A stretch of 64,000 nt of DNA, from positions 183,148,001 through 183,212,000 of the forward strand of contig NC_042997.1 in NCBI RefSeq assembly GCF_006345805.1, written 5' to 3'. This document shows positions 1 through 64,000 of this stretch, piece by piece. Below the pieces are notes generated by a model. That model saw only the letters and a program-made list of their open reading frames with translations. It did not search any database and was not told where the DNA came from. The DNA comes from Octopus sinensis. Lineage: Eukaryota. Made by a program: the position numbers and the translations under genes. How positions within the stretch are numbered: position 1 is the first letter of the stretch; each line of letters opens with the position of its first letter.

Positions 1-109
1 AAATACATTCTGTTGTTGATTTTACCTTTTATCTCTTCAGAGTCAGAAACATTGAATGCACATATTCAACAAATTTGCGGCCTTATGCCAAACTTAAAAT
101 CATTATTGG

Positions 110-305
110 ATTGCATGTCGGACAAAATGCTTAGCAGTATTTCTCCTGCCTCTTTGGCAGTTCAAAAGCTGCTGAAGTTGACTTTGCATTTCATCCTTTC
201 AGGATTGATAAAATAAGTACCAGTCAAATACTGGGGTTGATGTAATCAACTTGATTGACTTAGCACCTTCCTTCAAAATTGCTGGCTTTGTGCTAAAATT
301 AGAAA
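110..305 (+). mobile_element. tRNA-derived SINE (family with ctttcatccttt...taagtaccagt core), degraded
   Basis: Similar to copies at 52075-52270, 59078-59290 and 13755-13885. Confidence 0.7.
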
Positions 306-537
306 GAATTTTAGAATGCTCTTAAATGGTTATTTATGAGAAGCTCATTTGTATTTTTTCAGTTTCTTCATTTCACTCTTTATTTCTTTGTTTCATTTTT
401 TATAGTCAGCCTCATCTAATTGTGCACAATTATGGAATAAATTTATCCATTTCTGTGCTTTGATCATTTGTCAAAAATTAAAACACGTTTGACCTCAATA
501 GTGCACAAACTAATATATATATATATATATATATATA

Positions 538-932
538 TGGATGGATGGAAGCACTCCGTCGGTTATGACGATGAGGGTTCCGGTTGATCCGAATCAACGG
601 AACAGCCTGCTCGTGAAATTAACGTGTAAGTGGCTGAGCACTCCACAGACACGTGCACCCTTAACGTAGTTCTTGGGGATATTCAGCGTGACACAGAGAG
701 TGACAAGGCCGGCCCCTTGAAATACAGGTACAACAGAAACAGGAAGTAAGAGTGAGAGAAAGTTGTGGTGAAAGAGTACAGCAGGGATCACCACCATCCC
801 CTGCTGGAGCCTCGTGGAGCTTTTTAGGTGTTTTTTCGCTCAATAAACACTCACAACGCCTGGTCTGGGAATCGAAACCGCGATCCTATGACCGCGAGTC
901 CGCTGCCCTAACCACTGGGCCATTGCGCCTCC
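538..932 (-). mobile_element. Full-length tRNA-derived SINE (octopus OR-type) inserted in (TA)n
   Basis: Minus strand begins GGAGGCGCAATGGCCCAGTGGTTAGG (A box) ... GGTTTCGATTCCC (B box), (CCAT)n tail, TA runs on both sides. Confidence 0.85.
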
Positions 933-1007
933 ATATATATATATATATATATGTATATATAGATGTATTACTTTCCAGTAAAATAAAGCCCCATATATAT
1001 ATATATA

Positions 1008-1418
1008 AATTAGAGAAAAAACCCACTATTATGCAATTCAAACAATGATAGACATAAACCGAATCATAAATAAACAATAAAATATATTTTTATAAAACAT
1101 ATAACTAGATCACAGAATGTTTAAAAATGAATAATATATGATAAGAAAAAATATTGTTTAACTATATTTGCTTATTTATTTAACTATTATTGTTAACCTG
1201 AAGAGTGACTATAATTTTAAATTGAATTGATTTTCGATTAAATTAAAATTTTATTGTAATTCAAAACGTACGTAGTTTTTTCTTATATATTGATTATTCA
1301 TTTTCATACTTTTTGTGATCTAGTTATATGTTTTATGAAAATATATTTTAGTTTTTATTTATGATTTAGTTTATGTCTATCATTGTTTGAATTGCATAAT
1401 AGTGTTTTTTTCTCTAAT
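1008..1418. mobile_element. Inverted repeat (arms ~1008-1113 and ~1313-1418) with Penelope-type hammerhead relic in the spacer
   Basis: Arms are reverse complements (ttagagaaaaaacccactattatgcaattcaaacaatgatagacataaac...). Spacer has AAC-CTGAAGA...cAAAAC-GTAC-GTA-GTT. Confidence 0.65.
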
Positions 1419-1696
1419 TCATATTGTGAAATTTGATTTAATACTAAATTGAATTTTTCCCTGTAAGTTTGGAGTTATACTCCCTAATATATATAATGGT
1501 ACACATGCTTTTCTCAATCTATTCTCCTTCTCGCTGGACTTTTTCCTCTTTCTGATGGTCACACCCACTCTTTTTTCCATTTCAAATTTTCTTTGTGTCA
1601 ATCTAATATATTTACTGTGTATGTCCTTTTGATTTTTGTTTTTCCTGTTTTTATTATTGATTTGCCTATATATCTATATATACGGGTGTGTGCATG

Positions 1697-1729
<33 letters not shown>

Positions 1730-3392
1730 CTGTATATTTATATAAAATTTACTGATCGGCTATTGAATTTATATTGGAGTTTTTTTTTCACTATTTAGTT
1801 ACTATTGTATCTGCAAATCATATTCAAGTTTTTCAAAATAAATAAATGAAAAGTCTTGTATTAAACATGTTCATCTCATCTTTGAGGTGTTTGTTGATGA
1901 CGGATTATATCTTACAGCATGATTCACTTTACATTAGAAGAATGGGCAAATTTGAAAATTTCATTACTGGTTCATTTTATGGTGTAGACTTAGATTTCTT
2001 ATAATCTCCGCCACTTCTAATAACCTCCCGCCATGATCATCGGTCATGTGAAAATGAATGTAACCAATACTGACACCACTCCCAACCCACAATCTTTTAA
2101 ATGATCTGCTGGGAACAACAAGCAACATGATAGCAATGTCTGTAGCTACATATGTTTCAAAGTGACAGGTGCAGAAGGAGAAGTGCCCATTAACACACAC
2201 ACACACACACGTTTTGTCTGTTATTCTACTTGCCACTATGAGCATGCATCTTTTGTAAGTAAAAATTAGGTAGAAGAATAAGAGATGAAACAAAAAGAAA
2301 ACATTATTGTTATCCTCATTTTACATCTGCTTACCGTGATGGCATGGGTTGAATGTCTTGGTCAAATATCTCAAACTTCAGCTTGACTTCTATGGCTAGA
2401 TGCCTTTCCTAACGGTGTAATGGGTACATTTTCCTATGGCACCAGCACTAGAGAAGTTATGTCTTCGGCAAGACTAAATAGTTTTTTTTTTTTTTGTGAA
2501 AATGTTTTCTGTGACTGGCTCTCAGAGAATATGCATATATATCTAGAAAACCATAGCATATTCTAATGACAGATGTACATTAGCATCAAAAGAAAATTAG
2601 CGTGAAATTATTAAAAAAATATATCGCAATTATTTTACATATGCAGTCTTTTTAAACGTACGCTGATCACTTTGTATTGTAGTATCAGTAATCTTTACCG
2701 TAATTTAACCGTAGATTATAAGTCAATAACCACTGAAAACGTGAGAATGGCAGTTTACCATAACAATCTCAGTGGCAAAACAGTAGTATTTAATCAGTCT
2801 AAAGTGTATTACTAAGTTGTATCTTAATTTGATGCACATTAAAAAGAAACAGTTCATCATTTATTTAAATCTACTTTCTACAATGTGTGGTATGTTGCTT
2901 ATGTGTAAAATATTACAGGGTGGTGGTTGTGTATGGAATTTTTTTTTTGTGTGCAATTAATTTCATAGTATGATTTTTACCAAACCCATCTCAAGCATGC
3001 GTGTACATGTATGCATTCGTTATAGTTAAAAATATAATTATTTTCTTATGTTACGTTTACATTTTACTATCGAGTGTTGTATTACCCGCATTATGCCTGT
3101 GGTAACACGTGCATACTTATGTGCCCTCACATATATACACACGCATACAGACTCATAGCCATGTAAATTGTATGTATGCGTACGTATGATTACATTTCAC
3201 TATGGATATTTAAATGTTATGATTTACATTCACGTAATATACACGCCTTCTTGAGGATAAAAACAATGTAATAATCTTTTCACAATTACCATACAATCAG
3301 TTATCGCAGTATTACGTAAACAAAATGAATTTGAGGATACTAATTAACGGTTGAATTTTTGCTGCGGTGTACGTACGTATATTTATATTTAG

Positions 3393-3432
<40 letters not shown>

Positions 3433-5065
3433 AAATAACATTGATAATTATCGTTACTTTCATTTTCAAATTATTGTATCAAATTTTATTTTTGTATTTC
3501 TTTGATGAGGGCTGGATAAAAATTAAGGTGAGACGAGGTTATAAACACACCTTTAACATCAAGTCAATTCTACTGTTACATTGAGAAATCTAACAAACCT
3601 ATATACGTCAGACCTTTTTATTATTTTCTAGGATTAGTGAATGAGCTTTCTTCACATTCCATTGATTTTTTTTTCTTGTTCAAAAAGAACACAAACGCTT
3701 ATTACAACGATTTTAACTGAAAAACTAACTGAATAATCTGCGTTAACTTTTTCCATTGTTAGCGACGCCAGGTTCATTACGCAATGCATTATGGTTAACT
3801 GCGCTACACAATCTAAATTCACACACACATTATGGCTTAACTGTTGTGCACTTTACTTTATATATGTGTGTGTGTGTGTATATATATGTATGTAGTATGT
3901 CAGGTTCATTACGCAATGGTTTATAATTTGCAGTACACAACGATCTTTTTAATTCAGTAGTGTATAAATTTCATATTAATGCGCCTGCACGCACACACAC
4001 ACACACACACACACTTGTGTGTATGTATGCATAACTTAATAATCTTGAGTAATATATGTAACATTGAGTTATATAAAAAAAAGTTTTACATTAAACTGGA
4101 GGGTTACTCAATACCTTTTGTAGAGTATATATATTTATACTTTTACAAAAGGGTGGTGACTGACTTCGAAGTTCCAGACTGCTACGAGACGCAAACTTAA
4201 AAGTCATTGTCACCGCTCTTGTGTGTGAACATCAAAGATCATATCTTTCTAGTTAAAACACCGTCGGGAATTATTATTTTTCTTCTCAAACTATAATAGT
4301 ATCAATTATATTTTTACATTTCTTTGTTGTGGAGATTATAAATGGAGTGGGTCAGGAATGGAATGCAGTATGTATCTTTCAGTTTCGGCTATTCTTCAAA
4401 AAATATTTTCCGTTTTTCTTCATTTTTTATTTATCGTCTCCTTCTCAAATATTAACACCCCGCCTCACCATGTATCCGATGTTCTACTGAGTCATCTTTG
4501 CGAGGATTCAAAATGGCTACTCTACGAATAGAGGTATTGACCCGTTTAGCGTCCAAAGCTGTTTTTACTTGAAAAACGTGACAAGTTGTGCATGTGTGTG
4601 CGTGCGTCTTCAGCATGTCATAGTAACAAGGATCAAATAGTATCTTGGTGGTGATATCTGGATATGCTCAAAATGCACTTCTCAAATAGGTGCTTGCCAA
4701 ACTCCTTAAAAACCGTTCTCAAATGAAACAGTAATAAAAGCTCCTGGCACAAATTGTTTTGGTTTGTGCATCTGTAAAACATAATGACCACTATGATGGG
4801 TGTTAAACTGATGCATGGCACTCTAAACCTAAATCTGTTTCAAGGCTCATTCATGCTGAGCTCCTTCAAAACTGGTCAATACTTGTGCAATGGATCTTGC
4901 ACAAGGTGTTACACACACATACGTGCGCGCGCGCGGTTACAAAATTTGCTATTAGTAGAGACACCCAGCATTGCCTGGATGCCAAATATGTTGGAAGTTT
5001 TTTGTTATATCACTCATTGCAAGTTTTTACGCTGTGCCTTTTGTATATGGTTTTATTCGCTTAGA

Positions 5066-5450
5066 TATGGCTGTGTGACTTAGTTCATTTCCAACCACAT
5101 GGTATCAGGTTCAGCCCCGCTCTGTATCTTGGGCAAGTGTCTTCTACTATAGACTGAGCTGAGCAAAGTCTTGTGAGTGAATCTGTGAGTCTGGTAGATG
5201 GAAACTGAAAGAAACCCATTGGATATGTGTGTGTGCCTCCTTATCTTGACTTCATGTGGGTGTCACCTTTATACAAGTGTTGTTCATTTCCAGTCTGCCA
5301 TGAAAATGTATTTGGGTAAGGAGAAATATTATCATGCTTGGAACTGGTGAGGGTAGGTGGCAGGAAAGGCATCAGACTAGAAAATCTGCCTCAACAAATT
5401 CCGTCTGACCCATGTGAACATGGGAAAAGTTGACCTAAAAAATGATAATC
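5066..5450 (+). mobile_element. SINE: tRNA-like head plus RTE-type 3' tail
   Basis: tggctgtgtg...ggttcagccc...ttgggcaagtgtcttctactatag head shared with the major SINE family; tail resembles RTE 3' ends. Confidence 0.7.
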
Positions 5451-5989
5451 GTGATTTTTATTGCAATGTTTTACTTCATATATTTTATTATAGTGCTAAA
5501 TTGATATTATACTCACACTTTATAAAATAATAAAAATAATAATAAAAGACACAATATAAAACCAAAAACGAAAAATTCAGATGTCACTCTTAGTGACTGA
5601 GAGTGCAGGCAAGCACCTATATTGCTAGAAACAAATCATACACACACATACACAGATGTATATACATAAACGTGTGTGTGTGTGTGTGTGTATACACACA
5701 CACATATATACATATCATTTAACGTTCATTTTTCATGCTGGCATGGGTTAGATGGTTTGACTGGCGTTGTAAGCTGGAGAGCTGTCCCAGACTCCAATCA
5801 TATACACACATGCATGTATACGTAAATACCTCTTTATATATAAGCATTTGTTGAATTTGGCTCACTCAAAATAGACGCCTCTTAAAATTTACTACTCAAT
5901 AAAATGTTATTCATGTAATCTATATTCTTTAAGGACTTGACACTATAATCATGTCTGTTTATTATATATGTGCGTGTATGTATGTATGT

Positions 5990-6180
5990 GTGTGTTTGTC
6001 CCCCAACATCGCTTGACAACCGATGCTGGTGTGTTTACGCCCCCGTAACTTAGCGGTTCGGCAAAAGAGACAGATAGAATAAGTACTAGGCTTACAAAGA
6101 ATAAGTCCTGGGGTCGATTTGCTTGACTAAAGGCGGTGCTCCGACATGGCCGCAGTCAAATGACTGAAACAAGTAAAACA
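5990..6180 (+). mobile_element. 3' half of major SINE family
   Basis: tttgtcccccaacatcgcttgacaaccgatgctgg...gcagtcaaatgactgaaacaagtaaaa, matching copies at 11191 and 11932. Confidence 0.85.
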
Positions 6181-6304
6181 GTATATAAATAAATACCCAC
6201 TTTTCCATGCTTTTGAGATAGATTTTCTTTAGCTGGATACCCTCCCTAACCCTTACATGTTTCCGAGCAAGGGAATATCTCATTGTCTCAATATGTTCTT
6301 GCAG

Positions 6305-6356
<52 letters not shown>

Positions 6357-6382
6357 CGCATATATAGTATGTATACGTATGT

Positions 6383-6528
6383 CACTATTAAGGTTATCTC
6401 TACAAATTTTCTGGAAGAATTTTATCCAGCACTGATTTTGTTACTTTGTAGTATATAGAAAAACGCCGCAAGAAAATTAGCGCTGGCTATAATTTCTATA
6501 GAAAATCTATATAAATCTGTAACGAGTG
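6383..6528. mobile_element. Small hairpin MITE with CACT...AGTG ends
   Basis: Imperfect long inverted repeat: attttctggaagaattttatccagcactgatttt vs aaaattagcgctggctataatttctatagaaaat. Confidence 0.5.
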
Positions 6529-7289
6529 ATGTAATAGTACCGTCAACGTAGTAGACTTATAAAAGCGCTGAATATACTTTGTAGTATGTTATGGTTGCAC
6601 AATGAAATACAGTGTCCCCACAGGTCATTAATGTAAACGTATATATATATAGAATATGTATGTATATAGAATATATACATACACACACACACTGTGTGTG
6701 TGTGTGTTTATACGCGTGTATAAAGTTATGCAAGTTTGTATGTTTATGTGTATCGGTGCAGCCCTACTACTCGTGGAATTCTGTGTAACCATCCAACCCG
6801 GCATGGAAAACGGTATAGGTACCGTAAGTGGCTTTGTTTACATTTCTGAAGATAACAGAAACCCTTTTGTCCCTCCCCTAACCCCCCCCTATTATATATA
6901 TATAAAAAAACTTTCTTGAGATGTATCCAGTACTGATACCGAAGTTACGCCGAAAAAGGATGTTAAATGATGATGATCTGTGTCTGGTTGCGTGTGCATG
7001 TGTATGTATGTATAGGAAGGGCATCCGTCTGTAGAAAATCCGCCTCGAAATTCTGTTCCACCTATGCGAATATAGAAAAATGAAACGTTATAACATGCTG
7101 GTGACGATGTATATACTTGTGTGTATGCATATACATGTGTGTGTGTGTATATATATATGTGTGTGTGTGTATACATACACGTATACGTATATACATCTAT
7201 ATGCATGTTTCTGTGTGTGTGTGTAGTGTATATAATACTATGATTTTATAATTGAGAAACTTATAGACGACAAAGCAAGAGCGGAGCGT

Positions 7290-7346
7290 TACAGTTAGTC
7301 AGTCATTCAGTCCTGGATGCACTGTCTCAGATTCAAGCCCGTAAGT
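7290..7346 (+). promoter_or_regulatory. Candidate TSS and short non-coding first exon
   Basis: Overlapping Inr-like TTAGTC/TCAGTC/TCATTC/TCAGTC (7295-7312) followed by a consensus donor gtaagt at 7341; second donor cag|gtagtt at 7437. Local CpG enrichment. Confidence 0.5.
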
Positions 7347-8349
7347 GATGTCATCATCACCATTGTACTATGGATGGATGAATGAACGAACAAGAAATAC
7401 TTTGATAAGCGTGATATATAGTTCGAAACTAGTCAGGTAGTTTTCCTTATTGTCTTTGTTTCGCCCACGCTTAAAATATCTTATATCATTTCATGTTGCT
7501 TTATCACTTTTGTTATACAATACTTTTTATAAATATAACACGATCGAAATGTTTTGATTAGATGCGACCCATTCAGTTTCAACACGCTTATTCTGAGTTG
7601 TAGAGATTTCTTATGGAGATAAAAAAAAAAAAAAACTCATCGCGTTCTACTCAATTATCAGATTATCGAATCCCTTTCTCATTTCTTTTTAAAGCTTGCA
7701 GAGAATTTTTCAATGTCATGTTTATACATCCGCTATTCTCTATTTATATAATTCGTTTTATAACATCTGTATATGCGATAATATTTATATAGCTAGTTTT
7801 CATTATTGATATGCAGCCTCATTCAAAATGAGGTCGCCAGTGTTTTATGCCAAATTGGAAATAGGTCAAATGAAGGGACATAACTTATATCTAGAAAACT
7901 TGGCTGATTAATAATTAAGATAAAAAGATTTGAATTTTCTTGGCTTATTATTAAAATGTAGTTTTAGTGATTTAAAAAAAATACTCATTGCTTAATGAAT
8001 ATATTTAAAATAAATGTATATAGTAATAATTTATCAACTTTGGATATATATTTTTGTCTTTTCTATAAATTTGTAATTAAATTACATGAGATATTAATCT
8101 CTTAATTTGTAGTTATTAATTTACGATATATTTTCAAACGTTTGTTTAAATAAAGGGTCTTTCCAAATGAAAAAAAGTAAGCTGTTCAGTTATGGTTAAA
8201 TATTTTCAGTAAATATCTCCGTATTTAGCAATATAGTATTTCCATATTCTTTTAAATTAACTTTAGCGAGATAACTGAATGTATGTTTATGGTTGCATAC
8301 AATCTATGCTGTAAACCATGTAGTGTAGAGTGCATACATTTCATAAACT

Positions 8350-9150
8350 GTATACCGGAAGTCTACAGTCGAAAGAGATCATGTGTCAGTCTACTTCAGA
8401 TTGTTAGGTTACATCTTCGGTTCAAGTTCTCTCTCCTGCAATTTTTATGAATGCTAAATGGATAAAAAAACTACGGTTTGTGAGATATCGTGTTTTGGTG
8501 AAATATCTTAGCACATCTTATAGGTACGTAATTTGCATTGCTTGTTGTAATTTTGTTTTTTCATTTTAATTGCACTTGCGAAGTTTTTATAACCTTTCAT
8601 AAATTTTTGTATTTAAATATTTACGATCATTCCATTTTCTAAATTATTAATTTTAAAGTCAAATTTAGAAATATTTATAAAGAAAAGTATATCTTAGATG
8701 GGGGTAAGCGGAAGCAGTGTTGCATTTTGGGTAAATGTTCGCTCTTTGGTCATACTGGTAAATAAGTAGTTGCGTTGAAAAAGAATTTTACCTTTCTTAT
8801 CGCCTAGTATCTCTAGCAGATTCATGCTATCACGTTTATAGTCATTAAAAACATTTCAAGAATAGCTATTTATAGTTTAAAGTAAACTTTTACTGTTAAA
8901 GCAAAACCAGTCTAACGCTGAAAATGTGCATTTTGAAAATTTATTTTCAATAATTTTTTTTTAATTGTACGGAACTGATTAATAACATTTTCACTAATAC
9001 AACTATACAGACTATTTAGAGACTATTCTTTGGGATTCTAATATTTATTTTATTATAGCTATCGTCAGTCTCACCTGAACACACAATATCGGAAGTGACG
9101 TTTAAATATTACCGGAAATGACGTCTAAGTGGGAAGGGGAGGGTGAAGGT
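8350..9150 (+). promoter_or_regulatory. Housekeeping-type promoter region with ETS and composite ETS-CRE motifs
   Basis: CCGGAAGT at 8355, GCGGAAG near 8708, CGGAAGTGACGT 9090-9101, CCGGAAATGACGT 9112-9124, donor ag|gtacgt at 8524. Confidence 0.55.
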
Positions 9151-10051
9151 GTTTCCTATTCTTTATGTCAACATGATGTATAGTGGAGTAACAGGACAAA
9201 AAAGAAATCAAACCAAGTTTAGCTTATATTTCAAAAATCAGAAATTTAATTCCTGAAATTATCTGAAATGCATTGACTAAATATATATTTTTAATAAAAA
9301 CAGAAGCATGATCTTTCTTGCGAAAGAGACATCGTGAATTGGGTGTGTCGGCGAAAACCATAGTGTTTATTATTCGTTTTGTTAGTTATTTAAAGGAAAA
9401 AAAATACATTGTAGATTCCCTCTTTTCTTTTTCTACAAAGCTTTACAAAGGACATGCAATAAGTAAAGTACAAGTATTTAAATGTTTTCCAAATCATGTT
9501 TTCATAACAAAATTAAAGAAAATTTGATATATGAAAAGTGTTGTGTGTGAATGTATGCTTGTATATATGTATATAATGTGTGTGTAATATACATATATAG
9601 GCATTCTTTTGGTATACTCCTATATATAATTACGAACCTGTTCTAAAATTTATGACCGTTAAGGAAAAATATTGAAATTATTTAAATTTGTGCTGGTTTC
9701 TCTGCGTCTCGTGTTCAATTTCAAAAACTCGAGAATTACAAAACTTTTGTGTAAATATTATGATTTGAGGAGAGGAGAAAAATTGAAAATAGATTTTTTT
9801 TGTAGTGTGTTGGAATTGTATTAGGAGCTCAATCATTTAATAAACCATAATTTTCTTGCGTCAAAGAGGATACCTGTTATAAAATTTCCATATTTCAGTC
9901 TCCTAGGTTAAGACCCTTTAATCTGGATGGTCATTGGAAGAAGGTTGTTTCTACAAGAAAATATCGAATGCAATACTTGAATTTATCTCATTCCTAAGAA
10001 CCAGGCTTTAAAAATATATAAATATATTGGGGTTGATTTGTTCCACTAAAC

Positions 10052-10264
10052 CAGTTCTCAACCATATGGTCCTGGGTGGAGTAGGGGGTCCATATAAAAG
10101 TTTTGATGTTAAGATTTATGTGCAATAAATTAAATACAATTCTTAATAATTATAAAAATACGGTAAGATTTAAAATATATATATAGCGAATGGTTATGGA
10201 GGCTCAGTAGAATAAAGTAGGAATCAAAGGGTTCATGGGCAAAAAACATGGTTGAGAAGCACTG
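10052..10264. mobile_element. hAT-type (Charlie/MER5-like) MITE
   Basis: Ends cag(..)ttctcaacca / tggttgagaagcactg. Confidence 0.6.
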
Positions 10265-10266
10265 GA

Positions 10267-11920
10267 TGGTTAATGCTGACATTATTACTCGGAAACGAAA
10301 TCGAAAAAAAAAAAAAATAGTGCAACGAGTGAAAAATAAGGTGTAGGAAATGAATATGAAAACAAAAATGCGCGAAAAGCAACGTGGGGTGGAGAGAGGA
10401 CTTTGGAAAATTCACAAGATCCGAGTTTTTCCCTCATAACTTTTAGAAAAATGTTTTTTTTTTTTCAATGAAATTTTATGTAAATACCTTTCAAACGGCA
10501 TGCATTATTATTATAACGAAATTTGTGGGTAAAATCTTTTCTGAGGGGGTGGAGAGAGGACTTCGGAAAATTATCCGATTTTTTTTCCCTCGTATCTTTA
10601 AAGGAAACAGATATCTTTTAATGAAATTGTATATAAATACTTTTCAAACGACATGCATTACGGATGCCTAATGCGCCGTAAACCCCTTATTTTTGTTCGG
10701 AAGTGGGTGGGGTGGGACAATAAATGCATTTTTGATGGTGAAATGCGAAACTGCATTAGCCACTTTTCTTTTACCCATATTTTAAGATTACATTTTGCAG
10801 AAATACGTTTTCTAGAGTGTGGGTTACATGTGATTGAAAATTCAAACAAGTTTGAAAAGAATAAGTGAAACTGTTGAAGTTATAAAAATTAGGAGAGAGA
10901 AAGAATGATACAAAATCCTTAGAAAAACCATGTTAGTGTTTGTGTGTGAAACAAGTAAAATTATAATATTAAAACAAAATATCTTTCACATACCTCTTAA
11001 AAATCACTGGATATATTAATTGCAGATTGTGGCTTATTAGGTCACCGTAGTTCATTCATCGAAAAAAAGAAAAGAAAAACATTTTCCAATAATTCCTCCC
11101 TTTTTTCTCCCAACAAAAACAAAGTTTGCGGCGCATTAGGCATCAGTAATGCATGCTGTTTGAAAGGTATATTCTTTTCCTTTTCTTTTATTCTTTTACT
11201 TGTTTCAGTCATTTGACTGTGGTCACGCTGGAGCACCGCCTTTAGTCGAGCAAATCGACCCCAGGACTTTGTAAGCCTAGTACTTATTTTATCGGTCTAT
11301 TTTGCCGAACCGCTAAGTTACGGGGACGTAAACACACCAGCATCGGTTGTCAAGCAATGTTGGGGGGACAAACACAGACACACAAACATATACACATACA
11401 TATATATATATATATACATATATATGACGGGCTTCTTTCAGTTTCCGTCTACCAAATCCACTCACAAGGTTTTGGTCGGCCTGAGGCTATAGTAGAAGAC
11501 ACTTGCCTAGGGTGCCACACAGTGGGACTGAACCCGGAACCATGTGGTTGGTAAGTATGTTACTTACCACAGCCATATGTACAATTTCATTAAAAGATAT
11601 CCATTTTCCTTAAAGTTACGAGGGGAAAAATCGGATCTTGTGAATTTTCTGAAATCCTCTTCCCAACGCTTCGGAAAAGATTTTACCCACAAATTTCATT
11701 ATAATCGTAATGTATGCCGTTTGAAAGCTTTTTATATAAAATTTCATTCAAAAAAAGAAAATTTTTCCAAAAAGTTATGAGGGAAAAACTTGAATCTTGT
11801 GAATTTTCCGAAGTCCTCTCCCCACCCCCATTGCTTTCCACGCACTTTTGTTTTCATATTCGTTTTCTACACTTTTTTTTTTTCAATTTCATTTCTGGGT
11901 AATAATGTCGACATTAACCA
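10267..11920. mobile_element. Foldback-like element with ~350-bp TIRs (10267-10632; 11579-11920) containing internal subrepeats; SINE nested inside
   Basis: Arms are reverse complements starting tggttaatg..gacattattac. Each arm holds two copies of gaggac/tttcggaaaatt...aatgaaatt. Confidence 0.75.
11191..11576 (-). mobile_element. Major tRNA-derived SINE, near full length, central (TA/CA)n
   Basis: Head tggctgtggtaag...ggttccgggttcagtccc on - strand; matches 11932-12365. Confidence 0.9.
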
Positions 11921-11931
11921 TATATATATAT

Positions 11932-12365
11932 ATTCTTTTATTAGTTTCAGTCATTTGACTGCGGCCATGCTGGAGCACTGCCTTTAATCAAGCAACTCGA
12001 CTCCAGGACTTATTCTTTTGTAAGCCCAGTACTTATTCTGTCGGTCTCTTTTGCCAAACCGCTAAGTAACGGGGACATAAACACACCAGCATCGGCTGTC
12101 AAGCAATGCTAGGGGGACAAACACAGATACACAAACACACACACGTATAATATATATATATATATAATATATATATATATATAATATATATATATATACA
12201 TACGACGGGCTTCTTTCAGTTTCTGTCTACCAAATCCACTCACAAGGCTTTGGTCGGCCCGAGGCTATAGTAGAAGACACTTGCCTAAGGTGCCATGCAG
12301 TGGGACTGAACCCGGAACCATGTGGTTGGTAAACAAGCTACTTACTACACAGCCACTCCTGCACC
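11932..12365 (-). mobile_element. Major tRNA-derived SINE, full length
   Basis: Minus strand starts GGTGCAGGAGTGGCTGTGTAGTAAG, B box GGTTCAGTCCC, same body as other copies. Confidence 0.9.
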
Positions 12366-13044
12366 AATATATATATCATTGTCATTGTCGTTGTTTAACG
12401 TCCGCTTTCCAAGCTGACATGGGTTGGACGGTTTGACTGAGAGGTGGCGAGCCAGAAGGCTACACACACACACATTTAGAAAGGTTAGTGTATTTAATGT
12501 TAATTCATTTTGGGGGAGGAGACAAAAACAAAAACACGTGGTTTTATCATTTATTACGCTGTTAGTAATTATCAGGATGAGAGAAATTTTATTTGTCGGC
12601 ATTAAGTAAAATGGAAAAAAAAAGATCATTAGTTTTTAATGTTCTTTCTATTAGTATAAAATTTGTAAAGTCAGTCTGTTGTTGGTGAAGCATCCCTAGT
12701 CCTTCATTTATGGCAGAGTTGGGTCTTAGCACGTCCAAACTTGTCGGTCTTCAATTGGTTTGGTATTTCAAGCTGTTCCTGCTAGGTAAGTGGTGGACAG
12801 CTGGATTTTAAAAACTAGCCAACATATAAGAAACATGGGTTTAAAGATCTATTTATGAAAAAAAAAACAACCTTTTTTTTTTATTTTTTGAAGTTTTAAG
12901 CATCTTTTTTCTTGTAATAAGTGTTTATAATAAATTCGGATAATACTGAGAGAAACAACTTTAACCCAAAATTATCTTAGAATGTTAGATATTAGAGAGA
13001 GAGAATTTTTATTTGACTCTAGGCACAAATTCTTTATATATATA

Positions 13045-13720
13045 TATCACCATCATTATCAGTTTAACACCCGTTTTCCATGCTAGCATGGGTTGGACAG
13101 TTCGACTAGGGTCTAGGAAGCCAGGAGGCTGCACCAGGCTCCAGTCTGAACTGGCAGTGTTTCTACAGCTGGATGCCCTTCCTAATGCCAACCACTCCAT
13201 GAGTGTAGTGGGTGCTTTTTACATGCCACTGGCACAGGTGCGGGAGGGGGGGCTGACAGTGGCCACAACCAGTTGGTGCCACTGGCACGGAAGCCTGTCA
13301 AGGCTGCGCTGGCCTCGGCCACGTTCGGATGGTGCTTCTTATGTGCCACCGGTACAGGTATCACAACTACAATTTCTATTTGATTTTTTATTTTGATGTT
13401 GATGTACTTGACTCGGTAGGTCTCCTCAAGCACAGCAAGTCACCTTACGATCCAAGGTAAGCACAGCAGGCCGTTCTGTGATCCAAGGTACTTTGGATGG
13501 GCTGGGGCTGCTATGTGAAACTGGTGTAGGAAACAGCTATGAACTCACGTTATTTGTCGGGTCTTCTCAGTACAGCATATCTCCAAAGATCTCGGTCTTT
13601 CATCATTGCCTCTGTGAGACCCAACGTTCGAAGGTCATGCTTGACCATATCTTCCTGGGTCTACCTCTACCCCGGATTCCTTCAACTGTTTGGGAGTGGC
13701 ACTTTTCACACATCTCTCTT
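13045..13720 (-). mobile_element. RTE-clade LINE 3' end (ORF2 C-terminus + repetitive 3' UTR, GAT-type tail)
   Basis: Minus strand shows GIRGRGRPRK..W-like coding remnant and the shared tail tagcatggaaaacgggtgttaaactgat. Confidence 0.8.
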
Positions 13721-13885
13721 CATCCATCCGTGTGTGTGTGTATATATATATATAATTTATTGACTCCCAAAAGGATGAAAGGCAAAGTTGACCTTGGCAG
13801 AATTTGAACTCAGAATGTAGCGATGGGTGAAATACTATTAAGTATTTTGTCCAACGTGCTAATGATTCTGCCTACTTGCCACCTT

Positions 13886-15023
13886 CAAGACATGAAAACA
13901 AGAAAGCATCATACTCAGTAACAAAACAGGCAAAGGAATATGTAAGTGAATTCCAAATACTACAAATTCCAGAATTAGACATACTAGAAACAAGCGCAGA
14001 AAAAGCTAAGCACATGAAAACCTGTACTAAAACTGCTGCTTTTGATATTCTGACTGATAAATGGCAAGAAAAACTTCTCAGTGGTAAATACCCAAAGAGA
14101 TCAAATAATGCTGATGTTGACAAAGCCCTTACCCATCAATGGCTAATGGCTTCTCTGGCTTAAAATCTGAAACAGAAGGCTTTATCATAGCAGCCCAAGA
14201 TCAGTGCCTACTTACAAGGCCAACATATTAAAGAATGGCAGCTTCCCAACATGTCATATATGTCAACAATAAAATGAAACCATTGATCATGTCGTCTCTA
14301 TGTGTAGTCTTCTTGTACCTACAGAGTATCTCAACAGGCATGATAGAGCTGCACAATATATTCACTGGGTAATTTGCGAAAACCTGGACTTGCCCCATGA
14401 TAAAAACTGGTGGGAACACAAACCACCTCCAGTGCTTGAAAATGATCACATCTCGCTCCTCTGGAACTTCACCATTCAAACTGACAGAAATATAGATACA
14501 AATATGCCAGACATCATATTGAAAGACTTCAGACAAAAAACATGCCTCCTCATTGATATGACTGTCCCAATCAATATAAACGTATCTGTCAAAACCTACC
14601 AAAAACTGAGCAAGTATAAATATCTTGAAATAGAAATTAACAAAGTGTGGAACCTGAAGACTAAAACAATAGCTGTTATAGGTGCCCTGGGAATGATAGC
14701 AAAAGGGGCTGATTGCTACCTAGCTCAGATACCAGAAAACCCCCAAATGGCAGAAATTCAAAAGATAGTGCTTATGGGAACTGCCCATATCCTAAGCAAG
14801 ATACTTTCTATGTAATCTCAAATTTTAAAACAAACACATAATTTTTTTATGGTTTCTTAAGCATTCTCTAGAACAACACTATGTACAAAAACCAAATATA
14901 ATGGCACCCTAGGCATAACACCAACATGAACTTCTAACTTGTCTTTTGAGGTCTCTGGGTGAGACTTGGAGCCAACTTGTACAAATGTAAAGCAAAAGTC
15001 AAACATAAAATAATAATAATGAT
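13886..15023 (+). mobile_element. 5'-truncated R4/Dong-like non-LTR retrotransposon (zinc knuckle + restriction-like endonuclease), frameshifted, (TAA)n tail
   Basis: C..C...ETIDHVVSMC...YLNRHD...WWEHKP...LWNFTIQTD...PDIIL...LIDMTVP...K..KY motifs. Ends in aataataataat. Confidence 0.88.
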
Positions 15024-15805
15024 AAAAGCAGCAGTGCCCTGAGCTTAAAGCTATAAGCCCAAATTTAACAGTTTAAGATAGCAGCCTGATGATTTTATTT
15101 GACCATGTAAGTTGTGTGCAATCAGGGACAGCAAAAATATTAGTTTAAAAATAGAATTGGAGTCAGAGGCATTTAAAATTAAACATGGACTACATTTATT
15201 ACACTTTCAACATTTTTACTTAGCCTCTATAGGATTTAACTCTTTAACATTCATTGCTCAGTCACATGTAATGCTTATTCATTCAAATTATTTTGAATTA
15301 ATCATGCATTATTTCATAGTCTTCAGGTTTCAATGATGTGATTGTTTACTTTTAGAATTACATTGTAGGGTAGTTTGGACACAAAATAGAGTATTTAGGC
15401 TGGATATGGCCAGTTTGAATGCTTGTAAGAATTACACTTTTGTCAAGTTTGTAGCAGTTGTCATCGTCATCACTATTGTATTTATGTTCACTTTTTAAAT
15501 ATTGGAATTTCTGAACTATTTTGATTTTACCATTTAATTCATTTTTGTGGGTTAATAAATATCTATCCATTGATTGATTAAATTGAGATGGACAGATGTA
15601 GCTGAGAAATTCCAATATTGTGCTAGCATGGAAAAAGCAAATGTTAAGGAGGTTTGTGTTGTCCATTGAAATTACCCGATGAGAGAAAAAAAATCTTCGC
15701 ATTTATGTTTTCTATTATGTTATATTTGTTTTAATTGGTTTTAAATATTAAGTGTTGTTGCAAAAGCATTTTTAAGAATTACCTACCAATATTTTTCAGG
15801 CAAGA

Positions 15806-15860
15806 ATGTCTGCTGTAGAGAAGGTTGCTACCACTGCAGCCTTTTCATCATCCAGTACAA
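15806..15860 (+). CDS. ATF7IP: ATF7IP coding exon 1 (MSAVEKVATTAAFSSSST); exon starts at 15800
   Basis: Acceptor tttttcag|G at 15799/15800, ATG 15806, donor A|gtaagt at 15861. Phase 1 matches the next exon. Confidence 0.75.
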
Positions 15861-16939
15861 GTAAGTTAATTTTTCTTTATTAAACATCTTCAGTTATTGT
15901 GAATTATTAAAAAAATAATTTAAATAGTTTATAATTTTAACATGCATTTTAAAATACATTCTTAAAGCACATTGTTGTATGCACATGCTTATGCACATAC
16001 ATAGAAAACTTCATATTTGAAAGATTTTACATATAAGTAACTAGTGATAAAATTTTAATCTGCATGTTTTGTTTTTAATCTTTGTGTTAATTAATTTAAT
16101 GATCTGCATGTCTTTTCTGTATACTAATTGAATAACAGTTGTATTTTAAGAGTATTTTGCTTCATGATGAATGTGTGAGTATGATGGGGGAAAATTGAAA
16201 CTGGTAATAGTTGTTGCATAATTATATACTTGGGTTTACAAAATAAGATGACAGATATTCTTGTCATTATATAGAAAGCAAAACATTTAGTTAGATTAAT
16301 GTTTTGGCTACAGGATTAGTGGTGTAAGTGACACTGTTTTTCTATTAGTTTAATTGATGCTATTCTGTGTTCTTTTCTATTTTTAGCATTTGAAATGTAA
16401 GCATCTTTTCTTTGGGAGAAAAACAAAATAGTTTCTTAATCCACTATTAGTAATATCATGAGAAGTTTTGTCTTTAATGCATTTTAAAAAGGCATTTTGT
16501 ATCTCATTGCTTTATGAAAGTGGTTTTGTTAAGTCCTTTGTAACAGGTTACTGTTTATTTGCTTTCATTATCCATATTCTTTTCTGAAATAGAATAAGGA
16601 ATTGCAATATTAAAGCTCGTGTGAACCTGTTTAACTGAGAAAGTTTGAAACCTGGTAGAAAAGGCTAATTTTATATGACTCTATTATTACTATAAGTAAT
16701 GTGTTAGGCATTGGTGATTCCAATAATATATTTGCATAAAGTAAAGGAAATGTGAATTAAATATTGTGTATATAAATACAGGTAGTAGATTTACAATGGT
16801 GGTAGAAATATATCATTTAGATTAACTGTACCTTCACAAAGTTGATAACTCACCATATTGATATTATATGCAACTGGCTGAGAATATACTCAAAATGAGT
16901 GTTGAGATAAGAGTTTACAATAGTGCATGGATTTTAACA

Positions 16940-17295
16940 AACCAGGTGTAGGTGGCCTTGGATTCAGTCCCACTGCATGGCTTCTTGGGCAAACGTCTCT
17001 ACTATTATAGCTCCAGGTTTACCAAAGCCCTTGTGAGTGGATTTGATTGACAGAAACTGAAAGAACCCTGTTGTAGTGTGTGTATTCTTGTTTTGATATT
17101 GTGGTGATTGTAAGCAAGATCACCTTCAAGTGATGCTGTTCATTTCCAGTCTTCCATGAAGAACATGTCTGACCATGGGGAAACAAGTAGGGGATGGTGA
17201 CAATTCAGGTATCCAGCTGTAGAAAATCTGCATTGACAAATTCTGTTTGACCTGTGTGAGCATGGTAAAAATGGATGTTAAATGATGATGATGCT
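16940..17295 (+). mobile_element. SINE head + RTE-type tail, degraded
   Basis: Similar to 5066-5450; ends ggatgttaaatgatgatgatg. Confidence 0.7.
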
Positions 17296-17879
17296 TTTGT
17301 TGATAACAATGCATAAAGAAAAGAAATTTTTTTTAAATGGAGTTGAAATAAATATGATATTAAAAAAAAAAAAATGATCGGCCATAAGATGAAGTGCAAA
17401 AGTTTCATATGCTTATGTAGTTCATTCCAGCACAGAAAAGCTAATATGGAAAAGTGGATGGTGATTATAATGCTTTTAACTTTATGATGTGATCTTTCAC
17501 AAACTAGTTTCTGAATTGATGGTTATATCATGATTTTCAAGAATATCTTGCATCCATTTTCCATAGTAAAATATATTGAGTAGTTTTGCACATTTGATAA
17601 AGACGAAACCTGATTGATCTTCTAGAATTGGCAACCAACTATCTATTAAAAGCAAGGATATATTGGACAAGTTGTTCTAGATATATTATGTCAGAATAAA
17701 AGATAGTTGGTCATGTCTTGATGGCTTCATATATATATATATATATATAATGCCTCTGATTCTCCTTCTGTTGTGGAAAGACACCTGCTTCTGTCTCTTT
17801 GTCACACTCTGACCTTTCATCCTCTGACACAAGTTTCTCTCTTCAAATGCCCTGCCCCTGTCATAATTCCTTGTCTTGG

Positions 17880-18572
17880 GAGTTACTTGGTTACCCTATC
17901 AGTGCTGGTGCCACATTAAAAGCATCCAGTCCACACTAATGTGGTTGGCGTTTGGAAGGGCATCAAGCTGTAAAATTCCTGCCAAAACTAACCTCACCCG
18001 TGCTAGTGCCATGTAAAAAGCACTGAGTTCACTCTGTAAGTGGTTGTTGTTAAGAAGGGCATCTAGCCGTAAAATCCCTGCCAAAACACACAATAGCCTT
18101 GGGTAGTTTTTCTACCTTGGCTGGCTCCCCTGTCAACCGTCCTACCCATGCATGCATGGAAGATGGACATTAAATGGATGATGGAAGATGATGATGATAT
18201 ATTCTTTTATTTGTTTCAGTCATTTGACTGTGGCCATGCTGAAGCACCACCTTTAGTAGAACAAATCGACCCCAGGACTTATTCGTTGTAAGCCTAGTAC
18301 TTATTCTATTGGTCTCTTTTGCCGAACTGCTAAGTTATGGGGGAGTAAACACACCAGCATCATTGTCAAGCAATATTGGGGTGGGGGGACAAACAGAGAC
18401 ACACACACACAATAGGCTTCTTTCAGTTTCGGTCTACCAAATCCACTCACAAGGCTTTGGTTGGCCCGAAGCTATAGTAGAAGACACTTGGCCAAGATGC
18501 CACGCCATGGAACTGAACCCAGAACCATGTGGTTGGTAAGCAAGCTACTTACCACACAGCCACTCCTGTGCC
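17880..18572. mobile_element. RTE-tail fragment (+, 17880-18198) abutting major SINE (-, 18200-18572)
   Basis: Shared family sequences, tail-to-tail arrangement. Confidence 0.75.
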
Positions 18573-18688
18573 TATATATATACATATATAGAAAATATTT
18601 GATCAGGATTGATCTACAGCTAAAGTGGCATAAACTGTGCAAGTAACACACTTGTTTGCTTTTCTTGGATGTTAAAGTTTTTCAGTCA

Positions 18689-18756
18689 AACAGTCTGAAG
18701 TAGCTAATTTAGAACGTATTAACAGTCTGAAGTAGCTAATTTAGAACGTATTAACA
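18689..18756. repeat. Perfect 32-bp tandem duplication
   Basis: aacagtctgaagtagctaatttagaacgtatt x2, plus aaca. Confidence 0.9.
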
Positions 18757-20014
18757 CATTTTACGTTAGACACAAGAAGCAAGTCTACTGACAGGATTCT
18801 ACCCACAAATCGTTGGCCCTGTTTCTCTATTCGACCTCAAATAAGTTGGCGGTGAGGAGAATGAACTGATAGTAAACTAAATTTCCAAGAAGGAAGAATT
18901 GGGCATAATGTTTTATGTGATGTGTTGGAAGTGAAATAATAAGGGGGAAAGAAGAAAGTCTGCTGTGGGGAGAGAGGAGTTTTTATATAACATGCGTAAA
19001 AAGGAAAAGAAAACAGTATAGAAATGAAAAGGATCCCTGTATAAAATATGAGATTGCTAATTTTTTCTTTTGCATGTAGTTTTTTTTTATTAAAATTTTT
19101 TTTATAGTTGAGCTATGAAGTTGTTGATGTAGAGAAATAAAATGACAGTTGAATTGTTAGTTGGGTAGTGAAAGAAAGCTTCTCAATGTGATATAGTTTG
19201 CAATATATTAGTAGCCTCTGTCTGGTGCTTAGTGATTGAGTTTTTTTTTTCATTCCCATGACGTTAAGACATGGTGAAGTCAAGGGCAACAACTTTGGCT
19301 TTATCAAAGTTCTCAAAAATGAACAACTGCAAGTATATGAGATTATAGGAAAGGATTTCTTTAAATAATTTGGTTTTGATGGTAATCAAGCTGGATAATG
19401 AAACTCAATAATACTCATTTTTAAGAATATTAGTCTTTACTCTTTCTTGTTGATCTTTTGAAGTTTGAATTAATTTTAATATCTACACTCCGGTTGTAGA
19501 GCAAGCTAATTTTTCTTTCTGTTGAAAATGCATAATGGAATTAGGATCATTAGCTAATATAGTAGCTCTAAGACCTCATAACATTTTAAATGTTAGAGAA
19601 ATATATGATTCAAGTTGATAAATATAATTGTACTTTGATATTCAAGGTATATAAGTTATTAATGGACTTGTATTAAAAATAAGCTTTGGATATGATTGAT
19701 TTTTTAAAAATTGATCTTACAATTATATAATTTAAAAATTCAATTTTTATTTTGTAAAGACTTGCAGTCTGCTAAGATAAGACAAGCAAAAAAACAAATT
19801 TTGATCTTTTGTGATCTGTATTGTTAATAGTATTTAAAGCATCTTCAGTTAAATTTTATTTATAATAACTTTGTTGTGTTTCTTTTAAATTTAGTTAAAA
19901 GTTATGTTATTTAAATTAAAAAGGAGTAATTTTCTTTTTTTTTCACTGGACATATGGCTAGTTGCTTTGTGGGAAAAGAATTTAGTTTTTTAATGATAGA
20001 AATTTTTAGTCTTT

Positions 20015-20245
20015 TTAACCCTTTAGCATTTAAACCAACAATATTTGGTCCAAATATTATTCTACCTGCTTAATGTTAAAGCTGATCAGATTTGGCCTCT
20101 GACACTATCCCTACAATATCATTTTAAAAATATACATTCACATATCAAAATCTCAAAGCTACAAGATAAATACATGATTAATTCAAAGCCATGTGAATAA
20201 ATTACAATTACATTTGAGAGAGTAATCTAAATGCTAAATGGTTAA
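20015..20245. mobile_element. piggyBac-type MITE
   Basis: TTAA-CCCTTTAGCATT...AATGCTAAATGG-TTAA. Related fragments near 15238-15430 and 56225-56400. Confidence 0.75.
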
Positions 20246-22385
20246 ACCATATTCTTATAGTTATATTGGCACTTCGTAATTAAAAAAAAATATATATTTT
20301 TGTGTTGTCTGCTTTTATAAATAGTTTTTCTTATAATCTAATGTTTGTTTATTCATATTATGAAAACAATTATTCCTGTAAGTAATTAAGGGCTACTCTA
20401 CTTTTGTTGTAGTCTTTAAAATGGTGAAAGCTCTGGCTATATTTTTCAAATTTATGATATTCTAGTTGAGTTTAACCTAAACATTTTTGAAATTGTAGTT
20501 ATCTGCGAGGTAATATTCTCAATGTGAATCCAAATCAATTTTTTATAAATTGAAAGTAAACTCACAATAAGAACCATTAGCACTAAGTTCTTATATTTTT
20601 TAATAAGTTAAGGGATAGAACTCTGGAATTTGAATTGATGCAAAATAAATGATATGTAGTGAAGAGTGAATTTGATGTATATAGAAATGCTGACAACTCT
20701 GGATGTGGTTCACTCTCTGCTACATGAATTTTGAATCATTTTAAATTCCAGGGTTCTCTTTGCAATTTTCAACAAGAATTGTCTATAATGCTAATATTTC
20801 TACTTCACATAATGGGTTAATTTCATTTTCTTTTTGGCTCACTATATTATGTTAGCCTCAACTACATTTTTTTTTCATGCTGGTGAAAATTCTGCATTCA
20901 ACAAATTGATTTTTGAACAATTAAATTATATATCATAAATGCTTCAGTGATGTTGCAGAATAGTGAATGCTTCAAACTATGTGTAATGGAATTATGCACT
21001 AAATATACTAATACAGCTACTAACAGTATTGTCTCTTTTGTATTCATATCTAATGACTAATATAATGAAAACATAATGAAAACAATATTTATCAGATATG
21101 AAATAGCATGAGTTTTTATTCATACTGTCTTGCTCCTTACATAAGGCATAAAAAAAGACAAAAACTAAAATAAAAAATGCCTCTTCAATTTTCATGAAAT
21201 CTGTTTAATTACATCAGTATTCTACATTGAAAAAGTTTTATACAATTAAAAGCAATTGAAATGTGGAAAATAACTCCATTACATTGTAACTTCTGGCATT
21301 CTCTTTAATAATTAGATTAGCAGTTACTATTAACTACAAAGATAATGGCAATGCATTAAAAATAGACTTAAGCCAATGGATGAAGATGGTCAAGTAGACT
21401 TAAACAATGGATGGAGGTGGTCTATATAGTAAAGCTAATGCAAGATATGGCTGAGATGAATAAAAGGTAGTACTAGTATATAGGCCTTCTTTTTCTGCTG
21501 TGATACCTGTATGAGAAATAATAGGCCCCACTCTAATCCACCAATAACAAATTTATATTCAATGAAAAAACAAAAGGCATCATATTGTCATTGTGTGATC
21601 TTATGGCAGTATGATATATGTGTGAATGATAAGTTCAGATCCGGTTACATTTCAAGGACTCATGATAGTAAGCATTTAAGAAACAAGAACAGAAAACTAA
21701 AACTCTGGAGAAGGACTTGGACGAACATCCTTAATAGTGAACAAATGACATGATTGCACTGGTATACTTGATATGGTCTGTTAAAGCTGATAGACGGAAT
21801 TTGGGGAATAAAAAGATTTTCTCTATAAATAACAGGAAGTATGGTGTGTATGTTAATTATGTGATGATGAATTAAATAGGAAAATGTAAACAGAAGACCA
21901 GCAGTAAGCAAAATTATATTTGTAATTTATTGGACAATAATTTGTGTAATTAAATGAATGTGCAGTATGACCAAAATGAAGGTGTGTATAGAAAATGGTT
22001 GTTAATTACTTGGTGTTGTAAAATAAAACCAATTTTAAGGAGAGCAGAGTAAGCTAATGAAAATGTTGATGCTGTAATGACACTGGAAGCCAATTAAACA
22101 TGTTGTACATGCCCATCTAACTTCTACTATAAGTATAAATACACACTAAGAGGAGAGTTATAATAAATTTAACTAGAAAATAGTTATGAAAATATTTCTA
22201 AATATAACTTATTAAGCCTCAATTTTATTGAGGCTTATTAAAAAGGTTTGCCTAAGATAAGAAATCAAGAGATAAAGCAGTAGTAACAATAAGTGAAAGA
22301 TGAAGCAAAGCAAACTTGCAGAAAAAGACCTAATAAAAGTTAATGTATTAAAATAAGTTGCTTTAATAAAATCACAATTGAATAG

Positions 22386-22388
<3 letters not shown>

Positions 22389-22475
<87 letters not shown>

Positions 22476-22482
22476 ATATATA
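22389..22482. repeat. Long (TA)n microsatellite
   Basis: Directly visible. Many other (TA)/(TG)/(CA) tracts occur in the window. Confidence 0.95.
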
Positions 22483-22871
22483 GTTATTGCTAAAAAGTTT
22501 ATATGTAAATTCAGAAAATAGATTTTCTTTAATTATTTGTATATCACAAAATTTCCTCTTCGTAATATAAAAATAATGACAATTAAAATGCTAATGTATA
22601 AATTTAAGGATACAAATTAACATGATTAAAAACATTTGTTCTTTTATGCGTGAAACTGTAAGATGAGTTCCCTGTAAGGTAGTGAAACAGACATTCGATA
22701 TGAATTTAATATTTTGTTTAACTTATTAAATTAATTGATTGTTTTTAAATTTATTAATTTAAAATAACAATTTAACCAAATTAGTATTCTAATTGAAAGT
22801 AGTATGTTATTTATTTTCACTAAACTGTTTTTAATTTGTTTATAGCCTAACCAGTTTTTCTGTTCTTTCAG

Positions 22872-23804
22872 TTGGGCAGTCAAATAGTGCTCGGATGTCA
22901 TCTACGAAAGTGTCACCTCTTCATGTCAGCCTAAATGCCAACCTTGTGGAGCATAGTGGCTTTTCTGACAATAATTCTGATGGTAATAGTGAATTTGAAG
23001 AAGCTTTAAAAAATATAAAAGCTTTAAATGGTCAAGGCCGATATACTGACACTCCTGAAAATGAAGCTATTGAGAAAAATGTAGATAGCAATTTTGGAAT
23101 AAAACCAGATAAGAAAAGCAGTTCTACTACTAATATAAACAAAAATACAAGTGAATCTCAAAAACAATCTGATGATCAAAATCTAGATGAATCGGTATCA
23201 CAGGAAAACAATAACAGTAACTCTAGCCATATGAACTTATCACCCATTGATACCACTCAAACGAGTCCTTTGTCAGAAAATGATGACAATCCTGAAAATT
23301 TAGATGATGTTAAAAATAATTGTGATAAATCTAAAACATCAAAAAATGAAGCATCTGACAATGAGGAAACAGAAGTAAACTTCAATCATTTAAACTCTTT
23401 GAATGTTTCTTCTGATAAAAAGAATTGTAATGATAATGAAAGCCATTCTGAGAAGAAGAATTTTGTTGGTAATGGAGACTATTCTGGGTCTGATGTTAAA
23501 GAATTTGTATCCTCTTATGGTTTGGATGAAAAAATAAAAGATTCATTCAAATATTTTTCAGAAAAGAACTCAAATTCAGCATTAAGTAAAATGCTTTTAA
23601 AAAAGAAGGATGACAGTAATGTTCAAAATGTAACATCAACAAGTGATTCCCAATCTTCTTCCAAATCAAACAAAACCAGTTCCTCACGTGGAAATTTATT
23701 TGAAAACTTTGGGACTATTGCTTCAACTAATCATAAAGATGATAAGGAAGATGAGAAGATAAAAGGAATTGATGAATATATTTCTAAGAGTAACGGGCAA
23801 GTTG
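22872..23804 (+). CDS. ATF7IP: ATF7IP coding exon 2, large N/S/D/E/K-rich disordered region
   Basis: Acceptor ttctttcag|, 933-nt open frame (ORF 22895..), donor G|gtaagt at 23805. Phase 1-1. Confidence 0.85.
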
Positions 23805-24756
23805 GTAAGTTTACCTCAGTACCACCCTTTTTTTTTTCTTTCTTAGCTATTTTGACATTAGCCCCCATGTACATATTTTTCACTCATGGGTATAAATTGA
23901 TACTAGCATTGTATAAGCCCAATATATACTAACCTAATTTTTTTGTGGTGATCAAGATTTTTTCCATTAGCAAGAAATTAGAATTTAATGCTTAGAACTT
24001 GTGCTAGTTCAGAGAATCTAAGAATACTATAAAATCATCCAGAATATTTGATAGTCATATAGTCTTTTAAGTTCAGACAGAAACAGTTTACAAACATGCG
24101 TATGGATTTTAGCCGTCATTTAAAAACAAAACTAAATGAGATTTCTTTGATATTCCATATATATCTTCATCTTTGAAAATGTAATGCTTGGTGCGAAACT
24201 CTTGTTCAGCTGCCTTTCAGTTTTTACTTGATTTACTTTTAGGTATTTTCATTTTTTCAAATTAACTCATTCATATTTGTAGATTGTTTTATATAAACAG
24301 TTCATAACTATCTTCATCATCTATAAGTACATTGTATTCCTTGTTTGGTTGAATTAATATTTAGAGTTTCATTCAGTTTTTTTTTTTTTATGCTATGACA
24401 TCATTAAGTCTTATGAATAATTAAGAAAGTATTTTAGGTACACTTTTTGTCTTTTATGCCTATTTAGAATATTAAAATTATTGATAAAACAAGCATTTCA
24501 GTTAGTAAAATTATGTTCATGAAACCTAAATACTGGTCTTAAATCCTATCTAAATAATTATTATAATTATTGTTGCTTTAGTGAGAATAAAACTCATGCA
24601 ATGTCCCTAGTCACTTCAATATGGCTGTCCATTTGAATGGACTTTACTGCAATTATTTAAACCCAAGAGGACATCTCTAGCTGGTTAATGATGCACAGCT
24701 GTGTCCAATATATTGTGAGCAGGGAAGTGAATCCCTACCATCCTCTAGCAGTGGGA

Positions 24757-24806
24757 CCAGTAGGCCAACCTGGTTTCAGGCTATTTCTGCCTCTCTTCAG
24801 TACTGG
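24757..24806 (-). ncRNA. Type I hammerhead ribozyme, antisense copy with mutated cleavage triplet (GCC)
   Basis: Minus strand reads CCAGTA-CTGAAGA-GAGGC(AGAAATA)GCCT-GAAA-CCAGGTTG-GCC-TACTGG, with a perfect 6-bp stem I CCAGTA/TACTGG. Confidence 0.75.
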
Positions 24807-25324
24807 ACACCTCATCTGCTAGAGATGGCAATAGCTTGCTTCTGCTTGCAATATATATAAATTCACGCGATAAACAGTTGCTTATTTTGCAACCGGCAAG
24901 AATGCTAGTTCTAAAATCTCTCTGAGAGATCATCGCAGTAGTTGTACTAACAAGTTATGTTTGCAGCCACTTCAACATAGCTGTCTGTTCGAATGGAGGT
25001 AGAAATAGCCCAAAACCAGGCTGGTCTACTGGTCCTTTCATTAGAAAGTGGTAGGAGTTCGCTCCCCTGCTCACACTATATTGAAAGCAGCTGTGCCTTG
25101 TTAACCAACTAGAGATGTCCTCTTGGGATTAAAAAAATTACAGTAAAGTCTGTTCAAATGGACAGCCATGTTGAAGTGGCTATGAACATTACTTGTTAGT
25201 ACAACTACTGTGTTGATCTCTTAGATTTTAAAACTAGCAATTTTGCTTGTTGCAAAAATCAGTGACTGTGTTGCTTGAATTTATGTATGCAGTGAGCTAC
25301 TGCCATCTCTAGCAGACGAAATGT

Positions 25325-25374
25325 CCAGTTCTGAAGAGGAGCAGAAATAGCCTGAAACCAGACTGGTCTGCTGG
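25325..25374 (+). ncRNA. Type I hammerhead ribozyme, catalytic core intact
   Basis: CCAGTT-CTGAAGA-GGAGC(AGAAATA)GCCT-GAAA-CCAGACTG-GTC-TGCTGG. Stem I CCAGU/GCUGG with a U-U closing mismatch, stem II, near-palindromic stem III ACCAG-A-CTGGT. Predicted cleavage after C25368. Confidence 0.8.
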
Positions 25375-28079
25375 TCACATCGCTAGAAGGGCTTTGCTTC
25401 CTTGTTCACAATATATTGGATGCATTGTTAACCAGCTAGCGATGTCCTCTTGGGGTTAAAATCTATTCGAATGGACAGCCATGTCGAAGTGGCTACAAAC
25501 ATTACTTGTTAGTACAACTACAGTGTTGATCTCTTAGAAAGATTTTAGAACTAGCATTTTTGCTTGTTGCAAAACTTATGTACTTTACAACTTAACCCAA
25601 CTTATAAGATTTATTGCCCTTAATTTAGGCTCTATTACATGTTCTTGAAAATGTCAAAGATTCTGTCAGATATAGCTAGATGAAGGATATTCTATGAATT
25701 GTAGAAAGGAATTGTGTGAGAGAGAAGGAGAAAGAGAGCTCTGGGTGTGTGTTTTCAACTTTTTTATAAATCTGATAAATTAAGGAAAATAGTTTTAAAA
25801 TCTTATTTAGTTTCTTAATAGAGCATGTTTTTATTGTATTTTGAAAAAGTAACAGTACAGCCACCACCTTCATCATTGTTTATTTTACATTACTATAAGA
25901 TGTAAATATCGTGTTTTGATTATATAAGGGAGCTTGTCTGTAAGGTGTGCTATACTCAGATTTTCCTTTTTTTTTTGCATTAAATTGTGTTAAACTTGTT
26001 CATCCAAGTTGTTACATTCTTAATTTTCTTGCCGTGTCTCTGCTTCAGTTTGTCTGTGTTATCTCCCTCTGTTTATTTCTTCTGTAACTATTATGTAATC
26101 AACATTTATTTTATGTTTGACAGTTTTATATTCATTTTGCACAAGTGTATTGTAAAATTTATGATTTATATTTTGCATCTAATCAGCAACAATTTATGCT
26201 ACTAAATGTCTGATTTACTTTACAATGAGTACATTATATATATATATAGCACTCTACACTTTATAAGGTGATTAGTAGATTAACATAGACAACTATAAGG
26301 ACAATTCCTTAGTCTTGCTGTTGACATGGCAACCCCTGTTGTACTGGTGTTACAAGAAATTGCAGCCAGAGGATCATGTAAAGTGATTGACCAATAAGAA
26401 TGGCATCCAATTTTGGAAAACTTGTTAAAAATGGAATATAAGAAGTGAGATGTCCCAAAAAGTTTAAGTTTAAAATTTAAAAGGTTGAACATCAAAAGCA
26501 GCATAAATCACTTTTAAAATAAATAAACTCAATTTGATTCATAACTCTTCTTTATTTATAAAATTTTAGTGAATGCACCATGAAAGATTAAAATGAAATA
26601 AATTATATTCAAGAATATTGGAAAGTTCATCTCTACAAAATTTATTACAGAAACATTGTATCTTTTGAATGGTGGTTTAAAATTCCAGATTAAAAATTTA
26701 CTAACATTTTGTTTTTAGATAGATTTGTTTCTACTAGATCCTTCTTCACAGAATCCATTGATTATCTTCAAATTAGAATCTGTGAAATTGAAAATTTTAA
26801 TGTATTGTATTATTATATTTAGTTGGAGTCAATTCATTTTCACTGACTCCGACTCCACATCTGTGATGATGACTATAAAAGTTCTGTCAGTGTAACCTGA
26901 ATAAAGTTAGAGTGGGAAAGCTTGTGGAGTTATTAGTTCTGCTGACAACATAGGGAAATGTTGATACCGCAAAGCTTGGAGAGAAATGAAGCAAGCATGC
27001 TCTATTGGAATGTTAGTATGCATGAAAGATGTGGTAGAGATAAATTTGGAGGATAACCTATAGACAAAAAATTACCAGGAGATTCAAGTGGAAGAAAATG
27101 TGGAAAAGGAAGACTGAGAATGACATTAGTGGAAGTGGTAAAAACTGATATCAGGATGCTGAACCTCACAAAGATGATTAAGGTGGACAATAGTGGTAAG
27201 ATGCTGTGTTGACAAAGATCCATCTAACCCATGCAAACGTAGGAAAATGGACAAAACAACGACTGATGGTGGTGGCAGTGGCAATTCTGCTATTGCTGTT
27301 GCTCAATTTACTTTGGTTGCATTCTTGCTTTCAATTAATGAAATGTGACTATAAGTTTTAGTTTTCTATGTCATTTCCCCACCTATAATGTAAATAGGAA
27401 ATGGTTAGCTCATTTTCAATTACATGCAAAGCAAGATGAATATCAAACAGTTTAAATACATATATTATTCCTAAGAATGTATATATTTTTCTGGTCATTT
27501 ATTTGCTGAAAAAGTTAAAAAATTGTTATTCAAGTTTAATATATGGGAAGTGTCAAATCAAAAGATCAAATCTTAGTATTTCTATTAATATGCCTACTAA
27601 CAGAATAATTAGAATTGACTTTGTTACTAACCAATTACAAATACCAAATTAAAGAAGAGGAATTAACATCCATTTTACCATGCCAGAATGGATTGGACAG
27701 AAAGTTATTGCCTGCACTAACACATGCACATGTGCACCAAACATTTGTATTCAGAAGGTGAAAATTTCAGGTTTGAATGGATTCTCAAGTTATAGCAAAT
27801 TAGATATCATCAAGAATTTGAGAAAATTTCTGTACATGTAAGGGCATAGAAAGATTAATACTGAATCATCGTAATTGTTTTTTGTCTTCTTTTTCCATAC
27901 TTTTATGAGTTGGATACAATTCCTGTTATTTGTTAGGGTTAAAGTTATACACTAAATAACCAATATATACAAAACCACTGTCATTGCCAACATACTATCT
28001 TCAAGATAGCATGTTAGCACTAGTATTTGATATATGCATGTGTGTATATACCCCCCCCCCCCCCACACACAGGCACACA

Positions 28080-28680
28080 TTGATCTAGAGATTGTTTTTG
28101 ACAAGGTACCTTTCACTGTAATTTGTTTTCTCTAAGGAAAGTAGTAGATGAAAAGCTCATGAAGGCTGTACAAGCTATGTACAAAGGGGCAGTCAGCAAG
28201 GTGAGATCTATCAATGAGTTTAGTTTGTCGGTGTGGGTATATCAGAGCTCATTTTTCAGCCCATTCCTATTTATTATAGCACTCCATGCTAGAACAGAGG
28301 AATTTTAGAAGCTGATGACTTGGCACTTATTGCAAAATCGGTAGAAGAACTGAAGCTGAAGTTCCAGACACAGAAGCAAAATCTGAAAATGAAAAATGTT
28401 AAAGTAAATTTAGGGAAAATGAAAGTTTTAGTTAATATTAAGGATATAGAACCCTTATAGAATCAGGGAAAGGTTTGTGCTCTTCCAACAGAAAAGGAGT
28501 TGGCAAAAAGAGATTACAGCTGCATGAGCAAGTACTGAAAGGTACCTGTGGATGAGAGAGATTGCAGAAGACTTGGTATGAGATGGTGAAAAATGATCTG
28601 AAGATGTTACATCGGATGAAGGAGATGAGAGAAGATTGTGTCATCTGGCAATTAGTAGTGCTACAGAAGACCCAGTCTCA
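28080..28680 (+). mobile_element. Degraded RTE reverse-transcriptase fragment
   Basis: FDKV...SLRK...AVQAMY...V...Q.S..SPFLFII-like remnants with stops. Confidence 0.6.
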
Positions 28681-28774
28681 TGCACAAATATAGTGCATAC
28701 ATCCCTCTGCACATTTTCTTCTTTCATTCGTTCTATACCCTTATGGTGGAACATGAGGGTATAGAACGGATGAA

Positions 28775-29890
28775 ATATAATACAAAAAAAAAAAAAAACC
28801 TAATGAGTATATCTGAAAGTAAACTCATGGTATCCATTTGCACATCACGAAATAATACTTAACGGACATAACCATTATACCAGCAGGGTATATACTATAC
28901 TTCCTTAATTATCTCCAACTTTAGTTAACACTAAATTAATTAAATATGAAGGAACTGTATGTGTTTCAGTATTGGAACATTATAATATATATACATACAC
29001 ACATCTATTCTCCTAACTGGTGTGCCTATTCTGCACACTCTCATCTGCCAATCATTTCTTTTACTCACCATGATATGCTTCCCATAACTGAGAGTAGGAA
29101 CAGGAGGTACTTGATTTGTGTATATTGAATATCTCCTGTCCCCATACCAATGCCACCTATAACCTGTTATTACTCTTTCCTCCAGAATCATGATGCTTGT
29201 GTGAGGAAGGTTTGCATTCTGACAGCCTTTATCCAGCCTTCCTGATTCTCTTGGATGCACCATTCTACCCATCCGTATATAATGTGGAGAAAAATTCCAC
29301 CTCCTCCAACTCAGCATCATTCCTCCTTCCCACTCTGACTCCCTCTTACAAACCCATCAGTACTTTTACCTTTCCCTCCTGTTACTGTCTTCACACATTT
29401 TATCCTAACTGAATGATATGGAGTAACACTGCATCTCCTACTCAACTCTCTCTACCACCCTATCATTCTGTTATTAACCCTAGCAAATGGGCCAATGTGT
29501 GTTGTCATGTTATTTTTATATTTATCTTGAAATGTACAAGTATCTAATAAAAGTCAATTTAGGCTTTGGGATTAATAGATATGCGGGTATTCTATTTCAG
29601 ATAATACAAAAAACCTAATGAGTATATCTGAAAGTAAACTCATGGTATTCATTTGCACATCATGAAATAATACTTAAAGGACATAACCATTATACCAGCA
29701 GGGTATATACTATACTTCCTTAATTATTTCTAGTTAACACTAAATTAATTAAATATGAAGGAACTACATTGTTTCAGTATTGGAAGATTATAATATATAT
29801 ACATACACACAATTGTATACATATATAAATGTATATATGTAATCATCAGATTTACCATTGTTCCAACACATCTTCAGGTTCTTTTTCAAA
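28775..29890 (-). mobile_element. Penelope-like direct repeat pair (~28775-29002 and ~29601-29811) with minimal hammerhead
   Basis: Two clearly similar ~210-225-bp direct copies. The second extends into a complete minus-strand hammerhead motif. Confidence 0.55.
29757..29885 (-). ncRNA. Minimal type I hammerhead motif with microsatellite-expanded loop II
   Basis: Minus strand reads GAAC-CTGAAGA-TGTGTTGGAA...TTCCAATACT-GAAAC-AAT-GTA-GTTC. Stem I GAAC/GTTC, 9-bp stem II, 2-bp stem III. Confidence 0.55.
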
Positions 29891-30664
29891 ATATTATAAA
29901 TCTAATTTTACATTCCTTTAAAAGGCAATAATATTTAAGCATTAAAAATTAAATAGAAAATTATACTTTGTAATATTAAGAATTAAAATTTATAAATTAT
30001 ACATTATAAATATGAATTAGTATATATATATCAACCTCTTAAAGTCAAGTATATAATGTCAAATACAAATTATAAGATATAAAATTATACTTCAGAATAA
30101 AAATGTCTGTTTAAATGTGAAATATAACAAGAAAAATTCAACTACATATCTTCCTTTTTTGCTAGTGCCAGGATTAGTTTTCAAAATGGCGATTAGAGGA
30201 AGATAGGGAACTATGGGAGCTTATAGGTGATTAGTACCAAGTGCGCGGGTGGGGGGGGGGAGTAGTTACACTATGCATAGTTTAAATTTAAACTATCCTC
30301 TATTACTATCTTCAATTTACTTATGTGAGGAGATATTTATTATATAATTTTAGTAATACTTAATTCATTTATTTATTTAAATTATTTATATATTTATATA
30401 GTCTATTCAAGTGCTGTAGAAATAAAATTGTGTGGATATTTTGATTCTGGGGTGGGGATTCAGTATTTCATTTTGTTGAAGATAAAATTACTTTGGTGTC
30501 TACATTTACTCCACATTCATCATATGTGTTTAATAATTCATCTCTAGACTGTAGTAGTTTAATAAATTTTGTTAGGCATAATAAACACTTTTTATTCACA
30601 ATATTATAAGAGTGGGCTCTACCTATTATACTCCAATTAAGAGTGTACTCTCTTTTTCTAGATT

Positions 30665-31575
30665 TTTATTCCCATATGACTGCTGAGGACATGTGTAAGC
30701 TTGCAAGAAATGAAGCTAGTATGCTCCGCTGGATGTGTAATGTCAGTGTGCATACACAAGAGTGTAAGCACCCTGAGAGAAAAGTTGGACATAAGCATCA
30801 GATGTGGTGTGCAAGAGAGACTGCTGGTATGGTAATGTGTTGCATATGGATGAGGACAGATTTGTGAAAAAGTGTTACAGCCTAACAGTGGGGGGGGGGG
30901 GGTGTGGAAGAGGTAAAATCAAGAAGACCTGGGATGTGGTTGTGAAGCATGACCTTCGAACATTGGGTCTCACTGAGGCAGTGACAAGTAACCAAGACCT
31001 TTGGAGATATGCTGTGCTTGAGAATACCTGGTAAGCCAAGTGAGACCATAACTGGCCTATGCCAGTGTAGCATTACCAGCCCATTTAAGAGTACCAGTCA
31101 ATCATTGGGCTATAAACTATGCTTGAGAAGACCTGTTGAGTCAAGTGAAATCATTGTCGTGGCCAATGCCAGTCCCATCAGACTGGCTCCTGTGCCAGTG
31201 GCATGTAAAATGCACCATTTGAGCATGGTCAATGCCAGTGCCGCCTGGCTGGTTCTGTTCAAGTAGCATGTAAAAAGCACCATTTGAGTGTGGTCATTGC
31301 CTGTGCCGCCTGACTGGCTCCCTTGCTGGTGGCATGTAAAAAGCACCATTCGAGCGTTGGTTGATGCTAGTATTGCCTGACTGGCCCTTATGGTGGTGGC
31401 ATGTAGCACCCACTACACTCTTGGAGTGGTTGGTGTTAGGAGGGGCATCCAGTTGTAGAAACCTTGCCAGATCAGATTGGAGCTTGGTGCAGCTTTTTGG
31501 CTTGCCAGTCCTCAGTCAAGCTATTCAACTCATGCCAGCATGGAAAGCAGATGTTAAATTATGATGATGATGCTT
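30665..31575 (+). mobile_element. RTE LINE 3' end with ~65-75-bp tandem repeats in the 3' UTR
   Basis: LARNEASMLRWMCNV...GRGK.KKTW..VVKHDLRTLGLTE...LWR, repeated gtggcatgtaaaaagcaccatt units, (GAT)n tail. Confidence 0.85.
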
Positions 31576-32699
31576 TGAGCATTGTTGAGGAAGGGTCTTA
31601 TTTTGAATAAGGGAACATGATTTTCTTAATTTTCTTCCTTGCATACTGGTGCAAGTTCAAAAACCTTGTTTGTGTCCATAATACTGGAAAACATACTGGT
31701 CACCAAACAGTTCGTCCATGTTCCAGAAGTTTGTAGTTATGGTCAGCTTCTTAATGTCGTTTATAATGTTTAAAATGCCCCAATTTCCTCCAGGCATGTG
31801 AGAAACTGTAAACTATTGCCCCCCTCCCCCTCTTTGTTTTATAATTCTGTGTTACATTTTGTTTCTGCAGTTACTGTTGGTAATTATTGAAGATCAAAAA
31901 ATATAAAGGAATAGCCAATTGCTTGCAACTATTGGAAAGACTGTGATTGGGTCCTATCTCTTTTGAAAAAACTTAAAAGTACTTTCTAAGTACTTACTTC
32001 ATACTGTTTCTTGTAGCACTCATCACTTTCATTATCATTACAGAGCTATTGGAGTTACTGCTTTTGCAATTAGAAATTGAAATATCTGATTCTCCATTAT
32101 GCACATTGTTATACTTGTTGCATGTTTCATATATATATATATTCTTTTGAAAATCCTTCACTTCAAATTCTGAATCACTACTGGTGAATGTGAAACTGGT
32201 TTCCATTTTTTCAGTCATAAAAGACAAAAAGCATTTTGGGTGGTTTCAGGTGGGTTGATAATGAATAGTTTCTATCAGCTCTTTTCTCTTCAGCTTAGCT
32301 TTTTGAATTCAAGATTAGGCAGAGACTCTGTTTTTTATTGCATAAAAAAAAGAGAGACCCGTCACAAAAATTTAAAATTAAAGTCAAAAGAATATTTCTG
32401 AAGTTTAAAGGTTATTTAGTATTTGATGCTTTATCTTTTAATAATCACAGGTGGCTTATTGTATTTCAAAACTGTCATATTGAACTTATAAAAATATGAA
32501 GGAATTATCTCGTTCAGTATCTTCAACAACTACCACCAATACTGCTAATTTCTCAGAATCTGAAAATTGGGCTGGTGGGGGAAAATAATTCTAGGTTAGC
32601 CTTCCCTACATAGAATATCACAACATTAATTCGAGAATTGTAAATGAAGTAATGCAAATATGCATCCTCTCATCCACTATTTTGTACTTAACACTTACT

Positions 32700-34850
32700 T
32701 GATCTTTTTACAAATCCTTACAACATTAGCACAGCCTCATATTACAATTGACATCACAGTTACCCTACCTTTTCTATAGTCATTACTACATAATGACTTC
32801 AACACAGCATCAACCCTATTCAAAGAGACTAGTAGCCTGTACAAAATCCACCTCTTCCAACATCAAATGTAACAAACTGCCACATGTATTCACCATACTG
32901 CTATCTTCATCAGTAGCAAGCATCTACCTTTTCTATGTTTTCATGGAATAGGTGGGTCTTCCTTAGTATAGCTTTGTGATTATCATTTATTTCATAGTAT
33001 TCAACCCTTGAGGTCAGCTTTCAGCCTTGGTCTTCTACGTTTGCATGATCTTTCCACTTTAATTGCATGGAATTTGTTATAAGTATCAAATGTTAAAACC
33101 AATGTAGCATGCTACATGTGATACACCTTATACCTAATTTTTTTCCTCAGCTCAGTTGTAATCTGTTGTTCAAGCATTCTAATGTTATATAGCCAGCAAT
33201 GAATGCTTGCTTCATTTTTTTTCAGCCTTCACAATACCTCAACATGAAATGCCCATGTTTCACTCTCACACAAAATCAAACATCATACATAAGCATCATC
33301 TATGCAATCTACTCCTCACTTAGAGAGTGAGCCCTAAGTCCTGGGGTCAATTTGTTCAACCAAAAGCATTCAAGACAGTGCTCCAGCATGGCTGCAGTCA
33401 AATGACTGAAACAACTAAGAGAATGAAAGGATAGATATCAAACATTCAAACGTAACCACTTCTTAGATATTATTGTCTTCTTTACTGTTAACTAAAATTT
33501 TGTCTTTACTTCGGGGCCTTTCAATTTTAGGATTTGTTTCCACATTTGGAATTTCTTTTGTAATTCCTTGACAAAGAGCTGTCAAAATTAGGTCATTGGT
33601 ATGCAGAAGTTGCTATGGACAGCTGTCTTAACATAAGGACTGGAAATCTGTAATAAACCGGAGGAAATTGAGAACAGCCTGATGGACACCTTGCTTGTTA
33701 AATGCCTTGCTAAACTCATTATTAACTCACCTTGCTGACAGTATTTTTATACATGGCTTGAATAGCTTTTACACACTATTCATCTACACCTAGTTTTCTT
33801 AATGATGATGAGACTATACTGCATGGTATTCTGTAGTTGTATCACTGGGAAGAGGGCATTGATGATACTCACATTCAGACATTAACCCAAACTGCATCTC
33901 GTCTAAATTAATTCACTTTCTAGACATACTTGAATACTTTGTTTCTTTATGACATGGTCCATCAATTAAAAACGTTTATAGATACTCCTTTCTAGAGATT
34001 TTTGTTTGTTTTTGCTTATGTAGCAGTTGATGATGATACTACTATGGCACCCACTTAACAGCAAAATTCCTTCAGATAACATACTTACTGTCCTGCACTT
34101 AGGAAAAACATTGAATATTCAAGGCTTTGATCATAGACCTAATAAACTGGAGTAGACCTGGTACAAATCAACAATAACCCTGATTGACTATGCAAGTGAC
34201 AACTGCATGTCCTACTTTGCCAGACCGTTTCAGTACATTAGCAACTACTTCTGATAGTCTAATCCTTAATAGTACTTTCAGCTATATAACTGTCAACTTC
34301 AATAGCTAGTTCCTCTATTGAGTCTAGCTGGAACCATGCTCCATCGTCACAAATCTTGTCTATGGCTCATAGCAGATTGTCTTGTAGAAATCCCAGTTAT
34401 TCTTTATGCTGTCATTATCATCATATGCAGGTACATCTTCTTAACATCAGCTAGTATTTCTATGAGCCTATGTTTGGCTGGAGGGTCGTTCAGCTTCCAT
34501 ACTGTCCTTCCATACTCTAGTGTCTCAGAATATGGCTAGCTCTTGCCTTGAGGTTATTGATCACTAGTCTATGTTAAATTGTCCCTCCTTCACGTAGGAA
34601 GGACTCACAACTGGTTACTGTCCTATTTCTTGAGTGTGAAATCTATCTGCTATACATGTTCATCTGATTAGTAGATTTATACAGTGGCTGGTTGTTTGCC
34701 TGAAGTTATTGTTGTAATGGGTTAAGTCATTTGTGTCACTGAGCTGCAGAAGCCTTGATTCCTCCTCATTCTTCATTCTTCATACCATAGAGTCTCATAT
34801 TTACTAGAAATAATCATCATGGTGTCACTTAATGAGTCTGTTTGTTACAT
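32700..34850 (-). mobile_element. Highly degraded LINE-like sequence with embedded SINE fragment (33337-33425)
   Basis: Strand-skewed, more GC-balanced composition without an intact ORF; weak RTE-like remnants. Confidence 0.3.
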
Positions 34851-34963
34851 TAATAGCCAAAAGAGTTGTTTCACGCAAATGGCACCCATGCTGGTGACAC
34901 ATAAAAGCACCCATTACACTCTCAGAGTTGTTGGCGTTAGGAAGGGCATCCAGTTGTAGAAAT

Positions 34964-35335
34964 GTTATTATTATTATCATTATTTAGGTCACTGCCTGGA
35001 ATCAAACTCGGAATCTTGGGGTTAGTAGCCCGCACTCTTAACCACTACGCATACGGTGTTATGGTTACCACTACGCCATAGGCTCATGGGCACATGGCAT
35101 AGTGGTTAAGAGCGTGGTCCACTACCCCAAGATTCTGAGTTGGATTCCAAGCAGTGACCTAAATAGTAATAATAATATCGAAAAATACCTTAGGAATGAG
35201 AACCCAGGTTCAAAATTTCCCCAAAACACCTGATGAAGGCTGGAGGGTACATCAGTTGTTGTGTTAACAGCAAACAAGATGAGGACAAATATCCATCAAA
35301 TGTAAATAATTCCTCATCTCTTAAATATAAAACAG
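34964..35335. mobile_element. Head-to-head inverted pair of tRNA-derived SINE heads; right copy continues into a CTGATGA-containing tail
   Basis: 34981-35050 is the reverse complement of 35097-35165. A box tggcatagtggttaag, B-box-like gagttggattcc, CTGATGA at 35230. Confidence 0.75.
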
Positions 35336-35601
35336 AAAGGGATTTGTTTGATTTGTTCGGTAAGTGAAGTTTCTAGTACTGACTTGTTCTAGTTTCTATG
35401 TACCACAGTTTCATTTGCTAAAAAATAGGTACTACTTACCAAGCTTTTTTTTTGTATATATGTTTCATTAATATTAAGTTTTTTGTGTTTGAAATCCATT
35501 ATTTCTATGAAGTCTGTTGCAAAAATTATTATATGTATTAATGTTATGTAAGAATTTTTTAGTTACCTCTGATTATAGGGTCGGTTTCGTTTTATTTTCA
35601 G

Positions 35602-36146
35602 ATTCATCTGTGTCAGCACCTTTACAACCTGAAGAACCAGATAAGGATATTTCTACATCTGATAAAGATGATACAGAAATAAGTAAGGATGTATCTAATT
35701 CTGATGAAAAGGAAGAGGCTGATCTGGATAATGATAACGGCAAAGAAGTTGACAGCAATTCTGAAAGGCTTTCTAAATCACCATCTCCATTACAGTTTTC
35801 AAGAAACAATTCCAATGAAGATTTGTCGAGTGTTACTAAGTCTTGTGAAATTTCAGAAAGTTGGGAAAATAATGATAAAAAAAGATCTGCTGAGGAAACT
35901 GAAGATTGGACTGATGCAGAAATTGCCCCAGTAAAACGATCTCGTTTAGATGATGTAATTGGTAACTTAGGGTCACGGATTGGTATTAAATTAGATTCTA
36001 TCCCATTTGATGATGAATTGGAAGAGTCTAGTAAAGACAGTGATTCTAGTGAAAAACCCTCTGAAGATTCAGTAACAACAGATGAAGAAGAAGATCAAGA
36101 AAAAACATCAAATTCAGACCAAAAGTACATCAAGTTATCTGAAAAG
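35602..36146 (+). CDS. ATF7IP: ATF7IP coding exon 3, acidic region with basic NLS-like motifs (KKRS...PVKRSRL)
   Basis: Acceptor ttattttcag|, open frame of ORF 35517.., donor AAG|gtagca at 36147. Phase 1-0. Confidence 0.87.
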
Positions 36147-36464
36147 GTAGCATTCATTCATTTTGGAAATATCTTTGTTCCTAGATTACTACTTCATTGT
36201 ACTTTGAACTTAGATATTTTTGTCTCTCAATTCAAAGGAACATTTTTCAAATATCATAGCCTTTAACTCTTTTGTTATTATATTTCTGTTGACACACACC
36301 TCATTTGTTTCAGTTAGTTTTCAGATAATTAACGTGTTATTATTAAACTGGTGTTTGGAACATAAACATGAAATTTTGATGGAAGGTTAAAACAGTATGC
36401 TTACGTCATAGAGCTAGATGTGATCTTGGCAAGTTGGTATTAAAATATTTAAATAAATCAAAAT

Positions 36465-36823
36465 TGAAATCGATCAACATCAATGGAAATTGTAGCTGTG
36501 ATATCAGTGCCGGTGGCATGTAAGAGAACCATCCGAACGTGGCTGTTGCCAGCGCTGCCCCGACTGGCCTCTGTGCCGGTGGCACATAAAAAGCACCATC
36601 CGATCGTGGCCGTTTGCCAGCCTCGTCTGGCATCTGTGCCGGTGGCACGTAAAAAGCACCCACTACACTCTCGGAGTGATTGGCGTTAGGAAGGGCATCC
36701 AGCCATAGAAACATTGCCAAATCAGACTGGGCCTGGTGCAGCCTTCTGGCTTCCCAGACCCCAGTTGAACTGTCCAACCCATGCTAGCATGGAAAGCGGA
36801 CGCTAAACAATGATGATGATGAT
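36465..36823 (+). mobile_element. RTE 3'-UTR element, young-looking copy
   Basis: CpG-retaining tandem gtgccggtggcac units and (GAT)n tail. Confidence 0.85.
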
Positions 36824-38211
36824 TTCTGGGTTAAAAGTGTCATAAGATTTCATTACCATTTCAGTGATATTTCATTATGAAATTACAAATTAAAAGAAAA
36901 AAATCAAATAAAAAAATTAATGTAATGGTGTATTGATTACAGTTTTAATGCTTTATATATATTGTCAACATCATCATCATCATTCAATGTCAGTTTTTCA
37001 TGCTTGCATGGGTTGGACTGTTTGACAGGAGCTGGCAAGTCAGAGAGCAGCACCAGGCTCCAATTGTCTGTTTTGGCATGTGTGGCTTTCAAATCACATA
37101 TGGAGTGAGGCAATGTATAGTGTGTCAGTGTACCAACTACCATGAAACTACCAACCTCAGCAGGTTTCTTTCATGGCTTGAACTACTTTGGTCATGTAAT
37201 ATATATGCTGCAAACTTGAACATATGCAAATTTTATTTGTTTAACCCCCCCCCCTCCCATACTAGTATCAGTTTGAGAGGGGGAAGTTATTTGAAGTAGA
37301 ATTTTACAGCCAGATGCTTTGCTGGTTGCCAACCATTACCTGTTTTTCAATTAAGAGGTTTCTTTATTCCACAGGTCTTCAAAAACACAGAGTGATTGGT
37401 CATATTGAAATTGATAAATGTCAATATTAGCACCATTCCACTCACACGGAGACTTGAAAAGTATCAAAGTTCATGTGCATACATATATGGTGGGCTTCCT
37501 GCAATTTGTGTTTGTTAATTTCCCTCACAAGGCATTGGTCAGTTCAAGGCTATTGTACAAAATACTTAAAGTGTCACACATTTGTGAACTTCATTACACA
37601 GCCATGCCCACACCTATGTTCTAATTGCTGTTTAATGATTTTTTCCTTCTTATTGTTCAAAACACTTGCACAATGGAACTTCTACTTACCAAATTCATTC
37701 ACAAAGCTTTGGCTGGCCCAAAACTACAGTAGAAGACACTTGCCCAATATACTATGCAGTGGACTGAATCTGAAACCATGTGGTTGGCAAGTGAACTTCT
37801 TCCACATTGCCATACCTGCAACTCGCATGTTGCAAGGTTATACACATTTATTATTAAAATTTTTTTTACTATTAAATTACTCAGTACTACATTTTTCACT
37901 TCCAAGCTACATCTGACAACTACTTGTACTGATTCTGGTCTTGTAACTCAATTACATCTATGTTGTATTCAAAACATTGGTAAAATTTCCCACTAAAGAG
38001 CTTTCATACTTTTTAAATGTGATTTGTGTTGAGTAATTCTCTCCTATGAGTATGAGATACTGAAGACAGGAGGAGTATATTTGATTCATATTTAATTAAA
38101 CTCAGTTCTTTTGAATATTTATAATATACTTGCAGCAAATTATAGCTGTACTTTTGATATATTAATATATATTAATACTAAACTGTTTTTTTTTTTTTTT
38201 TTTAATCCTAG

Positions 38212-38421
38212 GAATTAGCTGAGATTGTAAAAAGAGAAGTTATGAATATTTTAAACAGTAAAGAAACCACTTTAGAAAGTCTTCAAGTTAAAATTGATGA
38301 ATTACAAGCTACAAATGAATATTGGAAAACACAAGCAAAGGAGTTACATAAAGAAGTTCTTGAACTTACTGTGTTGCAACAAAAACAGGAAAAACGAAAA
38401 GCTGCTGCTATTGCCCTTAAG
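38212..38421 (+). CDS. ATF7IP: ATF7IP coding exon 4, coiled coil (probable SETDB1-binding domain 1)
   Basis: Poly-T tract + tag| acceptor. Heptad-rich ELAEIVKREV...LQVKIDELQATNEYWKTQAKELHKEVLELTVLQQKQEKRK. Donor AAG|gtaata. Phase 0-0. Confidence 0.88.
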
Positions 38422-39254
38422 GTAATAAATATTGTATTTGTTTTTGCTTCACCTGTTGTTTAAAGTGTGTGTTTTTTTTTTAAAATTTTATCTTCTTTTT
38501 TTTTTTTTTACTAAAAACATGATCTGAACATTTTTTGTTACTTTGAATTTTGTGCCTTTTAGCAAATATATACTTGGATATTCACAATTACGAAGCAAAC
38601 ATTTCAGGAAGATTTAAGCTGTAAGAAATAATGTTCATAGCTCTAATATGAATTTAAATACCTCTAGTGTCAATAATTATCAGTATATTGTTGTAGACAC
38701 AGTTGAGCTTGTGATTTTTATATATATATTTTTTTTTTTTTTTTCATTTTTTTAAATAATAGTCAGCAGGGGAAGGCAGTGCTCTTTTTTCTAGGGTCTC
38801 TGAAGGACTGGTAGGAGAAAAGGTGGAAGGTACCCTTAGATCTGTGACCTGGCCCCTATGCTAGCAGCCAAGAACATTCATGGGCCATTTATTGGTGTGA
38901 AACCTAGCAGTGGATTAAGTCTACTATTCAAGAGCAGGAATGATCCCTCTGACAGACTCCACATAGTTTCTGTTTACCTATTTTCTTTCTGAAGGCATTG
39001 GTCAATCTAAGGCCTTGATAGTGATGCCATGCAATGGGATTGAACCTGAAACCATGTAATAACTTAATCTTATGACCATGCCTATATATTTTTCTCACCT
39101 ACAATATCATCTTTTTTCTTAATAAATAAATCTCATTCAATTTTAATAAAATAATTTAGAATATTTTATATTTTGTTAAAATGTTTTTGTTGTTATTTTT
39201 TCATGTTAAGGTTTTAGAATGTAATTATTAATTATATGGATTTTTCTCTTTCAG

Positions 39255-39299
39255 GCAATTACAGCAAGACATGTTGCTGTTCAGGTTGATGAAGGAAAG
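39255..39299 (+). CDS. ATF7IP: ATF7IP coding exon 5, 45-nt mini-exon (AITARHVAVQVDEGK)
   Basis: Acceptor tttctctttcag|, donor AAG|gtaaaa, open in phase 0-0. Too short for the ORF track. Confidence 0.72.
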
Positions 39300-39497
39300 G
39301 TAAAATATAATACAGTTTTGCTTTGTTTTTTAACTTGGCCCAGACTGTTGTTAGTACATATATTATCAGCCTATACACTTTAAAACAATTGGTACAATTA
39401 GGGACTACTTGAAAATTGATATGTTGAATTCAAAAGGAAGATCAATGCCGAATAACAAATTAAAGCAATTAAGCTAACAAGGATTCTTGTATCCTGT

Positions 39498-40050
39498 CAT
39501 CATCATCATCATCGTTTAACGTCCGCTTTCCATGCTAGCATGGGTTGGACGATTGACTGAGGGCTGGCAAACCAGTTAGCTGCACTAGACTTCAATCTTG
39601 ATCTGGCAGAGTTTCTACAGCTGGATGCCCTTTCTAATGCCAACCAGTCTGAGAGTGTAGTGGGTGCTTTTATGTGCCACCGGCATGGGGCCAGTCAGGC
39701 GGTACTGGCAACGACCTCACTCGAATCTTTTACACATGCCACCGGCACTGGTGCCAGTAAGGCGATGCTGGTAACAATCATGCTTGAATGGTGTCTTTTA
39801 CGTGCCACCGGCACAGAGGCCAGATAGCCGCTCTGGCAACGATCACGCTTGGATGGTGCTCTTAATACCCTACTAGCACTGGGCTCGAGTGCCAGTAAGG
39901 CGACGCTGGTAACGATCACACTCGAATGGTGCCTTTTAAGTACCACTGGCACAGAAGCCGGTAAGCCGCTCTGTCAATGATCACATTTGTATGGTGCTCT
40001 TTGCACCCTGCTAGCACGGACGCCAGTCATCGATTTTGATTTTGATTTCC
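39498..40050 (-). mobile_element. RTE 3'-UTR element with tandem subunits
   Basis: Reverse complement of the 36465-36823 family; starts with (CAT)n. Confidence 0.85.
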
Positions 40051-41205
40051 TCTTGATATTTTTTATTTATTGACAGCACAGTATCATGAGTTATAATTAT
40101 GTGGTTTGTTAAAACTGACGAGAATATAGAAATATGGTAGCACTGTCATAAATTAGTATAAATAAAAATAATATATCATGAGGACAATTAGCTAACTGGC
40201 TTTTTGAGACTTCTATAGTTTTTAATATATTTAGACCCAAATGCATTACTTCTTTGTTATTTGTGAAAATTATTAGGTCTTCCAAAGAAGTGATTAAGTA
40301 GAGCAACAGACAGGCTAAATAAAACATTGTATTTTAGTTTTGTCTTTTATTCTTCCTGACGTATAAAATAATCATCAGTAAGACTATTGAATACAAATAA
40401 ATTTAGCAGGTAATATTTTTCTAATGAACTTAGAGTATTAATGTTGCTTAGCTGTGTTTTAGTCCTTTCCTCTCCTTTTTATATGCCTTTCAAAATGCCA
40501 ATCGCTTGAATGTTATGGGGAGTAGTTGTTACTTTTATTAGCTGGGTAAATGTTTAAAGTAATCTTGAAGATTTTATTTTGCAGTATTTTTAACTTGATT
40601 TAATATATAATATGGTCTTTAGTTAAAACCTTACACTGCCATTAGTACACCCATTGTAATTTGCTTTCCATTTACAAGGTTAATTATATACGCATACTTT
40701 CATACACTCTATGTGATGTTCACACCAACTGCGAATGTCACATTGTAGGTTATACTATATTGTTTAATTCTTATAAGAGGGTGAATAATAATAATAAAGT
40801 GGCTGCTAAATGTAGATTGAGTGATGTTTAAGTTCAGTTTATTGTATCCATGTGATAGTAGGAAAGTGATATTAGTAGCTATTCTTATAACATTTTCTAC
40901 AAAAGTGAAGAGAATAAAATAGCTGTTTCTGAACCAATCCTTAGTTTTTATGTAATCTAAATAGATTTTTAACTCTAGTGTATTTATGATCATAATCATT
41001 ATCACCACCAATATTATCATGTTTCATAAAAAATTAGTCATTTATACTTTATAATTCTAATATATTTTGGCTATATGATGGTGTCACGTTTTACACCTGT
41101 TGTGATCACGTCATTTAAAAAAAAATATTGCCGTCATCCCAATATCATACTTGTCATGTTTTACACTTATTGTGATCACATTTTTTTTTTTTATCCTTGT
41201 TGCAG

Positions 41206-41487
41206 ACTTCCCAAACTCCCAGTTCAACTAAAACAGTCAAAATAACCACACAAAAGAAATCCATTCAATCACCTTCCTCTTTATCATTTTCATCATCATC
41301 ATCTTCATCACCCTCAGCCCCTGTGGCAGTTTCAGCAAATCTTGGCATATCTGAAAATTCATCCTCTCATTGGTCTCGTGCAATCACCACTCAAGCTACT
41401 ATACAGTCTAATTTGGTAGCTCAGCCTACAGTGACTTCAGGCTTACTGTCCAATAATTCTACTCCCTTAGCAGTCTATAAGAAAAAG
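41206..41487 (+). CDS. ATF7IP: ATF7IP coding exon 6, S/T-rich, symmetric (possible cassette exon)
   Basis: Poly-T tract + gcag| acceptor, 282 nt open, donor AAG|gtgaga. Phase 0-0. Confidence 0.75.
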
Positions 41488-42724
41488 GTGAGAAAATATT
41501 AAACACGGAAGATATTTAGTTGTCTTCTTTCATATTCACAAATAATTCCATTTATGATTTTTTTTTTTTGGTAGTCATGAATTATGAACCCATAAAATTT
41601 GACTAATAATTTTTATACATAATGTTTATACTTTTACAAATGTTTTAAGTTGTTGATAGATAAATTGTAGATTCTTGTAAGGTCTTTCAATATAATTTTT
41701 TTAGGCTTACTAATATTGATAAATTTGTATAATCCTAAACATAATATAGATGCAGATATAGCATATTAATCGTGAATATTTGGATAAATCAATGTAGATG
41801 AAAAAAGTAACCTGAACATATAATTTTACATAATTACTATAATAATTATGAATTATTCAGTTTTTGCCCGTGTTAAAAATTCTTCACTACAATCCCTTTG
41901 GATTTCTAGAGTAGATATATTTCATATTTTGTATAACAATCTTCTAAGAATTAGTTTTGATTGAATTTATATTTCTAAATTTAGCCTTGTATAATAAATC
42001 TAAAAAAATATTTTGTTCCTGAGATAAAATCTCTCAAGGTGTTACAGTTTCTGTATTTATTCATACTGATTTTTGTTTCAACCAAATATGTTTACTTTTT
42101 CTCTTTTACATGTGCTTCTCCTTTGTCATTTCAAACATTTTGATACCATGCATTTTCATATTTGTGTTAGATACCTCATTTAGAACATAATATATTTTCA
42201 TTATCTGGCACCATTTTTGTATTTGGATTGTCAAGTTGTTTGAAATTTGAGACTTCATGACACAAATATAGAAACGTGTATTTTAATTCACATTAGTTAA
42301 TATTTGGGGGCATTTTTACATTCACACAAGACAGATAAAGAGAGTAATGTGATGGTTGAAGTATATTTTTCCCTATTTTCATTTACTCTATATAAATGGC
42401 TCTAATGACATTAAGGTTGAGGCTATCAGTGATCTCTCTATATTATATAGTTTCCAGTAACATCATTTTATGCCAGCATCAGTTCTCCAAGATAAACTTG
42501 CTCTTTTTTCAGTTTTCTATACAAGATTTTTTCATAAGTTACTCAAGTGGGAAAAGACATTGTCATTCTTTTTATATCTGTATGATCAATATAGTTGTTT
42601 TGTTAAAACTTCTGTAGATTCAAACTACTGATATATTTTTAATTTACCAAATTGTTGTGCAATTCATTTATTTTGCTGCTGAGAAACAAAATTTAATGAG
42701 GTAATTTAAATTTGTTATTTCCAG

Positions 42725-43522
42725 ATTCTGCCACCTAATAATAGTAACAATAACAATAATCAGTCAAAGAATGGACAAGTGAGCAGTCAGTTAACTCCAC
42801 CAGTCACCAAATACCAGTCCACAACAGTTAAAAGCTTACTTGATGCGTCACGTAATCCAAACCAAGTGTCTACGCCACAAACTTTGCTTTACCAATCTTC
42901 TGGTCTAATTGTTGTATCTCCTCCAACTGCAACTACAACAGCAGCAAATACTACTACTACAACCCGGAGTATTCTTACTAAACCAGTTACAAGTCAGGCA
43001 CCAACTGGAGGTGTAAAATTAATAGATTTAACAGGGGATGATGAAGCACCATTTAAAAATCAAGCAAATGGAAAGAATGTTGTCCACACAGCTGCCATTG
43101 CACCCATGGGATCTGTGCGGTCAAACATTGTCTCCCAACAAGTTGTTCGTCAGGTAACACCAGTACAACAACCAAAAGTACCTTTTGGTACATCATTTCT
43201 TTTAAGTACACCTGCTGGGACTCAAATCATCAGCCCAACAGTAACACAAGGTGTAGGACCAGCAAAACCTGGTGTATGCCAGTATGTTCTTACATCAACA
43301 CCCAATATCCGGCCGGGTGCATTAGTTACAGTAGTACCTACTACAGGAACACAGAACTCTTCAGTGAGACCACCAATTGTATCAAGTACAGTTGCAAATG
43401 CAGGTTCTTTACCACAGTTACGGCCAGCTCAACAATCCACTACAGCATCCTCAGTTGATCTAACAAAGGCGATACGGCCACCTCCACCACTTCAAAGTGC
43501 CCCAGTGCAACAAAACACACAG
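42725..43522 (+). CDS. ATF7IP: ATF7IP coding exon 7, T/P/Q/V-rich with SUMO-interacting motif VKLIDLTGDDE (43013-43045)
   Basis: Acceptor ttatttccag|, 798 nt open, donor CAG|gtaagc. The motif matches the VIDLTxDDE SIM of MCAF1. Confidence 0.92.
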
Positions 43523-45089
43523 GTAAGCTGAAAAAAAAATCATATTTCTTTCTTGGATTTGATATTTTAAGTGTTCCAGTTGAGCTTAGATAATGTATTT
43601 AGCTTGGTTAATAGCCAGAACCGAATTAGATTTTGTATTTGCATTTAATTTGGGGGAGTATTGAAAATTTTATGTTAAATATTTTCTGGTATGAGTAGGT
43701 TATATGTTGTGAAGTAATTTTTACCTCTACTGGAATACAGTACAGTGTTGTTAATGTCCTGAGTTTATATGTGTATAATACATGCTTCTTGTTTTTCCAG
43801 AAATTTAAACTTAAACATTTTAGTGTGTGCATGATGTGTGAGACCTATTATGTTCTGGACCCTATGTATATTATTATATTTGGGATGACATGACTAAACT
43901 AAGTTAATCTATTATCCAAGCGATTTGATGTGTAACATAGCATTTAAATCATAATAATGTTACATTTTTCTATGATAATGATATTAAATTTTTGTTGTAT
44001 GTCATAAGTATGTCCACATTGGAGATTGTGCCCCTGTCAGTGTCTGAATGAATATAGCAAATGTTTGCTGGTGTTTAGTGATATGAAGTAATCAGAAAGT
44101 AAAATTGACATTTGTAACAATAATTTTTTTTCTTTACTGTGACAAATCTGTGCTGTAAATAGATGCTATCTTGTGTGGTGTTATATCCCACAAAATTAAC
44201 ACTAAAAAATGTTCTGCACTATGGTTAGAAACCTTTTTCATTTTTACCTCATGTAAAACACTATATTTTAGTTTTAAGATTTTGATTTGAAAAAAAAAAC
44301 TTTCACGTGATCCTGAATGTCTGTTGTGCAAAACATTAAAAAAGTTACATAATGAAAATGTCAGAGGAGTTTTAAATTGTGCACATTTTATAGAATACAT
44401 GCTTTATTCTCTTTGTGACAATGTGACTGTGTGCATCACAACACAAACTGAATAGGAAGATTGAGATTGCACTTACTACACCATCATTATGAAAATCAAA
44501 TTCATTTTCTAGAGCAAAAAACAAAACAATCGTGTAGATTGTGCGATTCTATAATATTGATTTTACAGCAAGTGAACTTTTATACAGTGAGAATGCAGAA
44601 ATTATAATAAATCTAAACACTTCTTTTCCTAAACATCATAGTACTAAAGAGAGATTTTTTTTTTTCCTAGGATTTCATTGCCTGTAATTAGTGGTGTGCC
44701 TTGTGATAATATATATATCTTGTAACAAATTTAATGAAAAAACATACTTCTCATTTGACGTAGTGGTTTTTCTTTATGATAATTTTAAAGCCTACAGCAC
44801 AGTGGCTGTGGTTCATGCAGGGCTACTGCTCATGTGCTGGTATAGATCTGAGAATTAAGGCTTCATTCTTTGAAAATAGCACTTAATATCACTACTATAC
44901 TGGCAGTGGTAGTCAATGTTGAATGCCATATAAATCACAATAAGTACATCTTGCCCCTATTGATATGTACTTTGGAAATCCCAGAAAAAGATAGCAATTC
45001 CCATTGTTGAATAATCACTCTTATAATAAATGCTGTTGTCTATATATTTCATATCATGAAGAAAGATAACTCCACTAATATTATAGTTA

Positions 45090-46400
45090 CCAGTTATTTT
45101 CCTTTCTTTTCTGTGTGTGTGGCATTCACTCTTTGGTACCCAGCATCGTCTCTTTCTCTCATTGCTCCTTCATCGTGCGCCTCATTTTCTTTCATTGCCC
45201 TAGACCTCAACACCCATTCTCATCTAGATTTTATGCCTACTTATTTTCTGTATATTGAGCAAGGCTACTTCCATGTTGATACTGGAGACCTGTCTTCTAG
45301 GTTTAGCTTCAGTACCTGGAATTTTCCCTCCAATTCCACTATAGATTCAGCTATGAGAACCAGAATATCAATGTATAGAGATTCACATGGACAGCTGATG
45401 TTAAATCTCTGGTAGCTTCTTTATCTATAATGATTAAAAGATAGCACTGAGGACTGAACTTTGCTGGAGCACTAATTCCATGCTAAATTCATCTCTGAAA
45501 TATTTGTTGACCTTCACTTTCCTTATGACAGCTTTATACATAACTTATACTGCCCTCACAAGCCATTTGTCTACTTCTAGTTTTCTTATTAATCTCCAAA
45601 TTACTGAATGTGGTACTTTCTTCCAGTCAACAAATGCCAGGAATAGTGGTTCCCTCCTAAACAGGTATTTCTCCTTGGGAATGTTGCATAAGCGATGCCT
45701 TTGCTGGGCATGAAGTCTATATCTCATCTAGGTCTTCTCTGCTATGGATTAATTGTGCTATGATTCTTTGTGACCTTTATAACCTGACCCAACGGTTTAT
45801 TTCCTCAATAATTTCCTCTCTGTAAGGCATCTCTTTGGGTATTAACTATCCTGGTGGTTATCATGTATCCTACCTCACCAGGAATTTTGAGCATTTCCAC
45901 AATTATCCCTGATGGTCCAATAGTTTTCCTCCCCTTCATGTCTCTAATCACCTTATCTACCACACTGCTGTCAACTTGAATTGTTGGCCTCTCTGTAGTG
46001 GTCAGCATGAGGTAGCACCTTCTTCCTATGCATTCCTTCCCAATAATGTTTTGGTTCTCTAACACATTATCTTGCAATCCAGAAGACCCCGCATTACTGA
46101 TTCCCATATTGCAGGACAGGTGCAAATCTCTTTCTTCTTCACTCTTAGCCAAGCATACCTGTTGCCTAATTTAATAATGCTTTCTACTTACCATGTTTTT
46201 TCTGGGTTTTCCAAGTTTGTCTTATAGCCATTACAGCCTTATCAACTGTCATTCCATCACCACATCATCTTTGATTTGGCTGGGACTTTGCACCAACCAC
46301 ACATCTGATCTGTAGCCCAAAGCATGTCATTTCATAGATTTCTCTGTTGTTATCTATGCTATAGGTATCTTATTCCTCCCTACAGTCATGTATATATATA
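45090..46400 (-). mobile_element. Degraded RTE ORF2 fragment
   Basis: EKYL..R.PLFLAFVD.KK..VPHSVIW.L.RKL.V.KWLVRAV and V.K.I..MK..K..GPSGI..EMLK...NY motifs. Confidence 0.75.
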
Positions 46401-47899
46401 TCAATCAGAAATTTCCTGTTTACTACGCTCTCATTCTGAAGCCACAAGTCAGTGTTGAGTTGTGCATATTTGTTTAAATAAACCATATATGCCACATGTA
46501 TATCTTCCTTATCCATCAGTGTGGGGCGAGTCCTTTTGTTTATGATTCCTATTTTTAGTGATTGGCCTCTGGTGCTCATTTTCTATTAGAACTTTTTGGC
46601 TGTGCACTTCATTAATTGGTTTCTAATTTTCTTTTGTTATTTTGTTTCTTTGTTTTGTTAGACAGCATTTAAAAAATTTCCACCATTTGATTTGTCACAT
46701 GTTCGATTTCATTTTTATGGTTTTTTTTTATATATATATAAACAAGCTTCTTATGAATACTTATATGTTTTTTACCTTTGGTTTGATGAGCATATTTCCT
46801 GCTTTTCAAAATCACTGTTCTTGTTTATTGTTTTTAAAATATAGTTTCTTAAGATGTTTTATTGAATGGCTCATTTTGTTGTTGTTTGTATCCTATTTTT
46901 GACAAAGGGCTGTTTGATTTTTTTTTACTCTATGGTGACATTTTGTTTTTGTTAGTGGTGTGTGTTTATATGAATGTTAGCTGTTAGGGGTTCAATTCCT
47001 AAATATTTCTATATGGAGCCTGGTGCATCCAGAGGTAGTGGTGGTTTTACGATCTTATTGACATCATTTTGTTTCTACTGCCTGTGCATTGTTGGTTGTC
47101 TACCCAGTTTGCAGTTGAGACCATTTATTGAAGCTGAATTTATTTCAGTATCTACAATGTGATGATCTCATTTCATTTCTTTTGCATAGAAAGTGTATGC
47201 AGTGTGATTATTGTATTTTTCTGTGATGCATCAATGGGGCATGTTATGAAATTTTTATGTAAGGAGTTGTGGAATCTCTTATTTTCTGTTTTGTATTTAT
47301 CTTAAATATCAAAGGTACTTTGACGAGGACATTGCATTTTTTCTGCTATAATTCTAGAATATATTTGAATACATGTGTGTATACACATGTTGTGTTTATA
47401 CTTTTAATTCATCCATTATGGGAACTTCCTTTCAAAGGAAAGAAGATCAGTGAGCAAGTAACAAAAGAAAAGGAAAGAACAGTTGGAAACAAGAAGAGAA
47501 ATTTTGACATTCATTTCTGGCATCCATCTGTCATAGGAAACAATATAGTTTTATACTTCCATGTATAAGCTGCAACACTTGTTGTGACTATGGTCCAATC
47601 CGCTGACCTCTGAAGGTACAAGCCTAATGTATTGAGATTCTGAGTTTCTCAGTTGCCAGGTTTTCTCTCTTAGCTTTGCTGATGTGATCCAATGAAGTCC
47701 AAAGCAGTATATTTGACACCACTTTGACTGTAGGAGTTGCTGGAAGATCATCTAAGAAGCTCCACTCCTGAATTTTTCATAAGGTTTATTTCTTAGTTTT
47801 GTCTTGTGAGACAGTGAAGCTGTTTACCTAATCTGTAATCCTGGACAGAGCCTGTACCAGGTGTTGTTGGCATGAGAGTGCAAGAATCAATCAGGCAAG

Positions 47900-48560
47900 G
47901 TTATCAGATAACAAAGTATCGCTGTCTATTACTCCGAAGAAGAAGAAGAAAAAAAAAAGAAGCAATAATATTCCTGTGCCCCAGGAAGGAAGAACAGATG
48001 CATTATTAAGAAAACAGTTGAGAATGTGTGAAGCTCTGAAATGCCAAAATGAAATAAATTTAACGATAGCAGAGCTTAGGGAATAAACCTCATTAAGATA
48101 TCAAAAATGAAATAGCATATGAAAGAAATTAAAGGAGGGCAGATATGAGAAAAAGACAGCCACAAAGATGTTAACATGAAATTGAAGAAGAATGGAATAT
48201 GAGATCTCTTAATGCACAAGCTACAGAAATATAGGAAGCAAATTCATAATGTAGGAGCAAACATAAATATCTATTTAAAAATAAATATAGTTTTCTATAT
48301 TTTAGATTCATTTTATTATCATTTTCAACACATTTAACTAAGATAAACATTTCATAAATATTTCCCATCATTACAGATGGCATGGGTACACTAGTATAAC
48401 ATAATTGTTTAGTGAACTGTACCTTGAAAATTAAAATGAAAATAATTTTCTTTACTTCATATTTTGCTTCTGGTATTTAATTATATTTAGAGTAATAGTC
48501 TTAGTTTCAAATATTGTTTTGATAAAATCAAATAATTATTTCTGTATATATTTTATATAC
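47900..48560 (+). pseudogene. Decayed tandem copy of the STPR unit (period ~715 bp) with Helitron-like 3' end
   Basis: Aligns by eye to 48620-49275 but contains stops and frameshifts. Hairpin CCATC-attaca-GATGG (48365-48380) then CTAG|T at 48391-48395. Confidence 0.65.
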
Positions 48561-48579
48561 TTCTAATTCAACTGTTGAG

Positions 48580-49005
48580 GAGACGCCTCTTCAAAGGAAA
48601 AGAAGATTAGCAAGGGAACGACAAAGAAGGTGGCGCTCAACCTTATCTCAAGAACAATTAGAAGCAAGAAGAGAAAAAGGTAGAAAAAGATATTCCAGTG
48701 CTTCACAAGAAAGAATTAATGCAATAAGACAGCAAGCAAGAAAGCGTGAAGCTATGAAACGCCAAAATGAAACTGAAGAAGAGGGAAATTTAAGGCGGGC
48801 AAAGCTGAGGAAATGGGCATCACAGAGAATTCGAAAAGAAACTGTGGAAGAAAGAAATTTAAGGAGATCAAAAATGAAAGAAAGACAATCACAAAGAATT
48901 CAACAAGAAACTGAAGAAGAGCGGAATAGAAGAAGATCTCTTAAAGCACAAGCTATGAGAAATAGAAGAAACAGTCAAAGTTGTAATGTAAGAGTAAACC
49001 TGTAA
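48580..49005 (+). CDS. Intronic ORF of 23-aa STPR-type repeats (Helitron-derived?), possible alternative terminal exon
   Basis: Frame open 48526-49005. Repeats ETEEEGNLRRAKLRKWASQRIRK / ETVEERNLRRSKMKERQSQRIQQ / ETEEERNRRRSLKAQAMRNRRNS are each 23 aa. AATAAA at 49025 and 49058. Confidence 0.5.
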   Translation, partial: ETPLQRKRRLARERQRRWRSTLSQEQLEARREKGRKRYSSASQERINAIRQQARKREAMKRQNETEEEGNLRRAKLRKWASQRIRKETVEERNLRRSKMKERQSQRIQQETEEERNRRRSLKAQAMRNRRNSQSCNVRVNL

Positions 49006-50365
49006 ATAATATCTGTATTTAAAAAATAAAAGTAGTGTCCTTTATTTTATCATTTCCAATAAATTTAAAGCAAACATTTGCTGTCAGTTTAGATGGCATA
49101 GGGACACCAGTATAACATTGCTTAGTAAATTGTGTACCTTGGAAGTAAAGATGTAAATGATTATATTCTTCACTTGATATTTTTCTTTTAGCCAATTATT
49201 TATATTTATGGCAATAGTTTTAGTATAAAATATGTTTTGATAAATGAAATAATTATTTCTGTTTAATTTTATATAATGACATTGGGAAATTTCCCCAAAG
49301 TAAGAAGAAAAGTCAGGGAAAAAATTTTTTTTCTTTTCAAAATATACATTTTGAAATGTGATGTTGAGAGATAGCTGAGAGAGTAGAACTTGCAATTGAA
49401 TCCTTTATTGTGATTAGGTTGGCTACTTTACCTTTTGAAGATAACATAATTTTCTCTTTGTTCTTATTGTCTGAATTGGGTGGGCATCAATATATTTAGG
49501 ATATCATAGATTTGGTGAGCAAGAATATAAAACAGATAACTGTTTTTTCCCACCTTTCCCATTTTCATTTGTAATAGAATTTCATTTTATTTATGTTTGG
49601 GGAAAGTGTTTCGATTTTAAAAGAATATATATATATATATATATAAAAGAATGAGCATGCAATTTTGGTTTTGGCCTGTTGACATACTCCTCTTAACTCT
49701 TCACCTAGTTGAAAAAAGCTCTCACTTCGTAATTGATTGATTGTTCAGAAGAATTTAAAATATTTGTTCCAACAATGCATATTTAAATAAGACCTCTCTC
49801 TCCTCCCACCAAAATAAAAACAACCCTGGGTTCTGTATGTAAAGTTTGACATCCCAGAAGCTTTTAATACACTAAACACTTTTTTCTTGAATATGCACTG
49901 CTGAAATTGAAGTATGTTTAATATGTGTGTGTGCATCTTTTATGCCATCAAATATGATATTCATATTTGCAGTACCTTCTAATTCAGTATAGGAAATAAA
50001 TGCAACTGATCAAAACCATATAACTTTCACTTATATTGACAACTGTCTTCCATTTCATATTGTGGTAGATTTGTCAGTGTTGCAAAATTGTTATTTATTT
50101 TTAATGTTTCTCTATTCATTTAAATCTACTAACTCTTAATTGTTGAAGTAAAATGTCTCCCAAAGGGCTGGCACTCTGGACAGGAAGAATTGGGAAAATG
50201 CTTAGTGTTGGACCTGGGAGGGAGGAATGATATGAATGATGAAAATAGGAAACATGAGTGTGATGGATGGGCTTTGGTAGAGGGGGAGCATAATTAGCTT
50301 GATCTGAGAAGCAGAGGTCAAGTTGTGATAGAAAAGTCAGAGGGAAGAGACATAAAAAATTTGGG

Positions 50366-50594
50366 TTAACCCTTTCGTTACCAACCCGGCTGAAACCGGC
50401 TCTGGCTCTGTAGTACAGATGTCTTGTTTTCATAAGTTTTGAATTAAAATCTTCCACCAAACCTTAGTCACAATTTATGTTCCTAACACTAGCTTAACGG
50501 TAACTAAGTTATTTTACTAAATTCTTTGTTATATTTAAAGTAATTGAAAAAAACACAGAGCATCTCAAAATAAATACAGTAACGAAAGGGTTAA
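50366..50594. mobile_element. Intact piggyBac-type MITE (221 bp)
   Basis: TTAA-CCCTTTCGTTAC ... GTAACGAAAGGG-TTAA, perfect 12-bp TIRs with TTAA TSD. Older relatives at 36262-36391 and 50920-51143. Confidence 0.9.
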
Positions 50595-51251
50595 AGGTTG
50601 TTGTATATTGGTGAATGACTCGTTTGGCTTTTGGAAAGGTGCAACACTGTCCCAAATGTAAGATCAGTATTTTATTGTAGGTGTTTCATTTTACAGCAGT
50701 AGCTGTGAAACATGAAAATGACATCAAAACATAAATAATAATATGTTAATACAAATAAAGATAAATTTACATGAATTTTAATTGACATAATTTGCATGGT
50801 CAAATTCTTTGTGTGTGTGTGTTTCTGTTGTCTTGACTGATGTTTTAGTACCTTTGAGAAAGGATATATATACTGGAAATTGCCTGCTCCAGTCACATCA
50901 GATTTTTGTAAAAAAACCTTTTTGTTATCCTATTTCTGTTAACATTCATTGTCTTTATTTCACTTAATTTTGAAATTAATAAAGTATTTATCAAAATAAC
51001 TTTGCCATTATTAAACTGATGTTTGGAAGCATAAATCCACATGAAATTTTGATGTAAAGTTTTAATCTAGACCACTTTGTACAGGAAGTTTGCATCATAG
51101 AAACCAAGGACAGTCTCAGGTGGGTTGGCATCAAAAGGGTTAAATTCAATCAATGTACAATTGAGGTGCATTCAGTATCTTGTTTGCATGAAATATCTAT
51201 TCAAAGCAGTTGTTATGAATGATTAAAATGATGATACTTTTTAACTTTCAG

Positions 51252-51408
51252 AGAGTAGTCTCCACTCTACTCAGTACCTCATCTTCAACAACTCCAGTAG
51301 CAAAACATCCAGCTCCATTACCATCACAGCCCACTCCCACCGTAACATCAACAGGTCTTAAAAATCCACCACCCAAAGCAGGTCTTCGGATATCAAGGGT
51401 AGCACAAG
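51252..51408 (+). CDS. ATF7IP: ATF7IP coding exon 8 (KHPAPLP...PPPKAGLRISRVAQ), lead-in to FN3
   Basis: Acceptor actttcag|, donor G|gtaagt at 51409. HPAPLP motif typical of the family. Phase 0-1. Confidence 0.92.
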
Positions 51409-51659
51409 GTAAGTTCTTATTTCTTTGATAATTAATAAATCTAGTCAGTGTTTATTCATTCGAAGTCTTATTTGCTCTGCTTTTTTTTAGTCATTGATTC
51501 CTAGTTTCATGAGATAGTTTATTTGCTTCTATTTCATTTTTATTGTATTACTTCAGTAAAATCATTTAATGGGTCATTGAAAGCAACTGAAGTTAATTAT
51601 TTTTAATTCTTGGCTAAGATAGAAAAAAAAGTTATTATTGAAAAAAGTACTGTAGTTTA

Positions 51660-52460
51660 TCTTTTACTTGTTCAGTCACTGGACTGTAGCCATGTTGGGA
51701 TATACTGCTTTGAAGGGTTTAGTTGAACAAATTAACCTCAGTACTTATTTTTTTGTTTTTTAGTCTAGTACTTATTCTATCAATCTGGTTTGTGGAACTG
51801 CTATGGTACAGGGACATAAACAAAGCAACATTAGTTTAAGTGGCGGGGGTGGGGTGGGAGACAAGTACAACACACATGCACATGATGGACTTCATCCAGT
51901 TTCTGTTTACCAAATCTACTCACAGGGCTTTGGTTGACCTGGGGCCATAGAAGACATGTAAGGCACAATGGGACTGAACCCAAGACCACATGGTTGGGAA
52001 GTAACTATGTGGTCTTACCCACGCAGCCACATTTCATAACTTTCTATTAAGTTAATTGTTATTAATTAAGTGTTTAAGGCATGAAGCTGACAGAATTGTT
52101 AGCACGCTGGACGAAATGCTTAGTGGTATTTCCCCCATCGCTACATTCTTAGTTCAAATTCCGCCAAGGTTGACTTTACCTTTCATCCTTTTGGGGGTCG
52201 GTAAATTAAGTACCAGTTGAGTACTGGGGTAGATGTAATTGACTACCCCACTCCCCCAAATTTCAGGCCTATGATTATTAATTAGATGCACCCACTACAC
52301 TCTTGGAGTGGTTAGCGTTAGGAAGGGCATCCAGCTGTAGAAACTCTGCCAGATCAGATTGGAGTCTGGTGCAGCCATCTGGTTTGCCAGACCTCAATCA
52401 AATCGTCCAACCCATGCTAGCATGGAAAGCAGACATTAAACAATGATGATGATGATGATT
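51660..52460. mobile_element. Cluster in intron 8: major SINE (-, 51660-52030), second SINE family (+, 52075-52270), RTE tail (+, 52287-52460)
   Basis: Each part matches copies elsewhere in the window. Confidence 0.8.
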
Positions 52461-52663
52461 AATTTGATGTTTTAAATTTGCATTCAGCTAGAATTTTTCT
52501 TTTATATAAACTATACTGAAATGCCATTTTTCTTGTGATTATTTTAGATTGATTTCTTAAATTTAAGTGGTATTTAAATGTTAAACAGCCTTGTGGGGCA
52601 TGACTTGTTTTTGAAAATATTATATCTAATTTTAATTTTCCTCTTTTTTTCTTGTTTATTTAG

Positions 52664-52779
52664 GCATTGTATTATCTTGGAATATGGCTTTAAATGAAAA
52701 TCATGCTGAAATTTCAAATTATCAACTCTATGCTTATCAAGAAGGAAGTGCCCCACCTAGCACTTCCTTATGGAAAAAG
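52664..52779 (+). CDS. ATF7IP: ATF7IP coding exon 9, FN3 domain N-half (GIVLSWNM...YQLYAYQEGSAPPSTSLWKK)
   Basis: Acceptor tttatttag|, donor AAG|gtttgt, recognisable FN3 strands. Phase 1-0. Confidence 0.95.
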
Positions 52780-53182
52780 GTTTGTAAAAACAAGCTTTTA
52801 GAATTGCTTTTTTGCCTAGTTAATTTATAAATCTTCAAGAAATAAAAGTATGATACTCCTTTGTTACACATTAAAGTTGTTTGCAATTATGTTCCTGTAA
52901 ACCCAGAATGTGCTTTAGGGTAAAACGTCTACAATAACAATACACAGTCAAATTATGGTAAATTTTTATTGTATTTAGAAAGCAGTTTTATTGGCAAATT
53001 CTAAAAAGGATGTTTTCTGTACTTTGAATTTGCTTTTGGTATTCTGTTTTTCTTCTCACACATTTCTGAGTTTCCACATACAATGGTAATCTCTATAAGA
53101 GCCAAACCACAGCACCTCTTTAAAAAAAATAATGTAATTTTTTTTTCCTTTTTTAACTCAATGAATGTTTTGTTTATTTCAG

Positions 53183-53344
53183 GTTGGAGACATTAAGGCT
53201 CTACCTCTTCCGATGGCTTGTACATTAACTCAATTCCATGAAGGAAACAAATATCATTTTGCTGTTCGAGCTGTAGATTCACATGGCCGTGTAGGGCCCT
53301 TCAGTGATCCTAGTACCATAAACCTTGGAGTTGGAAACAAATGA
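53183..53344 (+). CDS. ATF7IP: ATF7IP last coding exon, FN3 C-half ([18 protein letters not shown]...GNK*)
   Basis: Acceptor ttatttcag|, family signature [14 protein letters not shown], stop TGA 53342-53344. Confidence 0.96.
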
Positions 53345-53706
53345 ATTCTATAGAATTCTTGGAAAGACACACCAGTAACTACACCTTCAATTAAGGACAT
53401 GTTAATATTCTTTGTAATCCAGCATTTATTTGATGACATCTTAGTTACCATGAGTCAAATTCTTGAGTCCTAATAGTCTCTATTATTAACTCCAAGTTTT
53501 TGACACCTAAAAAAAGTTGTGTGTGTTTGTTTCATTAAGGTCTTTTACAGACAAGGAGAAGTATCTATAAACAATTTGCTCTTCATTAGCTGTTCGCATC
53601 ATTGTTAAGGATTTGACACTGTTTGCTTTATTATAGTTATCTATAAGTACGGGAAGGTGTCTTTAATTTAAAGAGATTTACAAAAATATTTTGTAGCTCA
53701 CTTTAC

Positions 53707-53946
53707 AATAAATTTTGATACATCTACATTGTATTTTAAATGTTAATAAAATACAATTTTAAACAAAATGCATTGATATAAAAATGTACCAAACAAAATT
53801 ATCCAGAGAAAACTTTTTCAGTATTTTTTTTACTGTGTTATTTATTAATATATCTGTTAATGTAAATTGGTACAGATTATAAAATATTGAAGAAAGAAAT
53901 GGAAATTATTTAATCTTCTTTTCATTTACAGTTAAACTTGAATAAA
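53707..53946 (+). terminator. Candidate polyadenylation signals of ATF7IP
   Basis: AATAAA at 53707, 53745 and 53941 downstream of the stop. The AT-rich background lowers specificity. Confidence 0.45.
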
Positions 53947-55899
53947 AGATATTTTCATTTCAAACTGGGTAAGACCATGGAACTAAAACTAGAAATGTGA
54001 ACTTTAAAAAAAGAAATCACAATGATAATACTATTCTTAAGTCAAATTTACTAGAGTTAAGTATTAAAAATAGGAAGTGACTTTGAATAATGAAAGATTT
54101 GTGTATCTCTATATAATTGTCTTTTTTATATTAGGGGTCTTAAATAATAAAAGTAGTGAATATTTTGCTTAATAGCCTTAATTTCACCTGTTAGATTTAT
54201 TGAAGTACATCAATATGATCAATTGGAAATTTGTCATCATTTCTGGATATATATATAATACTTAAAATATTCTTGATTCTTTTATTTTAATTTTTTTTTT
54301 TTAAGCTAATGATGTTTTTAAACACTCCTTATGTAATAAGACGTATAAGCCTTTGTGTGTATGTTTTTCAACAAATATACATGCACAACTTTCACAAAGG
54401 TTGTTAAAGCATTCAAAAGTAAATTCTAAACATATTTAATTCACTTACTTAAAACAACGGTTATAATGAATCCAATTTAATCATAAAATGTTCTTAATTT
54501 CAAACATCCATCTTACCTGATAAACTTATCATATTCTTCTATGGGGCAGCAAAATATATAAAAACAACTCCTTTGTTGATTTTAAAAAAACAAAACAAAT
54601 TTTCTTCAAGCAGTCAAACAGAAATTGGAGTATCTTTACATTTTTTTCTGTTCTTGGATATTTATTTTACTTTTTCTAACTATCATTTTAATTACTTTAC
54701 ACAACTTTCCATTCTTTTACGTTTCACTCGCTGAATTACAGCTGGTTTTAATTGATTATATCATCTCCAATAGTTATTTCAGTTTCACAATTATTTTATT
54801 GAGTGGTTAGGTTACCACATAAACAATACTTTTTTTTTCTTTTTAACTGGTGATGTATTAAATATAAACACAGATGGGTGGGGACATAAACATGTATATA
54901 TACTGGGCTTTCTGTACAGTTTCTGCTTATTAAATTTCACTCAGTTTTGGTCAAAATGCAACTATAATAGAAGACACCGAAAATGCACTACAGTGGGATC
55001 TTTGAACCACTTTGTTGCAAAGCAGACTTCTTAAATATGCAGCTATTGCCTGAACTTATGTTTTTAAAAATTAAAATATATTTTGTGTGTCTCTACCATC
55101 ATCCACAGGATATTCATTCATCATGTGACTGCAAAATATTAGAGGACGCCATTTTTATCATGGTTTTTAAAAAATTTGATTGCTCTGGTGTCCATTCTTG
55201 GACATCAAGAACTGCTGATGGTAGAAAGTCCAAAATTTTAATAACGATTGTTGAACAAAAATATTTTTTTTCTTTCTTGAAATGTTGTTTTTGTAGCAAA
55301 CAATTTTAGATGTTAGGTGTGAGACCCAGCTCTGTTCCAAATCTCATTTGGTGGTCAAGATGAGTCATGAGAAACAAAATCAGTTGCAAAAAAAATTAAA
55401 CACACAGACACACACATGCACTCTCTCTCTCTCTTAAAGTTCACAGATATGTAGCAATGAAATTTCTTCCTGACATTGTAACCAGAATGGGATGAGGGTA
55501 AATACATTCAAATACTGAATAGAAAAAAAATTTGTATAGTTTTCAGTCATTTAATGTTTTGTGAATATGTCAAACTATTCTGATGATATATACGGAAGGT
55601 AATATATAATAGCTATACTTATCCTCATTAGTTATTGCAGTTATACTTTCCAGAGAGATTTCCTTGTTTCTTCTACTCTTTCTCTCCCAGTATGCATGTA
55701 GATAAAGCCTCCTCTACATTTGATTGAAGGTTTTAAACATATTTCTTTCAGCTATTCATCTACTCTTTATCTTTGATATTTTCTACTGAAAATCTCAAAT
55801 TTTGACTCAACACTCCCAAGCATATTTTTCCATTAATCAGCACTCCATCGTTTGTGTGTTCTGGCATATGTAAATGGTCATTTCTCTAGCTGCATAATC

Positions 55900-56095
55900 A
55901 GCATCATTCATTCATCATTTTTCGACCGTGGTTAGACAATGGAATTTACTATGTTACGCCAGACTTCACGGTCCATCATAGCATTACGGAGATCCTGTTG
56001 CTGGATGCCTGTATTCCTGGAGATTACATCAGGGTAGGAGAGTGTGCGCCCTCTAGGAGTTTAGGCCGGATCTGAGGAGGGCTGGTAGCTAGATG
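55900..56095 (-). mobile_element. RTE-clade LINE extreme 3' fragment (different family)
   Basis: Minus strand reads RGRTLSYPDVISRNTGIQQQDLRNAMMDREVWRNIV, followed by a tgaatga-type tail. Confidence 0.65.
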
Positions 56096-57869
56096 TGTTT
56101 CTTAATCTCAAACTAATGTAAGCTTTAAATACTTAGCTTGGATTTTGAGGTTCTCTTACCTTTAACTTTAGTTTCCTGGATTTACCTTTCCTAATGATGA
56201 AACTACAACTTTGCTTCATATTTCAGATTGCGATATCCCATGTTCAAACTATTAAGATCTGGCCCCTCTCACTTACCCTATAATGTCATCCTAAAAATAA
56301 ATAATCACATCATCAAAATCTCAATGTTAAGAGATAATGCATGATTGATTGAAAACAATGTTAAGAGATAGATATTACATTTGACACAGTAACCTGAAGG
56401 CTACAGGGTTATACATCTTCATGTTGTAGCAATTGTGTCTTTGTTTCAATCTCAAAAGGTGATTATAGTACCTTTTAAACCAGGTGTAGAAGTTCTCTTG
56501 AAACTGACGTTTATGTATTCTTTTTGGGGGGTTTTCTGTATCCCAAAACACTGAGACTGCTAGGAGAATATGGGATTGGCAGGTATACAAAGTAATAGAA
56601 ACTATCAGATGTGTAATATCCTTGATAGCCTACCCCTTGCCATTGATGAAGTGGTAGTTGCTGTTACATTATTTGATGTTAACTTAAGATTTGTCTTTAC
56701 AGAATTAAATGAAACAATATTATATCATATATGAAGTCAGCACATTATATATATATATATATTAGTACAATATTGTTACATTTTATCTTCTAAGTTGATT
56801 AAAATACCAAATACCTACCTATTTGCACAGCAGTTTTTGTATGTATGTATTTTTCCTTATATACATATGTATATTTGTGTGTGCATGCAAATGTGCATAT
56901 GCATGTATATATCCATGTGTTTGTGTATGTTTCTACATTGATGTAGCATACACAAATAATTATGGAGTTCCTTTTGCAATCAGGAGATCCTGGACCCAAT
57001 CTCATCATAAATCATCTTGGATAAGTGTCTTTTATTGTAACCTTGAATCAGTCCAGGCCTCGCAAATGAAATCAGGTAGACAGTAGTCTGGCAGATGGAC
57101 TGTAACTATAATTCAAAGGTCTACTTTTATTACACAATAGATTACACTGATTCTGTCCCTTATGTTAATAGTATATGTTTCTGTTGAACAACTTACCACT
57201 CATTATAGGAGCTGATATAGATCCATTTACATTAGGGTACATGCCTCTCCAACAAAAAGAATACCTCTTTTGACTGTATTCTGTGCCATTTATTTGGTAC
57301 TGGCATGGTTTTGAAGATTTACTTTACCACACTGGGCATGCAGGTTGGTATGGTTTCTTCTTTAGACACTTAGGTGGCACTTGAACTCTGAACACAAAGA
57401 GCCAGAACCAATACTGTAATGCATCTCACCTGACACTCTAACAATTCTCCCAGTCAACTTTCTTGGACAGTCATTCTTTTTGTTGACTGTTTATATCCAT
57501 TTATACTTGTGTGTGCATGTATGTAAGAATAAAAGGTTTTGATAATGTACAGAGTAGTGTATTAATAAACATAAAAATAAATATTTTGTTGGAAGTCTTG
57601 GAAGGTATCATTTCTTAGTTTTGTTGTACATAGATATAAAGGGTCTTTGAAAGTTCTAAGGAAATAAATTGAAATACTGCTTAAATGTTTTTATCTTTTT
57701 TTTTCCCTGGTTTTGTTGTCTAGCATTTGAATGTCCTTTCCCTGTCTCCTTTTTTATTCTAAACAAACCTGTAAAAATATTAAAAAAACAATCTGAAATA
57801 ATACCAACTAAAGAATTTCATGATAGAGATTCATCTCAATAAATTAGAGAACATGTAAGATACAGATGT

Positions 57870-58960
57870 TAATATACACACAGACAAATGTAAAGGCTGA
57901 GCATATGGGAGCCATTGACAAGATATATTCCAAGTTCAACTATAGGCCAAACCTTCAGTTCTTCCTCTTATTCATCCTTTTCTGATGTGCTTTGCTCTTG
58001 AGTTCTCTGATGTCTGGTGATTAGCTGACTTATTGTTACTATGAGTATAAGCAACTGTTCTGATTAATTTTCTGCCTTAGAAACACCTACTACTGCCAAC
58101 AGATTTCTTTATGGTCTGAATCAGATGTGAAATCATTTGTGACTTTCTCTGAGTATATGCAACTAAGAAATGGTCACATTTGCAATAATCTTAAAAGGTG
58201 TACACAAGGCGTCTTGGTCCCATATGCCCACATACATATATCATCATCATATATATATATATATATATAATTCTCCTTATGGTTCTGAAGCAATTAGTTG
58301 TAGATTTGTATAAATTCTACACCCTGCTTGGTGATTTCTGGAATCGTTAATGCACTGGAATTAGCCCTCTCCAGAAACTTAGCAATAAGAAATATTTGGT
58401 CATATAGTGCTGCTGGGAAGGTTTTCTCAACTACATCTTTTTCACCTTTAATCAATGCATTGAGAAGACCTGGTTTGTTTGTTCTACTTGTGATTTTTAT
58501 TTGCAGTAATGATATCAGACCAGGTACTTGGTTTAACAACATTGATTGAATATGATAACTGCATGGTGACTTTGAAAACTTCTAACCTCTTACCAAGATA
58601 TTGTTTATTAGTTTGAGCTTTACACAGGCAAACCCTAAGATCCATGCCCTTCTCCCTAGGTCAAGCTTGTCTTTATCATGTAACTTCTCTAAAGACAGTC
58701 AATATTAAATGTTTCATGTTTCCAACTATATTAAAAATCCAACTACTTTTTTTGTCTTCTGTTTCCAAACGATTGGTAGAGCTTCTCCTATATACAGGTT
58801 TGTTGAGATTACTAGTTTGTGTACTCCACATAGATTGGAATGAAGATATCTACCTTCCTGAGTGTTGCTCTGAATGATCCTGATGCCATCTTCTTTGTTA
58901 TACATCAGGGCACTGTTTTCAAGAGTGTTCCACTTAGGTAACATAGAGGTAGACTCCCAA
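57870..58960 (-). mobile_element. Degraded CR1-like LINE fragment
   Basis: Weak RT C-terminal remnants with many stops. Confidence 0.35.
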
Positions 58961-59077
58961 ACACAAGGCAACAAAACAAAATCGATAAAAAGATTTAAGC
59001 AACATTTCATTTCACTTCCTTTGGAAAACTTTTAAGCATTTTTGTACCTGCATACAGATAAACTAAGAAATAATCTT

Positions 59078-59290
59078 TTGTACTCTAGACACAAGGCCCG
59101 AAATTTTGGGGGAGGGGGCCAGTCGATTAGATTGCCCCAGTACGCAACTGGCACTTCATTTATTGACCCCCGAAAGGATGAAAAACAAAATCAACCGTGG
59201 CAGAATTTGAATTTAGTATGTAAAGACAGACAAAATACCGCTAAGCACTTGGCCCAGCATGCTACCATTTCTGTTAGCTCACTGCCTTAC
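59078..59290 (-). mobile_element. tRNA-derived SINE (second family)
   Basis: Reverse complement of the 52075-52270 type, head aaggcagtgagctaacagaa. Confidence 0.75.
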
Positions 59291-61982
59291 ATGAACTAAA
59301 AAATAATACCAAAGTACCATTTGAGTACTGGGGTTGCTCCTTCAAAATTTCAGGCCTTGTGCCTATAGTAGAAAGGATTATTTATATATAAACCTTGTGT
59401 AGCAACAAAAGAAGTAGGTCTCAATATCATTGAAAATAGAGGGCTAAATTTATTAAATGATGGATGTGGAACACACATTCAGGATTCAGTTTCTGTGCAA
59501 CAACTCAGTGAACAGCACTGCATCAGCATGCATTCGGCTTGCAGTAGCCAATGAAGTGTAGCATTCATTGAGTTTTACAGAAACTCAGAAGCCTGAATGT
59601 AAGTGTTCCATACCTGTGTCATTTAAAAAATATATATTCACACATATCTGGTTTTATATATCTTCTTTTCATTTCATTATCCCCCTATGAATATACTGAT
59701 ATATTAAAATTGTCCGATTATGAGTGGGGATTTTCTAAACAAAACATGTATATGGCCTTCCTCATTCTAAACAGTTGAAACAGTATTACTGTCCATTGTC
59801 AAATGAAATATCATTTTCATATACATCTGCTTTTATGTGTATATATAAATTAGTTTTTTTTATCCTACGATATATTGTTGGAACAACTGGGAGTGAACAT
59901 GAAACTGAAAAGATTTTTTTAAAGATATTAATGAAGAATATGACATGAAAATAATATTGCTATTTTTAGAGATTTCTATTCATTGATCCTAAGTTATATA
60001 ATCCTATACTGATCCTACATGAAACAATAAAATATTGGCCTTATAACTTACTTTTTATTTTTACTTTATTTTCATTTCAAAGTGAGTTTCACTTATATGG
60101 TTGCACTTTGTAGAGACACAATAACTGTTCATAGTTAAATTAGTGTTTCTAGCTCTGAAGGGGAAACCTAGGCTTTGATAAGTAGTTACAGTTTACTTGT
60201 AACACTGAAAGGTCATCAGAGATTGAAGTCTAGTATTTGTGGTGGCTTTATGATTAATTAAATCGTGTTGTATTAAGCTGCACAAATGAATTTGCTGACA
60301 TTGTGTAGCTGTTGTGTGTCCCTGATATAAAGGTTATTTGATTTTATAAAGGGAACCCATGCCTGTGTGGAAAACTAATGTTAAAGAATGATGATGATGA
60401 GTAAATGGTAAAGTGATGAATGTGATGCTTAGGTTTGTTTCAATTCAGGTAGAATCTTTCTGCATAGAATATTCTTCTACAAGCAATTATTTCTGAATGA
60501 TTTATTAATACTTTTTCATATCAAGATAATTCTAAGTTAGGTAGATATATATATAATTTGAGATGAGGGGCCTTTGTTCTTTTGATAAATCTACCACATT
60601 AACAAAATTAAGTACTGAAATCAACTTTATTGACCACATTCTTGTGGTCATGCCCCAGAATGGCTTGGCTGCAGTCCATTGGCCAAAACAATTTTATATT
60701 ATGTGTTAAACATTGTAGTACAATCTTAAATTGTGACACGGTGAATGTCTAATTTTAGTATTTATTTGAGGCTTATGAGCGTATATAAGTTCCTTCATTT
60801 TTCTATCACTCCTCTTAATCTGTTTGTAATTTTTAGAATGCCTGATTTGAAAAATCCCTGGATTTTGAATTAAATATATATATTTAACTAATTTTCTATA
60901 TCTTACTTTCTGGCCATACTTTGTATAAATGATTTTGCAAAGATCTAAATAACTGGAGGTCCTTTGTTGTATGGGAACACTTTATGAAATGGTTATGCAT
61001 CAATGAATGCTACCAATATTTTTAGATTTGACGAAAAACAGGTTTCAACAGGTGCAAACTCCTAATCAGACAGAGCTTTCTATAAAACTTGACACTGATT
61101 AATTGAGATTATCTACACAATTACTAAACAGAAACTCCCTTCAGGGAGTGATATTCAAAATCTAGTTATAAGCAAGATAGACCCAACAAGCTCAATTAAT
61201 TGGAATTTTTGGAAAATAGTAACAGAGCAGATGGGAGTGGATCTAGTCTTTAAAGGCAATAGGTAAAAGCAAGGGACAGGTTTCAGTCTTATTAAATATT
61301 CCATGTAAATCATTCTGTTCAGTTGGCAAGACTAAAAGTACTCCCATATAGATGGAGACATGGCTGTGTAGTAAGAAGTTTGCTTCCCAACTACATGGTT
61401 CCAGGTTCAGTTCCATTGCGTGGTACCTACAGCAAGTGTCTTCTACTTATGAGTGGATTTGGTAGACGGAAACTGAAAGAAGCCCATAAAATATATGTAT
61501 TTGTGTTTATATATATATGTATGGATGGATGTATATACAAATTTACAGTTAACAAAAATCTGGATGTGTGGTGTTCAGTTACTCAAATGATACAAAACAT
61601 ACACAGAGGACAAACACAAAAGGGCCTTAATTCTTCATCAGTTATCGGCCAAAATACTAATACCCAGTTTCATGCCTTTAATAAGACTGAGAACTTCGTA
61701 TATCGGTGGCATCTGCAAAACTTGCAGAGAATGAGGGCTCAAGTAAACAAAACAATACAGGATGAACATATGAAAGCAAACAAATGTAATTTGAAACAAT
61801 AGAAAAAGATGGAATAAATACAGCCTTTTGGTCAAACACGAATATGGTGGCTTTGTGGTGTGAAACCTTGGGTTACTCAATATAAAATTTTGTTGTAATA
61901 ATTACTGCTCTATTTTTTAGAGTATGCTTTTTTCTGATACATGTTTTTTTTTATTAACCAACTATATGTGTGTGTGTGTGTG

Positions 61983-62020
<38 letters not shown>

Positions 62021-62022
<2 letters not shown>

Positions 62023-63253
62023 GAGTAATTCCATAAATAATGTGGTTTTTATACTTTTATTTTTCAAAATTAAGATAAAGTTCTTTTTTAATCTGATATA
62101 TTCTCATTTTCTACAAATAGTCTTCCATCTATCTGGTGGACTTGCAAGGTCCCTCTTCCAAAATTCACTTGTCTGTGACAAAAAATACCCCTCCACTACT
62201 GTTCTGACTTCATCTACACAATTCATATTTTCTCTGTCCAAATGATTTTGAAGACTGCAGAATAAATGATAATCAGATGAGGCAATGTCTGGCGAATATG
62301 ATGGGTGGGGCATCGCTTCCTATTCAAACTGCTCCAGTCTTTGGAATGTCATCCTCACTGTATGTGGCTGAGCATTATCCTAATGGAAGAACACCTTACG
62401 TCTTGAAACCAAAGATGATCGTTTTTCTTCTAGTGCTAACTTATGCCACTCCAGCTGCTTGCAGTAGACTTCCTTTGTTATCGTTTGATTTGGGTTTAAA
62501 AGTTCAAAGTGGACTAAACCTTTCATATCCTACCGAACAGATAACACTTTATGTGGGTGAAGACCTTCTTTAGCCTGGGGTGCTGGTGTTTCTCCTTTCC
62601 CTACCCACTGTCTTTGGGGCTTGGCATTTTTATAGAGAACCCATTTCTCGTCACCAGTTACTATTCAGTCCAAAAAAGGTTAATTTGTGAGACGTTACAG
62701 CAAAGAAGAGCACACATTCACTCTCTGAGCAAGATTAGACTCGGAAAGTTTGTGAGGAACCCATTGACCCAATTTGCCAACTTTTCTGATGGCATGCAGG
62801 TGTCAATGAAAGGCTGAATGACTAAATCTAAGATTCTCTGCTAGTTCCTCAACAGTTATGATGGGATTTTGTTCCACCAGGGTTTGCAGGATGAGGTTCG
62901 TCTTCTAGTCTGTAGTTTCTGGCTTGGAATTTCTGGAACTATCGTTGACACTGGCTTACACTTATTGTCCGATCCCTATACACTGCATTAATATTCCTTG
63001 CACTTTCGGCTACGTTGTTGTCTTTATTGAACTCATAAAGCAAAATATGTCAAATATACTCTTTTGTCACTTTCATTATAGCTTCGTAAAAATAACACTT
63101 AAAATCGAACTGCACTCTTCAAAATTTGCAATAAAATCAAGGTAAAATTACTACCTGCTTTTATATCAAGTTGATGCAGGTAGTTTATCCCGTCCCCTTC
63201 CTACTTTTAGTTCATGCAATTGAAAAAACCGAATTATTTATGGGATGACCCAA
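62021..63253 (-). mobile_element. Full-length decayed mariner transposon (~1.23 kb), transposase pseudogene
   Basis: Minus strand WVPHKL and PHPSYSPDIASSDYHLF motifs. Imperfect TIRs TAGAGTAATTCCATAAATAATGTGG / TTGGGTCATCCCATAAATAATTCGG, TA flank. Frameshifts present. Confidence 0.9.
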
Positions 63254-63679
63254 TATACATGTGCGTGTCTTCATGTCTATGTTTGTCTTCCTACCATCGT
63301 TTGACAACTGATGTTGATGTGTTAAAGTCTGTTCGGCATAAACACCGATAGAATAGAATAAGTACTAGGCTTACAAGGAATAAACCCCGGGGTTGATTTC
63401 TTCGACTAAAAGAATAAACGAATAGGAGGAACATACTGATGCTTGTTATGAATATCTGCAATACAGCCGAGTTTAAAATACCTCAAGAGAGCGTTCGTCA
63501 TGGTAAATACAACTATGGTAGCAGCTAACCGATGTAAATTTCGTTGAATAGAAATTGTCGGTGCAGGTAAGTTTAGTGAAAATCTCATGACGGAATTTGT
63601 ATTGTTTGCTGTCATCGTCTTATACCCACTGCAGTGATTAATTCTGTCCATTCAAGGTGTCTTTACTCGTTATATAACT

Positions 63680-64000
63680 ACTTGTAATAATAATGAAATT
63701 ATTGTATACAGTGTTCAGGTGCACCACAACTTGTCACAAAGTGCGTATAAAGCATATGCAGTAATGTACAAATGTCTGGAAAGCGAACAGTGTATGAGTC
63801 AGATACATGCTTGCGGGTGTATGGAGGGGATAAAATCAGGTGTAGTGTTGGCGAATCTCAGAAAGCATGGAAGTTTTGAAGGATGCAGTGCTCCAACAAC
63901 TAACAACTGATGCCGACAGTTTGTTCCATGCATCAGCAACTCTTAGCGTGAAAAAATGTTTCCGAAAGTCATGGGAGCTGTGCTGTTTTCTGACTTTGTA
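63680..64000 (-). mobile_element. CR1-group LINE 3' end, runs off window
   Basis: Minus strand reads YKVRKQHSSHDFRKHFFTLRVADAWNKL...SFK, the typical R.HFF..RV...WN.L terminus, then 3' UTR and (TTA)n. Confidence 0.8.

Follow-up and report, generated by a model that had tools for sequence, protein, structure and literature searches.

Within an intron of an Octopus sinensis gene lies a non-coding repeat that carries hammerhead ribozyme motifs, in a stretch of 64,000 nucleotides to which we refer as the window. This locus raises two related questions: whether it is a self-cleaving retrozyme array from which circular RNAs could arise, and by which enzymatic machinery such a repeat could have been placed there. 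An earlier note, made from the letters alone, had read it as a tandem array of a retrozyme family, of a kind supposed to use Penelope machinery. As described below, the level of the locus and that of the family have to be kept apart.

The repeat and its host gene

The repeat is continuous and non-coding from 24596 to 25574, with a GC content of 38-42% against 23-31% in its flanks, and its longest ORFs starting with ATG encode 44 and 50 aa. It adds up to 393+613 = 1006 consensus positions, i.e., 2.87 units of 351 nt, in good agreement with the approximately 2.8 non-coding monomers formerly proposed; however, these are not arranged head to tail, the first 400 nt being on the minus strand (Table 1). 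The spacing of 342 nt between GTC sites is confirmed for both plus-strand triplets, at 25024-25026 and 25366-25368. The arms are 84-87% identical to the family consensus, which is about the family median. The junction is crossed with 0 differences by one contig (24901-25077) of the DNA run X17, possibly the assembly's own sample. Furthermore, the left junction also occurs in run X20 with 11 differences over 268 nt, which indicates that the insertion is old and has been retained. No empty allele is found among the joints listed from the DNA-run contigs, and the TRF listing does not contain the element.

Table 1. Features of the host gene and of the two-armed insertion (positions in the window).
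Feature	Position	Strand	Description
Host exon upstream of intron	22872..23804	+	
Host intron GT..AG holding the element	23805..35600	+	spliced in 4/4 runs
Frames with two host exons, fn3_4 (PF16794)	52636..53341	+	E 2.9e-11 and 4.8e-19
Left arm	24596..24997	-	inverted, 5'-truncated, 1.1 units; from consensus 123 up to about 164-168 in the unit that follows
Left arm outer end			first fixed 3' site
Right arm	24996..25574	+	5'-truncated partial tandem, 1.7 units; consensus 321, through a full unit, to 231
Right arm outer end			9 nt beyond the second fixed 3' site (25565)
Head-to-head junction of both 5' ends	24991..24997	.	2-nt overlap; within a short palindrome
Sole complete cleavage-site-to-cleavage-site unit	25027..25368	+	342 nt (family consensus 351 nt)
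Hammerhead copy A with extended stem I	24735..24830	-	core 24800-24763; antisense to host gene
Hammerhead half B	24996..25032	+	begins inside stem II; lacks CUGANGA; GAAA changed to AAAA
Hammerhead copy C	25301..25396	+	core 25331-25368; GUC 25366-25368; sense in pre-mRNA

The placement in intron 2 of ATF7IP stands as regards the GT..AG intron and the C-terminal exons encoding fn3_4, a domain that we take to be linked to ATF7IP. The ordinal is plausible rather than fixed, since transcript contigs carry a further 62-200 nt upstream of the exon at 22872. PDB and Atlas searches gave no name for the host gene, only an fn3_4 cluster at 0.84.

The idea that every copy holds a complete hammerhead did not survive inspection. 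Copy A has GCC as its cleavage triplet instead of GUC (U16.1 to C), half B retains the GUC at 25024-25026 plus the 3' strand of stem I, and copy C keeps all its core letters, but a U-U closes the base of its stem I and an A-C mismatch sits in stem II, and its hammerhead fold is 5.7 kcal/mol less stable than the local minimum. In the fold predicted for the whole locus (-530 kcal/mol) arm pairs with arm and copy C lies within the duplex; it is also predicted to be paired with the left arm in the host pre-mRNA. Loss of activity, or masking, is what we predict for the ribozymes of the locus. An inverted two-arm insertion in which none of three hammerheads is both intact and free is an implausible source of a 342-nt circle, and the circular fold of the unit 25027-25368 has a z of -1.0, against -9.1 for the family consensus. 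Two consecutive units with complete hammerheads, by which Li, Clavereau and Pollet (see below) recognize an "active" retrozyme, are not present here, and two intact cores one unit apart, as judged by core letters, occur in three of 54 family loci. The proposed Rfam hammerhead search gave no match at E<=1 in 22000-28000, and on five better family loci it gave no hammerhead either, the matches being to miRNA-type models and the best ones falling on microsatellites. No RNA data set was listed as containing the element, and in four RNA-like contig sets, depth over it is low and mixed, other copies contributing part of it, so that it speaks neither for nor against transcription. The locus is a decayed, old and likely inactive copy, a passenger whose predicted fold would give the pre-mRNA a long hairpin of double-stranded RNA.

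An old family with a hammerhead conserved across relatives

Copy number, which the earlier note had asked for, turned out to be high: the repeat is dispersed over many chromosomes, with 1569 first-look candidates in a genome search, of which 40 were scored, giving 91 matches. A gapped pattern of the core found 33 matches, against 0 in the reversed control. The unit of 351 nt has no ORF and is circularly permuted, the arms continuing across the unit boundary; an arm exceeds one unit in 24 of 53 loci, and the longest reaches 2.1 units. Copies are about 85% identical to the consensus (range of the arms, 72-94%) and 31% of CpG sites are changed. Non-CpG core positions are changed in 23 of 407 cases versus 1203 of 12907 elsewhere, a lower rate for which neutral decay alone gives no clear account. 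The unit encodes no protein, has a GC content below 50% and shows no apparent LTR structure. Judged by its sequence, the family is of the non-LTR retrozyme type, and old. The retrozyme reading is thereby upheld for the family (multi-copy, ORF-less, with a circularly permuted unit of about 350 nt and a type I hammerhead) but not for the locus as a tandem array.

The consensus hammerhead presents the core and three stems with every stem position paired, and 87% of the cells of the family alignment are paired, versus 29-42% for slid structures. The expected covariation of the stems is not seen above shuffles among family copies, where 60 of 500 shuffles reach the observed value (alignment of 49 rows, comprising 45 of 47 full-length matches, two with internal deletions having been dropped, and four partial ones; one structure pair sat on a gap column). 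It does appear, however, between sister families, as stems I and III diverge in sequence yet remain paired through compensatory changes in three related families. One sister family, with a unit of 353 nt that is 56-61% identical over its whole length, has the same two ends and the same arms, which reach 3.5 units, and is younger than the 351-nt family. When the sister consensus circles are compared, two-sided changes are not significant, at 12 versus 9.6 on average under the null (a value attained by 413 of 2000), and pairs kept through any change number 26 versus a null mean of 18 and a maximum of 29. The consensus circle is predicted to fold at -137 kcal/mol (z -9.1); the consensus hammerhead fold costs 3.2 kcal/mol more than the minimum, and the monomer ensemble gives stem III a probability near zero. 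The ancestral hammerhead would have cut multimers into units of about 350 nt, perhaps as a dimer by means of its near-palindromic stem III.

Among the metazoan non-LTR retrozymes covered in the available text of Cervera and de la Pena (2020, PMC7229834), the nearest in size is the mussel family of 350-390 bp. As in those retrozymes, the octopus family has an ORF-less unit within 150-450 bp, a type I hammerhead, GC below 50%, multi-unit copies and a strongly self-paired predicted circle. Where those form long head-to-tail arrays, it presents short insertions of two arms that end at two fixed 3' sites; the arms stay at or below 2.1 units, unlike the long arrays of coral or axolotl. Moreover, the octopus family is decayed, and its cleavage and circles are predicted. 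The words "inverted", "octopus" and "cephalopod" have 0 occurrences in the main text of PMC7229834, and the same is true of "ribozyme", "hammerhead" and "retrozyme" in the available portion of an Octopus vulgaris repeat paper (PMC13282606). The papers listed by our literature searches include none on a cephalopod retrozyme; Repbase, Dfam or other publications may hold the family under another name.

Insertion ends and the mobilising enzyme

The evidence on mobilisation comes from the ends of the arms. Their 3' ends concentrate at two sites about 55 nt apart, 26 of 69 at m161-172 and 15 of 69 at m214-225, i.e., 41 in total, whereas 500 uniform simulations gave a mean of 13 and a maximum of 19; restricting the count to loci that had been selected without the motif leaves 37 3' ends, with 13 and 10 at these two sites. 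The 5' ends, in turn, are variable. For 25 of the 45 fixed ends the next 25 nt include a microsatellite, versus 2 of the 24 other ends and a background of 11%. Head-to-head arm pairs were found in 10 of 53 loci, seven of them with one end at each fixed site, and no convergent pair is listed among these 53 loci.

Such a footprint matches that of Penelope-like elements, whose structure comprises a partial tandem, an inverted 5'-truncated copy and a tail at one end (available text of PMC8557442), and which, in the case of a lizard Penelope element, start reverse transcription at two sites in vitro (PMC11167929, likewise in its available text). To these four traits, which the octopus family shares, the available parts of both papers and of PMC4209133 allow the addition of AT-rich or microsatellite targets, a hammerhead near the 3' end, a palindromic helix III and an extra nucleotide before stem II. 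Unlike those elements, the octopus unit has no ORF, its tail measures about 55 nt versus 30-40, and its hammerhead is of the canonical size and not of the minimal type, its stem I being extended. An ORF with RT and GIY-YIG between the repeats is absent from the element, which is not an autonomous Penelope-like element; the genome does carry Penelope-type ORFs that are intact (RVT_1 + GIY-YIG, 775-781 aa). Thus, the suggestion of Penelope-type mobilisation holds at the family level on account of the insertion footprint. A Penelope RT/endonuclease would nick AT-rich DNA and use a circular or multimeric RNA as its template; reverse transcription, initiated once on each target strand, would begin internally, at about 168 and 222 nt beyond the point where the ribozyme cuts. 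We consider it very probable that a single decayed member of an old retrozyme-type family makes up the locus, its two divergent arms likely coming from one Penelope-like event in trans. In vertebrates, retrozymes have been proposed to be non-autonomous Penelope derivatives, both in mobilisation and in origin (Li, Clavereau, Pollet, bioRxiv 10.64898/2026.07.22.740005). The evidence in the available text of that study consists of co-occurrence and pLTR homology, whereas ours is the insertion footprint, with no homologous pLTR found; molluscs are not among the groups named there.

The same footprint would also be left if the copies were 5'-truncated pLTR fragments of an autonomous Penelope-like element not found so far. 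No pLTR matching the unit was seen in 58 Penelope loci, examined after scoring the best 150 of 5029 GIY-YIG candidates, a coverage that such an element could have escaped, and so we infer the partner from the footprints only. Nevertheless, the tail runs directly into the next hammerhead without an intervening ORF in 24 of 53 loci (in the sister family, arms reach 3.5 units), Penelope protein remnants adjoin only three of 54 family loci and none of 27 sister loci, and no remnant was seen to run into the unit as an ORF into a pLTR (L003 alone was inspected base by base), which makes this origin improbable. Relatives near L105, L182 and L095 were rejected as pLTRs, being separate insertions, and those near L191 and L085 were rejected on position and strand only. 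A different enzyme would be that of the LINE whose 3' end lies directly upstream of the hammerhead in nine of 54 family loci, the inversion then being due to twin priming of the L1 type. In twin priming, the inverted arm's outer end adjoins the 5' start of the other arm; here, by contrast, both outer ends sit on the two fixed sites, and the repeat has no poly(A) end. Furthermore, the LINE has an AATAAA/A-rich tail of its own and duplications of 15-20 nt inside the repeat, so that it is the insert. This explanation is largely refuted, and we give it very little credence.

Copy C might instead have been recruited as a functional ribozyme within the intron, with a regulatory role for the ATF7IP-like host gene; its sense orientation, its intact core letters and GUC, and the age and retention of the insertion as seen in X20 would fit such a role. 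However, the U-U at the base of stem I, the A-C in stem II, the cost of its fold, the upstream antisense arm predicted to pair over it and the identity of the arms, at about the family median, all point the other way, and co-option appears highly unlikely. A satellite or duplication confined to this place, its resemblance to a hammerhead being fortuitous, would agree with the empty Rfam result. This reading is refuted by the dispersal of copies over many chromosomes, the gapped core matches absent from the reversed control and the compensatory stems across families, and its probability is negligible.

A LINE targeting the ribozyme

Besides the Penelope-like event in trans favoured above, the family is involved in a second interaction, since the LINE inserts at a single site, in the 5' arm of the hammerhead stem I (28 of 30 ends, 24 by profile and 4 by eye), which is common to the family and several diverged relatives. 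Target duplications of 15-20 nt were found at five loci (L125, L201, L202, L205, L217); L204, L214 and L114, flagged by a loose motif, were rejected for lack of an upstream repeat match. Pfam recognizes RVT_1 and zf-RVT, with no match for a putative endonuclease piece, and we take the LINE as a putative member of the Tx1 clade. Like the LINEs of this clade that are specific for a single position within a different repeat (Tx1L in Tx1D, Keno in U2, Kibi, Koshi; available text of PMC4494074), it has target duplications of that length and RVT_1 plus zf-RVT; unlike them, its target is the stem I 5' arm across several diverged families.

LINE copies with a 5' end have both the upstream repeat and the duplication, while most 5'-truncated copies have neither and look re-exported with the repeat's tail. 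These observations tip the balance slightly towards a chain of three tiers. A Penelope enzyme would copy the ribozyme RNA from the two fixed tail sites; a LINE lineage would have specialised on the stem I site across at least three diverged retrozyme families, its insertion leaving the catalytic core and the tail behind it; and the Penelope enzyme would then bring the 3' part of the LINE, travelling as a passenger with the tail, to new locations. Such a chain would explain the difference between 5'-complete and truncated LINE copies. The papers listed by our literature searches describe neither a LINE targeting a cephalopod retrozyme nor a tail-driven re-export.

For the host, the locus is likely inert and contributes at most a long inverted-repeat duplex to the pre-mRNA of an ATF7IP-like gene. 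For the family, the implications are wider: the enzyme that moves animal retrozymes has been proposed, not shown (PMC7229834 and bioRxiv 10.64898/2026.07.22.740005, in their available text), and the insertion ends provide a specific and testable answer, namely reverse transcription that begins at two internal positions and yields a product of two arms, as a lizard Penelope element does in vitro, with the younger sister family and the intact Penelope-type ORFs in one genome as reagents. The LINE, being site-specific, would represent a new class of target, and its apparent re-export a way in which retrotransposons of one class could carry those of another. If this is true, the tail is a portable signal, and a Penelope enzyme could mobilise any RNA located upstream of it.

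Architecture of the locus and its host gene

The repeat spans 24596-25574, with a GC content of 38-42% against 23-31% in the flanks, and its longest ATG-initiated ORF does not exceed 50 aa, which agrees with the non-coding character attributed to it in an earlier note. The head-to-tail array described there is instead resolved into two inverted arms: inverted repeats of 70-146 nt connect 24595-24997 with 24991-25574, and in the self-alignment one arm lies on the minus and the other on the plus strand, with their 5′ ends abutting at 24991-24997. The total of about 2.8 repeats stands (2.87 units of 351 nt), although one third is inverted, and both plus-strand GTC sites are separated by 342 nt, as had been proposed. 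Both outer junctions each lie within single contigs of the DNA runs X17 and X18, and the central one within a single contig of X17, two runs that may come from the sample used for the assembly. Run X20 likewise contains the left junction, differing at 11 positions over 268 nt.

A splice from 23804 to 35601 (GT..AG) was found in four RNA-like contig sets, with exons at 38213 and 41204 then joined, and two frames in 52636-53341 match PF16794 (fn3_4), a domain known from ATF7IP. Given this splice and these frames, the element is intronic in a plus-strand ATF7IP-like gene. As to the gene, the earlier assignment is supported; the intron number would be at least 2 if the upstream 62-200 nt are spliced on.

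An old hammerhead family and its relatives

The repeat is multi-copy, as expected from the earlier reading: a DNA search gave 1569 candidates, 40 of which were scored, on many chromosomes. The exact 35-nt core occurs at 8 places and the gapped core at 33 (one of these, L054, looks unrelated to the family), with no match for either reversed control. Arms are 72-94% identical to the consensus (median 84%), with changes at 31% of CpG and 9% of other non-core positions; the family is an old one. Fewer changes are seen at non-CpG positions of the core (23/407), perhaps through base composition or a degree of selection. A sister family with a 353-nt unit (2429 candidates, 27 loci mapped) aligns over the full length at 56-61%; its copies are mostly 88-97% identical to their own consensus and its arms reach 3.5 units. 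This sister family (L149-L177) is younger and has a palindromic stem III and an AUA cleavage triplet. Further relatives are present in loci L105, L095, L182, L144, L129 and L191.

The consensus hammerhead comprises CUGAAGA, an extra nucleotide at the stem II base, GAAA, a near-palindromic 4-bp stem III, GUC and a 6-bp stem I with a long distal extension, without unpaired stem positions. Its fold is predicted 3.2 kcal/mol above the minimum, with stem III nearly missing from the monomer ensemble, which fits the dimer-dependent metazoan hammerheads described in the available text of PMC4209133. The Rfam search found no hammerhead at the locus or in 5 other loci. Across 49 copies, 87% of cells are paired vs 29-42% for slid structures; covariation within these copies is not above shuffles, as would be expected if the copies derive by decay from a single master. 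Between families, sequence comparison reveals stems that change in register, and stem III is palindromic or near-palindromic in the family, the sister family and L105, with different letters. In older subfamily copies (L040, L056, L060) an ATG stands at the stem II start, which may be chance; the ORF of a lizard Penelope begins there (PMC11167929, available text).

At the locus, the earlier reading of a hammerhead in each copy needs correction, as copies A, B and C all carry changes (table). Its plus-strand RNA is predicted to form one arm-to-arm hairpin (-530 kcal/mol; 0/20 shuffles as low), in whose duplex copy C would be buried. Modelled circle self-pairing (z -1.0 for the locus unit vs -9.1 for the consensus) indicates that the consensus property is lost here.

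Features of the locus, its window and related loci (m, position in the 351-nt consensus, m1 following the cleavage site)
Feature	Position	Extent or sequence	Remark
Left arm (-)	24596-24997	m123 to m164 of next unit, 393 nt	87% to consensus
Right arm (+)	24996-25574	m321 to m231, 613 nt	84% to consensus
Copy A		antisense	GCC at cleavage triplet
Copy B		without CUGANGA	GAAA broken
Copy C		U-U closing stem I	A-C in stem II
Stem I, family		CCAGTA/TGCTGG	
Stem I, sister family		TCTGTG/CACAGA	
Stem I, L105		CACGCG/CGTGTG	
Diverged relative	L105:5440-5770		own hammerhead variant; TA repeats on either side
Diverged relative	L095:42-442		own hammerhead variant
Diverged relative	L182:5550-5771		own hammerhead variant
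Diverged relative	L191:888-1450		own hammerhead variant
Host exon	39253-39297	45 nt	joined in 4/4 runs
Charged repeat ORF	48526-49005	159 aa	between host exons; no Pfam match at E 0.1
Frame	14273-14815	180 aa	no significant Pfam match; apparent likeness to a non-LTR retrotransposon (C-terminal part)
LINE derivatives	L117:541-2429; L201; L202		internal deletions; 5′ end and 3′ part kept

Insertion ends and a probable Penelope machinery

Ends were mapped for the 69 arms, in 54 distinct loci, that measure 80 nt or more. Two 3′ ends recur, at m161-172 (26/69) and m214-225 (15/69), both mostly just before the GTT of a common RCTT/GTT motif, while uniform simulations place at most 19 arms at these sites; loci not chosen by motif give 13/37 and 10/37. 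A microsatellite adjoins 25/45 fixed ends vs 2/24 others. Arms lie head-to-head in 10/53 loci (7 of the 10 with one arm at each site) and exceed one unit in 24/53, and sister-family arms end at the two homologous sites. The studied locus, with its left end at m164-168 and its right end 9 nt past m222, fits this two-end footprint; neither flank carries a microsatellite.

According to the available texts, Penelope insertions comprise a partial tandem, an inverted 5′-truncated copy and a tail at one end (PMC8557442), and two internal reverse transcription starts define the tail in vitro (PMC11167929); the ends and arms of the family match both. The latter text also reports that hammerhead cleavage is unnecessary for insertion in vitro, and therefore the template may be circular but need not be, since the same arms would arise from a multimeric transcript. 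The genome holds 5029 GIY-YIG candidates, with intact RT+GIY-YIG ORFs of 775-781 aa, and we infer that Penelope is the enzyme class moving the family. A terminal repeat matching the unit occurs in 0 of 58 loci examined among these candidates. Penelope-type families with such intact ORFs are found at L101-L104, L105 and L193; in that of L101 a 479-aa frame lies upstream and an identical terminal repeat of 566 nt contains a hammerhead, while that of L105 shows a variant core 3′ of the ORF.

A LINE inserted in stem I

Nine of the 54 loci begin at m287-289, directly behind a common A-rich LINE 3′ end; the studied locus carries no LINE insert. Among the 30 best LINE copies, a set favouring one subfamily as the query came from a copy adjoining the family, a hammerhead-family profile match lies directly 3′ in 24 and the same motif is seen by eye in 4; of the remaining two, the end is missing from one and the other differs. 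The targets are the family, the sister family and one further relative, always in the 5′ arm of stem I. Over L118-L147, L198-L217 and L107-L117, LINE 3′ ends at m287 target at least three related repeat families. Target duplications of ~15-20 nt flank the LINE at L125, L201, L202, L205 and L217 (inserts of 5.0 kb at L205 and L217); L117 has the upstream repeat and no duplication. The LINE encodes RVT_1 and zf-RVT, and is presumably a Tx1 element. Its behaviour matches the target-specific LINEs of PMC4494074, as far as the available text describes them.

When 30 loci were read ~9 kb upstream, the repeat adjoined the LINE 5′ end in 5, lay 1.6 kb off in 1 and was not adjoining in 24; the four duplication-bearing loci among them keep the LINE 5′ end or a full-length LINE. 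Most truncated copies lack the upstream repeat, which suggests that they were re-copied by the Penelope machinery, starting from the repeat tail. Three points weigh against re-copying: few of these copies (L210, L211, L215) have a microsatellite as 5′ flank, the LINE 5′ boundaries are BLAST estimates, and the upstream repeat may instead have been lost through deletion during insertion or a rearrangement afterwards. At L202 (~5983-5996, LINE orientation) the LINE 5′ end bears a short family-target-like piece, though it is inserted in the sister family, as if the target of an earlier landing site had been co-transcribed.

Neither a cephalopod retrozyme nor a retrozyme-targeting LINE is described in the article listings and main texts searched. 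The family presents every sequence-level feature of non-LTR retrozymes given in the available text of PMC7229834, and at that level the retrozyme reading stands for the family; the locus is a decayed copy, which falls outside the definition of an active retrozyme in the accessible part of bioRxiv 2026.07.22.740005. The element is genuine and of a known kind, though decayed and at first in part wrongly described, and the value lies in the family rather than in the locus: a clear Penelope footprint together with a site-specific hyperparasite.

Follow-up and report, generated by a model that had tools for sequence, protein, structure and literature searches.

An open reading frame in intron 7 of the Octopus gene ATF7IP is the middle copy (copy B) of an old tandem array; it carries three 23-residue repeats that are STPR-like, is covered by RNA contigs and occurs there in an unspliced form. 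We give an even chance to the reading that this copy is used weakly as an internal first exon, with a putative promoter of its own, whose inferred junction to exon 8 would yield an STPR-FN3 product and whose unspliced form would yield an STPR-only product, with translation, DNA binding and function predicted. The frame lies in a window of 64,000 nucleotides from Octopus sinensis (NCBI RefSeq assembly GCF_006345805.1, contig NC_042997.1, positions 183,148,001 to 183,212,000, forward strand), to which all positions below refer (Table 1). The initial annotation, made from the sequence alone, had described the frame as an alternative last exon, entered from exon 7, that exchanges FN3 for a DNA-binding module. 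It did not include the relic copies that flank the frame in tandem, the donor at 48987/48988 that keeps the reading frame, or the ATG that was probably the ancestral start.

Sequence data

Among the 24 sequencing runs listed, 14 that were guessed to be RNA, none of them recorded as such, contained 0.47-0.74 of the words. Four RNA runs, from four organisms and studies and chosen for containing the stretch, were analysed, and canonical splice joints in all four identify them as RNA. The records inspected comprise 15 of 76 joints, 24 of 981 loose ends and 32 of 12,530 pieces; runs X8 and X10 represent two Octopus species other than that of the window. Intron bins that were not covered were not counted as silence, and only a weak hint of shared 5' ends was drawn. 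Nine splice models were simulated as graphs with k=31, which we take to be the Logan value, and the simulation also reproduces the 337-nt contig of exon 6.

Table 1. Positions of the main features within the window
Feature	Positions	Strand	Evidence or remarks
ATF7IP exon 7 (numbering of the initial annotation)	42725..43522	+	RNA contigs and protein match; joined directly to 51252
Copy A, broken paralogue	47418..48394	+	stops, frameshifts, ~440-bp insertion (about 47503-47945)
Spacer	48395..48576	+	second copy at 49111-49290, 81% identical; RNA 5' ends near 48483-48561
Stop-to-stop open frame (copy B), 159 aa + stop	48526..49005	+	homologous coding part from 48577; ungapped against P0001 over residues 2-116
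GAG-GAG, acceptors of the initial annotation	48577..48582	+	crossed unspliced by 3 of 4 RNA contigs
Degenerate upstream helical units	48580..48768	+	52% identity to P0002 over 73 aa
First in-frame ATG, G at -3	48754..48756	+	sequence
Three 23-aa STPR-like repeats	48769..48975	+	Glu1, Thr2, Arg9 and Arg20 in 3 of 3
Splice donor GTAAGA, phase 0, in frame with exon 8	48988..48993	+	X10 contig and graph simulation
Two AATAAA hexamers (49025, 49058), for the unspliced form	49025..49063	+	unspliced contigs end at 49086, 49105, 49191
Decayed Helitron-like 3' end of copy B	49080..49110	+	weak hairpin, CCAG
Copy C, stub of the first codons of the frame	49275..49320 (about)	+	sequence similarity
ATF7IP exon 8 (linker, FN3 start)	51252..51408	+	RNA joints; inferred acceptor for the STPR exon
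ATF7IP exon 9 (FN3)	52664..52779	+	RNA joints, open frame
ATF7IP exon 10, coding part (FN3 end, stop)	53183..53345	+	RNA joints, open frame

Results

The host gene is Octopus ATF7IP, as first annotated: exon 7 matches O. vulgaris proteins at ~100% and those of O. bimaculoides at 96%, and Pfam fn3_4 matches the orthologue. The donors of exons 5-7 are all of phase 0. Exon 6 (41206-41487) is a 94-codon cassette, which is present in the isoforms of 1100-1103 aa and missing from those of 1007-1009 aa, and the geometry of its contig is compatible with both inclusion and skipping. In the Thr run of exon 7 (at 42934), all four RNA runs have three extra letters (one Thr) relative to the window.

The frame has the extent first given for it. 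Its core repeats begin at 48769, 48838 and 48907, a spacing of exactly 69 nt; the description of three exact 23-aa repeats is correct for this spacing but not for the sequence (73% nucleotide identity over 105 nt). A degenerate repeat upstream had also been described, and both a degenerate ET unit at 48580 and a weaker 23-residue unit at 48700, in register with the core repeats, were found there, the latter without the set of Glu1, Thr/Ser2 and Arg9 that is found in all three core repeats. A two-codon upstream ORF begins at 48719, and 59 codons ahead of the ATG at 48754 remain open and conserved, for which translation from a non-AUG codon, rare use as a cassette or recent loss of the ATG could each account. 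At 48731, 48873 and 48878, the letter in the window alone differs from X2, X8 and X10 alike, with two residue changes, and these therefore look like derived alleles segregating in the species of the window.

The only PDB match of the repeats was silkworm FMBP-1 (E 1.6e-4), aligned in register. The available text of PMC4856987 names Glu1, Thr2 and Arg9 as the three conserved residues of STPRs, together with further contact positions, of which octopus repeat 1 also has Leu13, Trp16, Ala17 and Ile21. The likeness to the FMBP-1/STPR domain (PF21107) consists of the 23-residue period, of Glu1, Thr2, Arg9 and Arg20 in all three core repeats, and of Arg6 in two of them. The domain usually has four repeats, whereas the octopus frame has three core repeats, in which Leu10 is replaced by Arg and of which the third is degenerate. 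Scores against Pfam STPRs were 10.1 and 15.6 bits, below the cut-off of 27, and the full ORF matched no Pfam family. The identification as STPR repeats is thus upheld by period, hallmark residues and the FMBP-1 match but not by the Pfam check (15.6 of 27 bits), and we therefore term the repeats STPR-like, a class that the sequence supports and for which the STPR mode of binding, to AT-rich DNA through its major groove, is predicted.

A scan of 1.84 billion protein representatives gave three matches to the frame. P0002, the closest relative of similar size, has its Met start at the position of 48577. P0001, translated from a Logan contig, is an 831-aa protein with the module at 37% identity behind many decayed ET-type repeats, and is perhaps an independent domestication in another organism. 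Protein searches by word index with the ORF found none among 1181 longer and none among 146 similar-length candidates, which we count as weak evidence, and in the Atlas the ORF lies at 0.85-0.87 to clusters that bear STPRs, a value under 0.9 that is a lead. AlphaFold from the single sequence returned one long helix with no Foldseek match, a result that is uninformative.

Positions 47941-48559 and 48660-49275 are 70% identical over 656 columns. The front of copy A (47418-47503) is separated from the remainder by an insertion of ~440 bp (47503-47945), which has an A-rich 3' end and is possibly a retroposed fragment. The ATG of copy A (47418-47420) is in register with the first GAG of copy B, and P0002 has its Met at the same position; the supposed acceptor GAG is therefore suggested to be a mutated start codon, and 48577 is probably the site of the lost ancestral start.

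Several features point to a Helitron-type source, as first proposed. P0002 starts at the same residue as the octopus module and then runs into a Cys motif, which we take to be of the Helitron type, and among its neighbours in the Atlas are clusters in which a minority of members bear STPRs (11%) or Helitron_like_N (18%), which are leads. STPRs are almost confined to HLE1 Helitrons according to the available text on HELIANO (PMC11417382). Copy A ends (48364-48395) in a weak hairpin with CTAG and then T, which may correspond to the hairpin with CTRR and then T at the end of HLE1 elements, whereas copy B has CCAG. Folding of 46 nt gave -4.2 kcal/mol for copy A and -2.7 for copy B, values that stand without a shuffle control. 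Unlike HLE1 elements, the octopus element is without Rep/helicase or Cys motif, and the 5' TC end was not located in the octopus copies. Similarity among the copies fades ~30 nt ahead of the start, and the upstream alignment is no better than shuffles (48/300). As the 5' terminus is not fixed, the homology of P0002, its Atlas neighbours and the end of copy A make it likely rather than proven that the element is the front end of a non-autonomous Helitron-type element.

The two spacers differ by 19%, from which the spacer duplication would be very roughly 30 million years old on the scale quoted in the available text of PMC13282606. The same text places the split of Octopus species at 13-34 million years, and the array would very roughly be about as old or older. 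A young multicopy transposable element was rejected: true repeats in the window draw 15-39 contigs per listed position at depths in the thousands, whereas the depth at the variant positions listed in the frame corresponds to one contig per RNA run at at least 92%, and contig X8 follows both local flanks of the frame. The many near-identical young copies named in advance as contrary evidence were thus not seen in the RNA runs, and the frame is old and transcribed. A short element with inverted ends at 50366-50594 is covered by dozens of RNA contigs at depths in the thousands and looks like a high-copy MITE. Two other frames, at 14273-14815 (+) and 45805-46170 (-), resemble by eye what we take to be LINE reverse-transcriptase/endonuclease relics.

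A contig on the frame was present in all four runs, with depths of 4.3, 7.5, 8.7 and 16.2; depth was 59-181 on the main mRNA and 3.5-7 on contigs elsewhere in the intron. X1, X2 and X8 run unspliced past 48987, to 49086, 49105 and 49191, and thus show differing 3' ends rather than the defined end anticipated for a last exon. The STPR contig of X10 (535 nt) matches as far as 48987, directly before GTAAGA, and continues with 30 further letters, with 15 unplaced letters ahead of 48498; the exon-7 contig of X10 (835 nt, 3 of which are an insertion) stops after the first 30 nt of exon 8. Only the model in which 48498-48987 is joined to exon 8 and is unlinked to exon 7 yields 832+3 and 520+15. The predicted length of the exon-7 contig was 805-806 under cassette and last-exon models and 832 with retention of the intron end, and no break arose from the main isoform by itself. 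Three other explanations of the break were rejected: a donor at 48982, which leaves the wrong end; a retained intron end, by the graph simulation; and splicing of exons 5-7 to 48499, which would have lengthened the X10 match by the shared AG and runs into an immediate stop in that frame. From this contig geometry we strongly infer a junction from 48987 to exon 8, itself not among the joints listed, in X10, one of the four runs; partly spliced pre-mRNA could mimic the 5' end of the X10 contig. In the spliced form, the frame is open from the ATG at 48754 through exons 8-10 (222 residues). A GT resembling the copy B donor is present in copy A at the corresponding place.

The route into the frame from exon 7 fared differently. 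The splice signals named for it are present, namely the AG-free stretch (48504-48578), the GAG-GAG, CTAAT at 48563, AATAAA at 49025 and the phase-0 donor at 43522. As acceptor signals they are not beyond chance; of the 431 AG-to-AG gaps in the intron, 11 measure at least 73 nt, and the caution that GAG acceptors are weak was well founded, since all nine real acceptors inspected are CAG or TAG and none is GAG. A search for split reads had been proposed, and no joint from 43522 to 48580 or 48583 occurs among the 15 of 76 joints listed from the four RNA runs, an absence to be read together with the loss of rare variants in contig building. The main contig is continuous through 43522 in all four runs, and X2, X8 and X10, whose matches begin at 48561, 48501 and 48498, pass 48579 without a splice.

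An alternative last exon spliced from exon 7 is therefore not borne out by the listed joints, the unspliced passage of the acceptor in three of four contigs or the contig sizes of X10, and the sole splice evidence joins the STPR exon to the FN3 exons rather than putting it in their place. We consider quite improbable a minor exon that is fed at 48580/48583 by an upstream phase-0 donor, either as a last exon or as a 136-aa cassette (48580-48987), the latter of which would put the STPR repeats into full-length ATF7IP with FN3 kept. It would explain the 59 open codons before the first ATG, for which an internal first exon does not account, and the change from ATG to GAG; the phase of the upstream donors fits, the cassette is open end to end, and contig assemblers can delete junctions of low cover. 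Against it stand the unbroken main contig at 43522, the unspliced passage of 48579 (in two contigs by ~80 nt), predicted contig sizes that mismatch X10, the GAG unlike any real acceptor, and an AG-free gap that is not rare.

Copy B and P0001 align without a gap across residues 2-116, which places length changes in this part on copy A: the coding parts of A and B differ by 13 length changes, and all ten that can be polarised against P0001 fall on A (0.5^10 = 0.001), which also has four stops in 118 codons. In a neutral simulation with half the A-B divergence, B stayed open with a probability of 0.0003, or 0.03 under substitutions alone. Relative to the window, the frame contig of X8 has 14 differences in 691 positions versus 75 in 1631 for other intron contigs (P 0.003), and that of X10 has 8 in 490 versus 18 in 387 (P 0.015), in a comparison for which the runs were picked for similarity to the stretch and the control contigs may contain repeat paralogues; exon 7 (13-14 differences in 755) is similar to the frame contig (P 0.70). 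The sole indel in the frame among the contigs is one of 3 nt (X8), and there is no frameshift in X8 or X10; six of the eight changes in X10, with no stops, and three of the 14 in X8 were listed. In two other Octopus species, copy B thus looks intact, with a level of conservation close to that of exon 7. Signs of the conservation suggested as a check lie in frame and divergence but not in the kind of change: six listed substitutions comprise five replacement changes and one silent, as expected under neutrality (P 1.0). The dN/dS ratio of copy A versus B was 0.62, which is not significant (P 0.09), a repeat-based rate test gave 24 versus 13 (P 0.10), and the frame was itself selected for being intact.

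These values bear on two further readings. It is possible, if somewhat unlikely, that the frame is a fading Helitron relic, once functional or merely lucky, which has lost its start, is transcribed leakily, has a cryptic donor and makes no useful protein. The probable loss of the start codon, the five replacement changes to one silent, a depth near that of other intron contigs and splicing in one of four runs agree with this, as do a chance of ~0.12 per lineage of staying open since the species split and the absence of the exon from all 18 Octopus ATF7IP isoforms in the database. A relic would, however, not be expected to leave all ten polarisable indels and all four stops on copy A, to diverge between species at less than half the intron rate with a single, in-frame indel, or to have a donor in frame with exon 8. 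Nucleotide conservation without an excess at silent sites would also suit conservation of the stretch for regulation in DNA or RNA, as a promoter, an enhancer or a splice regulator, with the open frame as a by-product; this reading does not predict frame-keeping indels or a 23-residue register with hallmark residues, and we hold it to be very improbable indeed. The internal first exon, in turn, must be reconciled with a junction in one of four runs and three runs unspliced at 48987.

Discussion

For the internal first exon, we propose that a non-autonomous Helitron-type element with the STPR front end of a transposase inserted in sense orientation into intron 7 of ATF7IP and multiplied in tandem, after which two copies would have decayed while the middle copy stayed open. 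The latter would be transcribed weakly as a unit of its own, from a putative internal promoter, with its start near 48480-48560. In spliced RNA, the donor of the element at 48987 would lead to exons 8-10 and to a predicted protein of 222 aa from the ATG at 48754, in which a Thr/Pro linker connects three STPR-like repeats to FN3; RNA left unspliced, with its own stop and poly(A) signals, would encode a predicted STPR-only protein of 83 aa. In mouse cells, the FN3 of ATF7IP is a binding hub (ZMYM2, MGA and other partners), and SETDB1 is held by a separate, essential region of ATF7IP, according to the available text of PMC7706265. The fusion would be without the SETDB1-binding region and should therefore serve as a DNA-tethered adaptor or a competitor for FN3-binding partners rather than as an alternative SETDB1 cofactor.

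The available text of PMC4778049 describes how, in bats, donors of the intronic Helitron HelibatN3 splice to the next host acceptor, so that an intronic Helitron provides start and donor of an N-terminally truncated host protein, as in the octopus model. In HelibatN3, the promoter and six codons are captured host DNA, whereas the octopus exon would add the DNA-binding-type repeats of the element. Host-transposase fusions such as KRABINER and SETMAR (bioRxiv 10.1101/2020.05.07.082677, available text) are alike in that a transposon DNA-binding module is spliced alternatively, through a splice site of the element, to part of a repressive host protein. Those fusions involve cut-and-paste transposases in tetrapods, whereas the octopus case is of Helitron type and in a mollusc; the transposase forms the 3' part of KRABINER, whereas here the element is 5' and its partner is the FN3 of ATF7IP, with repression predicted. 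CSB-PGBD3 is reportedly a further fusion of host and transposase. With the splice model corrected, the octopus exon is a real feature that would be of the host-transposon fusion kind, with a putative function.

The word Helitron is absent from the available text of bioRxiv 10.1101/2020.05.07.082677. In a literature search to which most subscription journals were external, no paper paired ATF7IP with octopus, Helitron and STPR occurred together only in two versions of HELIANO, and an STPR exon of octopus ATF7IP was not found in print.

Four of the 18 Octopus ATF7IP isoforms, which are automatic RefSeq models, have STPR-type N-terminal extensions on the full-length protein. The first type is shared by O. 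sinensis XP_036363343.1, which passes the cut-off of Pfam STPRs (31.1 bits), and O. bimaculoides XP_052828669.1, with 107 of 113 aligned residues identical. O. bimaculoides XP_052828660.1 and XP_052828662.1 represent the second type, which combines 23-residue units with a Cys motif that is presumably of the Helitron type; Pfam STPRs found no match in these two extensions. The extensions (P0020, P0025, P0009, P0026) splice to an exon at about 15800, with their 5' exons upstream of the first base of the window, and P0010 and P0027 have a shorter form of the second type. The three STPR modules, two 5' and one in intron 7, are not close relatives of one another, and cuttlefish ATF7IP proteins have no such module at the ends inspected. 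These gene models suggest recurrent STPR capture at ATF7IP, and the two 5' exons would make the STPR-ATF7IP fusion that was first imagined, via different exons.

If the present reading is true, a transposon DNA-binding module on parts of ATF7IP would be a directly testable route by which the repeat-rich genome of a mollusc could direct H3K9 methylation to particular sequences, and would extend host-transposase fusion to the STPR modules of Helitrons. It is a tentative and unlikely idea that at least three separate STPR graftings onto ATF7IP give SETDB1 silencing its own transposon-derived DNA targeting, possibly aimed at the source Helitrons; if true, this would be a rolling-circle, invertebrate counterpart of the KRAB-transposase repressors.
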